The translations under genes were made by a program, and so were the position numbers. From the IMG/VR virus record IMGVR_UViG_3300048091_000424: 48,057 nucleotides of DNA; one strand, 5' to 3'. The notes under the pieces were generated by a model. It was not told where the DNA came from. It did not search any database and saw nothing but the letters and a program-made list of their open reading frames with translations. This document shows positions 1-48,057 of the stretch, one piece after another. This DNA comes from a virus (lineage: Duplodnaviria > Heunggongvirae > Uroviricota > Caudoviricetes). Each line of letters begins with the position of its first letter. Positions within the stretch are counted from its first letter, which is position 1.

Positions 1-834
1 TTATGGGGTCATGCTCTCTGAGGTAGGTTGCCAATTCTTTAGCTTAGGGTTGGCATTGTGAATCTCGGTTCTGACCTCCCTGCCCCGTCCTTTGTTGAAC
101 ACCAACTCATACCTATGACCACCGCGTTCAAGCAAAGTGATCAACTCATCGACTTTGTCCTGGTTCAGCGCCTTGCCATTGTTAAGGCCGATTTGCCGGT
201 CTGTAATAATGGTGATGCTGGAAGGCTCCTTCAGCTCTTTGACACCCTCGATGAGCCCTTGGATGGCCAGTCGGTTTGCATTGGTTTTGGTGAGGATCGC
301 TGATAGGTGCAGTGAGCGTTCTTTGTCGTCGACCTTTACATGGTAGGAACCGGTTTGCGAATGGATGTCATAGGTTCCAATCGACAGTAGTCTGACCTCT
401 CGCATATTCGTCCGCCTATTAGTCTCCCCGGTCAGTGATGCGACCAGTGTGTCAGCGTATCCCACGACGGATCGTAGCGGCTCCCCTCTCACCATCGCAA
501 TTGCCGCACGGTGATAGCCATCCCAGAGCTTGGCGCCGGCATGCGCGACACCGACGATGACAGGCTCACTGATGCCCTTTTCGATCATGGCTTGGTACAT
601 CTGGCCGCGAGGGTTTCCAATAGAGTTGAAGAACTCGATCTCGTCCAAGATCCATGCAGAAGCACTTTCCCTGGACTCAAACGCATGGATCTGTAAGGGA
701 TCTATGGACTCAAGCTTCCACAAGCCCTGTTCAGGTTTGAAAAAAGATGACGACCCATCATTATGGTCTTCGAAGTGTTCTGCAGCGTAAGCCTGAAGCT
801 GTTCGGCGCTCAGGGATGCCCAATCTGTATTCAC
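1..834 (-). CDS. ParB/Sulfiredoxin-like N-terminal domain fused to a degenerate RNase HI-like domain
   Basis: EPVIV...LWDGYHRAAIA is a ParB/Srx-type motif. The C-half TNANRLAIQGLIEGVKELKEPSSITIITD aligns with RNase HI TNNRMEL...LKEPCEVTLYTD, but the acidic residues equivalent to D10 and E48 are missing. Confidence 0.6.
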   Translation of the reverse strand: MNTDWASLSAEQLQAYAAEHFEDHNDGSSSFFKPEQGLWKLESIDPLQIHAFESRESASAWILDEIEFFNSIGNPRGQMYQAMIEKGISEPVIVGVAHAGAKLWDGYHRAAIAMVRGEPLRSVVGYADTLVASLTGETNRRTNMREVRLLSIGTYDIHSQTGSYHVKVDDKERSLHLSAILTKTNANRLAIQGLIEGVKELKEPSSITIITDRQIGLNNGKALNQDKVDELITLLERGGHRYELVFNKGRGREVRTEIHNANPKLKNWQPTSESMTP

Positions 835-851
835 ACTGTCACCTTATTGTG

Positions 852-873
852 AAAACGGCTGCCTGGGCAGCCG
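852..873 (-). terminator. Probable intrinsic terminator after the 894..2180 gene
   Basis: On the minus strand CGGCTGCC-CA-GGCAGCCG is followed by TTTT. Confidence 0.45.
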
Positions 874-893
874 CGTATTATTTTGCTTCACGA

Positions 894-2180
894 CTACAGG
901 CTTGGCCCATCTGATGGGTAGGTGGAGAAATCGTGTTTTTTAATCTTGTCAGGGCCATTCAGGGCATCCACGACCTGACGCATTGGTAGCTGCTGGTCGA
1001 AATCCAGGTACATGGCAGTCTTCAGCAATACCGTTAGGTACACGGAGGCTGGATCGTCACCATCTTCGATCTCCTCGATGTCTGGAACATCCTTGGCGAG
1101 CGTCTTTTCCAGCCACAATGGGTGTCCAGAACGCTCATTCATGATGTCCATGCTCTCACCGCAGCTGACATCTAGCATCATCGCCCCAAGCACGATTTTT
1201 GAGTCTTCAAAATGCTGAATCAGCATTTTCTGAAGGCAGAAGATACCTTTCTTGTAAACTTCGCGCTGCTGAGTGGGCATTTCACGGAGCTCATCTTCGA
1301 AAGCAACTCCAGCGCGCCTGAGCTTGTTTTTCTCATGGCTCAAGACGCTCGTGAAATCGCTCAAGAAAGACGTTTTCATGTATTGGCCGTTCCGTGAAAC
1401 GACGTTGATGTCTGCGGTAAATTTTCGAATAGACAGCAAGTGAGGGTTAGCCAAAACTTCGGCAACTTCCTTAACTTTATTTGAGCAAGCTCTTCCCGTA
1501 GGAATTTGATTCGGTTCGTTATTTAGCAGTTCAGTTAGGGTCTGACGACTTTTTTCAGTTGGCTTAAGGACGCCGCTGTCATTCAGCTGAATAATATAGG
1601 TTTTGAAATCGATCCAGGTTTGCGAATTCTGGCCATTAGCTTGAATTACATTAGCTATATCAACTATCACATCAGAGTTGCGATTAAGAACATCGTCAGA
1701 ATAACCGAGAAGCTTCTCCGGAGCACGTAATGCTAACAAAGCAGCTTTTCGAACACCCCAATCATCACCGGCAACATCAAGAATCATGTGGTCTTGCTGG
1801 GCAGTGAAGCCCTCCTTCATGCCGGAAATAACTTCACGCTTAGTTGATTTAAGAAGTTCCCAGACTTTTTCTAAACCTTCACCAGCGCCTTCATGCACGT
1901 TACCTGCTACCGTTCCAAGCGCTTGCAAGAACCCTTTAGCAGCCTCGGCGCCATGCGGCAGGTTATGGATTGCTTCAAGCGCCTGATGACACGAGCCACT
2001 CGTCTCAATAGCTTCATTCGTCAAGTCTTCACATAACTCGAGGAAGTCACGTGAGTTGATTTTCAGGTGGCTGTCCCAACCTTCAAGATAAGGGTGCACT
2101 TGCGGGTACTTTTGCTGGTCAGTGATCAAGGTTTCAATGGTGAGAAAGTGTTCTGCAAGCTGCTCAATTGGTCTAGCCAC
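894..2180 (-). CDS. Hypothetical protein (428 aa) with DGPSL C-terminal tail
   Basis: Long ORF with helical composition, GTG start; no family recognised. Confidence 0.75.
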   Translation of the reverse strand: MARPIEQLAEHFLTIETLITDQQKYPQVHPYLEGWDSHLKINSRDFLELCEDLTNEAIETSGSCHQALEAIHNLPHGAEAAKGFLQALGTVAGNVHEGAGEGLEKVWELLKSTKREVISGMKEGFTAQQDHMILDVAGDDWGVRKAALLALRAPEKLLGYSDDVLNRNSDVIVDIANVIQANGQNSQTWIDFKTYIIQLNDSGVLKPTEKSRQTLTELLNNEPNQIPTGRACSNKVKEVAEVLANPHLLSIRKFTADINVVSRNGQYMKTSFLSDFTSVLSHEKNKLRRAGVAFEDELREMPTQQREVYKKGIFCLQKMLIQHFEDSKIVLGAMMLDVSCGESMDIMNERSGHPLWLEKTLAKDVPDIEEIEDGDDPASVYLTVLLKTAMYLDFDQQLPMRQVVDALNGPDKIKKHDFSTYPSDGPSL

Positions 2181-2296
2181 AATGATAAATCCTTGAGTGT
2201 TTCTCCCATGATAAACCCTGAGTAAGTCATTGGTTAAGTCATTTCACTGGAACACTCTTAAGTGACCGAGCACCACATAAAATCGAATCAAATCGG

Positions 2297-2797
2297 CTAT
2301 GGAATAGCTACAGCCGGCGCAGGCAGATTACCGATGATCGGCAGCAGTTTCAGATACTGATCGATAGTCGGCAGCTGAAGCGGAATGGAGGCTGGATCGA
2401 TATTGAGTCCGCTGTCCTTAAGGCGAAAGCGCACCGCTGCCCTGAACGCTTCTACATACCCAAAATCCTTCAGGCTGAATCTCACTTTCTGCCAGTTGGT
2501 GCCGTCGTGTGTGCGGGAGACAAAATAGGCCACGGTGCCCTCAATGGACAGAGACACGCCCGACAGGCTGCCATTGGGTTGACGACTCTTTATCCTCAGA
2601 TTTGGCTTGTCCTTATGGCGTGGGCCAATCCCGTGTTCTTTATACAAGCTGTCCCGGTAGTCCAGGGCCGCGAAGAGCGCTCCCCGCTCGCCATACTGGT
2701 TCTTCGAGAACTCGCGACGAACACCGAAGCGAACCATGCGCACCGAGTACCCCAGTTCAAGGGTTATGATGTAGCTCATGTCGTATTTCGGGGCCAT
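2297..2797 (-). CDS. Tandem AP2-like DNA-binding domain protein
   Basis: Two AP2-like repeats (REFSKNQYGERGALFAALDYRD and SGVS...VRFSLKDFGYVEAFRAAVRFR). Start placed at MAPKY; the ORF is open to 2944. Confidence 0.55.
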   Translation of the reverse strand: MAPKYDMSYIITLELGYSVRMVRFGVRREFSKNQYGERGALFAALDYRDSLYKEHGIGPRHKDKPNLRIKSRQPNGSLSGVSLSIEGTVAYFVSRTHDGTNWQKVRFSLKDFGYVEAFRAAVRFRLKDSGLNIDPASIPLQLPTIDQYLKLLPIIGNLPAPAVAIP

Positions 2798-2967
2798 AAC
2801 ATGCTCGGTCGGTCTGAAAAAAGGCCGGCATTGTACCCACCATTGGCGATCATTCCCATGACCGAGGTGCTGAGTGGCAATCTTGTTGAGGTGGGACGCT
2901 GATTTGGAGGCAAAAGGTAGATTTGGAAGCAAAGCCAGGCTCATCGAGAACCTGGCCCCTCCCCGGC

Positions 2968-4008
2968 TTACTGAACTTCTTTTAAGAAGCTGCCATCGAT
3001 GGTGAAGTCGGCGATCTTGGTGTTTTTCACCATGCCACCGAACGCGTTCTTGCCCCTGAAGGTGGAGATGACGCGAATGTATGTGCCCTTGTCGACGTAC
3101 TTGGTTTCGACGTGGTCGTAGCTATCGGGATCATTCATCGCGTCCTTGATCAGACGCTCAAATTTGTAATGTGCGCCCGACCAGCCGCTGAATTGTCCTT
3201 CGATTTTCTTCTGTCGCTCGGCTTTGGCGGTTGCTGCAGCTTTCTCTGCAGCTTCTTTGGCGTACTGGGCATCCCGTACTTTCGTGAAGCGCTCGAGTTT
3301 TTGCTGATATGACTTGTTTGCCGGTTCCAGTGCGACCAGTTGGGTGTAGATCATGATCGCCTGGGTGTAGTCAGTGGCCGAGACCGACGCAAGTTGCCCG
3401 GTGAGAGTGGCGACTTTAGCCTGGCGGGCCTTTTCAGCCTCGGCGCGTTCTACTTCATCCTTCAGAGAAACGTACCGATTCAGGATCTGGTCAAACTCCG
3501 GGTCTCGAATCGCAAGGATGAATCGATCACGGATCGCCTTGGCCGTCGCCAGGCTCTTACCGTCTACCGCCGTGGCAAATTCCGCAAGGACTGCATCCCG
3601 ATGTTCGGCAAAGTAGGCCTTGGTCGAGTTCAACTGAGCTTCTGCCTCTGCCGTACGCTTGGCTTCAGCAGCTTGCGCATCCGCCAGGGCTTTGATTCGG
3701 GTTTCTTCCGCTGCGTCTGCGGCGACCCTGGCCGTGTGCTCATATAGCACGTACGTCGAGCCCGCTAGCGCGAGAAGAACGATTGCCACGCGAATCTGAA
3801 GAGGATCATCGGCGGAGAGCCATGCCAAGATTCGAGCGAACCCATACGGGCTCACCACGGCGCCGAACATGATCAACATGAGGCCGGCGATCCAGCTCTC
3901 CTTTATGACCATGGCGCCAAACACAACCAGGGCGAGCGTTACCACCCACCACAGGCTGTTGAGCTGACTGAATGGCTGGGACGAGGTTACAGGTATCGAT
4001 TTAGCCAT
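2968..4008 (-). CDS. Membrane-anchored coiled-coil protein with a conserved-looking C-terminal domain
   Basis: Three N-terminal hydrophobic segments, Ala/Glu/Lys-rich stalk, C-terminal MNDPDSY...FRGKNAFGG domain. Confidence 0.75.
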   Translation of the reverse strand: MAKSIPVTSSQPFSQLNSLWWVVTLALVVFGAMVIKESWIAGLMLIMFGAVVSPYGFARILAWLSADDPLQIRVAIVLLALAGSTYVLYEHTARVAADAAEETRIKALADAQAAEAKRTAEAEAQLNSTKAYFAEHRDAVLAEFATAVDGKSLATAKAIRDRFILAIRDPEFDQILNRYVSLKDEVERAEAEKARQAKVATLTGQLASVSATDYTQAIMIYTQLVALEPANKSYQQKLERFTKVRDAQYAKEAAEKAAATAKAERQKKIEGQFSGWSGAHYKFERLIKDAMNDPDSYDHVETKYVDKGTYIRVISTFRGKNAFGGMVKNTKIADFTIDGSFLKEVQ

Positions 4009-4013
4009 GTCGT

Positions 4014-5009
4014 TTACTCCTTGTGATCCAGGGTGGCGATACCGCAGTTCAGCTCAAAGCCTTTACCGGTGGCCCAGACGCTTTTGCTGAGGAACAGGCG
4101 GTAACCTTCGAATTCCACTTCAAAGGGCTTGCCCTGGGCTATACGCTTGGCCAGATCGGCTGGCGCCTCTCCCACAAGGTTGCTGACCATCTGCGTGCAG
4201 ATCGTACCAAGGGTTTTAGTGTCTTTAGCGGCGTTGGCGGCTTGGTTTACGTTGAGCATGATTTTCACGCGGGTGACTTGGGTGCTTGTACCCCGGCCAT
4301 ACAGTGCGAGGTTATTGGGGAGCCCAGCAGTGCCGAGTTCCTTGTAAGGGGTTGCACAGGAGTAGACGTCCTCTTCTAGCAACGAATATCCGCTAGGGTT
4401 AACCTGAAAGCCGGGCACTTCGGTCAACGCGTTGCAGGCGTCCAATGGTGTGAATGGCGACCCAGCTGCGGCGTATGTAGGTTGGCCAGGGGCTAACAGC
4501 CCAATCGCCAGAATAGCGGCAGCCAGGCGACTGATCAGTACCTTACCAGGCTGGTACTTCGGTTCGCCGGTAAAGAATGTGACTGCATCGGTGTCACTTT
4601 CTACGGAGCTAATCAGTGTTTTGATGTCGTAGTTTTCAGGCAAGGAGGCCTGAGCAGCCAGGTCTTTGACGAAGTGGTCACAGAAAGTCGTGAAGGAAGT
4701 ACTCACGGCTTGCGAGCCTTTCACACGAGAGCGCGTTTTGGGCGAAAGCGACTGGAGGACGATGTTAGTGACGAAGGTCGAAACGGTTTCGCACCAGGCT
4801 GATTCGTCGATCATCTTGAAGCCTTTGTCGACGATGCCGTTGTTTCGCTTAGCCTTCAACTCTTCGAAGTGCTGCTGGACTTGCGCAAATGTTACTTTTG
4901 CAAACTCCGCATAGTCACTGTGGCGTACCCAGCGCAAGTAGTAGCCGCGATAGAAAATGAACGTGAATACCGCCCACGCCACGCACAAACCAACCATGGT
5001 CGTCTTCAT
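4014..5009 (-). CDS. Hypothetical membrane protein; C-terminal half resembles DUF6030-type proteins
   Basis: N-terminal TM segment and internal signal-like segment (LAAAILAIGLLA). The NNLALYGRG...KIMLNVN motif was recognised from memory only. Confidence 0.6.
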   Translation of the reverse strand: MKTTMVGLCVAWAVFTFIFYRGYYLRWVRHSDYAEFAKVTFAQVQQHFEELKAKRNNGIVDKGFKMIDESAWCETVSTFVTNIVLQSLSPKTRSRVKGSQAVSTSFTTFCDHFVKDLAAQASLPENYDIKTLISSVESDTDAVTFFTGEPKYQPGKVLISRLAAAILAIGLLAPGQPTYAAAGSPFTPLDACNALTEVPGFQVNPSGYSLLEEDVYSCATPYKELGTAGLPNNLALYGRGTSTQVTRVKIMLNVNQAANAAKDTKTLGTICTQMVSNLVGEAPADLAKRIAQGKPFEVEFEGYRLFLSKSVWATGKGFELNCGIATLDHKE

Positions 5010-5131
5010 AAAACACCTTGCTCCTGATCCCCGAAGTAGGCCTAGTGGCCAAAGGCATCCACGATGAACGCCGAGGTGATCAAAAGCAAGGTTTTCGACT
5101 TAAAAGAAAAGAATTTATGTCTGATCGGGCA

Positions 5132-5668
5132 TTAATCGAGTTTGATTTTCAGTGCTTCCTTCGTAAGAAACCCGTCAATCTTCGCTTCGATATTTTCGCC
5201 GGTAAGTGCGAAATAGGCCTGGGCTTTGGCTCTGGCCGCATCTTTTATTTCATTCAGACCTTTCACCGTGGCGTCGGCTGAAAACTGATAAGGCATTCCC
5301 GAGTTGAAGATGATCTCGTCTACTTCTTCGGCGAGGTTGTCAGCTAGTTGGTGTTCCGCGTTAGTCAGTAGCTTTGGCCTCTTCGACCAACGATACAGGC
5401 GTTCCTTGCGGCGTTTTAAGCCTCCTCCGATAGCGCTTGGGACAAGAATGGCCAGGATCATCACCAAGCCCATTGTTTGCGCCCAACCGCCTTTTGCACC
5501 CAAAACGGCCATGCACAAGCCGATAAAACCGATGGGCCAACGCAGGTCTTCCGACCCTTCGGGGTAGCCCTGTGGTTCGTACATGCTCTCCAGGAGCGAA
5601 TGAACAACAATCCCAACAATTGCCAAAACTATCAGGCACAGCTGCCAGGTTTTCAGATCTGCAAACAT
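5132..5668 (-). CDS. Hypothetical membrane protein
   Basis: Three hydrophobic helices followed by a basic juxtamembrane segment. Confidence 0.65.
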   Translation of the reverse strand: MFADLKTWQLCLIVLAIVGIVVHSLLESMYEPQGYPEGSEDLRWPIGFIGLCMAVLGAKGGWAQTMGLVMILAILVPSAIGGGLKRRKERLYRWSKRPKLLTNAEHQLADNLAEEVDEIIFNSGMPYQFSADATVKGLNEIKDAARAKAQAYFALTGENIEAKIDGFLTKEALKIKLD

Positions 5669-5770
5669 GATTTCCGTTGCTCGGTAGTCAAATTGAAGTG
5701 AACCATCGGGTCAGTTGATCTGAATGCGCCGCAGCGTATTGCCGGCGCATCCAGAGAAACAAGCTGAAGG

Positions 5771-7258
5771 TTACTGGTCTGCTGTGGCTGCCAGTGGGTG
5801 CTTGTCGTGAATATCCGTTCCCACCATGAACTTCGGCTGGGGCGCCAATCCCAGATGCTTCCGGGTGAATTCATCACATTCATGCAAGCTGGTGATCTGG
5901 TCTACACGGGTTTCAAGATCATGAAGGTCTACCTCCCCACGGAAAGCCTTCATCAGTCCGTGCTCAAGGGCAACGTGGCCACCCTCGTTACGGTAGTGAG
6001 CAAAGGCAGCCACATCGTTGCCATCCTTGAAGTGCTGGCGCATCACAGCGTCTGGCTCAATCACTTCAGCCGCCATAGTGAATCCAGTAACTCCAGATTC
6101 GCAGTAGGAGCAACCGGCTTCATATCGAAAGCGTAAACCCTCTATGGCCTTGGGTGTTACGTACCGGTGGATGCGCTCAACCATGTCACCTTTGTAGTCG
6201 CCCATAGCCTTTAACTGATCAAAATCAATAGCGCAATGTGGGCATACAACCGGCAAGAGGCTCTGGTACATGAGCGTCGATAGCACGTCACTGTCACCAA
6301 GATGTTCGTCGGTGACGCCGAGCGTGCGTAGTCGAGCGACGATATCAATTGCGCTGGAAGCATTCACGCTGGTGCTGACCAGATGACCGCTGCTGACTAG
6401 GTGTAACATCAATTCCGCGCTGGTTTCGTCCCTGAGCTTTCCGCAGAGGGTAATATCAGGATCAGAACGCATTGCACTGCGCACTGCTGCTTCAAACGGC
6501 GAGGTTGATTTGCATTTTTCCACTGTCGTGCCGGGAGTTTTTGTCGAATCGCGCTTTCTTGCGATCACCTGACGCATCAAAGCTAATTGGGTCAGCGACT
6601 TCCGAGAATATGACCCCGACATGATGACGACGCCTTTTTCCTTCTCAATCGCCTGGCGGACGGTTTCAATTTGAGCCGGTGTATAACCGAGGTCATTCAG
6701 GTTTGCAGGTGGGCCTATTCGCCGGGTTTTCCGTGCCAAACGGTGAAGGGATTCATCGTTCATGTGATCCATCGGATCGTTTACCGGCACCCACTTGTAC
6801 GACAGGCACTCATCGGTGTTGATCTTTACAGCCTCAACCTTGCTGGCCTCAAGGGCATAACGTACATCGATATGCCAGTGAGCTGGCTCGTTCTTCTTCT
6901 CGCTGGCTGGAATACGATGAATGTCGATGTCGAAGATGCCGTCGACCAACTGCTTCAAGTTGTGGAGCCCGACTTCCTCGCTCACTTCTCTCAAGCAGGC
7001 CTGCAGAGCAGTTTCGTTTGCATCTACGTGGCCACCAGGAGGGCAGAATTTGTTGTACTTGGCGTGTTCAATCAGCAGTGCGTGCGTCCCCTCCTCGTTG
7101 AGGATCCAACCTGACGCAGTCACGTGAGCCAGCGATGGGCCGCGCTCAAACAAATCACCGTTGCCAGCAATCAAGCATTTGAGAATCACCGAATTTTTGG
7201 TGGACGGGTTCTGTTTAAGATAAGCAGAAAGCTCTTCGCGCATCGCCGATTGAATCAT
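5771..7258 (-). CDS. Nudix hydrolase fused to a degenerate PilB/GspE/PilQ-family ATPase
   Basis: Intact Nudix box GHVDANETALQACLREVSEEVGL. The C-part has MRSDPDITLCGKLRD, GHLVSTSVNA and the CPHC...CSYC zinc motif of secretion ATPases. RBS AGGAG precedes ATG 7258. Confidence 0.85.
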   Translation of the reverse strand: MIQSAMREELSAYLKQNPSTKNSVILKCLIAGNGDLFERGPSLAHVTASGWILNEEGTHALLIEHAKYNKFCPPGGHVDANETALQACLREVSEEVGLHNLKQLVDGIFDIDIHRIPASEKKNEPAHWHIDVRYALEASKVEAVKINTDECLSYKWVPVNDPMDHMNDESLHRLARKTRRIGPPANLNDLGYTPAQIETVRQAIEKEKGVVIMSGSYSRKSLTQLALMRQVIARKRDSTKTPGTTVEKCKSTSPFEAAVRSAMRSDPDITLCGKLRDETSAELMLHLVSSGHLVSTSVNASSAIDIVARLRTLGVTDEHLGDSDVLSTLMYQSLLPVVCPHCAIDFDQLKAMGDYKGDMVERIHRYVTPKAIEGLRFRYEAGCSYCESGVTGFTMAAEVIEPDAVMRQHFKDGNDVAAFAHYRNEGGHVALEHGLMKAFRGEVDLHDLETRVDQITSLHECDEFTRKHLGLAPQPKFMVGTDIHDKHPLAATADQ

Positions 7259-7503
7259 GGTTCGCTCCTGGTGAATGACGCGCAATCCTATCACTGCGTT
7301 TTATCCACGCCCACAGATATATAGCGTAAATTGCCACGCATTAGACCTGATCACTCTTGCGCAGGAAGGATGGATGTCTACCTACAAGAGTAGAAGACAA
7401 CGATCTAATTTTCTATTCCTTCTTGATCCTGGAACCTTCGTTTGCGGGCGTCTGCCGGCCACTGGTAAGCTGAAACGAGATGAACTGAATCAAGGGATAT
7501 CCA

Positions 7504-8292
7504 ATGAACAGACTCAGATACGTCCTCCAAACTTTCGGCGAGATGCTGTCTGAAGGTCGGGGCCACATGGATTCACTGAAGCTCCAAAGTAATGCTGAGT
7601 TTCATACCCTCTCCTTCGCGGAAAGCACCTTCCCAGAGCCTAGGTCAGCTGCTTTCAAGGCCTTCGAATTCAAAGCCAAGGTGGTTGAAGGCGAATCGCC
7701 GGCGAAGACCCTCTTCCGTGAGATGGTGACCGCCCCGGAGAGCGTCTACAAGGTGGCCAAGCTGTTCAGTACCTACAATCTTCACAGACATGTGCGCCTT
7801 TTGTTTGAAGATATCAAGGAAGTCCAGCAGCTTCACAAAGGCAAGCTTGGCCTGTTCGATGCGTTCACCAAAGAAGGTGGCGATGACATTGAGGCCTACT
7901 TTGTTCGACCAGAGTGTGCAGATCGACATCCAGACTTGTTCATGAAGGCTCAGATTTCTCCGAATCAGGCCGTCGTCGACAAGCTGACCGCGCTGGGGAT
8001 GTACAGGAAAGTGGCGTTGATCCCTGCCCTCTCTAACGTTGCCCTGGAGGATGTGGCAGAGCACGTTTATTCCACGCTTCAGAACGAGCAATTGAGCTGG
8101 AAAGATAATGCGGAAATCATCACCATGACCGACTTCGCTCGTTCAATGGGCGTGGGTGACGTGTTGTTGTTCGGCAGCAATGCTCACCTGGTGAAGGGTT
8201 CAGGTTTCGAGAAGCTTTCCGGCTTCTGGCCAAGGGAGCCTGAGGCTGAGGTTGCCAGACATGATTGGGGCCCTGAAAGCCCCGGCATGTAA
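7504..8292 (+). CDS. Hypothetical protein with C-terminal YodL-like domain
   Basis: DFARSMGVGDVLLF...AHLVKGSGFEKL resembles the YodL motif (SLSVSDVV...YVDSFGF); ends ESPGM. Confidence 0.65.
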   Translation: MNRLRYVLQTFGEMLSEGRGHMDSLKLQSNAEFHTLSFAESTFPEPRSAAFKAFEFKAKVVEGESPAKTLFREMVTAPESVYKVAKLFSTYNLHRHVRLLFEDIKEVQQLHKGKLGLFDAFTKEGGDDIEAYFVRPECADRHPDLFMKAQISPNQAVVDKLTALGMYRKVALIPALSNVALEDVAEHVYSTLQNEQLSWKDNAEIITMTDFARSMGVGDVLLFGSNAHLVKGSGFEKLSGFWPREPEAEVARHDWGPESPGM

Positions 8293-8360
8293 TCGGACAC
8301 TGCGGGCGCCTATTGGCGCCCTGATCACCACGTAAGAATCTGCCCAAAGGTTGAAAGTGA

Positions 8361-8619
8361 ATGAATAGGCTCAGAGAATTTTTTTGCCTACAAAACCTTT
8401 CAGCAAGAAGGCTGGCACAAAAATCCGAACATCCTTACCATGGCTGACTACCCTCGCCCCGCCGCTGTAGGGGATGTTTTCGTCATTGATGCAGAGCCAG
8501 CTCGCTGGTCTGAAGTTATGTTGGATTCAGGATTCAAAAAGCTTGCGAGATTTTGGCCGAGTAAAGTGGACGAAGATCGCCCTGTAGCCAATTATGGCTG
8601 TAGTGGCCCAAGCCTCTGA
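8361..8619 (+). pseudogene. Shortened, frameshifted paralog of the 7504..8292 YodL-like gene
   Basis: Starts MNRLRE (paralog MNRLRY). After a T7 run the +1 frame reads YKTFQQEGWHKNPNILTMADYPRPAAVGDV...SGFKKLARFWP...SGPSL*, which aligns with the paralog's C-terminal domain. A 59-aa in-frame ORF also starts at ATG 8440. Confidence 0.6.
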
Positions 8620-8689
8620 GCTGCGATTAAGCGCCGGCCTGTGGGAGGCGCTCTACATTTTAAACAAGAAACCACTAAGGGTCTGTTCT

Positions 8690-9403
8690 GTGAAAATCAC
8701 CATCCCGAAGGATTACCACCAGGCCTTTCAGGCCTCGATCCTTATCGCGAAACTCATCGAGCAAGGCAAGTTTACCGCCGCGTTTGATTCCATCAGTTTT
8801 TCGGAAGAGGCGAAGATCAACTCCCTTGCTTGGGGTACAGACCTTTCCAAGCGCCGGGAAATTCTTCAGCGGTGTGAAACCCTGCTCGGACTGCACGGTT
8901 ACAAGCCCGAGGAGGAGAGAATTGCCCTGCTTGATGCTTTCTCCGCCCAGGTGTCCGACAAAGATGCATCAGTCATTGTGCTGACCGTGACAGATAAGGA
9001 AGCCCAGATCCTGGTCGATGCGCTTGAGTCGTATACCCGGCTATCTTTGGGTCAGGTTGATGAAGCGCTGGATGACTTTTCTTATGGAACAAAGCCTGGT
9101 GTGAGTCGTCAAGACAGCGAAGTGATCAATGAGATGCGCTTGCTGGCAATCACCACCGGTGGCGCTTCTTTCGGCATCACCAACAGCTTGCTTCCTGACG
9201 ATGCGCGAAACGGTTGGATGGCGAAAAAGGTGATCGACTATCACCTCGCGTACAAACATCGTCCAGAAGGTGGTGTGGGCTTGCGCTACGACAAGCCGAT
9301 GAGGATTGGTAGCTGTTCTGACCAGGACATCACCATCGACGATCCAGAGTTGAACCACACCCGCAAAATCGTTCACGTCACCCCTTCAGGGCCGGCGTTC
9401 TAA
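8690..9403 (+). CDS. Hypothetical protein with SGPAF tail
   Basis: The ORF track start at 8594 overlaps the upstream mini-paralog; GTG 8690 has a TAAGGG RBS. Confidence 0.65.
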   Translation: MKITIPKDYHQAFQASILIAKLIEQGKFTAAFDSISFSEEAKINSLAWGTDLSKRREILQRCETLLGLHGYKPEEERIALLDAFSAQVSDKDASVIVLTVTDKEAQILVDALESYTRLSLGQVDEALDDFSYGTKPGVSRQDSEVINEMRLLAITTGGASFGITNSLLPDDARNGWMAKKVIDYHLAYKHRPEGGVGLRYDKPMRIGSCSDQDITIDDPELNHTRKIVHVTPSGPAF

Positions 9404-9451
9404 AATTGATTCACCTTCGGCTCCATCAACATACTGGTTAAAACCCTGTTG

Positions 9452-10000
9452 ATGGATCCCCTTATGGAAAACCGAACCTGGCTTCTCCAGACCAAACTAA
9501 TTGGCCTGGACGGCGAGCCGCTGGTGCTTTACCACGGCACCCGATCCCTCGAGCCATTCAGCGAGTTCAGACCATCCGAGTCTGGAGCCCAGGGCCCCGG
9601 TATCTACATGGCCGATGAGCCTGGTCACTACGGCGTCCGGACGATGCGGCTCCATGTCCGGATGACCAACCCCTTCTACTTCTATCCGTCCGACGAATCC
9701 CTTGAAGCTGACATCAACTGTGAGCTCATAGAGCAAGTGCTGCCTGCCGATATCGCATCAATGGTGATCGAGCGGCTCGACCGCGATGGCTATGACCACT
9801 ACGGTACTGAGGTTCAGGATACCCTCAAAGCGCAAGGATATGACGGCATTGTGATGATCTATCCCTTTGGCGAGCCCAAGCTCCAAGATCAGCCTGGCTC
9901 GGCGGTGGTCATTGCTTTTGATCCCAAACAGATTCTGATCCTCCCTGAGAAAGCGCCGGCGCCGGTGCGGGAATTGGTAGACGACTCCCCTGCCCCTTGA
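9452..10000 (+). CDS. ADP-ribosyltransferase-fold protein (ART-PolyVal-like)
   Basis: PLVLYHGT...F.EF...G..GPGIYMAD...YG...NPF...LKAQGYDGIV...AFDPKQI matches the pattern of ART domains in polyvalent proteins. Confidence 0.7.
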   Translation: MDPLMENRTWLLQTKLIGLDGEPLVLYHGTRSLEPFSEFRPSESGAQGPGIYMADEPGHYGVRTMRLHVRMTNPFYFYPSDESLEADINCELIEQVLPADIASMVIERLDRDGYDHYGTEVQDTLKAQGYDGIVMIYPFGEPKLQDQPGSAVVIAFDPKQILILPEKAPAPVRELVDDSPAP

Positions 10001-10141
10001 AACCTGCTCATGGTTTTATCGTGTGTTATTATCAAACAGGCAACGCCAATAATTATAATAAAAACAGGCAGTTAGCTATCGTGATTACTTACCATGTTCT
10101 CTCCGTTTTCGGTGTGGCGCTTGGCCGTGTGGGGATATCCC

Positions 10142-10930
10142 ATGGCTGATTCCAACAACCGATACAGCGCCATCTTTCTTGAAGTCTTCAGTCCGGTTTT
10201 GTCTGGTTCCGAGCCGGTTGAACAGATTATCGGCGGCGGTGGCTTTGAGTTCCATCGGGTGGCGATCACGGCGGCAGCGGACAAGCTCGGGGTGGTACTG
10301 CCAAAGAATCTTGGCGACATCATTTATGCCTTCCGCTATCGCGCCGAGCTCCCCGCTGCCATTCGGGAATTAGCGCCAGCTGGCAAGATATGGACAATTG
10401 ACGGCGCCGGACGCTCCAAGTATCTGGCGAGGATTGTCGACGACGTCTGCATCCGCCCAAATCCACTGCTGCAGCCGATCAAGATGCCAGACGTTACCCC
10501 GCCCAACATTCGAGCTTACGCCGGTACCGATGAGCAACAGCTCCTGTCTCGACTCCGGGAAAACGAACTGATTGGATTGTTCGTAGGAATAAAGCTCTGG
10601 TCGCACCAGAACCACTTGCGCACCACGGTTAAAGGCATCGGACAGATCGAAATCGACGAGATCTACCTCGGCATCGACAAGTACGGCGTCCAGTACGTGG
10701 TGCCTGTTCAGGCCAAGCGTAATAAGGACAAGCACGGCATTGTCCAGACGCGCCAGGACATCCGCTACTGCAAGGCACAGTACCCAAACCACGTTTGCAT
10801 CCCTGTCTCTGTACAGTTCATCGTCGAGGGCGATGTGATTGCGATGTTCCGGCTTGAGGAGGACGTTGAAAAGGATTCCATCAAGGTAATCGAGGAAATC
10901 CACTACACCCTCAGCGCTAGCTGGGATTGA
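10142..10930 (+). CDS. Putative PD-(D/E)XK restriction endonuclease-like protein (no adjacent methyltransferase)
   Basis: KNLGDIIYAFRYR, DEQQLL, HLRTTVKGIGQIEIDEIY...VPVQAK motifs typical of an endonuclease family usually found in R-M loci. Confidence 0.6.
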   Translation: MADSNNRYSAIFLEVFSPVLSGSEPVEQIIGGGGFEFHRVAITAAADKLGVVLPKNLGDIIYAFRYRAELPAAIRELAPAGKIWTIDGAGRSKYLARIVDDVCIRPNPLLQPIKMPDVTPPNIRAYAGTDEQQLLSRLRENELIGLFVGIKLWSHQNHLRTTVKGIGQIEIDEIYLGIDKYGVQYVVPVQAKRNKDKHGIVQTRQDIRYCKAQYPNHVCIPVSVQFIVEGDVIAMFRLEEDVEKDSIKVIEEIHYTLSASWD

Positions 10931-10998
10931 TCGCCGTATTCGGGTGGAAAGTAGCGGATTTTTACCATAAATTGTCAGTTGAACTGCGTGTCACTGAT

Positions 10999-11541
10999 AT
11001 GTACTCAAAACCCCCACAAATAACGCCCAAAAGGGATCTTTGCATGACTTCTACGTACCTCAGCATCAGTCGTGAATTGCTCGAGCTGATTGAAAAGACT
11101 TGGGTCGTGCCCACCGGTCAATCACCGAGCACAGCTGATCAAGCCAGACTGTCCATTATTAATGGTTTGCAGGAACTACGTGATGTGCTCGCCATCGAAC
11201 GGGAGGTCAGTGAAGATGAGAGAGCCACCCTGCTTCTACCACTTCCAGAACCATACCAAACGGCAACTCTTTACACCGCTGATCAAATGCGAGCTTACGC
11301 GCTGATGAACGGAGTCCAACTCGCCTCCTTGCACTCCAACTTTCTTCGCCGGCAGCTTCAATCAGTGCGCAAGGTTAAAGAGGATGCCTTGGAAGCGCTG
11401 ACTGCGATTTCTGAAATCGAAGACAAGCTCAATGGTGGCGATTGGGATGAGATTGAAGAAGCCCGAGGTATCGCTAATGCCGCCCTATCCGCCTGTGAGC
11501 CGTATGCTGAGGTTTTGCCAGCAAATCCATTGCTTTGCTGA
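10999..11541 (+). CDS. Hypothetical protein
   Basis: ORF with protein-like composition; start uncertain (10999 or 11043). Confidence 0.5.
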   Translation: MYSKPPQITPKRDLCMTSTYLSISRELLELIEKTWVVPTGQSPSTADQARLSIINGLQELRDVLAIEREVSEDERATLLLPLPEPYQTATLYTADQMRAYALMNGVQLASLHSNFLRRQLQSVRKVKEDALEALTAISEIEDKLNGGDWDEIEEARGIANAALSACEPYAEVLPANPLLC

Positions 11542-11685
11542 TCAGGCATCGTCAGCGCCATTCCAAGGCTACAGGGCTGCCATTCGGCGGGTCGTCTGTA
11601 AAGGTAACCTCATTTGTTCTATATTGAGCCTCCCGAGATCCCCATCAGGGAATGTGGTTATCAGTTATCCGCTGAGCCCCACAGG

Positions 11686-11717
11686 AAAATGCCGCCCTAA
11701 TCAGGCGGCATTTTTTT
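11686..11717. terminator. Bidirectional intrinsic terminator between convergent genes
   Basis: AAAATGCCGCC-CTAATCA-GGCGGCATTTTTTT. Confidence 0.8.
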
Positions 11718-11729
11718 ATCGCGGGAGCA

Positions 11730-13499
11730 TTACAGGAACGCATTCATCATGCTTTCCATTGGCTTGGCGAGCTTGGCCTGCGGGGCACTTACCTCCTTCA
11801 ATGGTTCCAGCTTGTATTTCTCAGCGATACGGGCATAACCGGCTTTCGCATCAGCGATGACACCTGCAGGTGCCACGTCCTGGTATTTGGCCACGTGCTC
11901 AGAGAATGCGTTGGTAATTTCCTCACCAAGCTTGATGGTGTACTCAGACTCACGCTCGAAGCCAAAGTGAATCGAGCCAAGCACGTCATGCCAGAGGGCT
12001 TTCGCGGCTGGCTGCTCCAGACCAATCCTCCCGCTGCCTGATAGCACACCAGGGTTGTAGCTACCGTCCTTGGCCATGAAATTTTTTTCCATCAGGAATC
12101 GGACGACGTCTGGCACCTCTTTTGCCGTCTTGTTTTGCATCGCAACCGGGTCTATCTGGCTGATCACGATATCGAGCGCCATGGCCGTTCGGTGCCAACT
12201 GTCCTTGATAGCCACGAGGCGACGTGGCCGAATGTAGTCGTTGTAGATGTCGGCATTTCCATTGAGGCGCATGTAGTCGACAACGGCGGTCAGATCAGCA
12301 GCCACTTCGACCAGGCTGTAGTTATACCGCCCCCTACTCGTGGACTGGTTATGGAGGGCCTGGTCTTTAACCTCATCCTTGTCGTCAATTTCCGGGAAAA
12401 AGAAGCAGTGGCCTGCCTCGTGTGATTTCACCATGAAATCGGCGTATTTTTTGTCCGTGATGGTTGGGTCATCATCATGGAACTCGTAAAAATTACCGTC
12501 GACACTGACATCTGCTATCGGCTTGTGCTGCACCAGGCACACCGCTTCATCGGAGAGGATCCCTTTATCCACTTGCGTGGAGAAGCCACTGCGATTCGAC
12601 TTGCTCAGAGAGTCGAAGCTCTCTTTCATCGATTTGGCCGATTCGACATTCATGTAGTGATGCAAGAGCTGGGTGCTGTCGAACTCCCCGTAATTGACGA
12701 TCTTGTGTTTCTCAAATTTACCGCTACCGATAGACGTCTCAATTGTTGGCCTGGCTGAAAGATCGACGTAGGCAATATTTTCCGCTTTCTGAACGAGGTT
12801 CGCGCCCCATAGGCCGGCCATGGCCATTCCGCCAATGGCTGCAGTTGTGGCGGCGAGTTTCAGCCCGTTAGCCAGGAACTTTTTCAACGGATTGGATTTG
12901 AGCGCGGCGGTGTCTACGTTCTCAGGGGCCTCATTAATCATGGTCAGCAGATCGCGACTTTCATCCGGGTACTGATCAACCCACTGAGACGACACGATCT
13001 CATTCTTGATCGAGGCCCGAGGATCAGTCGGCGCAACACTTGCAACGATGGTTTGCAGCGAGGTGTTGTAGAGACCCAGCTCATTGACATCCCTTGAGGC
13101 CCTTGCCGTCATCTCAGACAGCGCCAGCGGTGCGAACTCGTCGCTCAGCAAAGAGTACAGATCTTGTGAGTACAGGCTTTTGATATCGTCTTTGACGCTG
13201 ATGCACATCGAGCGATACAGCGGTGCGTTGCCGGTCATCAACGAGCTGGTGAGCAGCAGCCCCTTGCTCTTGATGCTGAGGCACGACGCAAATGCCTGGT
13301 CGGAGCCAAGTCCGTCCGGATTGGCGAGGTCAAGTTCAGCCCAGAACCCTGAGAGCTCCTGCCCTTGGCTCGCATCATTCAGGCCATTAAGCGTGGGCTG
13401 ATAGCCCTCGGCATCGACAATTCGCTCTAGCTCGACAAACTGGGCTTGATAACCCGTGATGGCCTGAGAGATACCCTGACGAATGCGTTCAGAAGACAT
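11730..13499 (-). CDS. Putative membrane-anchored zincin metallopeptidase
   Basis: Central TM segment (AATTAAIGGMAMAGLWGA), HExxH motif SHEAGHCFF, and a downstream EVAAD third-ligand motif. Confidence 0.7.
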   Translation of the reverse strand: MSSERIRQGISQAITGYQAQFVELERIVDAEGYQPTLNGLNDASQGQELSGFWAELDLANPDGLGSDQAFASCLSIKSKGLLLTSSLMTGNAPLYRSMCISVKDDIKSLYSQDLYSLLSDEFAPLALSEMTARASRDVNELGLYNTSLQTIVASVAPTDPRASIKNEIVSSQWVDQYPDESRDLLTMINEAPENVDTAALKSNPLKKFLANGLKLAATTAAIGGMAMAGLWGANLVQKAENIAYVDLSARPTIETSIGSGKFEKHKIVNYGEFDSTQLLHHYMNVESAKSMKESFDSLSKSNRSGFSTQVDKGILSDEAVCLVQHKPIADVSVDGNFYEFHDDDPTITDKKYADFMVKSHEAGHCFFFPEIDDKDEVKDQALHNQSTSRGRYNYSLVEVAADLTAVVDYMRLNGNADIYNDYIRPRRLVAIKDSWHRTAMALDIVISQIDPVAMQNKTAKEVPDVVRFLMEKNFMAKDGSYNPGVLSGSGRIGLEQPAAKALWHDVLGSIHFGFERESEYTIKLGEEITNAFSEHVAKYQDVAPAGVIADAKAGYARIAEKYKLEPLKEVSAPQAKLAKPMESMMNAFL

Positions 13500-13873
13500 G
13501 TGAATTCCTTGTCATTTCTTCTTATTGTTACATAAGCGATTTGACCAAGCACAGGCTCAGCAGCGGCCCTTGGAAATGGTTGAATGAAATAATTCTGGAG
13601 TGACATCAGCTGACGCCAATGGATATACATAAGGGTGACAATCTGGCGCCTTACGCTACCGGATCTAGCGCCTTATCATTAAAGGCAGTTGATAGAAGAA
13701 GATAAGCCCCGCTGTCGCGACGTAGCAGTGAGGCTCTTGGAGCTATGAATGGGGTCGCACAACGTACAAGCGTTGCCATTCGAGCGGGGATTGGGTCTTT
13801 TGGGCTCAAACTGTGCTTTCAGGGCAGCCTGACACAGCTGGCGCCGCTCCGACGTCGAACATCGATCAGCTGG

Positions 13874-14545
13874 TTAAGGCTCCGGGAAGCATTCGTCAGC
13901 TTCATCAGGCTCATCGTCCCACACAGGCTCCGTCGTGAGAGCCTCCATGTTCGCCTGCATGTATGTCGCCAGGGCTCCGAAATCTTCCAGGGCTTGTCGC
14001 AGCCCTTCCCGCCCGCACTGGCTAAGCTCGATGATATCGTCTTGTGACACGGGCTTCAGGCATATTGGTTCCCCCAGCATGCGTCCTGTCCAATTCTGAA
14101 TAAGACTTGCCATGGAGTGAACACCGTTGGCATCGAGCAAAAGTTCGTTCTCATGGCTCCAAAGGCCGCTATGGAGCGTGAGGCCATCGCGAGTCGTGAT
14201 CAGCATTAGCCTGGCATCCGGAAACGCCTGAGACAGCGCCAGGGTTAAGTCGTGCTTGGCCTGATTACTGCCGTATTTCAATGCGAGCCTCAACACCTGG
14301 CCATAACGCTCAGGATCGGTGTCCATGATGTCGTAGAGCACATCACTGTCTTCCAGCGGATACCAAAATGGCTTAATACTCCAATTCATGAACTGACGCC
14401 CGAAGTCCAGTGCCGCATCGATGCTTGGTGCGATTGGATTGCTGGTGCTGGAAATCGCCTCACCGATTGAGGTTAGGTTTTTGCTGGCGCCATCCAGAAG
14501 CTGCTTGAACTCAAATCTGTCTTTGCCGTCGATTACGTTGGTCAT
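13874..14545 (-). CDS. Hypothetical protein with acidic DEPDEADECFPEP tail
   Basis: 223-aa ORF with an RBS-like GGGGGA upstream. Confidence 0.7.
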   Translation of the reverse strand: MTNVIDGKDRFEFKQLLDGASKNLTSIGEAISSTSNPIAPSIDAALDFGRQFMNWSIKPFWYPLEDSDVLYDIMDTDPERYGQVLRLALKYGSNQAKHDLTLALSQAFPDARLMLITTRDGLTLHSGLWSHENELLLDANGVHSMASLIQNWTGRMLGEPICLKPVSQDDIIELSQCGREGLRQALEDFGALATYMQANMEALTTEPVWDDEPDEADECFPEP

Positions 14546-14744
14546 GAGAATCCCCCTGCCCCAGTCTATTGGTTGCCGGTAGTAGCGGGCAACCAGGTCG
14601 TTCTTTGTGACCTTGGTTGAGCGGGTTGACGCTGGCGGAGAGTGCCGCCTGCGCGTACCGAATTAGTGGCCATTTTTATGCTTAATTGTACAGAAGGCAA
14701 TTCTTCATTTACACTAATGTCACTGTAAACTGGAATATTTAAAG

Positions 14745-15587
14745 ATGGAATTAAAACCATACATCGCTAATGAACTTACAAGAATAGAAGCGCTTAAGGA
14801 ACTAATTGGCGAAGAAGATCCTGGTGATTTTGCGGCTAAATTCAATCTAACATACGAAGGGATTGCAAAATATTTGTCAGGCGCATTGCCGCTTACAAAA
14901 AAATCGGGCAGGATTTTAACGACTCGATTAAACCTGCCGTATGATTATTTTGAGTTGGCTCGACCAGGCACAACAAACAAATACAACTCTACTCAAAGCA
15001 CTGATGAGTTAATCCCGGTTACCCAGGTCACAAAAAAGTGGGCGAAGCCGAGAGTATTTAGACGACCAAAGCGTGAAAAAGAGGTCGTTGTTGATATCTC
15101 ATCGGATAACAGATCGGAATACATACTCAACAGCTTGCTATCAGGCCGTCACCAGATCGGAAGACGTCTTAAAGACGAGCGCATTCGTTTAGGCTTTGCA
15201 ATAAGCAGGTTCTCAAGCCTTATGTCAGTCGATGGTAAAACTCAGCTTCGATATGAGTCAGGCGCAGAAGACATACCAGCAGAGTACTTGAGACTTGCGG
15301 AATTAAGTCATAAAGTTGATGTTCTTTATGTTTTATCGGCAAAAAGGCAACTCATATTAACGTCGCATCAGGAGTTAATTGGAGCGAGATTAAAGATCGA
15401 GCGCCTGAGATGTAAAATGTCAGAATATGAATTCGCTGACGCCCTGTCCACTTCACTATCAACGCAGATACTTTATGAGTCTGGTGCGGAAAGTATTCCA
15501 TCCAGATACTTGAGTCTTGCGGCACTTATTTTGAAGGTGGATGTTGTTTACATACTTACTTCAAACAGAGTATATCGTGGGCAGTGA
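14745..15587 (+). CDS. Triple XRE/Cro-type HTH protein
   Basis: One divergent N-terminal HTH plus two repeats of IG.RLK.ER.RL....F......TQ..YESG...IP..YL.LA....VDV.Y.L; AT-rich DNA. Confidence 0.8.
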   Translation: MELKPYIANELTRIEALKELIGEEDPGDFAAKFNLTYEGIAKYLSGALPLTKKSGRILTTRLNLPYDYFELARPGTTNKYNSTQSTDELIPVTQVTKKWAKPRVFRRPKREKEVVVDISSDNRSEYILNSLLSGRHQIGRRLKDERIRLGFAISRFSSLMSVDGKTQLRYESGAEDIPAEYLRLAELSHKVDVLYVLSAKRQLILTSHQELIGARLKIERLRCKMSEYEFADALSTSLSTQILYESGAESIPSRYLSLAALILKVDVVYILTSNRVYRGQ

Positions 15588-15793
15588 ATCTAAAAGTTAT
15601 TATTAGTTATGTTTTATTTTGACAAAACCTCTTTTCGATCAAGCTGATAATGCCAATTCTGAAGCTGGAGTGCCTGGCCTGTTGTACGAATCTGGTTGGA
15701 GCTCGTCGCAAAAGTGACAAAAATGGTTATCAATCCCGTCACAATCGCCAATTCTTGTCCTATAATATGGACATTAATTTGCGGGTATGGCCC

Positions 15794-16573
15794 ATGCGAA
15801 CACCATCATACAAGGCTGATGAATTATCTCGAGCTACAGTTCTTAATGAGTTGATTGGCAATCGTAATATTTGTGCTTTTGCAAGTAAATTCGGACTTAC
15901 ATCCACTGGATTAATTAATTACCTGTATGGCGGTGCGAAATTAACGAAACAATCAGGTAAAGTTCTTGCGGTTAGGCTAAAACTCCCGGTCGATTATTTT
16001 GAAGTCGTAAAACCTGGAAGCAAAAACAGATTTAATTCCCCGTATGGGCATTATGACGAAGATGAGGACGCTGCTTTGACAGGCGGATCAGCCCCTCACC
16101 GCCTTGCTAAGAACTTTTCTGAACCTGAATCTGACATATTGAATACTCATCCGGTTCTGATAGGTAAAAGACTACGTGAGGAGCGGATGCGCCTTGGGAT
16201 TTCCGTAAATCATTTTACCTATGTGATGGCGATTAATGGATCCACGCAGACTATGTTTGAAGAAGGATTGAAAAGCATTACTGCTGAATACCTAAGCCTC
16301 GCACAAGCAAGATTTCATATTGACGTAAATTACATTTTAACCGCAGAGCGGCGTGTCAGTGAAGACAATCACAAAAAGCAAATCGGTGAAAGATTAAAAG
16401 AAGAAAGGATCAGGATGAATATTTCACAAGAAGACTTTTCAGGTGTATTAGCGACACCAATTGAAACGCAAATACTCTATGAATCAGGCGTTGAAAGTAT
16501 TCCTGTGCAGTATTTAAGCTTGGCGGCATTTAAGTTTGATATTAATGTTTATTACATTCTCTCAGGAAAGTGA
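15794..16573 (+). CDS. Triple XRE/Cro-type HTH protein, paralog of 14745..15587
   Basis: Same three-module layout; aligns with the upstream gene from MRTPSYKADEL onward. Confidence 0.8.
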   Translation: MRTPSYKADELSRATVLNELIGNRNICAFASKFGLTSTGLINYLYGGAKLTKQSGKVLAVRLKLPVDYFEVVKPGSKNRFNSPYGHYDEDEDAALTGGSAPHRLAKNFSEPESDILNTHPVLIGKRLREERMRLGISVNHFTYVMAINGSTQTMFEEGLKSITAEYLSLAQARFHIDVNYILTAERRVSEDNHKKQIGERLKEERIRMNISQEDFSGVLATPIETQILYESGVESIPVQYLSLAAFKFDINVYYILSGK

Positions 16574-16596
16574 TTAATTGTTAAATTACTCTATCA

Positions 16597-17040
16597 ATGG
16601 AATTTGTGATGGACAACTCAAAAGAAGAGCTTTCACAACTTGCTCAGATTGTTACTGAAGCTAGAGATCACTTTCTGCAAATTCTTGAGGCCTCGGTTGA
16701 GCATCAAAACACCAAAGGCACATGCTTATTCGCGGTGGTTTTCTGCGGCACACTGATCAATCGATTCACTGGCTTCACGGCAATCATTCGCGGGGGCGAT
16801 GGATCCGGCGATGGTGGGCTGTTCATTGGTGACAAGGGCTACGGCCATTACTGGATCGATATTGACGTTCAGGGTCAAACCTACATCGTCGACATCACAG
16901 GCGATCAATTTGGTTTGGAGCCGGTCATCGTTTCGGCTGCTGACGCCCTGACCCCCAAGTATGTGCCAGGGTGCCAAACCACAGTGGATCGCCACGTTGA
17001 AGAGATGCACCTGAGCTTTACCCAGACCTGTGTCGGTTAA
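16597..17040 (+). CDS. Transglutaminase/papain-like small protein
   Basis: Candidate Cys-His-Asp triad: GTCL...GHYW...VDITGDQF. Confidence 0.55.
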   Translation: MEFVMDNSKEELSQLAQIVTEARDHFLQILEASVEHQNTKGTCLFAVVFCGTLINRFTGFTAIIRGGDGSGDGGLFIGDKGYGHYWIDIDVQGQTYIVDITGDQFGLEPVIVSAADALTPKYVPGCQTTVDRHVEEMHLSFTQTCVG

Positions 17041-17150
17041 CATCCGGTGCGAATCCTAGGGTGCCGGTGCCGGCGCCTGGCCATGGGGAACAATTGCTGG
17101 CGCCGATACGGATACTCCATACTGGGAAAAACTCAACGTAAGGTGAGCGT

Positions 17151-18035
17151 ATGCAGCAGCGTTTTTACCATGGCTCGCCAAAACACTTCCCTATTGGCTT
17201 TAGACTGGCACCACAAGCAGACGGGTACGCTCAACGAGATGAGGCCTCTGACCTGGAGAAGTTGTTTGAATCCAGACGGCCAGCAGGCAAGACTGCCCGT
17301 ACGAAGAGCGTTTTCTTGGTAGCTGACCCTGACCTTATCGATGCAGCCGGTGGTTACACCGACGCAGTGTATCTTGTCGAGCCAAAGTCCACACCTGAGC
17401 AATCAGACCTTTGCTGGTATTCCGAAGCGTATGCTGAGATGGAAAGCGAACCGCACTCCATGGCCCGCGTGCTGGAATGCATTGACCAATACTGGTCGGG
17501 TGAGCCCTTCCCGGTATCCGAGCGGCGGTGCACTGAATACCGCGTCACCGCAGCCATCGTTCTGGAGCTCGCCGAGCTCAATGTGGACTTCGAGGATCTG
17601 GAGCAGCTCCCAGCGGCGCCAGCCGACTATTCCAGGTGGCCGGATCTGCTTCCTGATGCGCAGGCTATCGCCGAGTACATCTCATCCCAGACGCCCTATG
17701 AGATCTGTGAGGAGCAAATCGAAGAGCAGTACTTTGGCAGCGCCGCCCGGCTCCAATGGATTGCCCTATCTTCGATTTCGCTCGAAAACCAGGAACATCA
17801 TGAGATTGATCCGAAGCGGCAAGCCAAATGCGAAAAACTCAACGTAGCGACGATGCCACCTTTCCTGGTTGAGGATGGCGTCATGCAGGACGGTCATCAC
17901 AGGATTCGCACGCTGCTGGCCAAAGGCATAACCCATCACTGGGTCTACGTGACGGAAGACGCTCCAGATTCAGCGCTGGCCCCCGCTTGCGCAAGCCGTT
18001 GGGATCGGCTCTATGACGGCTATGAGCCAAGCTGA
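17151..18035 (+). CDS. Arr-like ADP-ribosyltransferase domain fused to a ParB/Srx-like domain
   Basis: N-terminal FYHGS...L.P...VFLV...VYLVEP resembles Arr-type ARTs; C-terminal PPFLVEDGVMQDGHHRIRTL is ParB/Srx-type; ends YEPS. Confidence 0.65.
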   Translation: MQQRFYHGSPKHFPIGFRLAPQADGYAQRDEASDLEKLFESRRPAGKTARTKSVFLVADPDLIDAAGGYTDAVYLVEPKSTPEQSDLCWYSEAYAEMESEPHSMARVLECIDQYWSGEPFPVSERRCTEYRVTAAIVLELAELNVDFEDLEQLPAAPADYSRWPDLLPDAQAIAEYISSQTPYEICEEQIEEQYFGSAARLQWIALSSISLENQEHHEIDPKRQAKCEKLNVATMPPFLVEDGVMQDGHHRIRTLLAKGITHHWVYVTEDAPDSALAPACASRWDRLYDGYEPS

Positions 18036-18220
18036 TCAAGACCTTCAGCAATCTGTGGAAGTCATGCAGAACACGCATTGCGATTATAATAAATTGCCAA
18101 AATCCTTATACAACATTGTAATTACGAGCCATAATCACTCCGTCGAAACCATGATTCTTGGCTGCGCAGCCAGTTCTCGCGCAGCAATTAAACCGAAGAA
18201 AGCATACGGCGGAGCCATTG

Positions 18221-19066
18221 ATGCTGATCTACACCAATCACCTGACCCTCGAACCCGAAGACGGCGCCAACAGCGTACTGACCCTGCTGGCCGAGTGGCT
18301 ATCCTGGAAAACTAAAGAACCCATCAATATCCCGATGCTGCTTTCTGACATTACGGAGCGCACATACCGCGAGCAAGGTGTACTGCAAACAAGCCACTGC
18401 CCCACTGCTAAAGGTGCATTTGGCTTCAAGGCTGACTATTCTCACGTGGATTCCAGGATCCCCACGCGCCGATGGACGACCGAGATCGAACTCCATCAGG
18501 CAGAGCACGACCATTGCGTTGAATGCACCGTCTCTGTCAGCGTGGTCGATCAAATGCGGGTGAAAGGCAGCAAGCCCATGTCATCACGGCCACGGCTTCT
18601 CGTCGACATCGTAGAAAAATGCCGACCGGTTGGGTCAACCCCAGGGTTGTTCGCAAAAGACCTGACACTCGCCACCTGCGAGAAATTTCTCACTGAGGTC
18701 AATCGGATCGGGCGGCAAACGCCTATCGTGGTCTTCAGTTGCAAAGCAGACGGCCAGCCGATCATTGAATCAGATAGATTGCGTGAGCAGTTGCTGGGCC
18801 TGGCAGAGATTTATTTCATTCCGCCCCATGCGGACGTCAGTGATCTGGCCACTGCTATCGGTACGCGGATGATGGCCGATGAAGGCGCCGCACGCATTCT
18901 GTATCCGATTAGCGACTCGAGCATTCCTAGCCTGTATGTCCTGCCATACAACCGGGATGGAAGTGATCGCACCAGGCGTGAGATGGAAGATTTCATTTGC
19001 CAGAAGCTCATGCGCCGGAACGCCGCCAGCAAAACGGCGTTGATGGACTGCGAAGATTCGGCGTGA
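18221..19066 (+). CDS. Hypothetical protein
   Basis: GGAG RBS before ATG 18221; globular alpha/beta composition. Confidence 0.7.
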   Translation: MLIYTNHLTLEPEDGANSVLTLLAEWLSWKTKEPINIPMLLSDITERTYREQGVLQTSHCPTAKGAFGFKADYSHVDSRIPTRRWTTEIELHQAEHDHCVECTVSVSVVDQMRVKGSKPMSSRPRLLVDIVEKCRPVGSTPGLFAKDLTLATCEKFLTEVNRIGRQTPIVVFSCKADGQPIIESDRLREQLLGLAEIYFIPPHADVSDLATAIGTRMMADEGAARILYPISDSSIPSLYVLPYNRDGSDRTRREMEDFICQKLMRRNAASKTALMDCEDSA

Positions 19067-19118
19067 TCCAGGTGTTGGCTTGCCGGCTCGTGTGGCCGGC
19101 AATTATCAATCGCCGGCT

Positions 19119-19487
19119 TCACACAAAAACTTGCACCGGGAATAGCCCGCGTGGCAATCGGTTACGACCTCGAAGTCGTGCAACCTTCGTAGCCCAAAAG
19201 TGACGTGCCTGACCTCGAGGTGAGGCGCTTTTCTCGTAGATAGCAGAGATCAGAGACGTGGGCATGTTCGATGCCTTGGCGCCGTACTCAACCTCCGCGT
19301 AAAAACATAAAACGGCATCTTTGTTCAAACGTAAGTGTTTCGGGGCTGCTTGATCAACGCCACAGGCCGAGCACGTAGCGGCTCTGCACGTAACCGCTCG
19401 CGATTGACCACGAAACTCGATGACGTTATCGAACGATATTTCTGTCAGTGAGCCCTGTTCGCAGATTGGGCATTGATCTTGGTTCAT
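19119..19487 (-). CDS. YgiT/MqsA-type zinc-ribbon protein lacking the HTH domain
   Basis: CPIC...IEFRGQ...CSACG zinc ribbon; GGAG RBS before ATG 19487. Confidence 0.55.
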   Translation of the reverse strand: MNQDQCPICEQGSLTEISFDNVIEFRGQSRAVTCRAATCSACGVDQAAPKHLRLNKDAVLCFYAEVEYGAKASNMPTSLISAIYEKSASPRGQARHFWATKVARLRGRNRLPRGLFPVQVFV

Positions 19488-19542
19488 AGGGGTTTCTCCT
19501 TTACCGCAATCAGGCACGGTCGCCATAGTCGTGACAGCGTGT

Positions 19543-20022
19543 TTAGTCATCCAGATCGATCATGCCAACGGGTGTGAAAACGTTGTTAATTTGTCCACTT
19601 AGTTCCCCTTCGAGGTCGCCAAGAAAGCAGATTTTCGAGTATTCCGGGGTTTCCTCCAAGAGTGCGATGATTTTGTCCTTGAGCGGAGTTTTGCCCAACT
19701 TCATCTCCTGAACCACGATGGCACCGTTGTTACCCATAGGCAGGTTCTTGAGAGACTCATAGGCTGCTCGCCCTACCAATGTCATTGCTATTCCTTCTGG
19801 TCTAAGTTCGCCACCAGACCAACTGCAGTAAAAAATCCGACCCTTGTACTCGATTTCAAAGACGAAGAACCCCATGGCCTGACCTGGCTCCGTGGGGAAT
19901 GACTCTTTGATTTCGAGTTCCGTCTCTATCGAAATTGTGGAGCCTATGATGAGCTTTGCGTTGATATCCGACATTGATCCGATCCATATTTTACTGGTTT
20001 TTGCGTGGATTGAGCTTAGCAC
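19543..20022 (-). CDS. Hypothetical protein
   Basis: ORF within a run of co-oriented minus-strand genes; start may be 19974. Confidence 0.6.
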   Translation of the reverse strand: MLSSIHAKTSKIWIGSMSDINAKLIIGSTISIETELEIKESFPTEPGQAMGFFVFEIEYKGRIFYCSWSGGELRPEGIAMTLVGRAAYESLKNLPMGNNGAIVVQEMKLGKTPLKDKIIALLEETPEYSKICFLGDLEGELSGQINNVFTPVGMIDLDD

Positions 20023-20055
20023 GTCACCCAGGCTAGCTGGTGCTCCTGGAGGCTT

Positions 20056-20277
20056 TCAGCCAAAGTTACAGGTGAATGGTCGGAGCTTGCTCACATCCAG
20101 TTTGTAGCCCTGGTGAGCCGTCACGTACGCATCGAGAATCCTCTTCTCGAACTTGGGGTACGTGGCCACCAAAGCCTTGAACCGTTCCGAGCGGTACGGC
20201 ACGCAAGCAAGCCCGTCTTCCTTGTCCTGCTTTCCCGCCACCCTCGCCTCGTCTTTCCATTGTTCGTTCATGCTCAC
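20056..20277 (-). CDS. Small hypothetical protein
   Basis: 73-aa ORF fitting the minus-strand operon. Confidence 0.5.
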   Translation of the reverse strand: MSMNEQWKDEARVAGKQDKEDGLACVPYRSERFKALVATYPKFEKRILDAYVTAHQGYKLDVSKLRPFTCNFG

Positions 20278-20318
20278 CTACGATCTCGTTGTCGTTGGAA
20301 TGGCCTGTTTGGTCAAAA

Positions 20319-20783
20319 TCACTGCACTCGGTCGGCGCCGGCGAGCGCACTGGACATGTCCGGAACGAACTTGACCAGGGGCCTTTCCAGCCAGCGCTCC
20401 ATGACGGGGTATTTGATCGGATCAATCTCCAGGCCATTGAGCACGATGTACACGTCAACCCCTGCCGATGCCGCCATGTGCACTTCAATGAACACCCCGG
20501 ATGGGCTGAGCTGCTCGCCGGCGAGGTCGATGACCAGGCGTTCGGATTGAGCAATCTCCTTCTCCAGTCGCTGCCATAGCTCACTCATGACCCAAAGGTC
20601 TGAGATGTGATCAGCGTCCCTGCCGCCGAAGCGGTCAATCCACGTCGAGGTGATTAGATAGCCGTGCTGTTCACGAAGCTGGCGCCAAGCAGCTGGTTTA
20701 GCCGGGGCACCCGACCAGCTGGCAAAATAAGTACCGGCCCGAGCAGGCTTGTGTTCTTGATCTGTGCAGGAGGCCACCTTCAT
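20319..20783 (-). CDS. Nucleoside 2-deoxyribosyltransferase-like protein
   Basis: TYFASW...ITSTWID...EIAQSERLVI...PSGVFIEVHMA..GV.VYIV fits the NDT-like flavodoxin fold with a conserved Glu. Confidence 0.55.
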   Translation of the reverse strand: MKVASCTDQEHKPARAGTYFASWSGAPAKPAAWRQLREQHGYLITSTWIDRFGGRDADHISDLWVMSELWQRLEKEIAQSERLVIDLAGEQLSPSGVFIEVHMAASAGVDVYIVLNGLEIDPIKYPVMERWLERPLVKFVPDMSSALAGADRVQ

Positions 20784-21406
20784 TCCGGCCTGACTTCCAC
20801 GGGCATCCCCGCAGCCATACTGCGGAATCTGCGATAGGTGTAGAGGATCTGTTGAGTTTCAGGATCGGTACACAGGGCAATCATCTCATCCAGATTGTGC
20901 TCTTCCAGGGTTTGTACCCAACGACCAGCATAGGGGCCTGTCTTGACCTTCCCCTTCACTTCGACGGATTGGCTACTGATCTCCAGACGGATGTGCTCAG
21001 TCTCAAGTACGGCGGTCTCGGGAATACGGCCATGTTTTTGAAGCAAGGCGACCGTTCGGTCGAAGTGGCGACGGCGCTTAGCCTCATACAGCTTTGCATG
21101 GATCTTGCCCTGGGAGCCTTCGAGCTTGTACTCCATCAGCGCGATCATACCGACACCGATAGCGAGTGGCACCGGCGCCACCATGAAGGCGATGCTGATG
21201 GGAAATTCGATGTACGGAAGCTCGATCAGGGATCGGCCCAGGTCAACCGCTTTACCCATCTGGCGAACGACTGACCCAACCGCCGCGTCTTTTGCGTCCA
21301 AAGCTGCGTCTCGCACCGAAGCCTTGGTGCTGTCGACCGTGTAAGCCACGTTCTTCTGGACACGTTCAGCGGCGTCCTTGAGTTTGTCTAACGGGTTGAA
21401 CGCCAT
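20780..21406 (-). CDS. Hypothetical membrane protein
   Basis: Hydrophobic hairpin IAFMVAPVPLAIGVGMIALM; 4-bp overlap with the next gene. Confidence 0.65.
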   Translation of the reverse strand: MAFNPLDKLKDAAERVQKNVAYTVDSTKASVRDAALDAKDAAVGSVVRQMGKAVDLGRSLIELPYIEFPISIAFMVAPVPLAIGVGMIALMEYKLEGSQGKIHAKLYEAKRRRHFDRTVALLQKHGRIPETAVLETEHIRLEISSQSVEVKGKVKTGPYAGRWVQTLEEHNLDEMIALCTDPETQQILYTYRRFRSMAAGMPVEVRPE

Positions 21407-21516
21407 TACCCTGCTCACTGTGCGGATTGAACCGTTGCGAAGATTTAAAAGTAACATTTCAGATCAATTGCCAGGCCTTGCAGCTGGCGCTTGCAAGGCC
21501 CTCTTGAGCCGATGGG

Positions 21517-22488
21517 CTACTGCTCCATGCAAAGCTTGGCAATCATCTTCTCTGTGTTGGCTACCTCTTGGGCTATGTCCGTGATAGCCCCAGCCATTGT
21601 TAACAAACCTTGCACGAGGCCGAGCGAGTAGCTTTGACTTTCCAGTGGATAACGATCTAAATCCTCCGCCATCCTCTTACACAGCTCATTGGCGAAGTAG
21701 ACATTCGATAGGTCGGTGCCTTGCGGCTCAGGGATGCCAACATTGGAAATAGTGTGCGAACCCAGTCTTTTGTAGCTGTCCCACCAAGCCGACAACAGAT
21801 GCTTTTCTTTGGCTTTCGTTGGGCCTTCTACCAGGAACTCATCGAGCTCCAGGGGCCTGTTGTAATGGCGCAACACGCCGGCGCAGAACCCAATATTGCG
21901 ATAAATAATGGCATCATTCTTGGGGTTTGCCAGGTTCCACTTCAGCCCAATGCCACTGGCGCAGATCGCCAGGAGATCTTCTTTGCTGCACCCCTTCACC
22001 TGCTCCTCGGTTTCCGGCAGTGTCTCGATGAAGCGCTTGATCTTCTTGAAATAGGCGGCTGGGGTCGCTTCCCGGCCCTGCCCTACTGCCTTGCACTCCA
22101 AAGGGCCTGATGGCTCTTGTGGGCGGCGTACCGGCACCGCCGTGTAATCCTCGTCGATGAAGGCGATGTTGGCCATAGGGTACAGCTTGAGCGCGTTCGA
22201 CGGCATCTTGGCGACAAACATGTCCCGATCATGGCTGGTGCTGTCGGCCTGCAGAGCAATGGGCTCAACCGTGCCGTGCAAGTGGATATTCACGTTCATC
22301 AGCGCCGGCGTGTTACGGGCTTCCATCACTTCCGGCTGAACCTCGATATCGAAGAGATTGGCCAGTGGGAATTTGCGGACGGTATCGTCCTCCCGGTACA
22401 CGCAGTAGCAACCATTTTTGACGTAGGCGTTCTTTGCGTGAATTGTCAGACGCTGGGAGCCTGCTTTCAAACGGATCAACACTTTCAT
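21517..22488 (-). CDS. Hypothetical protein with two tandem ~50-aa N-terminal repeats
   Basis: Repeats end in RKFPLANLFDIE and KLYPMANIAFID; 4-bp overlap with the upstream gene. Confidence 0.7.
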   Translation of the reverse strand: MKVLIRLKAGSQRLTIHAKNAYVKNGCYCVYREDDTVRKFPLANLFDIEVQPEVMEARNTPALMNVNIHLHGTVEPIALQADSTSHDRDMFVAKMPSNALKLYPMANIAFIDEDYTAVPVRRPQEPSGPLECKAVGQGREATPAAYFKKIKRFIETLPETEEQVKGCSKEDLLAICASGIGLKWNLANPKNDAIIYRNIGFCAGVLRHYNRPLELDEFLVEGPTKAKEKHLLSAWWDSYKRLGSHTISNVGIPEPQGTDLSNVYFANELCKRMAEDLDRYPLESQSYSLGLVQGLLTMAGAITDIAQEVANTEKMIAKLCMEQ

Positions 22489-22949
22489 TTCGTTTGCCCT
22501 GGTTTTTCTAGTCTGGTTGGGGTGATAACCACTCTGATCGGGGTCTCATCGATCTCGAAATCAATGGGTTTTGCTGGCGTCCCACTCACGGTTTTGAGGG
22601 TCGACAGAAGCAACCGGTCAGGACTCATCCCCTTCGTGTTGATCCACTTGGTTTTTACGTCCAGGACAACGCGCCCGTTAGGCCACACATAGGGTTTGGC
22701 CACCACGCTGTAACGCACTGGGGTCGACTCTACAAAGTAGGCCGGCTCTCCTACCCTCACCACCTGTGTCAGGCTATGGAGCTTCTTACCCGATTGGTAA
22801 ATGTCAGCTTTGACCTCGACCAATGACCCAGCAATGGCCTTCATCGCCTCGACCCTGGCGTTCTTGGCTGGGTCGTGTGGTGGTTCAATCGGCGCCATGC
22901 TACAACCGGCCAAGGCCAAGGCGGCAATATAGGTTAAATGTTTGATCAT
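22485..22949 (-). CDS. Putative lipoprotein
   Basis: Lipobox LALAG/C after the signal peptide MIKHLTYIAA. Confidence 0.7.
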   Translation of the reverse strand: MIKHLTYIAALALAGCSMAPIEPPHDPAKNARVEAMKAIAGSLVEVKADIYQSGKKLHSLTQVVRVGEPAYFVESTPVRYSVVAKPYVWPNGRVVLDVKTKWINTKGMSPDRLLLSTLKTVSGTPAKPIDFEIDETPIRVVITPTRLEKPGQTK

Positions 22950-23000
22950 TCACGCATCCTCATTTGACCTGCTCCCGCAGGTAACCGGGCACTTCCGCGT

Positions 23001-23249
23001 TTAGTGTGACATCTCTTCCAGAGCTTTCTGGTCAACTGTGAGCCACAAATCGTGCCCTTTGATCGAGGTGCATACCTTGGTCTCATCACCCATTTTCAAC
23101 AGCTCGCCCTGGTGATAAATGACGCCAGCCGCCACACACATGCCAGGCTTCAGGTCGTGAATATCCACGATCTTCTCGCGTTGAGCGGTCTGGGCCATGG
23201 CGGTAAAGGCAATCGTCATGCCGGCAATGCACGCTAGTTGTTTGATCAT
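23001..23249 (-). CDS. Small secreted protein (DUF1496/YnjH-like)
   Basis: Signal peptide (AFTAMA), C..AG..Y..G......C motif; GGAG RBS. Confidence 0.55.
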   Translation of the reverse strand: MIKQLACIAGMTIAFTAMAQTAQREKIVDIHDLKPGMCVAAGVIYHQGELLKMGDETKVCTSIKGHDLWLTVDQKALEEMSH

Positions 23250-23497
23250 GTTGTCTCCATCATTACGTGAGTTGATCCACAGCGCCGCAAAAACAGCACC
23301 ATTGGCAAAGTAAGTTTCTGGCTCAGCGTTTTACTTCGCCGGCCAGGTTTTCGAGTGCAGATAATTAAGATCATGCGCAGTCGGCGGCTTAAATCCGAGC
23401 ACCACATTACCATGATGGCCAGCAGGATGACCACTGAGGCGAATCGATTCATGAGGCCAGCGATCTCCAATCGAAGATCGCCGCCGTTGTCATAGGG

Positions 23498-23929
23498 TTA
23501 GGCGCTTAGCTCTTCTTTAAGCTCTGCAACCCGCAACTCAAGACTGGCCAACATGTCGGGAACACCGTTGATGAATGGTCGATCCTTATACATCAGGAGG
23601 TAGTTCTCCATGACCTGCTTGACTTTAGTGATCTTTTCCTCGGTCGAGAGCACCTTTTCAAAGTCATGAGGCTGGTAGCCGTCCCTCGAGTTGGCCATAA
23701 AGCCATGGGCCCAGTCCTGGGTGTAATCGCACCACGGACAAACCCAGCCTTCGGCGGTCGCAATCAGGACGCCTGTATCGCCACCCTCTTCACCGTGTTG
23801 GCCGTCGCCCCGCTCGGCGCAAGTGAATGGGTGCATGTGCATCCCAAACGCGGTACCGGTCTGATATTCGTTAAGACCTCGCACTTGGGCGGCGGTAAAC
23901 GGGGCTTGTATTCTTTCGAGGGCTGGCAT
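23498..23929 (-). CDS. Hypothetical phage/plasmid protein with Cys/His motifs
   Basis: HPFTC...H...LIAT..GWVCPWCDYTQDWAH. Confidence 0.65.
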   Translation of the reverse strand: MPALERIQAPFTAAQVRGLNEYQTGTAFGMHMHPFTCAERGDGQHGEEGGDTGVLIATAEGWVCPWCDYTQDWAHGFMANSRDGYQPHDFEKVLSTEEKITKVKQVMENYLLMYKDRPFINGVPDMLASLELRVAELKEELSA

Positions 23930-24034
23930 GAACGGGATCCTTCTCTAGTTTGCTTAAAACCACTGGATTTGCAGGGTACAACGAATAGAATAGCTTCTCC
24001 AGACCAACATACGCTCTGCCCTCAGAGGATCGAG

Positions 24035-24790
24035 ATGTCCGGCTTTCGCATGCTCACAGTAAAGCGTATCAAGGGCACCGTTCAGGTTGGATTTACCGAT
24101 CTGGCCACAACGTACGACCCGGTGGCCCAGGTGTTATGGCTGCGGACTGTGCACGCCTCCTACCAGATCGATGGATGCCCAATGCAGTTTGATCAGGCAA
24201 CTCAAGAGTTCCTGACGAATGCTGGCGCCGGCGTACTGCTGGCCATGGCCACCATCTCCTTGCCAGGCCAGCAGCTCATCCAATGGGTTTGCTCGGCCTG
24301 CACATCGCAGGAGCGCAATGATTTTGACTACAACCTTGAGTTGATCGCCCAGGTGCTGGCGCGGGCCAGGGCCATTGATGTGTGCAAGGAGAAACTCAAG
24401 TTCGTGTACACGGTGCGCAAGCCTCGCCCCGACGCCGTGACGTTGATCATGACGCTGCGTTCTGACGTGTATCGCACCTTCGGCCTGCAGGCCGGCTTGC
24501 TGGTGACCAATGCCCTGGTGGCCGCGATCAAGCGGGAACGGCAACTTGTGGTCTACGTGCTCAATCCACCGGTACCCGACGGCTTTGACCGTGCTGCCCT
24601 GCGCCCAGCCGCCAAGTTCGACAGCCACTATGACGCCGACGCTTTGCGGATCTTCATCAACCATGTGCTCAGAATGAGTAGTGATGAGATCAAGGCCAGC
24701 CTGAATTTGATCAAAGCCGTCCGCGACCATTATCTGCACCTCGAGCTTCCAGTACCTACCAACCAACAACAATCAATAGGCCAGGAATGA
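24035..24790 (+). CDS. Hypothetical protein, translationally coupled to the DotL-like gene
   Basis: GAGGA RBS before ATG 24035; the upstream part of the track ORF overlaps a minus-strand gene. ATGA overlap at 24787. Confidence 0.65.
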   Translation: MSGFRMLTVKRIKGTVQVGFTDLATTYDPVAQVLWLRTVHASYQIDGCPMQFDQATQEFLTNAGAGVLLAMATISLPGQQLIQWVCSACTSQERNDFDYNLELIAQVLARARAIDVCKEKLKFVYTVRKPRPDAVTLIMTLRSDVYRTFGLQAGLLVTNALVAAIKRERQLVVYVLNPPVPDGFDRAALRPAAKFDSHYDADALRIFINHVLRMSSDEIKASLNLIKAVRDHYLHLELPVPTNQQQSIGQE

Positions 24791-26052
24791 AACAGACCAA
24801 GCACAAAGTCATGGCCGCAGCGCCACACGTTGTTTTTGCCGATACTCAAAAGCCAAAATCGATCAGGGAGTTCTTTCAGCCGAAATTCTCCTTCGCCCTG
24901 CTCGAAATGAGTTACCCACTGTTGCTGGTCGGCTCATGCGGCTCAGGCCGGACAGCGGTCATTTGCTCACTGCTGGCGCAGAATATTCGCGATGAAATGC
25001 CATTCGTTAGCATCAATGGACAGGGTGACACATCAATATACGGCACCTTGTTCGGCCACGCGGCAAGCCATAACCGTACGGACGATCTTTACCTAATCAA
25101 CTTCACGTGCAGGGAACCCGGCCTCAGCCATACATTTGACCCTATAAACCCTCTAATCGGGGATGAGGAATCGTTCCAGGCAATCTTTGGAACTGACTTC
25201 GGCAAGGTGCTGCACGCCCTCTGTCTGTGTGAGCAGGCCGCAGGCGTTCTGGTTGATGCCGAACGACTAAAGTCTTTCCTTGATCTGGAGCAGTTGGAGC
25301 AGCTCGTCAGCCAAGTTAAATACGATCCAGCCAAGCAGGCCCTGGCTGTCTATGTCAAAAACATAAGCGACGACCGTTATATCAAGACGGCAGTGATGGC
25401 GCATGCGGAGAACATCGCCAGAACAGAGCTGCTTATCGATCTCATGCAAAAATACCCGGTTTGTTCGACCAAGCCAGACATCAACTTTGCCCAGGTGTAC
25501 AAGAACAATAAATTCTTGCTGATCAGCCTACCGGCGCTTGAAAAGGATCCGGATGTCTTAGGTATTCTGAACACCCTCTTCGCCTGCCTGCTATCCCGAG
25601 TGACCGATCAATTTCCAAAAGCCTCAGCACACCCTGCAGTGATATTTGACGCCACCTTTGACCTTCAGGTGTTGAGCCCAGCCGTGCTGTCTCGTTACGC
25701 CAGAACCAATACGGTCTTTGCTTATTCTGATTTTCCATCTGAAGGCAGGCCAAGATACCTGACATTCAAGGGAATTACTCAGATGGCGGGAGCGGTCATC
25801 AACATGAGAAGCGATGCATCTATTCCTGATTCGATACGCGTATCAGCCTGGGAGCACCGGGTAGATCGCAAAGTCCGCGAGGGCTCCTTTTGTTCATTGC
25901 AGCCAGGTCATAGCATCGCCTGGGGATCTATTGGGGTTATCCGGAAGAAGGCCATGCGCAAGCTCGTCGGTGATGCGGGGTTCGTCTTTCGCCGCGTCGA
26001 CGCTCCCCGTGCAGAATTCATCTCGCTGTCGAAGAGGCCGTTGGACATGTAA
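24787..26052 (+). CDS. Degenerate DotL/IcmO (TrbC-like type IVB coupling protein) homolog
   Basis: LLVGSCGSGRT...INGQGDTSIY...RTDDLYLINF and INFAQV..N.KFLLISLPALEKDPD align with DotL GSTGSGKT...VDGKGD.SL...REDDLLLINF and LLPALEKSPD. No N-terminal TM segments. Confidence 0.75.
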   Translation: MKQTKHKVMAAAPHVVFADTQKPKSIREFFQPKFSFALLEMSYPLLLVGSCGSGRTAVICSLLAQNIRDEMPFVSINGQGDTSIYGTLFGHAASHNRTDDLYLINFTCREPGLSHTFDPINPLIGDEESFQAIFGTDFGKVLHALCLCEQAAGVLVDAERLKSFLDLEQLEQLVSQVKYDPAKQALAVYVKNISDDRYIKTAVMAHAENIARTELLIDLMQKYPVCSTKPDINFAQVYKNNKFLLISLPALEKDPDVLGILNTLFACLLSRVTDQFPKASAHPAVIFDATFDLQVLSPAVLSRYARTNTVFAYSDFPSEGRPRYLTFKGITQMAGAVINMRSDASIPDSIRVSAWEHRVDRKVREGSFCSLQPGHSIAWGSIGVIRKKAMRKLVGDAGFVFRRVDAPRAEFISLSKRPLDM

Positions 26053-26217
26053 CTGGCTAAGCCGCCACTTACAAGGGATGTTCAGCCCCAACGGATCGAC
26101 TTGACACACAGCTGACGGTTTTGAGATTGTGGGTTTCTCGGCGGGGAATGCTGGAGCAGTACCGGAACCTCGCGACGGCCATTGGGCATATACTGCAGAA
26201 GAAATCGAAACACCGAG

Positions 26218-26242
26218 AACCGCCTCATGAGGGCGGTTTTTT
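26218..26242 (+). terminator. Intrinsic terminator
   Basis: AACCGCC-TCATGAG-GGCGGTT followed by a T run. Confidence 0.7.
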
Positions 26243-26343
26243 ATTGCCTGCGAACCCTCATCCATGTCCGCTCATGTCAGTTCACTTTCGCATCCGGCGA
26301 TTGGCCGCTATTCTCCCAGCCACTCAATCACAGGTACACGCCC

Positions 26344-27369
26344 ATGGCGACTCCCGACAAATCCGCCATAACGCCCAAAAAACTCGAGCGAATTTATGAC
26401 GTCGTCGCGGCAGCTGGTATCGATGTCAGTGCCTGGCACAAAGGCAGCGGCGAGTATTCGACCAATCCGAACTTCTGCTACCGCTGGGCCTTTGTTGGGG
26501 ACAAAACGGCGCTGCTCTGCTTGTGGGTACATGCCATTGAATGGGTGGACGGCGGCTGGGTGTGTGAAGGTAATGCACGGGAAGATCAAATAGCGCGTGC
26601 GGCTGCCGGCGCCGACCACTGGGATTCAGCCGTACGTAATCGCACGAAACGCTGGGCCAATAGCGCTCAACAGATGGAGGAAGTCCTGAAGGACGCCTAC
26701 CGGAATAAACTGGAAGTCCGAGTCTGCATCGTGGCGACCCGCGCCAGAGCAACCGAATTCGAAGCGGCCACTGCAGATTTCCGGGCCCTCGATCCAATTC
26801 CTTGGAATCTGACGTACGACATGATGACCGGGAATTACGTCGTTCGCCGCAGTGCGGAGCCGCACACAACTGAGCAGCAGGAAGATATTCAGGCGTCAGA
26901 AGCTCCTCTGGCCACCTCAGACGACGAAGTAGCCATCGATCCACCCCATGAGTCGATTGAAGCGCCAGCGCTGCCAGAGATCACTGCGACGTCCTATGGC
27001 GTTGGCGTCGTAGATCAGTTCGTCATCAATGAAAATCAGCGCGACCCTGTCCTCGTGGAGCGCTATGAGCGCGAGCGGTCTGCCGTGGTTCGGCAGCTGG
27101 TCATGGCAAGGTCTAACGGATGCTGCGAGTGGTGCGGCCAGCCGGGCTTCAAAAAACACGATGGCCAGATCTATCTGGAGAGCCACCACGTGGTGCCGCT
27201 CTACCAGGACGGAGATGACACCATCGAAAATGTGATCGCCCTATGTCCCAACGATCACCGGATGGCACACTTCGGTGAGCACCGCGACGACCTGGCCATC
27301 GAGATGCTAATCCGGGTAGAAGAACGCCTTAACGCGGCTTGCTTGCAGGGCAATGCTAGTCAGGGTTGA
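26344..27369 (+). CDS. McrA-like HNH endonuclease with an N-terminal recognition domain
   Basis: RERSAVVRQLVMARSNGCCEWC...YLESHHVVPL..DGDDTIENVIALCPNDHRMAHFG is an McrA-type HNH C-terminus. Confidence 0.8.
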   Translation: MATPDKSAITPKKLERIYDVVAAAGIDVSAWHKGSGEYSTNPNFCYRWAFVGDKTALLCLWVHAIEWVDGGWVCEGNAREDQIARAAAGADHWDSAVRNRTKRWANSAQQMEEVLKDAYRNKLEVRVCIVATRARATEFEAATADFRALDPIPWNLTYDMMTGNYVVRRSAEPHTTEQQEDIQASEAPLATSDDEVAIDPPHESIEAPALPEITATSYGVGVVDQFVINENQRDPVLVERYERERSAVVRQLVMARSNGCCEWCGQPGFKKHDGQIYLESHHVVPLYQDGDDTIENVIALCPNDHRMAHFGEHRDDLAIEMLIRVEERLNAACLQGNASQG

Positions 27370-27941
27370 AAATCATCGTCGGCATCCACGCTTTTTGGTT
27401 TTCGCACTGCTACCGCTTCGGCACCGATGTTTTTGCTCTTAGGTGTTGATGAAAATCCCGAAGTCAGCGCATCGGTGAGTATCTGTAGCGAGCTGTCCCT
27501 ACCCTTGTAAGGCGCTAAATGCGAGTAGTCAACCAACCGGGAAGTATCTGGATTGCGATCACTGAAAATTTCCGGCTGCTCGGGTTCCCTGGCTAAAACG
27601 ATAAGGTCAACATCGGCGGCCAAGCTTTTGCCGTCGACCGTTCCGTGATTAAGGGCTTCTAGCGCAAAATCCCTCCACGCTTCGTATTCAGCTTCATCCT
27701 GAAGCGTCGAGTCAATTGGTATAACCAGGGCTCGGCGCTTTGTTGGATCGGTACTATCGCTCAGGTACGGCCTCCAGCCATCGGTATCCTTCCGATGACT
27801 GAGTTCACTAGCACTTCTCATTACGTCAAATTTCAGAATATCCCCATATATATTCTCGTCCCCATATACCTTTGGGAGAACGTCAAATAAAACACCAAAA
27901 TGGGGGCCGTACTCGTCGTGGCTTTTAATTAAAAATCTCAT
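27360..27941 (-). CDS. Hypothetical protein with DADDDFQP tail
   Basis: 193-aa ORF with an RBS (GGAG) upstream. Confidence 0.7.
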   Translation of the reverse strand: MRFLIKSHDEYGPHFGVLFDVLPKVYGDENIYGDILKFDVMRSASELSHRKDTDGWRPYLSDSTDPTKRRALVIPIDSTLQDEAEYEAWRDFALEALNHGTVDGKSLAADVDLIVLAREPEQPEIFSDRNPDTSRLVDYSHLAPYKGRDSSLQILTDALTSGFSSTPKSKNIGAEAVAVRKPKSVDADDDFQP

Positions 27942-28230
27942 TTCTGCTCCGTCGGAAGACTTCTTTAAGCCCTGAGTGTTTTTTTACTTTATACGGGGCC
28001 TGGTGAGCCACACAAGCGACCCCCAGGCGTCATCGACGCCAGTCAGTAGCTGGATCAGATACCGGTAAGCAACCTAGTCCTCTTCGAGGAGGTGACGATT
28101 CCTCTCTTTGCATGCCTTCAGCAGGCCATGCCCATACTGCTGACTACAGTCGCCCAAGCCATTCTTTTCCGGTTCTGGCACCTGGTATAGTGACAATACT
28201 GCTGTGTGAATTGAAGCTCGGGAGCTGAGC

Positions 28231-29037
28231 ATGTCTTATACGAAAATCATCGCTAAACAAAACGGTGAAAGAGCAAGAATTGTCGTTACTGACTACGCGA
28301 TGCCAGGCTTCCCAACCAGCATCGGCGTTGACGTCTTTAAGCAACATACGGACGGCGTAAATTGGGTTATTTGCACACAAGATCCAGATGCTGCAAAAGC
28401 AGCCAAGGCCATGAGCGTTGCCGACTATGTTAAACATGGCCGTCACCCCATGTTCAGTGAAGTGACCCACGCCGATTTGCTGAAGGCTCAGTCTGAGGCC
28501 AAGCGCTTCGGTTACAACAATCCTCTCATAGAAACAACCCTTCACATCACGCATCCCGATGGTACCGAGGCTACGATTCCTGTCATTGTCCACACGGGGG
28601 ATGGCCGGCTGGAAGACCCAGCGACTGAGAGCTATCTGCGCAGCCCTGAGTCAGTAGAGAAAAAGGAACGCGAGAAAGGTTTATACCGCGTCAAGGTAGA
28701 AGGTACCTGGACAGTCGCCGAGTTCCATCCTGCCGAGACCCATCGTCCAGAACGCTGGTTATGGGCCGGTGGATTGATTTACAGCGAGGAGCTTGACGAG
28801 ATCTCTGATGAGCGCATTCCAATGCCTGACGATCTTCAGGAACTGGAGATGGTCTCGGACACCTCCAAAAAAGCGGTAGTTATGCATCTCAACATCGGTG
28901 AAAAACAGTACAGGGTAGAGACCACAACCTGGCAGCAGTGCCGTGTGGTGGATTTACCTGAGCTGCAGCAATTTCTAGCACGCCCGGAGCCAAAGCAAGA
29001 AAAGGATGCTTCCGAGAGCTTTAACGGCCCATCTTGA
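28231..29037 (+). CDS. Hypothetical protein with ESFNGPS tail
   Basis: GGGAG RBS; appears to be a mosaic of short domains. Confidence 0.7.
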   Translation: MSYTKIIAKQNGERARIVVTDYAMPGFPTSIGVDVFKQHTDGVNWVICTQDPDAAKAAKAMSVADYVKHGRHPMFSEVTHADLLKAQSEAKRFGYNNPLIETTLHITHPDGTEATIPVIVHTGDGRLEDPATESYLRSPESVEKKEREKGLYRVKVEGTWTVAEFHPAETHRPERWLWAGGLIYSEELDEISDERIPMPDDLQELEMVSDTSKKAVVMHLNIGEKQYRVETTTWQQCRVVDLPELQQFLARPEPKQEKDASESFNGPS

Positions 29038-29130
29038 TGGCCTAATGATTCACTTGATCCATAATCGGAGCGCCAGCCCCCACGCCTCAGAGTATCTCTG
29101 TTTACTGTTCGCCAGGGGGCTGGTCACACC

Positions 29131-29463
29131 CTATTCAGTGTTTTCCAGCGCCAGCAGCTGCTTGCACGTGTCGAGCGATTTGAAGCTCGCGTCCACCGAC
29201 TGAAAATCCGCCTTATCAACCAAAAAGACCTTTCCATCCTTGGCTCTAAGCAGGAACACAGTCAGACACAGGCCAGTCCCCAGCCATAACACGCCCTTCT
29301 CTTGGAGGTCGCGCTCCTCGGTGTACTCCACCATATCCTTGGCGGTGAACAACACGCCCTGCTCTGCTTGTACACCCTTGGGGTTTTCAGAGAAATGCAC
29401 CAGCAACTCTGCTGGCGCCGGCGTACCGTAATTCTTCTCAAACCACTTAGGGAACGTTTTCAT
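29131..29463 (-). CDS. SMI1/KNR4 (SUKH)-like protein
   Basis: P..LL.HF...G...LF...M.E...L.LGT...FLL...GKVF......SF..L pattern. Confidence 0.45.
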   Translation of the reverse strand: MKTFPKWFEKNYGTPAPAELLVHFSENPKGVQAEQGVLFTAKDMVEYTEERDLQEKGVLWLGTGLCLTVFLLRAKDGKVFLVDKADFQSVDASFKSLDTCKQLLALENTE

Positions 29464-29631
29464 TCGATACCTCAATCTGTGCAACCCTGTGGGACATCAT
29501 AGCGAGTACGCCTTGGCTAAAGCCAATTCAGTGGTTGCCCAAAAACTATTCTGATAAATTGCCACAAGCCAAACTAGACAAGACCGAAAAGGTTTCGCTG
29601 CCAAAAATCTTTCACTTTTCAGGATCAAAAA

Positions 29632-29955
29632 ATGAACGAGCAACTCGGCGAGCTTGACGAAGATGAGATGTATTTGGTTCTGCGCCACCGCAGGTTAAAG
29701 GCGTACCATAGTCGTCCCATGACAATCATCACAAAGGCCCTGCTGGCCTGCGTTGCTCTTTCTGGCATTTCGATTGTGGTCATTTGCTCCACGATGATTA
29801 GTCAAGTTAATGATTACAAGGCGAACGGAGAACAAGGCGAGGTGCCAGCGCCGCTGTCCTGGCTGTTCAAACCAAAACCGAAACAACTTCAAGCCACCGT
29901 AGATCAATGCAATCCGACCAATACCAGCCATGTGGAGGGTGTAGAGCGTGAATGA
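29632..29955 (+). CDS. Small single-pass membrane protein
   Basis: TM segment ALLACVALSGISIVVICSTM. Confidence 0.55.
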   Translation: MNEQLGELDEDEMYLVLRHRRLKAYHSRPMTIITKALLACVALSGISIVVICSTMISQVNDYKANGEQGEVPAPLSWLFKPKPKQLQATVDQCNPTNTSHVEGVERE

Positions 29956-30481
29956 TTCTGTGTTGATTCACCGTGAGAAACGTTCAAGGTTGAAGCGTTG
30001 GGCCCTGAAATTCGGCCTGTCGAGCCATTTTGACTCTGTAGCTCTGTACTTCCTGATTGAAGATCAAAAGAAGCTCTACAACCAGTTCAAGCACCTTGAA
30101 ATGGTGAGTCCAAAATATCGGACGGAGATCCGGGATAGCGACAAGGAGCTGGCGCATCAGCTATTGCAGATTGCGAACGCCCATGGCTTGCGCTATTACG
30201 GCTATATGGATGCCGGCCACTTACATTTTGGTTGCGTTTATCCCGAGTACATCCAGCTCATTCGGATATATGTTTCAGGTTGGCCAAAGGGTGCAGAGAT
30301 GCGGCTCGACTTCAACAGCCACAACGGACAGCTCGTGCCTGAGATACTCGTTAGGGCCGCTGTCGCCGCCTATAACGCGCCGATCACACCACCGGATGCC
30401 ATGGCGCATAAGCTCCTTGATCTGCTTGCGGAGGGACAACGGTTACGAATGGAATTTCTCGCAAATGACGCGGTTGAATAA
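29948..30481 (+). CDS. Hypothetical protein
   Basis: GTG start overlapping the upstream stop, with a GGAGGG RBS. Confidence 0.6.
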   Translation: MNDSVLIHREKRSRLKRWALKFGLSSHFDSVALYFLIEDQKKLYNQFKHLEMVSPKYRTEIRDSDKELAHQLLQIANAHGLRYYGYMDAGHLHFGCVYPEYIQLIRIYVSGWPKGAEMRLDFNSHNGQLVPEILVRAAVAAYNAPITPPDAMAHKLLDLLAEGQRLRMEFLANDAVE

Positions 30482-30539
30482 TTTCAAATAATGGAATGTG
30501 AGCAGTCATCGGAAGTCAGCGTCGATGAGTCTCTCCTTT

Positions 30540-31106
30540 TCAACTCGCGACGTATGGTTGAGCGGAGCAGAGATCAAAGCAGTCTTTGACCTGCGGTAGC
30601 TTGTACATGGAGGGACAGCACCTGTACAGGTGACGCGGATGGCGTTGAAGCGTCGCGATTTCATTACGCTCAATGAGATAACCTAGCGCATCTACTGTGT
30701 CCAGGGCCAGGTCTTGGATCTCGACAGTCCTGTTTCGATGCTTGGGATGGGGCACCAGCGGTTTGTCTAACATCCTCGGTTCGCAAGAACTCAGCATGTC
30801 CTGGCTGGGATCGTAATCTGCAGGAACGTAATAGCGAACGCTGTGAACGGCGATGTGCCTGTCTGCCACGGCCCAACGAGTGATTACGGTGAACTCGGGG
30901 AGAAAAGCTGGTGTATTCAGCAGAATGCCTTCAGCACCCCATTTTACACCTTGCCGGCAAGCCACCAGATACCGACCGTTTCTGTAAGGATGACACAGCG
31001 ACAGGTCGTGCTCGGCGGTGAGCGTCAGGTCGAACTCCTTGATCGTCAGATCCACTAACGCGCAGCGCTCTGTTGCATGGATCCTGGGAACGATATGAAT
31101 AAACAC
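30540..31106 (-). CDS. Hypothetical plasmid protein (DUF6012-like)
   Basis: MFIHIVP...PYRNGRYLVACR.G...GILL.T...FTVITRW...H.V.Y pattern, recognised from memory only. Confidence 0.55.
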   Translation of the reverse strand: MFIHIVPRIHATERCALVDLTIKEFDLTLTAEHDLSLCHPYRNGRYLVACRQGVKWGAEGILLNTPAFLPEFTVITRWAVADRHIAVHSVRYYVPADYDPSQDMLSSCEPRMLDKPLVPHPKHRNRTVEIQDLALDTVDALGYLIERNEIATLQRHPRHLYRCCPSMYKLPQVKDCFDLCSAQPYVAS

Positions 31107-31171
31107 GGAGATCCTCCTCGGAATGAGTGAAGCGGCACCCCTACTGATAAGGGGCGCCGCGTCGGCAACGC

Positions 31172-33442
31172 TTACACCGTCACTTTCTTAACCGCAATGG
31201 CATCGACCTTCTGGTAACCCTGTGGAAGCTTGCTACCCCGCTTGCCACGAACGCCACGATAGGTCTCCTGATCGCTCGCCTTGATGGTCATGCTTTGCTT
31301 GCCGGCAGTCACCACCAGATCCTCATCGGCGGTGTGCACGATTAGCTGAATCATCAGCTCCTCCCGCCTTTCTGCACGCTCGGAGGAAATGCTGATGATC
31401 TTGTTACCTTTGCCTTTGCCCAGCTGCGGCAGCTCAGACACCGGGAACGTCAGCAGGCGACCTTCATTGGTCACCGCCGAGATCAGGTCGGTTTCTGGGT
31501 TGCTGATCAGCACCGGGATTGAGGATTTGGCACCTTCTGGCAGCGACAGCAGCGCCTTACCGCTCTTGTTCTTGGCCTGGAGGTCTTCGCCTTTGACCAC
31601 AAAGCCGTAACCGGCGTCCGAGGAAATCACGTACAGGGCGTTGTCATCCGGCATCATTACCCATTCGCAGGACGCTGCTGGCGGCATGCTCAGTTTGCCG
31701 GTGAGCGGTTCGCCTTGACCCCGTGCAGAAGGCAACAGGTGAGTTGGGAGCGAGTAGCTGCGACCGGTGGTGTCCATGAACACTGCCGACTGGTTGGAGC
31801 GACCATTTGCTGCACACTTGAACATGTCGCCGGCCTTGTACGACAGGCTGGCGCCATCGATGTCGTGGCCTTTGGCGCAGCGCACCCAGCCCTTGTCGGA
31901 CAGCACCACCGTGACCGGTTCGGACGGCAGCAACTCGGTTTCCGACATGGCCTTGGCCTCGCCCCGCTCCACCAGCGGCGAGCGACGGTCATCACCGTAG
32001 GTTTCGGCGTCAGCGATGAGTTCGCCACGCACCAGACCACGCAGTTTCGACTCGTTGCCCAGCTTATCTGTCAGGTCGGCCCGCTCGATCAGCAGTTCAT
32101 CCTGCTCACCGCGAATTTTCATCTCTTCCAGGCGAGCGAGCTGGCGCAGTCGGGTTTCCAGGATGTAGTCAGCCTGGACGTCGGTCAGCTTGAATTCGTC
32201 GATCAGCGCTTGTTTTGGGGCTTCCTCGGTGCGGATGATATGAATCACCCGATCCATGTTCAGGAACGCGATCAACAAGCCTTCCAGCAAGTGCAGGCGC
32301 TTGTTGACCTTGTCGAGACGGAACTGCAAGCGCCGGCGAACGGTGTCGATCCTGTAGTGCAGCCACTCAGAAAGCATGTTGTGCAGGTTTTTGACCTGTG
32401 GACTGCCATCCAGGCCGATGACGTTCATGTTCACCCGGTAGCTCGATTCCAGCTCGGTGGTCGCGAACAGGTGGCTCATCAGTGCGTCGTGGTCGAACTT
32501 TTTACGGGCGACCGGGATGATCACGATCCGGCAAGGGTTTTCGTGGTCGGACTCATCGCGCAGATCGGCAATTTGTGGTGCCTTGGAAGGCTTGGCCTGC
32601 ATCATGGCCGCGATCTGTTCCAGCACCTTGGCACCGGAGACCTGGTGCGGCAGCGAGGTGATGACGATGTCTCCGTCTTCAACGGTGTACACCGCCCGCA
32701 TCCGCAACGAACCCTTGCCCGAGGCGTACATCTTCATTAGCTCGGCTTTCGGCGTGATGATTTCAGCTTCAGTCGGATAGTCCGGGCCCTGAATGTGTTC
32801 CATCAGTTGCTCGAGACTGGCCTGTGGCTCGTCGAGCAAGCGAACGCAGGCGCCGGCGACTTCGCGCAGGTTGTGCGGCGGTACGTCGGTGGCCATACCC
32901 ACGGCAATGCCCGTGGTGCCATTGAGCAGAATGTTCGGCAGTCGGGCTGGCAGCGTGGAGGGCTCATCCAACGTGCCGTCGAAGTTCGGCTGCCAATCGA
33001 CCGTACCCTGGTCGATCTCGGAAAGCAGAGACTCAGCGTAGCGCGACAAGCGAGCTTCGGTGTATCGCATGGCGGCGAAGGACTTGGGATCATCCGGCGC
33101 ACCCCAGTTACCCTGGCCATCGACCAGCGTGTAGCGGTAGCTGAAGGGTTGTGCCATCAGCACCATCGCTTCGTAGCAGGCGGAGTCGCCGTGGGGATGG
33201 TACTTGCCGAGCACGTCACCAACCGTACGCGCCGACTTCTTGTGCTTGGAATCAGCGTCCAGGCCCAGTTGGTTCATCGCGTAGACAATGCGGCGCTGCA
33301 CCGGCTTCAGGCCATCACCGATATGCGGCAATGCACGATCCAGGATCACGTACATCGAGTAGTTGAGGTAAGCCTGCTCGGTGAAGGCGTGCATCGAGCG
33401 TTTTTCGACGCCGTCCAGGCTCTGGTCTATGGCTTCAGACAT
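31172..33442 (-). CDS. parC: DNA topoisomerase IV subunit A
   Basis: [43 protein letters not shown], catalytic AAMRYTE; Pseudomonas-like sequence; GGAG RBS before ATG 33442. Confidence 0.97.
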
Positions 33443-33728
33443 TGGAAGCTTCTCCATCAATAGGGTGGTCAGCCAGGGATTCTTCTGGCTCAGTCAATAC
33501 AGGTGGCTCTGGAATTTCCAAGGGGCCGAAAAATTGGTATCCGGCGCCTTCCTCGTAAACAAACCTGTCGTAATCACTGTCAAGGCTGGATACGACCCCA
33601 TCGGTGACATCGATCAATTCGTGCATGGCACCATACTGCCCATAGCCAATGGCAACAAAGTAGTCACCGGACACGGTGGGAAGCGTTGTTGTCCAAACGA
33701 GATCGGCTAATGCGATTGGCAGAGTCAT
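33435..33728 (-). CDS. Small hypothetical protein (WT..LP..G.Y...GP family)
   Basis: Overlaps the parC start by 8 bp and the upstream ORF by 4 bp; paralog of 33725..34012. Confidence 0.65.
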
Positions 33729-34012
33729 GACATGCCCTTCCCTGTGGAATTGAGCATTGGATGACTTGCCATCAATTCAGCAGGAATGGTTGGCACTGGA
33801 ATTGGGCCGTAATACCAGAACTCGTGCAGCTCACTTCGCCAAGTCCCGCCAGGTTCACCGAATTCGAAGCTAAAAACCTGCCCATCAGCTTCGACGCAGA
33901 TTTTTTCAAGGTCGGTGGCGCCAGACGATGGGAGCATCACCCAGTAAAAGCCATCGACTTTAGGTAAGTCCTGAGTCCAGGCCAGCTCGGCGGTGGGCAG
34001 AATATCACTCAC
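33725..34012 (-). CDS. Small hypothetical protein (WT..LP..G.Y...GP family)
   Basis: GTGA overlap with the parE stop; paralog of 33435..33728. Confidence 0.65.
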   Translation of the reverse strand: MSDILPTAELAWTQDLPKVDGFYWVMLPSSGATDLEKICVEADGQVFSFEFGEPGGTWRSELHEFWYYGPIPVPTIPAELMASHPMLNSTGKGMS

Positions 34013-35910
34013 GCCAACACCTCGGCCAAGTTGCCTTTGGTCTCGAGCCAGGTCTTGCGGTCGCCGGCGCGTTTCTTCGACAGCAGCATGTCCATCATTT
34101 CGCTGGTCTGGGCGTAGTCTTCCAGGGTCAGCTGCACCAGACGGCGGGTGTTCGGATCCATGGTGGTCTCACGCAGCTGCGGCGGGTTCATCTCACCCAG
34201 ACCCTTGAATCGGGTCACTTGAGGCGTGCCACGCTTCTTGGTCGCCGCCAGGCGATCCAACACACCATCTCGCTCGGCTTCGTCGAGGGCGTAGAACACT
34301 TCCTTGCCCAGGTCGATGCGGTACAGCGGCGGCATGGCGACGTAGACGTGTCCTGCATCGACCAGCGGACGGAAATGCTGGACGAACAAGGCGCACAGCA
34401 AAGTCGCGATGTGCAGACCGTCGGAGTCGGCATCGGCGAGGATGCAGATCTTGCCATAGCGCAGCTCAGTGAGGTTGTCCGAACCTGGGTCAATACCCAT
34501 GGCCACGGCGATGTTGTGCACTTCCTGGCTGGCCAGCACTTCCCCGCCGTCGACTTCCCAGGTGTTCAGGATCTTACCGCGAAGCGGCAGGATGGCCTGG
34601 AACTCCTTGTCGCGGGCCTGCTTGGCGGAACCGCCTGCAGAGTCACCCTCTACCAGGAACAGTTCAGAACGCATGCTGTCCTGCCCGGAGCAGTCGGCCA
34701 GCTTGCCGGGCAGCGCCGGGCCCTGGGTGATTCGCTTTCGCTCTACGCTTTTGTTGGTTTTGAGGCGGCGACGGGCGTTGTCGATGAACATTTCAGCCAG
34801 CGCCTGGCCCTTTTCAGGGTTACCGTTGAGCCACAGACTGAAGGCATCCTTGACCACGCCGGAAACGAATGACGACGCGTTACGCGAGGACAGACGCTCT
34901 TTGGTCTGGCCCGAGAACTGGGCGTCCTGCATTTTCAACGAGACGACGTGTGAAATCTTGTCCCAGACGTCTTCCGGGGTCAGTTTCACGCCACGCGGAA
35001 GGATGTTGCGGAATTCGCAGAACTCACGCACGGCATCGAGCAAGCCCTGGCGCAGGCCGTTGACGTGTGTACCACCTTGCGCAGTCGGGATCAGGTTGAC
35101 GTAGCTTTCTTGAATCAGCTCGCCGCCCTCGGGTTGCCACAGCAACGCCCACTCAACCGCTTCTTTGGTACCAGAGAAGGAACCGGTGAACGGCACTTCC
35201 GGCATCTTTAGCCATTCGTCGCCGCAGGCTTCCATCAGGTAGCTTGGCAGGCCATCTTCGTAGTGCCACTCGGTGACTTCACCGGTGTTTTTGTCCTCAA
35301 ACGACACCGCCAGGCCTGGGCACAGAACGGCTTTGGCCTTGAGCACGTGCTTGAGGCGGCTGACGGAGAACTTGGCGAAGTCGAAATACTTCGGATCTGG
35401 CCAGAAGTGAACGCTGGTGCCGGTGTTTTTCTTGCCGACGGTACCGGTGATTGCCATCTCGGTGGCTTTGTAGCCATCCTTGAAGGTCATCTGGTATTCG
35501 TTACCGCCACGCTTGACCCGCACCCGAACATCCGTGGACAAGGCGTTAACCACGGAAATACCCACACCGTGCAAGCCACCGGAGAACGCGTAGTTCTTAT
35601 TGCTGAACTTACCACCTGCGTGCAACTTGGTCAGGATCAGCTCGACACCGCTCACCCCTTCTTCCGGGTGAATGTCCACCGGCATGCCACGACCGTCGTC
35701 GATGACTTCCATCGAGTTGTCGGCATGGAGAATGACCTGAATTGACTTGGCATGGCCGGCCATGGCTTCGTCGACACTGTTGTCGATGACTTCCTGGGCC
35801 AAATGGTTTGGCCGCGTGGTATCGGTGTACATGCCAGGTCGCTTTCGGACAGGATCGAGGCCGGAAAGCACTTCGATGGCGTCAGCGTTGTAACTGTTCG
35901 GTAAAGTCAT
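34009..35910 (-). CDS. parE: DNA topoisomerase IV subunit B
   Basis: YNADAIEVLSGLDPVRKRPGMY, GHKL motifs (EVIDNSVDE, DDGRGMP, GGLHGVG), Toprim EGDSAGG/PLRGK/DADSDG. Alternative start at 35922. Confidence 0.97.
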   Translation of the reverse strand: MTLPNSYNADAIEVLSGLDPVRKRPGMYTDTTRPNHLAQEVIDNSVDEAMAGHAKSIQVILHADNSMEVIDDGRGMPVDIHPEEGVSGVELILTKLHAGGKFSNKNYAFSGGLHGVGISVVNALSTDVRVRVKRGGNEYQMTFKDGYKATEMAITGTVGKKNTGTSVHFWPDPKYFDFAKFSVSRLKHVLKAKAVLCPGLAVSFEDKNTGEVTEWHYEDGLPSYLMEACGDEWLKMPEVPFTGSFSGTKEAVEWALLWQPEGGELIQESYVNLIPTAQGGTHVNGLRQGLLDAVREFCEFRNILPRGVKLTPEDVWDKISHVVSLKMQDAQFSGQTKERLSSRNASSFVSGVVKDAFSLWLNGNPEKGQALAEMFIDNARRRLKTNKSVERKRITQGPALPGKLADCSGQDSMRSELFLVEGDSAGGSAKQARDKEFQAILPLRGKILNTWEVDGGEVLASQEVHNIAVAMGIDPGSDNLTELRYGKICILADADSDGLHIATLLCALFVQHFRPLVDAGHVYVAMPPLYRIDLGKEVFYALDEAERDGVLDRLAATKKRGTPQVTRFKGLGEMNPPQLRETTMDPNTRRLVQLTLEDYAQTSEMMDMLLSKKRAGDRKTWLETKGNLAEVLA

Positions 35911-35941
35911 TGGGCGTTCCATCAAATCAGATAGTGGCAGA

Positions 35942-35970
35942 ATTATGGCGGCGAGTTGTCAATTTGTCAA
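35942..35970 (-). promoter_or_regulatory. Sigma70-type promoter for parE
   Basis: TTGACA (35970..35965), 17-nt spacer, CATAAT (35947..35942). A second TTGACA lies inside the spacer as an ATTGACAA direct repeat. Confidence 0.65.
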
Positions 35971-36279
35971 TTCTTCATGTTTGTTTTTCAAACTTAAAAC
36001 TCTCCTTCAGCCCTTTAAGCACAAGGGTTTCAGCGAAACTCTTGCCGCGACAGCAGGCCTTCAACGACGCCATCTCCGCCACGATTGGGCCAGCAGATGC
36101 CCACCATGATGACATGGTGGATCGCAGAGAATCCATGTCTCACCTTTCACCCTAGCCGGACACGTCCCACCTGCCGAGTTTGCCGCCAGAACGCCCGCCC
36201 CTCACCTTTGCGCCGACTGGTTTCTTCAACTAGCGTTGAGTGGTCGCATCACAGGACGATGGATCACGGGGACTTCTGC

Positions 36280-36855
36280 ATGGCAAGTACGAAAATGGTG
36301 GTTGGATTGCGTATTGAAGTCGACTTCACCGAGTTCCATTCGGGAGAATCAGCCCTACCCTGGGTTAACATGAAAACCCTGGCTCTGGACAGGTTTGCTC
36401 AAATTATTGAAGACACGGTGTATCAGGACTCCAAAATCGAAATCATCTGCCCGGATGACTACCTTGATGTAACGATCCTGGATCCTGAAGTGCGTCAAGA
36501 CTCGCAACTGACAGCTATTAACGAATTCGCCCGAATTTTTCTCGAGCAGTCCATGAAACGACGTAAAGGCCGTGTTGTAGTGGTCTCCAAGCTCTTGGAG
36601 GCGCTGACCGGTGAATGCCGCTCAGGCCTACGTGCACCGCCCTGCTGGTTATTTTTCATCATCAAAGGCAGTACGGATTTGACTAACGGGGTGTGGCTCA
36701 GTCATTTTCTATTGCTCATGCGGGTGCGGCAGGCTGTGTACGATAAGACATCTCGCTCACCCATTGGACAGTGGCTACCCATGTTCAAGATGGTGGCCGA
36801 GGATTGCCTCGGCTTGAAACTGCGTGATGAGGTTATGGTCGGGCGGATTCTTTGA
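36280..36855 (+). CDS. Hypothetical protein
   Basis: GGGGA RBS before ATG 36280. Confidence 0.6.
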   Translation: MASTKMVVGLRIEVDFTEFHSGESALPWVNMKTLALDRFAQIIEDTVYQDSKIEIICPDDYLDVTILDPEVRQDSQLTAINEFARIFLEQSMKRRKGRVVVVSKLLEALTGECRSGLRAPPCWLFFIIKGSTDLTNGVWLSHFLLLMRVRQAVYDKTSRSPIGQWLPMFKMVAEDCLGLKLRDEVMVGRIL

Positions 36856-36933
36856 GCTCAACCAGCGGGAAACCCTGTTGCATAGTGTCAATTCTCTCAG
36901 TATATTACAGCTATACCGAACAGGGAGGTCTTT

Positions 36934-37140
36934 ATGCACCTTTACACCATTCATGACATCAGCACCAACAGAACAAAGCTGGTTGGGGAACGCGAGTTTG
37001 TCGAATTCCTTATCGAGCGTGGGAATGAATTCCAGTCGGCGCATGCCCTTCAATTCGCCATACAAAATCACGGCCCTCGAATGGTCAATGGTCAGTTTAT
37101 GATCACCATGCATGACACGGTAAAGCTGGGCTTGGCCTAG
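36934..37140 (+). CDS. Small hypothetical protein
   Basis: Strong GGGAGG RBS; 68 aa. Confidence 0.55.
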   Translation: MHLYTIHDISTNRTKLVGEREFVEFLIERGNEFQSAHALQFAIQNHGPRMVNGQFMITMHDTVKLGLA

Positions 37141-37363
37141 CAGGCTGTGGTCGCCGGCAGTGGGCGCTGTTGAGGTGTGCTTGTCGAGAGAAAAGAGTCG
37201 CCTCTTCCGCGAAGCGGGCTATGCCCCTGATGGCCGGAGCACGCCCAATGCGCTTGTCTGGGGTTGTGGCCAACCGATCCTGGAGCCACGGTGTGCGAGG
37301 CTATCGTTTATCCCGCTATCGCTCCGTTGCTAACATGAAACCATTGCTTCCGGGGTCAAACGC

Positions 37364-38440
37364 ATGATTAAGCTCAAAGAAGGTCGTTCCAATTACTACA
37401 AGGCCGATGACACCTACGAGTTCCGTCTCGATCAGGGCGGAAGACGGTGGTATTTCGAGGTTCAGTCGGTGGATGGAGTGGCGCTTGAGGGTGAGATGGC
37501 CAGCGGGCAAGTCCAGGGACGCGAGTGTGACGTGCTCACCATGCGCAGTGGTGATGAGCAATTTCGTTGGCATTTCGGTAATGACAACTTCATCACCGAG
37601 AAGAAGCTGAGAAACATCCTAAAAGCCCTGGAGAAAGACCCAGGCTTTAGAGATCAATTCAGGCGCCCAGCAGAAAAGCTAAAGATGGTGAACACCGCTC
37701 ACCTGTCATCTCTAATCCAGAAAGCATTCGGTGATCACAGCGTGACGTCTGCAGGTACCGAAAAACCCACCGGGCACTCCTGGGAGCTCGCCACCAAGGT
37801 GGTGATCAACCAGAAATTGCCGGACGACTTCATGGCTTTTGCCAGAAAGTACGAGCATCTGAGCCTCGTCAAATCCAGGGGCAAGACCGCGCTAATGGTG
37901 CACTTCCCTCTTGGACTTGCCAGCGAAGCCAACGCCATGTTCTTGAAGATCCTGACTGATTACACTCAGGGTTGCCTGGGAACCCCGAAAGACTACAAGT
38001 TGGATGGTAAAGCGGTTTCTACCCGACTGGCTCGGCCAAGTATCCCGGAAGACTTGTTGAAGCTGATAATGCCCAACGTCGAGGAAAAGGCCGAATCACT
38101 CAAAGGCCCGAGCCATCCAGCTACCGTCAAAAAGATTTTGGATGAAATGAAAGCTGGCCGGGATCGTTTCTCGGGCATGCGCCTGGGAACGCTGAAAGAA
38201 TGCGTCGGCGATGCGGTGATTTACACGTTCGAAGAAGCGTGTGAAGCCGCCAAGAAACACCACCAGAAAAGTTATTTCACCCATACGTTCAAGCCGGATA
38301 ACTACGTCGCACGGTGCATTCGCTGGCACCTGCGCGGGCTTTCCGTAGAGCATGCCGTCGAGAAGGTCGAGCAGGAAAACCGGGCTGCCGAAAACAGCAT
38401 CGCGCTCCGTAGGGGTGAGTCTGTCTATCAGCCGCTCTGA
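37364..38440 (+). CDS. Hypothetical protein
   Basis: 358-aa ORF; no family recognised. Confidence 0.75.
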   Translation: MIKLKEGRSNYYKADDTYEFRLDQGGRRWYFEVQSVDGVALEGEMASGQVQGRECDVLTMRSGDEQFRWHFGNDNFITEKKLRNILKALEKDPGFRDQFRRPAEKLKMVNTAHLSSLIQKAFGDHSVTSAGTEKPTGHSWELATKVVINQKLPDDFMAFARKYEHLSLVKSRGKTALMVHFPLGLASEANAMFLKILTDYTQGCLGTPKDYKLDGKAVSTRLARPSIPEDLLKLIMPNVEEKAESLKGPSHPATVKKILDEMKAGRDRFSGMRLGTLKECVGDAVIYTFEEACEAAKKHHQKSYFTHTFKPDNYVARCIRWHLRGLSVEHAVEKVEQENRAAENSIALRRGESVYQPL

Positions 38441-38529
38441 GCGCTTAATTGTCACACGCCAAAACCCGTATTCGTTTACAAAAATAGCCTGGCTGGGCGC
38501 CCCCCCAGCCTAAATAAAAAGGTAAGTCC

Positions 38530-39858
38530 ATGACACGTTCCGCCCAAATTGCTGCTGCAATACAATACAACCTGGTACCAATGACCGAGAATACCCGTGC
38601 CATCCTGGACAGCGGGCAGGCTGTCACTGGTGAGATGCTGCATGACCTGTACATCAGCTCGCTCGACGACGCGTTCAACCTGGCGTTGCACGGCGCCGAC
38701 AAGGACGCCATCAAAGATTACTTTTCGAGGGTGGTCGAAGTCGACGTGAAACCCGCTGAAGGGGAAGATTTCATGCAGTCGCTGGCGGCCTGGATGAAAT
38801 TGGATCTGTCTCGATCCATTTTCGAAGCCATCGGCGTTAATGCGGGCTTAGTACGCTACCAGGGCAATGATAAAATCGAACCGCTGGATCTTGATCAGCT
38901 CCCCACTGGGCCTGTCATCAGTGTCATGGGCCGGGTAATCAGGGATTCACCTGAAGATCCGATTGAACCTGAGATCCAGGAGGTGGTGAACGCCTGCAAC
39001 AAATACGCACAAATGCTCCCGCTCCTGAAACAAGCGACTTCAAACTTAGTTCTGGAGAATGCAGAAAACGGCACTGCCTTGGACGCAGCGCTGGAGACCT
39101 GGTCTAAGGCTGATGGGATTCTGACCCGCTTCGAAAAATCAGATTCCAACCCAGTGTTAACTGACGATGTGTTCGCCCTCATCATCGAGAAGAACAAGTC
39201 ATTAGCAAAAGGCACGCAGATGATCGACACCGTTGCAAGGACGCTGAAAGCGTCTTCGGACGAAAAACGTCTGCAGATCGCCGCGTCCGTCCTCAAAGCA
39301 GTCGATGGTTTCGACCCTGCCGGTGGTTACGCTCAATCTGGCCTGAAGTTATTCATTGCCCTGCAAAAAACTTACTTGAGTACTGACAACGGTAAGCACC
39401 GCGCCCAAGCACTGAACCTGATGGATGCGTTCCACGAGAAGTACTTCACCACTCCTACTGCCAAAGCCGTTCTTGCCACGATGTATGGCGATGGCTGGGC
39501 GCCGGCCACTGTTCCAGTGTTGACCAATGACATCGTTAAAGCGATGGAAAATGGCGCCAGTCCGAAGGTCTTGTACGATGCCCTCTCGCGCACCCACAAA
39601 CTCAATCCGGCCAATGACCCGGCTATCAACCCGTCTGGCGTACTCCCAACGACGAACCTCGAGGTCGCCGTAAAAATGTCCCCTGGTTATGACTCCCTGG
39701 TGGCCGTGGCGCTCAGCCATTACCTTGGCAAAGATGCCAGCAATCACTCCAGAGTCCAGAACACCATTACGGACACCTGGCAGGATGAAATTCTGGCCAA
39801 GGCCAGGGCAATCCAGCTCACGAACGAAAGCAAGCTCGACGCTGGGTTAACCCTATAA
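38530..39858 (+). CDS. Hypothetical helical protein
   Basis: 442-aa ORF with an AAGGT RBS, followed by a terminator. Confidence 0.8.
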   Translation: MTRSAQIAAAIQYNLVPMTENTRAILDSGQAVTGEMLHDLYISSLDDAFNLALHGADKDAIKDYFSRVVEVDVKPAEGEDFMQSLAAWMKLDLSRSIFEAIGVNAGLVRYQGNDKIEPLDLDQLPTGPVISVMGRVIRDSPEDPIEPEIQEVVNACNKYAQMLPLLKQATSNLVLENAENGTALDAALETWSKADGILTRFEKSDSNPVLTDDVFALIIEKNKSLAKGTQMIDTVARTLKASSDEKRLQIAASVLKAVDGFDPAGGYAQSGLKLFIALQKTYLSTDNGKHRAQALNLMDAFHEKYFTTPTAKAVLATMYGDGWAPATVPVLTNDIVKAMENGASPKVLYDALSRTHKLNPANDPAINPSGVLPTTNLEVAVKMSPGYDSLVAVALSHYLGKDASNHSRVQNTITDTWQDEILAKARAIQLTNESKLDAGLTL

Positions 39859-39878
39859 TCCACCTCGTTGAGAAACAG

Positions 39879-39906
39879 AAAAGGCCGTCATCTGATGGCC
39901 TTTTTT
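39879..39906. terminator. Bidirectional intrinsic terminator
   Basis: AAAAGGCCGTCA-TC-TGATGGCCTTTTTT. Confidence 0.75.
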
Positions 39907-40582
39907 ATTCCCTGGGTTCAAAGCGAGCCCTGTTCCAGGGAGTGGCGACCTTCTCTCTGTGTCGATGCCGCACGACATCCTCAAGACTCCATGGGGAGTG
40001 GATCCTGCTTCATCTCAGATTGTGGCTGTTGCGACGCTCTTTCCAATACTCGCGTGCCGTGGCGGCGCCTTTGTTTAGCACTCCCATGATCTCCTAAAAC
40101 CTTACGGTCGCATCGGCTTGTTTCATCGAGTGCGAAGAAATGACGGTACCGTCTGGCATTCGGAGTTTTACTTCCATTATTTACCCTGCACGTAGAACTT
40201 TTAGGATGTATTGCCGAATTTTGCCTGGTGATGGGAATGCAGACCAACAACTTCATCGAATGCCCGGTGAACAGTCGACCGCAAGAAGCAAAAAAGGCGA
40301 AACCATCACTGGCCTCGCCTTCGTTGCATCCAGAAGCAGCACCCGCTGAGGCATGGAGGAGGAATTGCGGCGCGGTGACCCTTCGGCCCTGGTGCTCTCC
40401 CTCCAAAACGTCCATCACAAGCCAGATCGGTGTCCACGAAAGCAGATTCAGCGACCTGAGCAGCCATTGCTGCCTGGACACCTTCAATGCTAACACGGCC
40501 TTCTTGCTTGGCGCCACCGGCCATGAAGCCACCCCGACGTAGGGTGGCGCGACCAGCCCGGTCACGCCTGCCAGAGCGCACC

Positions 40583-41194
40583 CTACAATTGGACAATCGT
40601 GGCGGTGATTTCAGGTTCAGCAGCGCTGTTCGCTTTAAACTCTTGCATGGCCTTCGTCTTCCAGCCTTCTTTTTGCTTACGCTCTTCGATGTTTTTCTTT
40701 CGGGTTTCCATGAAGTGCTCGGTGATGTCGGCCTCATCCATGTACTCAGGATCCTGGTGGCGATGCACGCTGTAGATCGCGTTCAGCTTACGAACCAAGG
40801 CTGAAGTGATCATGTAGCCAGACAGCGCCCAAGCCGCCAGTTGATACCAGTAGAAGAGATTCCAGTTGGTGATCCATGAGTAATCAAAGCGCTCTGGCCA
40901 ATGCGCGTAGGTGTAGTCGTTGACGGTGACGGAGATCAGCGCGAAAGACAGTACCACCAGTGTTTCCGAGAGCCAGGTTGTCCAGATGCGCTGCGTGGTC
41001 TTATCGAACGCCGGCAGCCCAACAACGATGTTCTCATGCATGACGCGCTTGAACCAATGGGAATTGTCGAGGTGGTTGGCCGCATAACACCAGGTGGCGA
41101 GGACGTTTACAATCGGGATCGGCATCAATAACCCTACGGTCAGAAACGCCTTGAAGCGTCGCACGATAGCCCAAAAGGCCATGAACTTTTTCAT
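40583..41194 (-). CDS. Multi-pass membrane protein
   Basis: Three hydrophobic segments and a charged C-terminal tail. Confidence 0.7.
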   Translation of the reverse strand: MKKFMAFWAIVRRFKAFLTVGLLMPIPIVNVLATWCYAANHLDNSHWFKRVMHENIVVGLPAFDKTTQRIWTTWLSETLVVLSFALISVTVNDYTYAHWPERFDYSWITNWNLFYWYQLAAWALSGYMITSALVRKLNAIYSVHRHQDPEYMDEADITEHFMETRKKNIEERKQKEGWKTKAMQEFKANSAAEPEITATIVQL

Positions 41195-41395
41195 AGTGAA
41201 CAGATACCTGTGTGGTAAGCCCCTACTCCGGACGCTCCATGCGCACGGATGCGGTTGGAACTATAACCACATCGCCACCAGTGTCAATTGAGGCGATATG
41301 TTTACATGGTAAAACTGGAGTGGGAGGCACCAGTGCCCTCCTCTTACGCTCGTTTTCCAAGCCCGCTAAGATTGCTCATCACCAAGGAGAGCAGC

Positions 41396-41626
41396 ATGGC
41401 AAAACAATCAGCAAGCGACCGGCACAGAAGGCTTCTCGCCGGCTGCTGCCCGATTCATGGTATGGGCATGGGACAGGTTGGCCTTTGGCGGCAAAAAGGC
41501 CAAGTCGTGGGTTACCTGGTCGGATGCTGTCGCAGAAACTGCGAGGTGCAAGCCATCCAAGAGCAGGCTGATGGCCCCCTGCAGTTAACGCCGAGGTTCA
41601 GGTATCTGGTGGGGCCCGGCGCATAG
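41396..41626 (+). CDS. Small Cys-rich (possible zinc-binding) protein
   Basis: AAGGAG RBS; CCPIHG...CCRRNC. Confidence 0.55.
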   Translation: MAKQSASDRHRRLLAGCCPIHGMGMGQVGLWRQKGQVVGYLVGCCRRNCEVQAIQEQADGPLQLTPRFRYLVGPGA

Positions 41627-41784
41627 TAAGTGACGCGTGAGCTCCGGTGAAATCGCGCAACGCGTGAGTTGCAAAAAATTGACTGCCTAAAGGTCGGTTG
41701 CAAGGCGAGCCCGTCATGTTCGTTGCCATCTTTTGGATTCAATATTCAATGGTAGGCCTGGTGGAGAGGACGAAACTTGGACAC

Positions 41785-41812
41785 AAAAAAGCCCGAGAAC
41801 GATCTCGGGCTT
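41785..41812 (-). terminator. Intrinsic terminator closing the tRNA-yqeY operon
   Basis: Minus strand GCCCGAGA-TCGT-TCTCGGGC-TTTTTT, just after the YqeY stop codon. Confidence 0.8.
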
Positions 41813-41829
41813 CTTCGTGAAGCTTTTGG

Positions 41830-42237
41830 CTACCCCACCAGATCTTTGGCCACGCGGGAGGCTGTGCCCTTGTCGTACTGGCCAGCATAACGCTTGCCAA
41901 GGTACTTCATTGCCTCACCGATATTGGTCGCGCCACTCAGGCGCAGGGCTTCCCGTAGGGCGTCCTCGCTCATCTCGCTCGGCAGGAATGACTGTAGCTC
42001 CAGGTTCTCGGCTGTCAGTCGGGCATCACCATCGCACAGCTTGATGGTTTCATCGTTGGACTTGATCAGTTTCTTGACCACTGCGACAACTTTATCGTCG
42101 GTGATCTCCAGCCCCTTGCCCTTGGTGAGCGTTTCCAGCTCGCCGACCAGGAGGGTGAGAATCTTGAAACCAATGACCTGGGTCGCGTCCTTTCGCAACT
42201 CAGCCCGTCTGGTTTGTACTGCCTCGAACAAGCTCAT
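41830..42237 (-). CDS. GatB/YqeY domain protein
   Basis: LTLLVGEL...ITDDKVVAVVKKLIKS..ET...E...LQSFLPSEMSED.L...IGEAMKYL...Y.G..D...AS fits free-standing YqeY. Confidence 0.8.
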   Translation of the reverse strand: MSLFEAVQTRRAELRKDATQVIGFKILTLLVGELETLTKGKGLEITDDKVVAVVKKLIKSNDETIKLCDGDARLTAENLELQSFLPSEMSEDALREALRLSGATNIGEAMKYLGKRYAGQYDKGTASRVAKDLVG

Positions 42238-42321
42238 GGTGCATTTTTCCTTCCGATGTTTATGAGGGGTTATGGGTGGCTGAAAACCCTGGACATCCAA
42301 TGACGGACAGGGCGGTTAAGG

Positions 42322-42394
42322 TGGAGCGTCCTATGGGTTTCGAACCCATCTCTCTTGCCTGGCAGACAAGGGCGCAACCCTATACCAAGGACGC
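42322..42394 (-). tRNA. tRNA-Gly(GCC), weak D arm
   Basis: 7-bp acceptor GCGTCCT/AGGACGC, U73, CCA, loop CTGCCAG, T loop TTCGAAA. Confidence 0.75.
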
Positions 42395-42401
42395 AAAATT
42401 G

Positions 42402-42476
42402 TGGCGGGCCTGACAGGATTCGAACCTGTGGTGGACGGATCAAAACCGCCTGCCTTACCAACTTGGCTACAGACCT
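42402..42476 (-). tRNA. tRNA-Gln(TTG)
   Basis: Gln-type D arm GCCAAGTTGGTAAGGC, loop TTTTGAT, CCA; A1-C72 mismatch. Confidence 0.9.
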
Positions 42477-42481
42477 ACATC

Positions 42482-42559
42482 TGGGGTGACTAAAGGGAAT
42501 CGAACCCTTGACCTCCGGTGCCACAAACCGGCGCTCTAACCAACTGAGCTATAACCACC
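42482..42559 (-). tRNA. tRNA-His(GTG)
   Basis: G-1:C73 pair, loop TTGTGGC, CCA. Confidence 0.93.
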
Positions 42560-42606
42560 ATTTACTCTTCACGACTTACAGACGGAACCACCTGTAAGTC
42601 ATTGTT

Positions 42607-42680
42607 TGGAAGACCTGCCTGGATTCGAACCAGGGGTGCCGGGATCAAAACCCAGTGCCTTACCGCTTGGCTACAAGTCC
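42607..42680 (-). tRNA. tRNA-Gln(TTG)
   Basis: D arm GCCAAGCGGTAAGGC, loop TTTTGAT, CCA; G1-U72 and U73 are atypical. Confidence 0.85.
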
Positions 42681-42685
42681 ACAAC

Positions 42686-42762
42686 TGAGGGTGTCCGGAG
42701 GGATTCGAACCCCCGCTATAGTGGCAAGGCCACTACGGTTCTGCCGCTAAACTACAGACACC
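42686..42762 (-). pseudogene. His-like aberrant tRNA (7-bp arm with a 5-nt CCTTG loop; 3' end CTCA)
   Basis: 8-bp acceptor GGTGTCTG/CGGACACC and an intact T arm, but no canonical anticodon loop and no encoded CCA. Confidence 0.65.
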
Positions 42763-42810
42763 ATAAACTTTATACTGACTTACAAGAACTGCTCGTAAGT
42801 CATTGAAAAA

Positions 42811-42885
42811 TGGCGGGCCCTGCTGGACTCGAACCAGCGATGGCGGTATCAGAAACCGCTGCCTTACCAACTTGGCTAAGGGCCT
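42811..42885 (-). tRNA. tRNA-Gln(CTG)
   Basis: Loop TTCTGAT, Gln-type D arm, CCA; A1-C72 mismatch. Confidence 0.92.
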
Positions 42886-42890
42886 TCAAA

Positions 42891-42967
42891 TGGTAGGGAG
42901 TGACGGATTCGAACCGGCGACCCTCTGCTTGTAAGGCAGATGCTCTAACCAACTGAGCTAACCCCCT
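42891..42967 (-). tRNA. tRNA-Val(TAC)
   Basis: Loop CTTACAA, full cloverleaf, CCA. Confidence 0.93.
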
Positions 42968-43043
42968 GAAACTGGTAGCGACCCGCCGCTTCGCTACCGT
43001 GCTTGATGCCCTATCAAGCTCCAGAACCCTACAGGTTCCAATG

Positions 43044-43120
43044 TGGTGGGTGGCGTGAGATTTGAACTCTACGACCTTCCGGTTAAGAGCCGGTTGCTCT
43101 ACCAACTGAGCTAGCCACCC
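43044..43120 (-). tRNA. tRNA-Lys(CTT)
   Basis: Loop CTCTTAA, CCA; one bulged base in the T stem. Confidence 0.88.
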
Positions 43121-43137
43121 GTGAAACTTTTTACCGC

Positions 43138-43347
43138 CTAAGCCTTGTTTTCTGCCGCTTCGGTATCGAACATATCGCCGAATATTGCCAAGTGATCTTC
43201 CCTACTCAGCTTTGACATGCATTGCGCCAGCCGCTGATCCATCTGCTGATTCTGTAACATCAGCCTTTCCAGGTCATCCACCTGCACCTCGACCACCGGT
43301 GCCTCTGCCTGTCTTGCTTTCCGTAGAGCAATTCTCAGTCTTAACAT
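43138..43347 (-). CDS. Small hypothetical protein embedded in the tRNA array
   Basis: AGGA RBS, 69 aa, fills the gap between the tRNA-like RNA and tRNA-Lys(CTT). Confidence 0.55.
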   Translation of the reverse strand: MLRLRIALRKARQAEAPVVEVQVDDLERLMLQNQQMDQRLAQCMSKLSREDHLAIFGDMFDTEAAENKA

Positions 43348-43373
43348 GCGTTGATCCTACGGTGTTGCCTTGT

Positions 43374-43609
43374 TGGTGGAGATGACGGGACTTGAACCCG
43401 TGTGGTCTACGACTAAGGGATTTTCGGCCCTCAGCTCAATGCAGGTTTAGAGTACGCTTCCCTTGCTGCTTTTACCCCACCCTGGGGGAGTGATTACCGA
43501 TCCAGGGCCGCTATAGGTGCTTCTGACACATTCCCCTGATTGATTAGTAGGTGGTTTTTACACCTCGGCTTCTAATTTTAGCCGTGCCTTGCCTCTCAGC
43601 CACATCCCC
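43374..43609 (-). ncRNA. 236-nt tRNA-shaped RNA with an alanine-type acceptor and a large structured insert
   Basis: Acceptor GGGGATG/CATCTCC with G3-U70, A73 and CCA; T arm ACGGG-TTCAAGT-CCCGT; D-like arm GCTGAGAGGCAAGGC; about 170 nt in place of the anticodon/variable region. Confidence 0.75.
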
Positions 43610-43656
43610 TTAACTTTCTCGAAGCTAGATTACAATTAAGCTGTAACCTATTGATT

Positions 43657-43731
43657 TGGCGGGCCATGGAGGACTCGAACCCCCACCAACGGATTTGGAA
43701 TCCGGCATGCTGCCATTACAATCAATGACCC
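43657..43731 (-). tRNA. tRNA-Trp(CCA)
   Basis: Loop TTCCAAA, G73, CCA; weak D stem. Confidence 0.82.
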
Positions 43732-43781
43732 GTGAACTGTGGAGATCTCTCTCCTGGTGCTACGTGTTGCTGTATCAAAAG

Positions 43782-43857
<76 letters not shown>

Positions 43858-43862
43858 GCGTG

Positions 43863-43938
43863 TGGTGGGTGGTGCGAGGTTCGAACTCGCGGCCAGTCGA
43901 TTAAAAGTCGACTGCTCTACCAGCTGAGCTAACCACCC
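43863..43938 (-). tRNA. tRNA-Lys(TTT)
   Basis: Loop CTTTTAA, full cloverleaf, CCA. Confidence 0.95.
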
Positions 43939-44065
43939 GAAAATCCTGGCAGTAACGGACTGCCTCCCGTGCTTGATGAACAGCCCCACGCCTCGCTTTC
44001 ATCCTGTTCAAGACTTAACTTGAACCCCTAAATAAGTGTCGTAACACCCTGTTTTATATCGTATT

Positions 44066-44141
44066 TGGTGGAATCAAAGGGGTTCGAACCCTCGACCTCC
44101 TGCTTGCAAGGCAGGCGCTCTCCCAGCTGAGCTATGACCCC
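44066..44141 (-). tRNA. tRNA-Ala(TGC)
   Basis: Loop CTTGCAA, G3-U70, CCA. Confidence 0.95.
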
Positions 44142-44192
44142 GTTTGTTGCCTGGCACCACCGGCCATTGAGACCGCTCTGTGATGCCGTATG

Positions 44193-44277
44193 TGGTGGGC
44201 CGGGAAGGATTTGAACCTTCGAATCCGTCGGAGGCGGGGTTACAACCCGCTTGCTTTAGCCGCTTGCATACCGACCC
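44193..44277 (-). tRNA. tRNA-Tyr(GTA)
   Basis: Loop TTGTAAC, long variable arm, CCA. Confidence 0.92.
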
Positions 44278-44326
44278 AAAACTGCTGATTTCTACTTTAC
44301 CGGGCCACTCTTTTGCCCTTCAAAAA

Positions 44327-44407
44327 TGGTTCCATGACCAGGGTTCGAACCTGGGCCTCCTACCTACTATTTCAAGGCCTGGACTCTACCGACTGAGTTA
44401 TCACGGA
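44327..44407 (-). pseudogene. Phe-like aberrant tRNA (anticodon arm disrupted, about 5 extra nt)
   Basis: Acceptor TCCGTGA/TCATGGA, D arm, T arm and CCA are intact; the middle CAGGCCTTGAAATAGTAGGTAGGAGGC forms no canonical 5-bp/7-nt arm. Confidence 0.6.
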
Positions 44408-44413
44408 ACAATT

Positions 44414-44489
44414 TGGTGCATGTGGACAGGTTCGAACTGCCGGCCTCACCCTTATCAGGGGTGCGCTCTACCAACTGAGCTACACGTGC
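44414..44489 (-). tRNA. tRNA-Ile(GAT)
   Basis: Loop CTGATAA, CCA. Confidence 0.93.
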
Positions 44490-44535
44490 GTGTTTCGTTT
44501 TGGGAGCAAACCGCCTCCCGATACTGCCTACTATA

Positions 44536-44611
44536 TGGTGCTGAAGACTGGCCTTGAACCAGTGACCTCGGGGTTATGAGTCCCGCGCTCTGCCAACTGA
44601 GCTACATCAGC
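44536..44611 (-). tRNA. tRNA-Met or Ile2 (CAT)
   Basis: Loop CTCATAA, paired G1-C72 (so not an initiator), CCA. Met versus lysidine-Ile cannot be resolved by eye. Confidence 0.88.
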
Positions 44612-44612
44612 G

Positions 44613-44689
44613 TGGTCGGGGGCACGTGATTCGAACACGTGACCAATCGGTTAAAAGCCGATTGCTCTATCCAGCTGAGCTAGCCCCCG
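44613..44689 (-). tRNA. tRNA-Lys(TTT)
   Basis: Loop CTTTTAA, full cloverleaf, CCA. Confidence 0.93.
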
Positions 44690-44852
44690 GTAAATCAAAT
44701 TCTTCGCCCCTTTATCGATAAGGGCATCGCCACATACGAAGTGGGTCGTGTCTCAGCTTCTTGACCTGGTCGAAACCTCGGCGTCTGCTGGTCAACTGTG
44801 TACTCAAACTAGTGTTATAACAACTAACTGCAACTTCTGAGTACGACTTTAT

Positions 44853-44936
44853 TGGTGGGGAAGGAAGGATTCGAACCTTCGAAAAATTAATATCCGATTT
44901 ACAGTCAGACGGCTTTGGCCACTCACCTACTTCCCC
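44853..44936 (-). tRNA. tRNA-Tyr(GTA)
   Basis: Loop CTGTAAA, AT-rich long variable arm, CCA. Confidence 0.92.
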
Positions 44937-44981
44937 GATAAACATTTAAGCGATAACACTTACAAACACTTGCTGAAGACC

Positions 44982-45010
44982 ATTAAATATTGTGTTTTTA
45001 TCGATGTCAA
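44982..45010 (-). promoter_or_regulatory. Internal sigma70-type promoter in the tRNA array
   Basis: TTGACA (45010..45005), N17, TTTAAT (44987..44982), with an AT-rich upstream tract. Confidence 0.7.
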
Positions 45011-45043
45011 CAACTTATTTTCAACTATTAAAACATTAAAATC

Positions 45044-45119
45044 TGGAGATAACGGCGGGACTTGAACCCGCGTAAAAATGATTTGCAATCATTTGCCTAA
45101 CCAACTCAGCCACGTCACC
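45044..45119 (-). tRNA. tRNA-Cys(GCA)
   Basis: Loop TTGCAAA, U73, CCA. Confidence 0.93.
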
Positions 45120-45165
45120 AGAACTAATAGCTACTCAATTTAAACTGCTTGAGTTGCTTTGAAAT

Positions 45166-45241
45166 TGGCTCCCACACCTGGACTCGAACCAGGGACACCG
45201 TGATTAACAGTCACGTACTCTACCAACTGAGCTATATGGGA
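45166..45241 (-). tRNA. tRNA-Asn(GTT)
   Basis: U1-A72, G73, loop CTGTTAA, CCA. Confidence 0.95.
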
Positions 45242-45299
45242 TCTAAACTTTTGAAACCCTTGTAAACTCTGCCTTCCACGCTTTTGAAGGTCTTAAATT

Positions 45300-45375
45300 T
45301 GGCTCCCCCGCCTGGACTCGAACCAGAGACCTGATGATTAACAGTCAACTGCTCTACCAACTGAGCTACAAGGGA
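45300..45375 (-). tRNA. tRNA-Asn(GTT)
   Basis: U1-A72, G73, loop CTGTTAA, CCA. Confidence 0.93.
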
Positions 45376-45424
45376 ATTAAACTTTTACTCGTTCTGCCTT
45401 CCATGCTTTCGAAGGACTTAAAAT

Positions 45425-45500
45425 TGGTGCAGCGAACTGGGATCGAACCAGTGACCAACGGGCTTTCAACTCGTCACTCTACCAACTGAGTTACCGCTGC
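45425..45500 (-). tRNA. tRNA-Phe(GAA), first gene of the array
   Basis: Loop TTGAAAG, A73, CCA. Confidence 0.9.
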
Positions 45501-45526
45501 AATGTGCCGCTTAGTTTCTCCGAGGC

Positions 45527-45631
45527 AAACAAAAACCCCGGAGCTTTTGAAGGCTCCGGGGTTTTGAGTTCCCGTTTTCTTGAGCCTTCACTTGCTTTCG
45601 CTAGTGTAGGCTCCAAACAGGCTACCTACAC
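45527..45631 (-). promoter_or_regulatory. Transcription attenuator (terminator plus antiterminator) upstream of the tRNA array
   Basis: Terminator CCCCGGAGC-CTTCAAAA-GCTCCGGGG-TTTTTGTTT (45561..45527). TGAAGGCTC (45590..45582) is the exact complement of GAGCCTTCA (45556..45548) in the terminator. Further pairings overlap the leader stop codon. Confidence 0.75.
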
Positions 45632-45703
45632 GTGGCGCACACACCACTTGGCAAAATAGTTATTCGCCATCTGTTTCGCTTGGTGGTTAATGTGTGCGTT
45701 CAT
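45626..45703 (-). CDS. 25-aa leader peptide MNAHINHQAKQMANNYFAKWCVRHV
   Basis: GGAG RBS 9 nt before ATG, immediately after the promoter; the stop codon lies inside attenuator stem 1. Below the ORF-track length cut-off. Confidence 0.75.
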   Translation of the reverse strand: MNAHINHQAKQMANNYFAKWCVRHV

Positions 45704-45730
45704 GTTCGGTATCTCCGTTGAGTTGATTTA

Positions 45731-45759
45731 ATTAAATACAACCTTCTAAACCGTGTCAA
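45731..45759 (-). promoter_or_regulatory. Sigma70-type promoter of the leader/tRNA operon
   Basis: TTGACA (45759..45754), N17, TTTAAT (45736..45731), with an A/T UP-like tract upstream. Confidence 0.8.
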
Positions 45760-45839
45760 CAACATTTTTTAAAAAAGTTGAAATTATTTTTAGAGGGGCT
45801 TGGCTAATCGAGGAGCGGCCTCTCCAGATAGTCTTATTA

Positions 45840-46244
45840 CTAAGGGCTTGGTGACGACTCTTCAGCAGCTTCGTATTTTTGCCGAAGTCTGTCAGCACTC
45901 ATCCAGGCGCAATCCTCAAACCCCTGGGTGAACTCATAACCTCTACGCTTGAGTGCATCCTTTAACAGCGGGCTGATAATCGACTGAACGAACACAGATA
46001 ACCCATGCTGGCTGGAAACCCGTTCTGCGTGATCCAAGAATTGGCGAAATACGCCCTGCCCTTTATGCCTGTCATCAACCTCAACGTCGGCGATGTCGAG
46101 GGTACGACCAACAGTAGATCCCATAAACCGAGTGGTAAGGCGAACATACACCTTCAGTGGGCCCATGGAGAGTTTCTTGCGAGCAACTTGCTTTGCCGCG
46201 TTGTCACGGATGAAATGATCGAGCTCTTGAAACGAGGTGCTCAT
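45840..46244 (-). CDS. GNAT-family acetyltransferase-like protein with EESSPSP tail
   Basis: LDIADVEVDDRHKGQGVFRQFL...L..ALKRRGY (acetyl-CoA binding motif A); start placed at MSTSF. Confidence 0.65.
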   Translation of the reverse strand: MSTSFQELDHFIRDNAAKQVARKKLSMGPLKVYVRLTTRFMGSTVGRTLDIADVEVDDRHKGQGVFRQFLDHAERVSSQHGLSVFVQSIISPLLKDALKRRGYEFTQGFEDCAWMSADRLRQKYEAAEESSPSP

Positions 46245-46391
46245 CGCCGTTTCCCTATCCTTAATCTCGTCATTATGCGCGACCGTCCATGCTGGGCGCC
46301 AGTGAAACGGATAGTGGCGGTATTTGGATACCCATTGCGCCTCTGACATACTGGTACTACTACGTAAGCTAGCGCAAGAGGTCACCGCTCA

Positions 46392-47180
46392 ATGTTTACC
46401 AGGATCCCCGGCGTTCCCCTGTTCAGGCGCCTGGCAGCCAACACCCGTGGCCGCGACTTTATCGTGGCCGACGTGCATGGTTGCTACACCCTGCTGCAGA
46501 GACTTCTCGACAAAGTGAGCTTCGATCCCACCAAGGATCGCCTCATTATTGCCGGCGACCTCATAGACCGAGGGCCTGAATCCATCAAAGCCCTGGACTG
46601 GATTTACAAACCCTGGGTGCACGTCGTTGCGGGCAACCACGACCTCATGTTGCTGGTAGCCGCATACAAGGGTGGCGATGAGTTTCATGAGGAGCATGGA
46701 GGCGAATGGTTTGTTCCTGTGATGCGGGAGCAACCTGATCTCGCTATGGAATTTGTTCAGGTATTTGAAGGGCTGCCCATCGCCCTTGAGGTCGAGTGCC
46801 TGGATGGCCGGCGATTTGGCATTGTCCATGCCGAATGCCCGCATTTCGACTGGAACGATTTTACGCACGCCTTGGAGCATGAGCAGAATCCGGCAAGGTT
46901 GGATAATATTGTTTGTGCTGCAACGCAGATGCGCACCCGAGACGAGCTCAAAGACACCACGTGCGTCACCGGGATCGACACTGTTTTCGTTGGCCACTCG
47001 CTGATGGATCAAACCCAGCTTCTGGGTAACACCCTGTACATCGACACCTGGGCATCTTCCGATAAAGGTCGACTTACGCTCATGCAGATGGATACGCGCC
47101 AGGAGTGGACACTGTCCCGTCCAGAACTGCGAGCCATGCGCCTCCGCGAGCAGGAATCAGCCAACAGCTTCGGCCCATAA
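46392..47180 (+). CDS. Serine/threonine protein phosphatase (PphA/lambda NinI-like metallophosphoesterase)
   Basis: ADVHG, GDLIDRG, GNHD, HAE and GHS metal-binding motifs, ...YIDT. Confidence 0.88.
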   Translation: MFTRIPGVPLFRRLAANTRGRDFIVADVHGCYTLLQRLLDKVSFDPTKDRLIIAGDLIDRGPESIKALDWIYKPWVHVVAGNHDLMLLVAAYKGGDEFHEEHGGEWFVPVMREQPDLAMEFVQVFEGLPIALEVECLDGRRFGIVHAECPHFDWNDFTHALEHEQNPARLDNIVCAATQMRTRDELKDTTCVTGIDTVFVGHSLMDQTQLLGNTLYIDTWASSDKGRLTLMQMDTRQEWTLSRPELRAMRLREQESANSFGP

Positions 47181-47240
47181 TTAGCAAGAATTGCCTGGCG
47201 GTGTCCGCCACAGGTACTGTCAGGTAAAGAGAGGATCACA

Positions 47241-48057
47241 ATGGCCGCCAACATTTCAGCCCTTCATCAACAGTTCATCCAGGGTTTTCAGCAGTATGGT
47301 TCGGATTACGCCCCGGACTTCCCGGAAATGTTCGATCATGGGGCCGTCTACCTTGATGCGGGCGGTATCTGCCAGCTGCCTTCAGCTAAATGGGTGCCCG
47401 CCGTCACTGCCGTCATGGTTGGAATGTCGCCCCATGTTGTTGGTCGCCTGTTCCAGCATTATGGCGTGAGGCCTGACGATTTTAAGCAGATCTACTACAA
47501 CCGCACGTGGGGCGCTCCTGGAGAAGAGGTGCCTGAAGGGTACAACCTTGCCAAAGGTATTCTGGAAGGCTTTGAGACGGTGCAGCTGCACCACTACCCT
47601 CTTGGTCAGGAATTGAATTCTGTCGTCCAATTTGCGCTGTTGAGCAGCCAACTCAAGGAGAACTGGGCGATCACCAAGATTCAGGCGCTCAGTCGCGCCT
47701 TCGACCAGGGAACAACTACCCCTGAAGATTTTTTTGACCAAGAAAACACCGAGCTCTTCGTTAACAGCTCCAATGTACCTACGCTTCCCAATCACAGCGT
47801 GATGGATTTTATCTCACGAAGTGGTCTACTCACCCCGGAGGTGGCCAGAAAGAAACTTTTCCGCCACGAAGCCTGGGAAACAATGCTCGTCGATTGGCAT
47901 ACGCTCAATAACGAGCGCTGGCTGCCTGTTTTTGAGTTTTGCATCAAAAACCTGGCCGGCGAACCACGAAAGGCGATGATCAGAGCCTTGCATTCCCTCG
48001 TTCCGAACGATGTCACCGACAATCAAAGCGTCGGCTATGTCTACCAAGAACTGATGG
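47241..48057 (+). CDS. Hypothetical protein, truncated by the window end
   Basis: GAGGA RBS and ATG 47241 (MAANISALHQQF...); the frame stays open to 48057, so it is absent from the ORF track. Confidence 0.7.
   Translation, partial: MAANISALHQQFIQGFQQYGSDYAPDFPEMFDHGAVYLDAGGICQLPSAKWVPAVTAVMVGMSPHVVGRLFQHYGVRPDDFKQIYYNRTWGAPGEEVPEGYNLAKGILEGFETVQLHHYPLGQELNSVVQFALLSSQLKENWAITKIQALSRAFDQGTTTPEDFFDQENTELFVNSSNVPTLPNHSVMDFISRSGLLTPEVARKKLFRHEAWETMLVDWHTLNNERWLPVFEFCIKNLAGEPRKAMIRALHSLVPNDVTDNQSVGYVYQELM

What the first reader, a model, noticed from the sequence alone, without database searches (positions are those of the whole stretch)
43374..43609. 236-nt tRNA-shaped RNA with alanine identity and a pseudoknot-capable insert instead of an anticodon
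Seen: a perfect 7-bp acceptor with G3-U70, A73 and encoded CCA (the AlaRS determinant, also used by tmRNA), a canonical T arm and a Cys/Ser-like D arm. The insert has hairpins CGGCT/AGCCG (43584..43566) and AGGTG/CACCT (43565..43549), a long-range 7-bp helix CGGCCCT (43510..43504)/AGGGCCG (43431..43425), and AAGGGA (43464..43459)/TCCCTT (43420..43415), which would cross that helix as a pseudoknot. Hypothesis (a), mini-tmRNA: it is about 100 nt shorter than typical tmRNA, and the only internal frame ends ...SEAPIAALDR*, not the usual ...AA*. Hypothesis (b), relic of a group I intron-containing tRNA-Leu(UAA): the junction G|AAAATCCCT and the start AAAATTAGAAGCC resemble trnL introns, but the candidate intron is only about 155 nt, lacks the P7 GACUA/UAGUC pair and the anticodon stem does not re-form. 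Hypothesis (c), an undescribed aminoacylatable ncRNA or decoy. It is co-transcribed in the array and directly followed by a 69-aa ORF.
Basis: partly seen in the sequence, partly recalled or inferred. Interest (0 to 1): 0.8.

Follow-up and report, generated by a model that had tools for sequence, protein, structure and literature searches.

The report
Alanine tRNA mimic with giant arm
A 236-base gene in a giant Pseudomonas plasmid's tRNA cluster encodes a real, conserved, expressed RNA with a tRNA body marked for alanine and a large conserved folded domain on its side arm. It matches no catalogued RNA family, is not the plasmid's ordinary ribosome-rescue RNA, and its function is unknown.

Summary
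Window 43609..43374 (- strand) has a 7-bp acceptor stem with G3-U70, A73 and an encoded CCA, plus a D arm and a T arm. I collected 11 distinct homologues, all inside tRNA arrays of ~1-Mb Pseudomonas megaplasmids or soil and rhizosphere contigs. On these, a ten-helix structure is 98% paired, and 31 of 55 pairs show compensatory changes. Short contigs from four soil metatranscriptome studies cover the element but not its flanks.

It is not an intron-bearing tRNA. It is not a canonical tmRNA either, because the plasmids carry a normal ssrA next to their own smpB. It is not a recognisable YrlA. Rfam 15 has no family for it.

The ~135-nt insert sits where a class II variable arm, or tmRNA helix 2, emerges. 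Its 89-nt core is 88% identical across the family, while the helices around it are 46-62% identical. A conserved 69-aa ORF occurs only directly downstream of this RNA (12 of 12 loci), and RNA plus ORF form an indel cassette relative to a 96%-identical array.

Best reading: a non-decoding, alanine-accepting tRNA mimic that carries a cargo domain. The mechanism is inferred.

Earlier notes from this scan describe architecturally similar "tRNA-shaped RNAs with giant variable arm" on other DNA. I could not test whether they are homologous to this one.

The parts
43374..43609 (-). Whole RNA gene, 236 nt, from G1 to the encoded 3' CCA
   Evidence: CM R1 matches end to end at 182.5 bits. There are 11 distinct homologues.
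43603..43609 (-). Acceptor stem, 5' strand (GGGGAUG); pairs with 43378-43384
   Evidence: G1-C72, G2-C71 and G3-U70 are invariant in 11/11 and G4-C69 in 10/11. Pairs 5-7 covary (AU/GC/UG, UA/CG, GC/AU).
43586..43600 (-). D arm (GCUG-AGAGGCA-AGGC) with A14 and G18G19
   Evidence: The stem has compensatory changes, GCUC/GAGC to GUCC/GGAC. GG is present in the loop of every homologue.
43566..43584 (-). Hairpin A, in the anticodon-arm position, with a 9-11 nt loop (AAA-Y-Y-R-R)
   Evidence: 100% paired, with one compensatory C-G to U-A change. Loop length and the would-be anticodon (UAG, CAG, UGA) vary between homologues.
43553..43564 (-). Hairpin B (GGY-GUAAAA-RCC)
   Evidence: 100% paired, and 2 of 3 pairs are compensatory.
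43547..43551 (-). P2, 5' strand; pairs with 43406-43410. It closes the whole insert and emerges 4-5 nt before the T arm, the variable-arm position.
   Evidence: All 5 pairs have changes on both sides; 94.5% paired. RNAalifold also predicts it on an independent MAFFT alignment.
43535..43543 (-). H3, 5' strand; pairs with 43436-43445. It closes the conserved core.
   Evidence: 9 of 10 pairs are compensatory; 99% paired.
43446..43534 (-). Conserved core. It contains J1 (GGAAU), the small hairpin GUG-UCAGAAG-CAC, J2 (CUAUAGCG), helix X with a 16-nt loop, and a purine-rich 33-nt J3.
   Evidence: Mean pairwise identity is 88%, against 46-62% in the flanking helices.
43479..43508 (-). Helix X (GCCCUGG / CCAGGGU) with the loop AUCGGUAAUCACUCCC, which holds an invariant UAA
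   Evidence: 100% paired, with 3 compensatory pairs. The UAA is invariant in all homologues.
43494..43514 (-). tmRNA-like mini-frame: AUAG-CG then GCC CUG GAU CGG UAA (A-L/S-D/E-R-stop)
   Evidence: Read directly from the sequence. The plasmids' own ssrA genes have AUAGUC|GCA or AUAGUU|GCC at the resume codon. ARAGORN at 70% thresholds picks ASER* in one homologue only.
43412..43435 (-). Hairpin C, variable in sequence with an A-rich loop
   Evidence: 98.7% paired, with 4 compensatory pairs. Its 3' strand could alternatively pair with J3 (43459-43464).
43385..43401 (-). T arm (ACGGG-UUCAAGU-CCCGU)
   Evidence: 100% paired, with 2 compensatory pairs.
43374..43384 (-). Acceptor stem 3' strand, A73 and CCA
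   Evidence: ACCA is present in 10 of 11 distinct homologues; L007 has AUCA.
43141..43347 (-). 69-aa ORF, 26 nt downstream on the same strand; an optional companion gene
   Evidence: Only 6 homologue clusters exist among 5.8 billion proteins. All 10 fetched loci have the RNA 26-42 nt upstream, and so does L006. 19 columns of its alignment are invariant.

Best explanation
This gene belongs to an undescribed family of tRNA-shaped, non-decoding RNAs.

Shown:
- It lies inside a tRNA array with no internal promoter or terminator.
- It folds into a full tRNA body: a 7-bp acceptor stem, a D arm, a hairpin in the anticodon position and a T arm.
- A ~135-nt domain grows from the variable-arm position. 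This domain is a closing helix (P2), a three-way junction (H3, a small hairpin and helix X) and a variable hairpin C.
- Selection keeps the bacterial alanine identity set while the rest of the acceptor stem covaries.
- Selection keeps the sequence of the 89-nt core.
- RNA from it is present in soil metatranscriptomes.

Inferred:
- RNase P and 3' trimming release it like its tRNA neighbours.
- The host AlaRS charges it with alanine.
- It does not read codons, because the loop in the anticodon position is 9-11 nt long and its would-be anticodon changes between near-identical copies.
- The tRNA body supplies processing, stability and entry to tRNA-handling machinery (AlaRS, EF-Tu, the ribosome).
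- The conserved core is the working part. It binds a partner, either the ribosome or a protein. In one sub-lineage the partner is probably the 69-aa protein that never occurs without this RNA.

The layout parallels tmRNA, since the cargo emerges where tmRNA helix 2 emerges, but this RNA is not a member of the tmRNA family.
For: - Structure: the ten-helix model is 98.3% paired over 11 distinct sequences and 31 of 55 pairs are compensatory. Controls with slid partners are 33-46% paired, and 0 of 500 shuffles reach the observed values. RNAalifold on an independent MAFFT alignment gives 20 compensatory pairs.
- Alanine identity: G2-C71, G3-U70 and A73 are kept in 11/11 and G4-C69 in 10/11, while pairs 5-7 covary. 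This is the bacterial alanine identity set listed in PMC9976931.
- Conserved core: 88% identical against 46-62% for the helices.
- Context: always inside tRNA arrays, starting 5-47 nt after the preceding tRNA, with no promoter or terminator on its strand within the array.
- RNA: contigs of 182-336 nt from four metatranscriptome studies cover the element and not the ORF or the neighbouring tRNA-Trp.
- No catalogued family: Rfam finds nothing except sub-threshold tmRNA matches through the tRNA-like ends.
- Non-decoding: loop A is 9-11 nt long and its would-be anticodon is UAG, CAG or UGA. L005 and L003 differ there although they are otherwise nearly identical.
- Companion gene: ORF69 occurs only behind this RNA, in 12 of 12 loci.
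- Accessory cassette: a 96%-identical array in genome G001 has 83 unrelated nt in place of the ~500-nt RNA+ORF block.
Against: - Nothing here shows charging, 5'/3' processing, ribosome binding or protein binding.
- G20, a minor alanine determinant, is not present.
- One homologue ends in UCA instead of CCA, and one has a degenerate T loop.
- ORF69 is absent from 5 of the 11 RNA variants, so it cannot be the general partner.
- The single-sequence folding energy is no better than that of shuffled sequences.
- RNA-library contigs cannot prove transcription or define the ends of the RNA, and one of them runs 106 nt past the 3' end.
- All 11 sequences are fairly close kin, so invariant positions are partly due to shared descent.
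Confidence: 0.5

Rival explanations
1. It is a true miniature tmRNA. Ala-charged RNA enters stalled ribosomes, the ribosome resumes on GCC, and it translates a 4-codon message (A-L/S-D/E-R) that ends at the UAA in the loop of helix X. That rescues ribosomes without adding a degradation tag.
For: - The alanine identity set is kept.
- P2 emerges at the variable-arm position, the direction of tmRNA helix 2 (PMC3985003).
- Helix X carries an invariant UAA in its loop, like tmRNA helix 5.
- An in-frame Ala codon GCC is preceded by AUAG at positions -6 to -3, as in the plasmids' own ssrA genes (AUAGUC|GCA, AUAGUU|GCC).
- Positions -6 to +1 set the resume frame in tmRNA.
- A small hairpin lies 8 nt upstream, where PK1 would be.
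- smpB is on the same plasmids.
- ARAGORN at lowered thresholds calls ASER* in one homologue.
Against: - A canonical ssrA with an ...ALAA or ...LAA tag sits beside smpB on all four plasmids.
- RF00023 scores only 25-29 bits against a gathering score of 47.
- ARAGORN finds nothing at default settings, and the tags it calls at lowered thresholds differ between homologues.
- The RNA has a paired D stem and a hairpin in the anticodon position, the place SmpB occupies on tmRNA.
- No PK1 is supported by covariation.
- Codon 2 switches between Leu and Ser, following the pairing of helix X, and the peptide does not end in AA.
- One variant has lost U-5 (AUAAGCG).
- Conservation extends over 89 nt, far more than a 4-codon message needs.
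Confidence: 0.18
2. It is an uncharged or charging-independent decoy or scaffold. The tRNA body only provides processing and stability. The RNA titrates a tRNA-binding factor, for example SmpB as TLD-only tmRNA fragments do, or a tRNA-targeting nuclease of a host or rival defence system.
For: - Mycobacteriophage DS6A carries little more than a tmRNA TLD, and a similar molecule strongly inhibits tmRNA whether or not it can be charged (PMC4131195).
- The element is accessory and cassette-like.
- It lives on a mobile element rich in translation and RNA-repair genes.
Against: A pure decoy would not need an 89-nt core conserved at 88%. It would also not need strict retention of G3-U70 and A73 while the neighbouring pairs change.
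Confidence: 0.15
3. It is a Y-RNA-like partner of the plasmid's Ro60 (Rsr) protein, acting in RNA repair or decay alongside RtcB, like YrlA.
For: - W01, W03, W04 and G001 encode a full-length Rsr with TROVE and Ro60-vWA domains. It aligns to D. radiodurans Rsr (2nvo) at E 1.5e-23.
- RtcB is on all four plasmids.
- No YrlA reaches threshold on any of them, so Rsr's RNA partner is unidentified.
- YrlA also mimics a tRNA (PMC4201824).
- Earlier notes from this scan link similar RNAs to Ro60-like genes.
Against: - Occurrence does not match. FeN3W (W02) has the RNA but no Rsr, while pMPPla107 (W04) and G001 have Rsr but no RNA.
- The RNA is 20-285 kb from rsr, whereas YrlA lies within 4 kb.
- The GNCGAAN0-1G motif is not conserved.
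- RF02553 does not match the element.
- The ends of this RNA are in the acceptor stem with a CCA, whereas YrlA's acceptor stem is closed by a loop.
Confidence: 0.08
4. It is a tRNA gene interrupted by an intron or an insertion, or a decaying pseudogene.
For: The ends are canonical tRNA ends.
Against: - The anticodon called differs in every homologue, and most homologues give no call at default thresholds.
- There is no group I or group II intron match.
- The insert is the best conserved part and covaries throughout, which decay would not produce.
Confidence: 0.02

Closest known systems
tmRNA (SsrA; Rfam RF00023) with SmpB
   Same: - The alanine identity acceptor stem (G3-U70, A73, CCA) and the T arm.
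- A large cargo domain that leaves the tRNA-like body at the variable-arm position.
- A hairpin with a stop codon in its loop, preceded by an AUAG-N2-Ala-codon motif.
- Encoded on replicons that also encode SmpB.
   Different: - It has a paired D stem and a hairpin in the anticodon position.
- It has two extra hairpins outside P2.
- It has no PK1 to PK4.
- The frame is at most 4 codons, not conserved as a peptide, and does not end in AA.
- It is 236-244 nt long, against 351-395 nt for the plasmids' own ssrA.
- It scores below the Rfam gathering score.
- It shares no sequence with the co-resident ssrA beyond the T arm and the acceptor 3' strand.
TLD-only tmRNA-like RNA of mycobacteriophage DS6A (PMC4131195)
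   Same: A mobile-element-encoded, alanine-type tRNA-like RNA without a normal tag message.
   Different: DS6A's RNA is little more than the TLD. This RNA carries a conserved ~135-nt structured domain and a complete D arm.
YrlA / bacterial Y RNAs (Rfam RF02553; PMC4201824)
   Same: A tRNA mimic with D and T arms and an added functional module. The host replicons encode Rsr and RtcB.
   Different: - The topology is reversed: YrlA's ends form the Ro-binding stem and its acceptor stem is closed by a loop.
- The Ro-binding motif is not conserved here.
- The gene is not next to rsr.
- It does not co-occur with rsr.
Class II tRNAs (Leu, Ser, Tyr) and tRNA-Ala
   Same: A cloverleaf body with an arm emerging between the anticodon arm and the T arm. 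The acceptor stem matches tRNA-Ala, and the next-best matches of the family model are the arrays' tRNA-Ala genes.
   Different: The 'variable arm' is ~135 nt long and branched. The anticodon loop is 9-11 nt long with no stable anticodon. Neither ARAGORN nor Rfam's tRNA model calls it a tRNA.

Membership tests
tmRNA (RF00023) | tRNA-like domain with G3-U70, A73, CCA and a T arm | tested here: met
   Invariant in 11 of 11 distinct homologues, except that one 3' end reads UCA.
tmRNA (RF00023) | Score at or above the Rfam gathering score (47 bits), or a call by ARAGORN | tested here: not met
   28.6 and 25.4 bits, and no full-length match in the Leaf58 copy. ARAGORN makes no call at default settings.
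tmRNA (RF00023) | An unpaired D-loop analogue, with helix 2 directly replacing the D stem and anticodon arm (the SmpB site) | tested here: not met
   There is a 3-4 bp D stem with compensatory changes, plus hairpins A and B, before P2.
tmRNA (RF00023) | Pseudoknot PK1 upstream of the resume codon | tested here: inconclusive
   Only a 3-bp hairpin is present. The candidate pseudoknot GGAAU x AYUCC is 91% paired but never covaries.
tmRNA (RF00023) | A conserved tag reading frame that starts at an Ala codon and ends in a proteolysis signal (..LAA) | tested here: not met
   The frame is only GCC-YYR-GAK-CGG-UAA. It reads ALDR, ALER or ASER, and the Leu/Ser switch follows helix pairing.
tmRNA (RF00023) | Stop codon in the loop of a helix 5-like hairpin, and a -6..-3 AUAG-type upstream motif | tested here: met
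   The UAA in the loop of helix X is invariant. AUAG is present in 10 of 11; L060 has AUAA shifted. Compare the plasmid ssrA genes.
tmRNA (RF00023) | Binds SmpB and performs trans-translation | not testable with these tools
   smpB is on the plasmids, but it is adjacent to the canonical ssrA.
Group I intron-containing tRNA | Intron core (P3-P9) recognisable, and a stable anticodon arm restored after its removal | tested here: not met
   No RF00028 match at E<=10. The anticodons called with introns allowed are inconsistent.
YrlA / Y RNA (RF02553) | Match to the family model and the GNCGAAN0-1G Ro-binding motif | tested here: not met
   The element has no RF02553 match. The motif appears only by chance in the window-type loop of hairpin C and is not conserved.
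YrlA / Y RNA (RF02553) | Encoded within ~4 kb of rsr and co-occurring with it | tested here: not met
   W02 has the RNA without rsr, and W04 and G001 have rsr without the RNA. The distance from rsr is 20 kb or more.
Canonical elongator tRNA (RF00005) | 7-nt anticodon loop with U33 and a conserved anticodon | tested here: not met
   The loop is 9-11 nt long and its central triplet is UAG, CAG or UGA. Rfam's tRNA model and ARAGORN do not call it.
Alanine-accepting RNAs (AlaRS substrates) | Bacterial identity set A73, G2-C71, G3-U70, G4-C69 (PMC9976931) | tested here: met
   11/11, 11/11, 11/11 and 10/11 (identity set quoted). The minor determinant G20 is absent. Actual charging cannot be tested here.

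The most novel reading that the evidence does not exclude
The RNA is an all-RNA analogue, or a surviving evolutionary intermediate, of tmRNA. It would be a complete tRNA-Ala-like body whose own anticodon-position hairpin fills the place that SmpB fills on tmRNA. Its variable arm would carry a minimal message (AUAG-CG|GCC...UAA in a helix 5-like loop). It would then rescue stalled ribosomes without SmpB and without adding a degradation tag.
Probability: 0.1. Interest if true: 0.9.

Novelty: new variant of a known kind. Interest (0 to 1): 0.62.

Why it matters
tmRNA is the only well-understood bacterial RNA that combines an alanine-accepting tRNA end with a functional cargo. A second, unrelated family with the same ends, a complete tRNA body and a different, strongly conserved cargo would show that this design has arisen more than once.

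This family sits on mobile replicons that already carry ssrA, smpB, Rsr, RtcB, PTH2 and ~50 tRNAs. That adds to the picture of giant plasmids bringing their own translation and RNA-quality-control toolkit.

It is directly testable in cultured strains (Pseudomonas sp. Leaf58 with pBASL58, and P. silesiensis G3 with pPL1). The tight link to a 69-aa protein of unknown fold family gives a concrete first partner to test.

Standard annotation (ARAGORN, Rfam 15, and the plasmid records) misses the gene entirely.

Tried and rejected
Searches for more copies that found nothing:
- blastn against 50,697 phage records.
- blastn against 401 Pseudomonas genomes.
- Exact core patterns in GTDB representative genomes and IMG/VR. 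The three raw matches had no CM match and no tRNAs, so they are chance.
- The family model finds no copy on pMPPla107 or in G001.

Tests of origin:
- Derivation from the plasmid's own ssrA: no similarity beyond the T arm and the acceptor 3' strand.
- The 83-nt filler in G001 as a remnant of the element: its alignment score is not above shuffles.

Tests of possible partners or targets:
- Complementarity of the conserved 18-mer to other sites on the plasmids or in G001: only chance-level matches with 2-3 mismatches.
- A CsrA/Rsm sponge, suggested by three invariant GGA motifs: no CsrA gene on the plasmids.
- A plasmid-borne AlaRS: none.

By eye I noticed resemblances to the 16S 3' end and to the 530 loop (CGGUAAU, CAGCAG). 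I dismissed them because they are not collinear, not conserved in all variants, and 7-mers are expected by chance.

ORF69:
- No Pfam family.
- Atlas hits score 0.81 or less.
- AlphaFold gives a short helix plus a long helix (pLDDT 81). I did not run a fold search because a helical hairpin is uninformative.

Full report
**What is there.** Read on the minus strand, window 43609..43374 has these features:
- a 7-bp acceptor stem GGGGAUG/CAUCUCC with G3-U70, followed by A73 and an encoded CCA
- a D arm, GCUG-AGAGGCA-AGGC
- a canonical T arm

It lies in a cluster of 21 ARAGORN-called tRNA genes, 22 by Rfam, all on the same strand. No promoter-like or terminator-like site lies on that strand inside the array. 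ARAGORN and Rfam at gathering thresholds both ignore it. With permissive thresholds the only Rfam signal is tmRNA RF00023 at 28.6 bits, against a gathering score of 47, and it aligns only through the acceptor stem and T arm. No group I intron, YrlA or other family appears, either here or in two homologues. The single-sequence folding energy is not better than that of shuffled sequences (z = -0.63).

**Homologues.**
- blastn found full-length relatives at 74-78% identity in three ~1-Mb Pseudomonas megaplasmids: pPL1 of P. silesiensis, an unnamed plasmid of Pseudomonas sp. FeN3W, and pBASL58 of strain Leaf58.
- An exact-pattern scan of metagenomes added three distinct variants.
- Following the downstream ORF added four more.
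- In total there are 11 distinct sequences of 236-244 nt. Those on long enough contigs are flanked by tRNA genes.
- None was found in phage records, 401 Pseudomonas genomes, GTDB representatives or IMG/VR. The few raw pattern matches were chance.
- The founding member of this plasmid family, pMPPla107, lacks it.
- The paper describing that plasmid family mentions tRNAs but neither tmRNA nor this RNA (PMC6482414).

**Structure.** I derived a secondary structure from RNAalifold on a MAFFT alignment, which gave 20 compensatory pairs, and from inspection. From it I built a covariance model and realigned all copies.

On 11 distinct sequences, 98.3% of cells pair and 31 of 55 pairs have changes on both sides. 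Partner-slid controls pair at 33-46%, and no shuffle out of 500 reaches the observed covariation. The alignment is fitted to the model, so these counts lean towards it. The independent MAFFT result points the same way.

The order of elements along the RNA is:
- acceptor stem, 5' strand
- a 2-4 nt linker
- D arm
- 1 nt
- hairpin A (4-5 bp, 9-11 nt loop), exactly in the anticodon-arm position
- hairpin B (GGY-GUAAAA-RCC)
- P2 (5 bp, all pairs covarying), which encloses:
  - H3 (9-10 bp, 9 pairs covarying), which in turn encloses the conserved core
  - a variable hairpin C
- 4-5 nt
- T arm
- acceptor stem, 3' strand

P2 therefore emerges where a class II variable arm emerges. That is also the direction of tmRNA helix 2 (PMC3985003).

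**What selection keeps.**
- The 89-nt core is 88% identical across the family, while H3, P2 and hairpin C are 46-58% identical. The core contains J1, a GUG/CAC hairpin, J2, helix X with a 16-nt loop, and a purine-rich J3.
- In the acceptor stem, G1-C72, G2-C71 and G3-U70 are invariant, and so is A73. G4-C69 is kept in 10 of 11. Pairs 5-7 covary. These are the bacterial alanine determinants (PMC9976931).
- The loop of hairpin A keeps AAA-Y-Y-R-R, but its length varies. Its central triplet is UAG, CAG or UGA, and it differs between two nearly identical copies. It is therefore unlikely to be an anticodon.

- The 7-bp CGGCCCU/AGGGCCG helix is not better than chance. Both strands belong to well-supported local helices.
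- AAGGGA/UCCCUU has modest support. The J3 tetramer tracks the 5' strand of hairpin C from variant to variant, and 0 of 500 shuffles reach the observed count of double changes. It may be an alternative pairing that crosses H3, which would make it a pseudoknot or a switch. This is unresolved.
- A further candidate pseudoknot, GGAAU with AYUCC in the loop of helix X, is invariant and so cannot be tested by covariation.

**Is it the plasmid's tmRNA?** No.
- All four megaplasmids examined carry a canonical ssrA (155-182 bits) with tags such as ANDNQFALAA. It lies right beside a plasmid smpB that scores 175-189 bits.
- The element shares nothing with those ssrA genes except the T arm and the acceptor 3' strand.
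- ARAGORN calls no tmRNA at default settings. At lowered thresholds it calls different tags in each homologue.

Some tmRNA-like traits remain:
- Helix X has an invariant UAA in its loop.
- In frame before it lies GCC, preceded by AUAG at positions -6 to -3. That is the same motif as at the resume codons of the plasmids' ssrA genes.

Against the tmRNA reading:
- The frame has only four codons.
- It switches between Leu and Ser in step with helix pairing.
- It does not end in AA.
- One variant has lost U-5.
- The paired D stem and hairpin A occupy the place where SmpB sits on tmRNA.

I rate the mini-tmRNA reading at about 0.18.

**Is it a Y RNA?** Earlier notes from this scan led me to test this.
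- The plasmids do encode a genuine Ro60/Rsr, with TROVE and Ro60-vWA domains and a full-length match to PDB 2nvo. They also encode RtcB. No YrlA reaches threshold on them.
- Occurrence does not match. FeN3W has the RNA without Rsr, while pMPPla107 and G001 have Rsr without the RNA.
- The Ro-binding motif is not conserved.
- The gene is far from rsr.

I rate this reading at about 0.08.

**Expression.** Six RNA-library runs hold part of the element. In the four runs I laid, each from a different study, contigs of 182-336 nt cover 43370-43613. None covers the ORF, the spacer or the tRNA-Trp gene. One contig continues 106 nt past the 3' end into sequence unlike the window. Contigs cannot prove transcription or define the ends of an RNA. 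Even so, finding just this 236-nt piece of a rare plasmid in small soil metatranscriptomes points to a stable RNA.

**Companion gene and mobility.**
- The 69-aa ORF 26 nt downstream has only six homologue clusters among 5.8 billion proteins.
- All ten loci fetched for those clusters have the RNA 26-42 nt upstream on the same strand. So does the metagenome contig L006.
- The protein is conserved, with 19 invariant columns. It is predicted to be a short helix plus a long helix and has no family.
- Five RNA variants lack the ORF.
- The nearest genome held (G001) has an array 96% identical to the window on both sides. There, the ~500-nt RNA+ORF block is replaced by 83 unrelated nt.
- In pPL1 the RNA sits at a different place in an otherwise collinear array.

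The RNA is thus an accessory module that moves within arrays, sometimes together with its ORF.

**Verdict.** This is a real, conserved, probably expressed member of an RNA family absent from Rfam 15 and from the literature I could search. The best-supported reading is a non-decoding, alanine-accepting tRNA mimic. Its tRNA body gives it processing and access to tRNA-handling machinery, and its conserved variable-arm domain binds a partner. Charging, processing and the partner are inferred, not shown.

Earlier AI notes from this scan describe architecturally similar RNAs on other DNA. I could not test whether they are homologous to this one.

Noticed in passing
window 44330-44407 (- strand): A second odd tRNA-like gene. 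Rfam's tRNA model scores it at 41.2 bits, but ARAGORN does not call it. It has a normal acceptor stem, D arm and T arm, but the anticodon region looks like a GGCC/GGCC stem with an ~18-nt loop. The same gap exists in the G001 array.
   Followed up: no
L013-L016, L009-L011, L020 (plasmids pMPPla107, pBASL58, pPL1, FeN3W): All four ~1-Mb Pseudomonas megaplasmids carry their own canonical ssrA (tags ANNDNFDAPVALAA, ANDNAFEGARLAA, ANDNQFALAA, ANDESFALAA) directly beside their own smpB. The paper describing this plasmid family does not mention this.
   Followed up: partly
L037/L045 (pPL1), L038/L046 (pBASL58), L047 (pMPPla107), L048 (G001); L041-L044: The megaplasmids encode a full-length Ro60/Rsr orthologue (TROVE plus Ro60 vWA) and RtcB, but no YrlA reaches the Rfam threshold. 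Rsr's RNA partner on these plasmids is therefore unidentified. FeN3W lacks Rsr.
   Followed up: partly
window 43141-43347 (- strand); L055-L064; L006:9087-9284: A conserved 69-aa helical protein with no known family, found only immediately downstream of the tRNA-like RNA. Its invariant block reads DLERL..Q.MD..LA.CM..LS..D....FGD.F.
   Followed up: yes
L002:1928-2599 (FeN3W plasmid): In FeN3W the RNA is the last gene of the array, and a tyrosine recombinase gene follows ~190 nt downstream. This recalls islands that integrate at the 3' ends of tRNA and tmRNA genes.
   Followed up: no
window 43127-43625 versus L034:2023-2105 (G001): A presence/absence polymorphism. The tRNA arrays are 96% identical on both sides, but the ~500-nt block of RNA plus ORF69 is replaced by 83 unrelated nt in G001.
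   Followed up: yes

What the first reader, a model, noticed from the sequence alone, without database searches (positions are those of the whole stretch)
45626..45703. Leader peptide whose codons mirror the anticodons of the downstream tRNA array (candidate tRNA-pool sensor)
Seen: the leader codons are ATG AAC GCA CAC ATT AAC CAC CAA GCG AAA CAG ATG GCG AAT AAC TAT TTT GCC AAG TGG TGT GTG CGC CAC GTG TAG. The array's intact anticodons are Phe-GAA, Asn-GTT, Cys-GCA, Tyr-GTA, Lys-TTT, Lys-CTT, CAT, Ile-GAT, Ala-TGC, Ala-GGC, Trp-CCA, Val-TAC, Gln-CTG, Gln-TTG, His-GTG and Gly-GCC. 24 of 25 leader codons (all but CGC) are readable by array tRNAs, and 15 of 16 anticodon types (all but Gly) have a cognate codon. 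The match extends to isoacceptor pairs: CAA/CAG, AAA/AAG, GCC versus GCA/GCG. The leader includes rare W, C, H, Y and M, yet has no L, S, E, D, P or T, none of which has a tRNA in this array. Established: classical attenuator leaders (trpL, hisL, pheM, ilv leaders) carry runs of one to three amino acids and control biosynthetic or synthetase genes. Inference: this leader samples nearly every tRNA the operon can resupply, so loss of any one of them would stall the ribosome and induce the array. Such loss could come from starvation or from cleavage by anticodon nucleases of defence or toxin systems. I do not know of a described leader-peptide attenuator controlling a tRNA array.
Basis: partly seen in the sequence, partly recalled or inferred. 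Interest (0 to 1): 0.95.

Follow-up and report, generated by a model that had tools for sequence, protein, structure and literature searches.

The report
Codon-matched leader attenuator gating tRNA array
A 25-codon mini-gene written almost entirely in the codons read by the 21 tRNA genes behind it, followed by a transcription stop signal, probably lets a giant Pseudomonas plasmid make these tRNAs only when ribosomes run short of them; I found no published report of this control acting on tRNA genes.

Summary
The ORF (minus strand, 45703..45626) has a Shine-Dalgarno site and a conserved promoter. An intrinsic terminator ends about 30 nt before tRNA-Phe. Without the start codon, 23 of 24 codons are readable by the array (background 0.49, P about 1e-6), and 15 of 16 anticodon types are sampled.

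Related ~1-Mb Pseudomonas megaplasmids (pMPPla107, pBASL58, FeN3W, a P. serbica plasmid, G240) each carry three large arrays, each behind its own promoter, leader and terminator. Each leader matches its own array:
- Class 1: F/N/C/Y/K/I/A/W/V/Q/H.
- Class 2: Ser/Thr/Pro/Leu/Met.
- Class 3: Glu/Asp/Arg.

Pooled own-array decodability is 0.88, 0.81 and 0.49, against 0.01-0.35 for the other arrays. Mismatching codons cluster in the last three or four codons, which adjoin a helix that contains the stop codon. The alternative antiterminator pairing is supported by compensatory changes.

Best reading: a ribosome-mediated transcription attenuator in which stalling at any sensor codon gives read-through, so tRNA supply follows demand. 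The switch polarity and the sensed signal are inferred, not shown.

I found no publication. This scan's own unchecked notes report the same design in several giant phages; here it is on a plasmid family.

The parts
45760..45790 (-). A/T-rich tract upstream of the -35 element (UP-element-like)
   Evidence: Sequence. The A/T-rich character is kept in homologues (alignment). Function is inferred.
45731..45759 (-). Promoter: -35 TTGACA (45759..45754), 17-nt spacer, -10 TTTAAT (45736..45731); predicted start near 45724
   Evidence: Read. TTGAC(A/G)-17-T(T/G)TAAT is conserved in the 5 sequences aligned. The consensus scan missed it because it requires A at -10 position 2.
45713..45716 (-). Shine-Dalgarno GGAG, 9 nt before the ATG
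   Evidence: GAG is invariant in 11 homologues.
45626..45703 (-). Leader ORF, 25 codons plus TAG: MNAHINHQAKQMANNYFAKWCVRHV. Codons 2 to about 21 are the proposed sensor codons
   Evidence: 23 of 24 codons are array-readable. Across 11 homologues, 217 of 230 codons in positions 2..n-4 are readable by their own array, against 24 of 44 in the last four.
45625..45631 (-). Segment S1 (GTGTAGG: last sense codon, stop codon, plus 1 nt); pairs with S2
   Evidence: S1:S2 helix is 93% paired in 11 sequences, and 3 of 7 pairs show compensatory changes.
45604..45613 (-). Segment S2 (GAGCCTACAC); pairs either with S1 (CCTACAC) or with S3
45582..45603 (-). GAAA-capped hairpin top plus segment S3 (GTGAAGGCTC); S3 pairs either with S2 or with S4
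   Evidence: MFE fold. S2:S3 is 86% paired. S3:S4 is 92% paired, with 3 pairs showing compensatory changes.
45531..45561 (-). Intrinsic terminator: CCCCGGAGCC / loop / GCTCCGGGG + U5. Its 5' arm and loop (45556..45548, GAGCCTTCA = S4) are complementary to S3 (antiterminator)
   Evidence: The stem is invariant in 11 homologues. A soil metatranscriptome contig ends at 45532, inside the U tract.
42322..45500 (-). Array of 21 tRNA genes (Phe Asn Asn Cys Tyr Lys CAT Ile Tyr Ala Lys Ala Trp Lys Val Gln Lys Gln His Gln Gly), plus one degenerate tRNA-like and one tmRNA-like element. The first gene starts about 30 nt after the terminator
   Evidence: ARAGORN and Rfam.

Best explanation
This is a ribosome-mediated (leader-peptide) transcription attenuator that gates a plasmid tRNA operon.

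Proposed mechanism:
1. Transcription starts at a strong sigma-70-type promoter and a ribosome loads on the 25-codon leader.
2. The RNA after the ORF can adopt two states. In one, S2:S3 and S4:S5 form, and S4:S5 is the terminator. In the other, S1:S2 and S3:S4 form, and S3:S4 is an antiterminator that occupies the terminator's 5' arm.
3. S1 contains the stop codon. A ribosome that translates the leader without delay reaches the stop and covers S1. S2 then pairs with S3, the terminator forms and transcription ends about 30 nt before the first tRNA gene.
4. If the ribosome stalls at any of roughly 20 upstream codons because the cognate aminoacyl-tRNA is scarce, S1 stays free and captures S2. S3 then captures S4, and RNA polymerase reads into the array.

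The sensor codons are those read by the array's own tRNAs, down to isoacceptor pairs. The circuit is therefore a negative feedback that matches supply of this tRNA set to demand. The same replicon family uses the same design, with different leaders, for its Ser/Thr/Pro/Leu/Met array and its Glu/Asp/Arg array.

Shown: the anatomy, its conservation, the codon-to-anticodon match, covariation of both alternative folds, and presence of the leader RNA in RNA libraries.
Inferred: translation of the ORF, the polarity of the switch, and the physiological signal.
For: Anatomy: promoter, SD, ORF and terminator, with about 30 nt to tRNA-Phe, which leaves no room for a second promoter.

Codon match in the window: 23 of 24 against a 0.49 background, P = 1e-6. 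It is unique among 109 small ORFs, and shuffles never reach it.

Conservation: 11 distinct class-1 homologues on Pseudomonas megaplasmids and metagenome contigs keep the SD, the frame (indels of 3, 6 or 9 nt) and the stop inside S1, while the peptide varies.

Match is array-specific: five plasmids each have three arrays with their own leaders. Pooled decodability, leader class by array class, is 0.88/0.06/0.04, 0.11/0.81/0.01 and 0.35/0.07/0.49. All 18 leaders are enriched for own-array codons, P from 5e-3 to 3e-8.

Geometry: non-matching codons sit where a stalled ribosome would cover S1 anyway. Own-array decodability is 217 of 230 in positions 2..n-4, but 24 of 44 in the last four, which is about background.

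Structure: in class 1, S1:S2 plus S3:S4 is 92% paired with 6 compensatory pairs, against 24-45% when partners are slid. S2:S3 plus the terminator is 91% paired. Class 2 has the same layout, 95% paired with 2 compensatory pairs.

Co-variation within class 1: Thr 7/1/1/2, Gly 6/1/0/4 and Met 3/1/0/7, counted as both / array only / leader only / neither.

RNA evidence: in two soil metatranscriptomes, contigs cover 45494-45710 and 45532-45686, while the flanking coding DNA (38100-42083, 45736-48057) has essentially no cover.
Against: There is no experimental evidence of translation or of regulated read-through.

The RNA evidence consists of low-depth assembled contigs (depth 5-6.5). These cannot define transcript ends or strand.

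Equilibrium folding always favours the terminator, whatever region is masked by a model ribosome. Folds of transcripts truncated before S5 did not discriminate the two ribosome positions. The switch therefore rests on kinetic reasoning and covariation.

S2:S3 is thermodynamically stronger than S1:S2 in the window, so strand displacement could blunt the switch.

The match is imperfect:
- Four arrays lack a detected Trp tRNA although their leaders have TGG.
- The P. silesiensis leader has Thr and Ile codons without matching tRNAs.
- pMPPla107 has two Ser codons in the sensor part.
- Half of class-3 leader codons are not Glu/Asp/Arg.

The homologues are related, so counts across them overstate independence. 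The independent units are essentially the three leader classes plus a few lineage-specific changes.
Confidence: 0.8

Rival explanations
1. The device is the same, but the signal is not specific tRNA supply. The leader would be a general sensor of translation stress or amino-acid starvation (slow ribosomes of any cause), as for the translational-stress-induced tRNA L-array of Anabaena.
For: Stalling reports aminoacyl-tRNA availability, and sequence alone cannot separate tRNA shortage from amino-acid shortage or drug-induced slowing. A plasmid tRNA array induced by translational stress is documented in Anabaena (PMC8421152).
Against: A general sensor has no need for three different leaders, each restricted to its own array's codons down to isoacceptors. 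Extra tRNA does not relieve amino-acid starvation. The Anabaena array is controlled at the promoter by a repressor, not by a leader (PMC10272220 and PMC8421152).
Confidence: 0.12
2. Opposite polarity: efficient leader translation gives read-through and stalling gives termination, so the arrays are made only when translation is already healthy.
For: Polarity was not tested. Equilibrium folds did not resolve it.
Against: The stop codon lies inside S1 in class 1 and S1 directly adjoins it in class 2. A terminating ribosome must therefore free S2 for S3, which leaves S4 for the terminator. Both S1:S2 and S3:S4 are supported by compensatory changes. Non-matching codons sit exactly where stalling could not free S1. 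A codon-matched leader has no obvious use under this polarity.
Confidence: 0.04
3. A stand-alone small-peptide gene with its own terminator, whose resemblance to the array content comes from chance or shared base composition. The array would be transcribed independently.
For: Part of the peptide (MNAH..., NYFA.W) is conserved, and small ORFs are common.
Against: Only about 30 nt separate the terminator from tRNA-Phe. Shuffles that keep composition never reach the match. Non-homologous leaders of the other two arrays match their own arrays. Amino-acid replacements stay inside the array's set while the sequence drifts. Rfam and the literature give no other identity.
Confidence: 0.02

Closest known systems
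Leader-peptide transcription attenuators of amino-acid biosynthetic operons (trpL, hisL, pheL, leuL, thrL, ilvL/ivbL of enterobacteria; established knowledge)
   Same: A promoter-proximal short ORF with an SD. Mutually exclusive terminator and antiterminator hairpins. An intrinsic terminator before the first structural gene. Regulatory codons whose slow decoding gives read-through. The multivalent ilv and thr leaders already mix two or three amino acids.
   Different: The regulated genes are tRNAs, not enzymes. The sensor codons sample 12-15 anticodon types, roughly once or twice each, instead of runs of one to three amino acids. The fold has one more alternating layer (S1 to S5) with the stop codon inside S1, so a stall almost anywhere in the ORF should count. 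The output restores the very molecule that is sensed.
pheM leader attenuator of pheST (Phe-tRNA synthetase operon, E. coli; established knowledge)
   Same: Leader-peptide attenuation applied to a gene of the translation apparatus and driven by aminoacyl-tRNA availability.
   Different: It uses a single amino acid and the regulated product is a protein, not a tRNA array.
T-box riboswitches (Gram-positive aaRS and amino-acid genes; established knowledge)
   Same: They sense tRNA status and switch between a terminator and an antiterminator.
   Different: T-boxes bind uncharged tRNA directly through a specifier codon and have no translated leader. No T-box or other Rfam family matches here.
Stress-induced tRNA L-array (trn operon) on the Anabaena PCC 7120 megaplasmid (PMC8421152, PMC10272220)
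   Same: A plasmid-borne long tRNA array that is conditionally expressed when translation is impaired.
   Different: It is controlled at the promoter, by direct repeats bound by the repressor TrcR. Neither paper mentions a leader, a terminator or attenuation.
Codon-matched leaders before tRNA arrays of giant phages, noted earlier in this scan (e1-3450868, e1-1678903, e1-4047519, e1-4040834, e1-1614749, e1-1676723, e1-3412744, e1-4045671; unchecked AI notes)
   Same: The same logic as described in those notes: promoter, mini-ORF spelling the array's repertoire, then terminator and antiterminator.
   Different: Those are phages or uncultured elements; this is a conjugative-type megaplasmid family. 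No sequence similarity to phage records was found at blastn level. I did not re-examine those loci.

Membership tests
Ribosome-mediated (leader-peptide) transcription attenuator | Short ORF with a ribosome-binding site between the promoter and the regulated genes | tested here: met
   GGAG lies 9 nt before the ATG. The 25-codon ORF is conserved in frame in 11 homologues.
Ribosome-mediated (leader-peptide) transcription attenuator | Intrinsic terminator between the leader ORF and the first regulated gene | tested here: met
   A 9-10 bp GC stem plus U5 at 45561..45531, invariant in homologues, about 30 nt before tRNA-Phe.
Ribosome-mediated (leader-peptide) transcription attenuator | Alternative antiterminator helix that overlaps the terminator's 5' arm, linked to a segment a ribosome can mask | tested here: met
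   S3:S4 is 9 bp in the window and 92% paired with 3 compensatory pairs. S1 contains the stop codon and pairs with S2, 93% paired with 3 compensatory pairs. Class 2 has the same layout.
Ribosome-mediated (leader-peptide) transcription attenuator | Leader enriched in codons tied to the product of the regulated genes | tested here: met
   23 of 24 in the window. The three-class matrix is diagonal and all 18 leaders are significant.
Ribosome-mediated (leader-peptide) transcription attenuator | Translation-dependent, stall-dependent read-through demonstrated | not testable with these tools
   Only RNA-library contigs covering the leader are available. Equilibrium folding with ribosome masks was uninformative.
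T-box riboswitch | Stem I with specifier loop, and a T-box sequence that binds the tRNA acceptor end | tested here: not met
   The Rfam scan at E <= 1 gives no T-box or other cis-regulatory family on 45513-45733. The only hit is a chance SNORA14 match at E = 0.09.

The most novel reading that the evidence does not exclude
The ~1-Mb pMPPla107-type megaplasmids run a modular tRNA-supply homeostat. Three tRNA operons are each autoregulated by a codon-mirror leader, some of them in tandem. The plasmid can then top up exactly the tRNA sets that become limiting in whatever host it enters, or after tRNA-cleaving toxins or defence nucleases act. Together with the phage cases noted in this scan, this would make leader-peptide attenuation of tRNA genes a widespread and so far unpublished regulatory principle of large mobile elements.
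Probability: 0.55. Interest if true: 0.9.

Novelty: new variant of a known kind. Interest (0 to 1): 0.86.

Why it matters
Bacterial tRNA genes are usually thought to be controlled at promoters (growth rate, stringent response) or, rarely, by repressors. A translated leader that tests the decoding speed of the codons served by the downstream tRNAs would be a direct, demand-driven feedback on tRNA supply.

It would explain how very large plasmids, and apparently giant phages, carry dozens of tRNA genes without paying for constitutive expression, and how they adapt to hosts with different tRNA pools.

It also gives ready-made, testable sensors. The three leaders predict three distinct induction spectra. 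That makes the old question of what mobile-element tRNAs are for experimentally approachable: codon-usage compensation versus replacement of cleaved or depleted tRNAs.

The leaders are also a compact natural design for multi-codon biosensors.

Tried and rejected
- **Loose genome pattern.** The pattern AGCGAAAGC..CCCCGGAGCC returned mostly chance hits. Only L079 (P. serbica plasmid) and L115 were real, and L125 was an unrelated array.
- **Phage and viral searches.** Phage records and IMG/VR gave no homologue.
- **Other large plasmids.** Alteromonas and Rhizobium plasmids that matched only through tRNA-Phe carry small tRNA clusters without a comparable leader. The Diaphorobacter hit was only a look-alike terminator.
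- **Consensus promoter scan.** It missed the promoter because the conserved -10 lacks A at position 2. It also missed the terminator, whose U tract is interrupted.
- **Ribosome-mask folding.** Equilibrium folds always kept the terminator, and truncated transcripts did not separate the two states. No support either way for polarity.
- **Start-region pairing with S1.** The window's MFE pairs the start-codon region and early codons with S1. This is not conserved (65% paired, no covariation), so I dropped the idea of a conserved extra S0 layer or pause hairpin.
- **Base composition as the cause of the match.** Rejected by the shuffles and by the class-2 and class-3 leaders.
- **The CAT tRNA.** Its 1:72 pair is closed (G-C), so it is not initiator-like. 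Met versus Ile2 identity could not be settled.

Full report
**1. What is there**

On the minus strand the window carries, in order:
- an A/T-rich tract;
- a promoter, TTGACA-17-TTTAAT (45759..45731);
- GGAG (45716..45713);
- a 25-codon ORF, ATG 45703 to TAG 45626, encoding MNAHINHQAKQMANNYFAKWCVRHV;
- about 65 nt of structured RNA;
- a GC-rich hairpin followed by U5 (45561..45531);
- 30 nt later, tRNA-Phe, the first of 21 tRNA genes running to 42322.

**2. Is the match more than chance?**

With standard wobble, 23 of the 24 codons after the start are readable by array tRNAs. The exception is CGC, the third codon from the end. 15 of 16 anticodon types are sampled. Controls:
- In the window's long ORFs, 49.1% of codons are readable by this array, giving binomial P = 1e-6.
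- Among 109 ATG-ORFs of 20-30 codons in the window, this ORF scores 0.96 and the runner-up 0.68.
- 110,293 stop-free mononucleotide shuffles of the leader never exceeded 21 of 24.
- Random draws from the local codon usage cover 14 or more anticodon types in 0.26% of trials.

Base composition therefore does not explain the match.

**3. Where it lives**

The region matches ~1-Mb Pseudomonas megaplasmids:
- P. silesiensis pPL1 at 91% identity;
- pBASL58 of Pseudomonas sp. Leaf58, pMPPla107 of P. amygdali pv. lachrymans, and an unnamed FeN3W plasmid at 70-75%;
- a P. serbica plasmid, the nearest held genome G001, at 99%;
- a second genome, G240;
- five metagenome contigs.

Two of 401 sampled genomes of the genus had a match, both on ~1-Mb contigs. 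Phage collections had none.

**4. Conservation of the leader**

Eleven distinct class-1 versions keep the SD, the ATG, an ORF of 25-28 codons and a stop codon at the same structural position. Length differences are 3, 6 or 9 nt.

The peptide itself drifts, for example:
- MNAHHFNQQITKQAKNYFAGWCVSVR
- MNAQTSIHQISKQGNNYFAVWCASVR
- MNAHNFHQYCICNQQAKINFAKWYVRVS

The replacements stay inside the amino-acid set of the downstream array. In positions 2..n-4, 217 of 230 codons are readable by the locus's own array. In the last four codons only 24 of 44 are, which is about background. Of the 13 exceptions in the sensor part, three are GCT, which a modified U34 Ala tRNA would read. Four are TGG in loci where ARAGORN found no Trp tRNA.

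Variable residues co-occur with their tRNAs. Counted as both / array only / leader only / neither: Thr 7/1/1/2, Gly 6/1/0/4, Met 3/1/0/7. These loci are related, so this is a trend and not a test.

**5. The decisive comparative test**

An Rfam tRNA search of three complete plasmids showed 44-56 tRNA genes each, grouped in three large arrays plus small clusters. I fetched them all, together with the equivalents in G001 and G240.

*Class 2.* Each array (Ser-GGA/GCT/TGA/CGA, Thr-CGT/TGT, Pro-TGG/GGG, Leu-CAG/GAG/TAG, CAT, Gly-TCC, Arg-CCT/TCT) is preceded by TTGACA-type promoter, SD, leader and terminator. The leaders are:
- MNTLSLSSSMPTPSLMAS (pMPPla107, G240)
- MNMPSMPSSLTMTLPSPMA (pBASL58)
- MSISSSLPRSTRLMPSQA (FeN3W; AGA appears, and only this plasmid's class-2 array has Arg-TCT)
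- MSSISSLTSLTPSSPAD (P. serbica plasmid)

*Class 3.* Each array (Glu-TTC/CTC, Asp-GTC, Arg-ACG/TCG/GCG) is preceded by leaders such as:
- MNTFAFERFDERREDRDDRPCACI
- MNTFAQERFAERRDDRDDRTCAFV
- MTIITNDIRVTDVREEREDRSCALG

In three plasmids there are two such leader-terminator units in tandem.

*Scores.* Pooled over five plasmids, the fraction of leader codons readable by array class 1/2/3 is:

| Leader class | Array 1 | Array 2 | Array 3 |
|---|---|---|---|
| 1 | 0.88 | 0.06 | 0.04 |
| 2 | 0.11 | 0.81 | 0.01 |
| 3 | 0.35 | 0.07 | 0.49 |

Each of the 18 leaders is enriched for its own array's codons, with P between 5e-3 and 3e-8 against backgrounds of 0.18-0.49.

Small Leu-TAA/Leu-CAA clusters have a promoter directly upstream and no leader. 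Class-2 leaders use only CTN Leu codons.

**6. RNA switch**

The window RNA folds far better than shuffles (z = -6.3). Four alternating helices can be written:
- S1 (GUGUAGG: last codon, stop codon, plus 1 nt) with S2 (CCUACAC);
- S2 (GAGCCUACAC) with S3 (GUGAAGGCUC), capped by a GAAA loop;
- S3 (UGAAGGCUC) with S4 (GAGCCUUCA: 3' half of the terminator's 5' arm plus loop);
- S4 with S5, which is the terminator.

On the 11-sequence alignment:
- S1:S2 plus S3:S4 is 92% paired, with six pairs showing compensatory changes. It falls to 24-45% when partners are slid by 1-3 columns.
- S2:S3 plus the terminator is 91% paired.

Class-2 leaders have the same layout. S1 lies directly after the stop, S3 (GUCCGGG) pairs with S4 (CCCGGAC), and the state is 95% paired with two compensatory pairs. 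By inspection class 3 does too: its stop codon UAG pairs with CUA in the loop of the S2:S3 hairpin. I did not count pairs for class 3.

**7. Mechanism and its status**

By parity of the helices:
- A ribosome sitting on the stop codon masks S1. This frees S2 for S3 and leaves S4 for the terminator.
- A ribosome held upstream leaves S1 free to take S2. S3 then takes S4 and polymerase reads through.

A ribosome whose A site is within about four codons of the stop still covers S1. This explains why the non-matching codons (CGC here; AGC, TCT, CGG, CCC elsewhere) collect there.

This polarity is inference. Equilibrium folding with ribosome masks always retains the terminator, and truncated-transcript folds did not discriminate. 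The decision must be kinetic, as in trp. A further pairing of the start region with S1, seen in the window's MFE, is not conserved.

**8. Expression**

Two soil metatranscriptomes hold contigs of a 98.6%-identical relative covering 45494-45710 and 45532-45686. The first runs from just upstream of the ATG into tRNA-Phe. The second ends in the terminator's U tract. The flanking protein-coding DNA has essentially no cover in the same runs: 38100-42083 has none, and 45736-48057 has at most a trace of 0.66 in one bin.

The two differences inside the ORF are synonymous. This suggests that the leader region exists as RNA, both terminated and read through. But these are low-depth assemblies that cannot define ends or strand.

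**9. What is known**

Full-text searches found no description of leader-peptide control of tRNA genes.
- The paper describing pMPPla107 and pBASL58 only counts their tRNAs and speculates on tRNA depletion and codon usage (PMC6482414).
- A survey of premature terminators does not mention tRNA genes (PMC2965389).
- The one well-studied regulated tRNA array, in Anabaena, is controlled by a promoter-bound repressor (PMC8421152, PMC10272220).
- Rfam has no family on the leader.

This scan's own unchecked notes report the same design in front of tRNA arrays of several giant phages.

**10. Verdict**

The element meets every sequence-testable criterion of a leader-peptide attenuator. It differs from known ones in three ways:
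- its target is a tRNA operon;
- its leader is a one-of-each "mirror" of the array's codons;
- it has a stop-codon-containing first segment.

I rate it a new variant of a known kind of regulation. It is of high interest and needs experimental confirmation of translation, polarity and signal.

Noticed in passing
L155 (G001:C1:68000-72600, minus strand), L136 (pMPPla107), L157 (G240): The Glu/Asp/Arg arrays are preceded by two leader-terminator units in tandem, each leader rich in D/E/R. An example pair is MTTFTQRDDARQQDERPDICSRDERSVKTF followed by MATYTNFADRTDRDERRDERECLTV. This suggests a two-gate attenuator.
   Followed up: partly
L139, L142; L155 minus-strand positions ~847-1100: Small Leu-TAA/Leu-CAA clusters (plus Asn or CAT) have a TTGACA promoter about 30 nt upstream and no leader ORF. 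Not every plasmid tRNA is leader-controlled, and class-2 leaders use only CTN Leu codons.
   Followed up: partly
window 43374-43609 (minus): A tmRNA-like or tRNA-shaped RNA lies inside the array. The Rfam tmRNA score is 28.6 bits, below the gathering score of 47, with E = 6.8e-9. A soil metatranscriptome contig covers 43370-43599, while the protein-coding flanks outside the array have no cover.
   Followed up: no
window 44330-44407 (minus): A degenerate tRNA-like sequence. Rfam tRNA scores 41.2 bits. ARAGORN finds it only at a relaxed threshold, with anticodon AAT and a weak D arm. It is probably a decayed array member.
   Followed up: partly
window 45731-45759 (minus) and homologues in A1: Class-1 promoters conserve a -10 hexamer T(T/G)TAAT without the usual A at position 2, placed 17 nt after TTGAC(A/G) and behind an A/T-rich tract.
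   Followed up: no
window 44536-44611 (minus): The CAT-anticodon tRNA has a paired 1:72 end (G-C), so it is not initiator-like. Internal ATG codons occur only in leaders of lineages whose class-1 array has this tRNA. Class-2 leaders of two plasmids contain ATA, which a lysidine-modified CAT tRNA would read.
   Followed up: partly
L002 7288-7701, L003 7155-7568: A GatB/YqeY-domain gene directly follows the class-1 array in pBASL58 and pMPPla107. Earlier scan notes also place a tandem PTH2 peptidyl-tRNA hydrolase nearby on this replicon. The plasmid clusters translation-maintenance functions.
   Followed up: no

What the first reader, a model, noticed from the sequence alone, without database searches (positions are those of the whole stretch)
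45527..45631. Five-segment attenuator with inverted logic: stalling anywhere gives read-through into the tRNAs
Seen on the minus strand: S1 GTGTAGG (45631..45625, last codon plus stop) pairs with CCTACAC (45610..45604). The alternative S2:S3 hairpin is GAGCCT-A-CACT-A-GC-GAAA-GC-A-AGTG-A-AGGCTC (45613..45582), capped by a GNRA tetraloop. Antiterminator S3:S4 is TGAAGGCTC/GAGCCTTCA (9 perfect bp). Terminator S4:S5 is a 9-bp GC stem plus U tract, 27 nt before tRNA-Phe. Inference: a ribosome that reaches the stop covers S1, so S2:S3 forms, the terminator forms and transcription stops. A ribosome stalled well upstream of the stop, or no translation at all, leaves S1:S2, so S3:S4 forms and the array is transcribed. 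Established: in the four-segment trp attenuator only stalling at the specific codons antiterminates and absent translation gives termination. The extra segment here would reverse that parity, which is what a multi-codon or general translation-stress sensor would need.
Basis: partly seen in the sequence, partly recalled or inferred. Interest (0 to 1): 0.88.

Follow-up and report, generated by a model that had tools for sequence, protein, structure and literature searches.

The report
Leader-peptide attenuator gating a tRNA array
A tiny translated test gene and a five-part RNA switch sit in front of a 21-gene tRNA cluster on a giant Pseudomonas plasmid, and probably let the cluster be transcribed only when ribosomes fail to finish the test gene, a feedback control I did not find described for tRNA genes.

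Summary
On the minus strand there is a sigma-70-type promoter, a Shine-Dalgarno site, a 25-codon ORF (45703..45626), four mutually exclusive helices (S1:S2, S2:S3, S3:S4, S4:S5) and a U tract. tRNA-Phe, the first of 21-22 tRNA genes, follows 26 nt later.

The DNA belongs to the pMPPla107/pBASL58 family of ~1-Mb Pseudomonas megaplasmids. Ten homologous leaders (four plasmids, six metagenome contigs) keep all helices. S1:S2 and S3:S4 each show three base pairs with compensatory double changes.

In folding with a ribosome footprint, a ribosome at the stop codon or the last 3-4 codons gives S2:S3, which leaves the terminator free, in 11 of 11 leaders. A ribosome stalled further upstream gives S1:S2 plus the antiterminator in most.

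About 90% of leader residues are amino acids whose tRNAs the array encodes. The same plasmids carry two other array classes (Ser/Leu/Thr/Pro and Glu/Asp/Arg), each with its own matching leader and switch.

"No translation gives read-through" is unsettled: it is predicted in 8 of 11 homologs but not for the window's own sequence. The completion-sensing logic is already known from the mycobacterial whiB7 uORF.

This scan has found codon-matched leaders before tRNA arrays in several phages. I found no publication. Nothing here is tested experimentally.

The parts
45754..45759 (-). -35 hexamer TTGACA of the leader promoter
   Evidence: Read. It lies 17 nt from the -10 hexamer. TTGAC is conserved in the 11-sequence alignment.
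45731..45736 (-). -10 hexamer TTTAAT; predicted transcription start near 45724
   Evidence: T.TAAT is invariant in alignment A1. The consensus scan missed it because it demands A at position 2. No RNA-library contig extends upstream of 45710 (weak hint).
45712..45716 (-). Shine-Dalgarno GGAGA, 8 nt before the ATG
   Evidence: GAGA is invariant in all 11 homologs.
45626..45703 (-). Leader ORF, 25 codons plus TAG (MNAHINHQAKQMANNYFAKWCVRHV)
   Evidence: The frame is kept in all homologs (25, 26 or 28 codons) and indels are multiples of three. 23 of 24 residues after Met1 have a tRNA gene in the array.
45636..45698 (-). P0: hairpin that closes the ORF (codons 2-4 CGCACAC with codons 21-23 GTGTGCG, apical hairpin over codons 13-18)
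   Evidence: Present in the MFE folds of all 11 leaders. The core helix is 83% paired. The basal extension onto the start codon and S1 is not conserved column by column (51-52% paired).
45624..45631 (-). S1, overlapping the last sense codon and the stop codon
   Evidence: Pairs with S2 over 7-8 bp. Three pairs show compensatory double changes and the helix is 97% paired in 11 leaders.
45600..45613 (-). S2, which pairs with either S1 or S3
45582..45595 (-). S3, which pairs with S2 (anti-antiterminator, GAAA tetraloop 45599..45596) or with S4 (antiterminator)
   Evidence: An S2:S3 hairpin is predicted in all 11 leaders (-15 to -25 kcal/mol). S3:S4 is 92.6% paired, with three pairs changed on both sides.
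45548..45556 (-). S4, the antiterminator partner of S3; overlaps the last 4 nt of the terminator's 5' arm and its loop
45527..45561 (-). Intrinsic terminator: 9-bp G+C stem (45561..45553 with 45544..45536), 8-nt loop, U tract 45535..45527
   Evidence: The stem is invariant in the 11 homologs. One RNA-library contig ends at 45532, in the U tract (weak hint).
42322..45500 (-). The controlled tRNA array: 21 genes by ARAGORN, 22 by Rfam, plus a tmRNA-like gene, followed by a GatB/YqeY-domain ORF (41830..42300)

Best explanation
This is a ribosome-mediated (leader-peptide) transcription attenuator that controls a horizontally carried tRNA gene array on a pMPPla107-family Pseudomonas megaplasmid.

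Transcription starts at a sigma-70-type promoter. A ribosome loads on the 25-codon leader ORF while RNA polymerase continues.

The RNA downstream can fold in two exclusive ways:
- OFF: S2:S3 plus the terminator S4:S5.
- ON: S1:S2 plus the antiterminator S3:S4.

S1 overlaps the stop codon and S2 lies just beyond the footprint of a terminating ribosome. A ribosome that reaches the end of the ORF in time therefore covers S1 and frees S2 to trap S3. The terminator then forms and transcription stops 26 nt before tRNA-Phe.

If the ribosome is held up earlier in the ORF, S1:S2 persists, S3 pairs with S4 and polymerase reads into the array.

The leader is written almost entirely in codons for amino acids whose tRNAs the array encodes. 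The switch therefore measures how fast these codons are decoded and feeds that back on the supply of the matching tRNAs.

Shown here: the sequence elements, their conservation, covariation of S1:S2 and S3:S4, the composition match, and the thermodynamic preference under footprint constraints.

Inferred: translation of the ORF, timing and coupling, the actual termination efficiencies, and the physiological signal.
For: 1. Anatomy. Promoter, SD, ORF, four alternating helices and a U tract lie directly before the first tRNA, with no room for another promoter. The leader is strongly structured (z = -7.4).

2. Ten homologs exist in four megaplasmids and six metagenome contigs at about 70-93% identity. 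They keep the frame, the SD, the position of the stop inside S1 and all helices.

3. Covariation. S1:S2 + S3:S4 is 94.6% paired, with 6 pairs and 19 cells changed on both sides, 0 of 500 shuffles as high, and slid controls at 22-46%. For example, S3:S4 is TGAAGGCTC/GAGCCTTCA here and GTTAGGCTC/GAGCCTAAC in pMPPla107. S1:S2 is GTGTAGG/CCTACAC here, CGGTAGG/CCTACCG in pBASL58 and CTAAGTA/TACTTAG (with a TAA stop) in the FeN3W plasmid.

4. Energetics. S1:S2 (-14.7) plus S3:S4 (-18.4) outweighs S2:S3 (-25.0) when S1 is free. S2:S3 beats S3:S4 when S1 is masked.

5. Footprint-constrained partition functions. With the A site at the stop or the last 3-4 codons, about 9-11 S2:S3 pairs and about 0 S3:S4 pairs are expected in 11 of 11 leaders. 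With the A site at codons 2 to about 21, S1:S2 + S3:S4 forms in most. The result is robust for a 3' footprint edge of +10 to +14 nt from the first base of the stop.

6. Composition. 91 of 101 leader residues in four plasmids fall in the array's amino-acid set, against a 55% background. Out-of-set residues (Arg, Ser, Pro) sit almost only in the last 3-4 codons, where a stall no longer antiterminates.

7. Independent replication on the same plasmids. The Ser/Leu/Thr/Pro arrays have S/L/T/P-rich leaders (85% in set, against 29% background). The Glu/Asp/Arg arrays have R/D/E-rich leaders (47% against 19%). Each has its own terminator and alternating helices, with the first segment at or just after the stop codon.

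8. Weak hint of expression. Short contigs from soil RNA libraries of two studies cover 45494-45710 and 45532-45686, with 3 mismatches each. The second ends in the U tract.
Against: - There is no experimental evidence here for translation of the ORF, for a terminated leader RNA or for regulated read-through. The RNA-library contigs cannot show ends or strand, and DNA carry-over is possible.
- The folding tests are equilibrium calculations on chosen prefixes, not co-transcriptional kinetics.
- For the window's own sequence the model favours S2:S3 with no ribosome and with the A site at codons 10-17, and is mixed at 18-19, so 'any stall' is not predicted uniformly.
- The margin between a terminating ribosome's edge and S2 is only 2-4 nt. 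If the protected stretch reached +18, the prediction would flip.
- The 11 sequences form about five lineages, so the covariation events are few.
- The C-terminal peptide motif NYFAxWCV is conserved at the amino-acid level. The model does not require this, although the P0 pairing may explain it.
- A promoter-like site with the same hexamers lies inside the array (45010..44982). It could bypass the switch for the 17 downstream tRNAs.
- More tRNA does not cure amino-acid starvation, so the selective logic holds only if tRNA amount, not charging, is what usually limits decoding.
Confidence: 0.65

Rival explanations
1. The same attenuator, but with his-type six-segment logic. The start-codon region and 5' part of the ORF (the 5' arm of P0) form a sixth segment that pairs with S1. 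An untranslated leader then folds as S0:S1, S2:S3, S4:S5 and terminates. Only a ribosome stalled inside the ORF, which holds S0 away from S1, gives read-through. The parity is not inverted.
For: - In the window's full-length and prefix MFE folds, S1 pairs with the start region (UACC/GGUA and ACAUG/CGUGU) and S2:S3 forms.
- L021 behaves the same way, with CCUAC before its AUG pairing with S1.
- Several class II and III leaders fold to the termination state without a ribosome.
- The his leader of Salmonella has exactly such an A:B, B:C, C:D, D:E, E:F chain (my own knowledge).
Against: - The basal P0 pairs are only 51-52% paired across the 11 leaders, with little covariation.
- In 8 of 11 leaders the ribosome-free prefix prefers S1:S2 + S3:S4.
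- In pMPPla107 the 3' arm of P0 ends next to S1 and does not overlap it.
Confidence: 0.2
2. The conserved peptide, not the codon content, is the sensor. A nascent-chain arrest motif (NYFAxWCV) would stall the ribosome in response to a small molecule or ribosome state, as in TnaC or Erm leaders.
For: The C-terminal half of the peptide is conserved at the amino-acid level across about 70%-identical homologs, with some synonymous changes (TTT/TTC, GCC/GCT, AAC/AAT).
Against: - The conserved codons also form the P0 helix and its apical hairpin, which constrains them at the RNA level.
- The variable N-terminal half still draws almost only from the array's amino-acid set.
- The class II and III leaders have no such motif yet show the same architecture and their own composition match.
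Confidence: 0.05
3. There is no regulation. A small independent gene (a small protein) with its own terminator happens to lie upstream, and the tRNAs are made from read-through or other promoters. The alternative helices would be incidental.
For: A promoter-like site lies inside the array at 45010..44982. No direct expression data exist.
Against: - Compensatory changes in S1:S2 and S3:S4.
- Only 26 nt, with no promoter, lie between the U tract and tRNA-Phe.
- The composition match recurs three times, with different amino-acid sets, on each of four plasmids.
Confidence: 0.05
4. The opposite polarity. A ribosome at the stop codon reaches into S2 and blocks S2:S3, so efficient translation gives S3:S4 and read-through. 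The array would then be made when translation is fast.
For: If the protected stretch extends to +18 nt from the first base of the stop, the model switches to S3:S4 in all 11 leaders.
Against: - Footprints and toeprints place the edge about 12-13 nt after the first A-site base (my own knowledge). At +10 to +14 all 11 leaders give S2:S3.
- With S1:S2 present, both stalled and completing ribosomes would then give read-through. That leaves no terminating state and no reason for the S1:S2 covariation.
Confidence: 0.03

Closest known systems
Leader-peptide attenuators of amino-acid operons (trpL, hisL, leuL, thrL, ilvL, pheL of enterobacteria)
   Same: Promoter, short translated ORF with codons cognate to the operon's product, mutually exclusive RNA helices ending in an intrinsic terminator, and ribosome position as the input. 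The his leader also has a long chain of alternating helices, and ilvGMEDA and thr sense several amino acids.
   Different: - The controlled genes are tRNAs, not biosynthetic enzymes.
- The leader samples about 13 amino acids spread over about 60 nt instead of a codon run inside segment 1.
- S1 sits on the stop codon, so the read-out is whether the ORF was completed in time, not whether the ribosome stalled at a given place.
- There is no sequence or Rfam similarity.
whiB7 uORF attenuator of mycobacteria/actinobacteria (PMC10274678)
   Same: Efficient uORF translation gives a Rho-independent terminator. Stalling at any codon type present in the uORF, or loss of the start codon, gives antitermination. 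The uORF composition sets which shortages are sensed.
   Different: It controls a transcription factor for intrinsic drug resistance, is Ala-rich, and occurs in another phylum with no homology. Here the output is the very tRNAs that read the leader, which gives a closed feedback loop.
pheM-pheST attenuator and T-box riboswitches (control of aminoacyl-tRNA synthetase genes; my own knowledge)
   Same: They regulate components of the decoding apparatus according to the state of the cognate tRNA, through terminator/antiterminator choice.
   Different: pheM controls a synthetase and senses only Phe codons. T-boxes bind uncharged tRNA directly without translation and belong to Firmicutes. No T-box or other Rfam leader family matches here.
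Long tRNA arrays (L-arrays), e.g. the trn operon of Anabaena sp. PCC 7120 (PMC8421152, PMC10272220)
   Same: A long, horizontally spread, supernumerary tRNA array on a megaplasmid. In Anabaena it is silent normally and induced when translation is impaired.
   Different: In Anabaena control is at initiation, by the repressor TrcR acting on direct repeats at the promoter. Neither paper mentions a leader, attenuator or terminator.
Codon-matched leader attenuators before phage tRNA arrays, noted earlier by this scan (e1-3450868, e1-1678903, e1-4047519, e1-4040834 and others)
   Same: A promoter, a mini-ORF spelling the array's repertoire, and a terminator/antiterminator before each tRNA block. They are unpublished as far as those agents and I could find.
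   Different: Those are in giant phages of other hosts, and I did not check them. The present case is on bacterial megaplasmids. It has three codon-partitioned classes per replicon and covariation support for a five-segment completion sensor.

Membership tests
Ribosome-mediated (leader-peptide) transcription attenuator | Short ORF with a ribosome-binding site in the 5' leader, between the promoter and the first structural gene | tested here: met
   SD GGAGA at 45716..45712 and ORF at 45703..45626. Frame, SD and stop position are conserved in 10 homologs, and indels are multiples of three.
Ribosome-mediated (leader-peptide) transcription attenuator | Intrinsic terminator (G+C hairpin plus U tract) before the first structural gene | tested here: met
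   45561..45527, -23.5 kcal/mol, invariant stem.
Ribosome-mediated (leader-peptide) transcription attenuator | Antiterminator helix mutually exclusive with the terminator, and further helices that couple it to the ORF | tested here: met
   S3:S4 overlaps the terminator's 5' arm. S1:S2 and S3:S4 covary (6 pairs with double changes, 0 of 500 shuffles as high).
Ribosome-mediated (leader-peptide) transcription attenuator | Regulatory codons cognate to what the operon supplies | tested here: met
   23 of 24 residues are in the array's set here and 91 of 101 over four plasmids, against a 55% background. The pattern is diagonal for three leader and array classes.
Ribosome-mediated (leader-peptide) transcription attenuator | Translation-dependent switching between a terminated leader RNA and read-through | not testable with these tools
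   Only equilibrium folding with footprint masks and a weak hint from RNA-library contigs.
Curated Rfam leader families (Trp_leader, His_leader, Leu_leader, Thr_leader, T-box and others) | Match to a covariance model at or near the gathering score | tested here: not met
   An E-value-mode scan of 42000..46200 found only tRNAs, a sub-threshold tmRNA-like hit and noise over the leader (SNORA14, E = 0.096).
trp-type four-segment logic (untranslated leader terminates) | Without a ribosome, the leader folds into the termination state | tested here: inconclusive
   The ribosome-free prefix favours S2:S3 in the window and L021, is mixed in L019, and favours S1:S2 + S3:S4 in 8 of 11.
L-array under TrcR-type repression (Anabaena) | Tandem direct-repeat operators over the -10 box and transcription start | not tested
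   I made no dedicated search for repeats over this promoter. The two Anabaena papers describe no attenuator.

The most novel reading that the evidence does not exclude
Megaplasmids of the pMPPla107 family run a codon-partitioned feedback system for tRNA supply. Three classes of tRNA array are involved: Phe/Tyr/Asn/Lys/Ile/His/Gln/Cys/Trp/Ala/Val, Ser/Leu/Thr/Pro, and Glu/Asp/Arg. Each is gated by its own leader ORF written in the codons that array serves. Each uses a switch whose first segment sits on the stop codon, so that polymerase terminates only if a pioneer ribosome finishes the test ORF in time. tRNA gene transcription would then be set species by species by measured decoding speed. 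As far as I found, this mode of tRNA homeostasis is not described for any cellular or plasmid tRNA gene.
Probability: 0.55. Interest if true: 0.9.

Novelty: new variant of a known kind. Interest (0 to 1): 0.8.

Why it matters
Bacterial tRNA genes are thought to be controlled globally, through growth rate, ppGpp and, in the one studied L-array, a repressor. They are not thought to be controlled by how well their own codons are being read.

A leader-peptide attenuator written in the array's own codons would be a direct, species-resolved feedback on tRNA supply. It could explain how a 1-Mb, lower-GC plasmid limits the translational cost it imposes on hosts with different tRNA pools.

The system offers natural sensors of decoding speed for defined codon sets. 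It also gives a clean case of a completion-sensing attenuator supported by covariation. With three parallel classes per plasmid, specificity is directly testable by swapping codons between leaders.

The same design recurs in giant phages seen by this scan. That suggests a widespread but unreported rule for mobile tRNA arrays.

Tried and rejected
- Phage origin. The window first looked phage-like (tRNA array, phosphatase, gyrase genes). BLAST against phages hit only the tRNA-Phe part.
- The window's own assembly is not held. A family-wide DNA search of 301 genomes found the leader only in the nearest genome, G001.
- The consensus promoter and terminator scan missed both the promoter and the terminator on the minus strand, because of its own rules.
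- A pattern scan of viral contigs found nothing.
- BLAST with the divergent leaders found no plasmids beyond the same four. The class II leader was found by BLAST only in pPL1; the other class II and III leaders were found by locating tRNA clusters instead.
- A generic 'terminator 5' arm paired' measure did not discriminate states, because the arm also pairs locally. I dropped it.
- Equilibrium modelling of class II leaders with a ribosome at the stop did not cleanly give the termination fold. I draw no conclusion from it.
- RNA-library contigs mostly matched conserved tRNA-Asn sequence from other organisms. Uncovered parts prove nothing.
- The second sequencing-run search, protein structure tools and complex prediction were not used, as they do not bear on an RNA switch.

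Full report
**What is there**

Read on the minus strand, the region upstream of the first tRNA gene contains, in order:
- a sigma-70-type promoter: TTGACA 45759..45754, a 17-nt spacer, and TTTAAT 45736..45731;
- a Shine-Dalgarno GGAGA (45716..45712);
- a 25-codon ORF (45703..45626);

S1 (45631..45625, extendable to 45624) covers the last sense codon and the TAG stop. It is complementary to part of S2 (45610..45604). S2 (45613..45600) and S3 (45595..45582) form a hairpin capped by GAAA. S3 (45590..45582) is perfectly complementary over 9 nt to S4 (45556..45548). S4 overlaps the 5' arm and loop of a 9-bp G+C terminator (45561..45553 with 45544..45536), which is followed by TTTTTGTTT (45535..45527).

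tRNA-Phe begins at 45500. It is followed by 20 more tRNA genes by ARAGORN, 21 more by Rfam.

The leader as a whole is far more structured than shuffled controls (-81.1 against -49.1 +/- 4.3 kcal/mol, z = -7.4). No Rfam family matches the leader.

**Where it comes from**

The window is not phage DNA. It belongs to the pMPPla107/pBASL58 family of about 1-Mb Pseudomonas megaplasmids.
- The nearest held genome carries a 99% identical copy on a 1.06-Mb contig.
- Homologous leaders at 70-93% identity occur in pPL1 of P. silesiensis, pBASL58, pMPPla107 and a plasmid of Pseudomonas sp. FeN3W.
- A pattern scan of metagenome contigs gave six more.
- None was found in 300 other genomes of the family, nor in viral contigs.

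The paper describing these plasmids notes their many tRNA genes but reports no regulation (PMC6482414).

**Conservation and covariation**

All 11 leaders keep the promoter hexamers, the SD, an ORF of 25, 26 or 28 codons with in-frame indels, a stop codon lying inside S1, the GAAA-capped hairpin and the terminator.

For the antitermination state (S1:S2 + S3:S4):
- 94.6% of cells are paired.
- Six of 16 pairs, and 19 cells, show changes on both sides.
- No shuffle out of 500 reaches the observed values.
- Sliding the partners by 1-3 columns drops pairing to 22-46%.

Examples read directly from the sequences:

| Helix | Window | pBASL58 | pMPPla107 | FeN3W plasmid |
|---|---|---|---|---|
| S1:S2 | GTGTAGG/CCTACAC | CGGTAGG/CCTACCG | not listed | CTAAGTA/TACTTAG (TAA stop) |
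| S3:S4 | TGAAGGCTC/GAGCCTTCA | not listed | GTTAGGCTC/GAGCCTAAC | not listed |

S2:S3 is predicted in every leader but shifts register in its inner part. The terminator stem is invariant.

The sequences fall into about five lineages, so the number of independent events is small but not one.

**Does the logic work on paper?**

Isolated hairpin energies in the window are -14.7 (S1:S2), -25.0 (S2:S3 with flanks), -18.4 (S3:S4) and -23.5 kcal/mol (terminator). When S1 is free, two helices (S1:S2 + S3:S4) outweigh S2:S3. When S1 is masked, S2:S3 beats S3:S4.

I folded the transcript up to the base before the terminator's 3' arm, with a 28-nt ribosome footprint forced single-stranded.
- With the A site on the stop or the last 3-4 sense codons, about 9-11 S2:S3 pairs and about 0 S3:S4 pairs are expected in all 11 leaders.
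- With the A site at codons 2 to about 21, S1:S2 and S3:S4 dominate in most leaders.
- The window's own sequence is an exception at codons 10-17, and mixed at 18-19. There a competing pairing of the 5' UTR tips the balance to S2:S3.

The S2:S3 helix starts 15-17 nt after the first base of the stop in all lineages. The 'ribosome at stop' result holds for a footprint edge of +10 to +14 nt and flips at +16 to +18. So the design sits close to the edge of the ribosome. The result depends on the usual estimate of about 12-13 nt (my own knowledge).

**The untranslated state**

The ORF is closed by a hairpin, P0: codons 2-4 pair with codons 21-23, and an apical hairpin lies over codons 13-18.

In the window, and in L021, the base of P0 extends onto the start codon and S1. 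There the ribosome-free fold is S2:S3 plus terminator, as in the his leader.

In 8 of 11 leaders the ribosome-free prefix prefers S1:S2 + S3:S4. The basal P0 pairs are only about half conserved.

An ATG mutant would decide it.

**What the leader senses**

- 23 of the 24 residues after Met1 are amino acids with a tRNA gene in the array. Over four plasmids the figure is 91 of 101, against 55% in long ORFs of the window.
- All class I arrays carry the same identity set (Tyr, Ile, Ala, Trp, Asn, Lys, Phe, Thr, Cys, Val, Gln, His, Gly, Met). None has Leu, Ser, Pro, Arg, Asp or Glu.
- The variable N-terminal half of the peptide changes freely between lineages but stays within this set.
- The out-of-set residues (Arg, Ser, Pro) sit almost only in the last 3-4 codons. 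That is the zone where, in the model, a stall no longer antiterminates.

**Independent replication on the same plasmids**

Locating all tRNA genes on four plasmids revealed two further array classes.

Arrays that begin Ser(GGA), Ser(GCT) and continue with Thr, Pro, Leu and Met are preceded by leaders such as MSSISSLTSLTPSSPAD (L028:869-922). 85% of their residues are in the array's set, against a 29% background.

Glu/Asp/Arg arrays are preceded by leaders rich in R, D and E (for example in L032, L035, L038). In the nearest genome there are two such leaders in tandem (L029). 47% of their residues are in the set, against 19% background.

Off-diagonal matches are 4-37%.

Each of these leaders has its own terminator and alternating helices. 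The first segment either contains the stop codon (class III) or starts 1-4 nt after it (class II).

Leu(TAA)/Leu(CAA) pairs have plain promoters without leaders.

The composition match recurs three times with three different amino-acid sets. That is the strongest argument that the ORFs are decoding sensors rather than chance ORFs.

**Expression**

Only soil metatranscriptome contigs were available.
- Two short contigs from two studies, each with 3 mismatches, cover 45494-45710 and 45532-45686.
- The first runs roughly from the predicted start to the 5' end of tRNA-Phe.
- The second ends inside the U tract.

This is compatible with both a read-through, RNase P-cut leader and a terminated leader. 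However, contigs cannot establish ends, strand or transcription. I count it as a weak hint only.

**Comparison with what is known**

The mechanism is classical leader-peptide attenuation, but the target is new. Six full-text searches found no report of a leader-peptide attenuator controlling tRNA genes.

The one studied long tRNA array, in Anabaena, is controlled by the repressor TrcR (PMC8421152, PMC10272220).

The 'inverted' logic has a precedent in the whiB7 uORF of mycobacteria. There, efficient uORF translation gives termination. Stalling at any amino acid represented in the uORF, or a start-codon loss, gives read-through (PMC10274678). So the logic itself is not new.

What is new is its use in a closed loop on tRNA supply, the explicit five-segment solution with S1 on the stop codon, and the three-class organisation.

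This scan has already noted codon-matched leaders before tRNA arrays in several giant phages. I did not check those notes. They suggest the principle is widespread on mobile DNA.

**Caveats**

- Everything mechanistic is inferred from sequence, conservation and equilibrium folding.
- A promoter-like site with the same hexamers (TTGACA 45010..45005, TTTAAT 44987..44982) lies between tRNA-Cys and tRNA-Tyr. It may feed the downstream 17 tRNAs independently of the switch.
- Conservation of the peptide motif NYFAxWCV is only partly explained, by P0 pairing.

**Verdict**

It is open on the untranslated state and overstated on novelty of the logic.

- Interest: 0.8
- Novelty: new variant of a known kind

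Noticed in passing
L028:817-1011 (nearest genome G001 C1:24816-25010); L031, L034, L037 upstream of the first tRNA-Ser: A second class of tRNA array (Ser, Ser, Thr, Pro, Ser, Leu, Met...) on the same megaplasmids has its own promoter, S/L/T/P-rich leader ORF and alternating helices plus terminator. The first helix segment starts 1-4 nt after the stop codon.
   Followed up: partly
L029:1290-1720 (minus strand); L032, L035, L038 upstream of the first tRNA: A third class of array (Glu/Asp/Arg repeats) has R/D/E-rich leader ORFs with terminators. In G001 and pMPPla107 two such leader-terminator units stand in tandem.
   Followed up: partly
window 45010..44982 (minus strand): A promoter-like site with the same hexamers as the leader promoter (TTGACA, 17 nt, TTTAAT) lies between tRNA-Cys and tRNA-Tyr inside the array. 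It has no leader ORF or terminator after it and could bypass the attenuator for the downstream tRNAs.
   Followed up: no
window 43374..43609 (minus strand): A tmRNA-like RNA gene lies inside the array: Rfam tmRNA 28.6 bits, below the gathering score of 47, E = 7e-9. It has a tRNA-like acceptor and T arm and an encoded CCA. ARAGORN does not call it. A ~68-codon ORF follows at about 43343..43140.
   Followed up: no
window 41830..42300 (minus strand); also L025:3404-3817 and L026:4286-4699: A GatB/YqeY-domain ORF directly follows the class I array in the window, pBASL58 and pMPPla107. It is probably co-transcribed and so under the same attenuator.
   Followed up: no
window 44330..44407 (minus strand): Rfam finds a 22nd tRNA-like gene (41.2 bits) that ARAGORN does not report, between tRNA-Ile and tRNA-Tyr.
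   Followed up: no
window 31172..35925 (minus strand) and 46392..47180 (plus strand): The plasmid carries its own gyrase/topoisomerase IV A and B subunit homologs, and a calcineurin-like phosphoesterase next to the array.
   Followed up: no
L027:6599-7233 (FeN3W plasmid) and L025:6022-6887 (pBASL58): Toxin-antitoxin pairs (PrlF/VapC; Xre-ParS/RES) are annotated a few kb downstream of the class I arrays. VapC toxins often cut tRNAs, which may bear on why tRNA supply is sensed.
   Followed up: no
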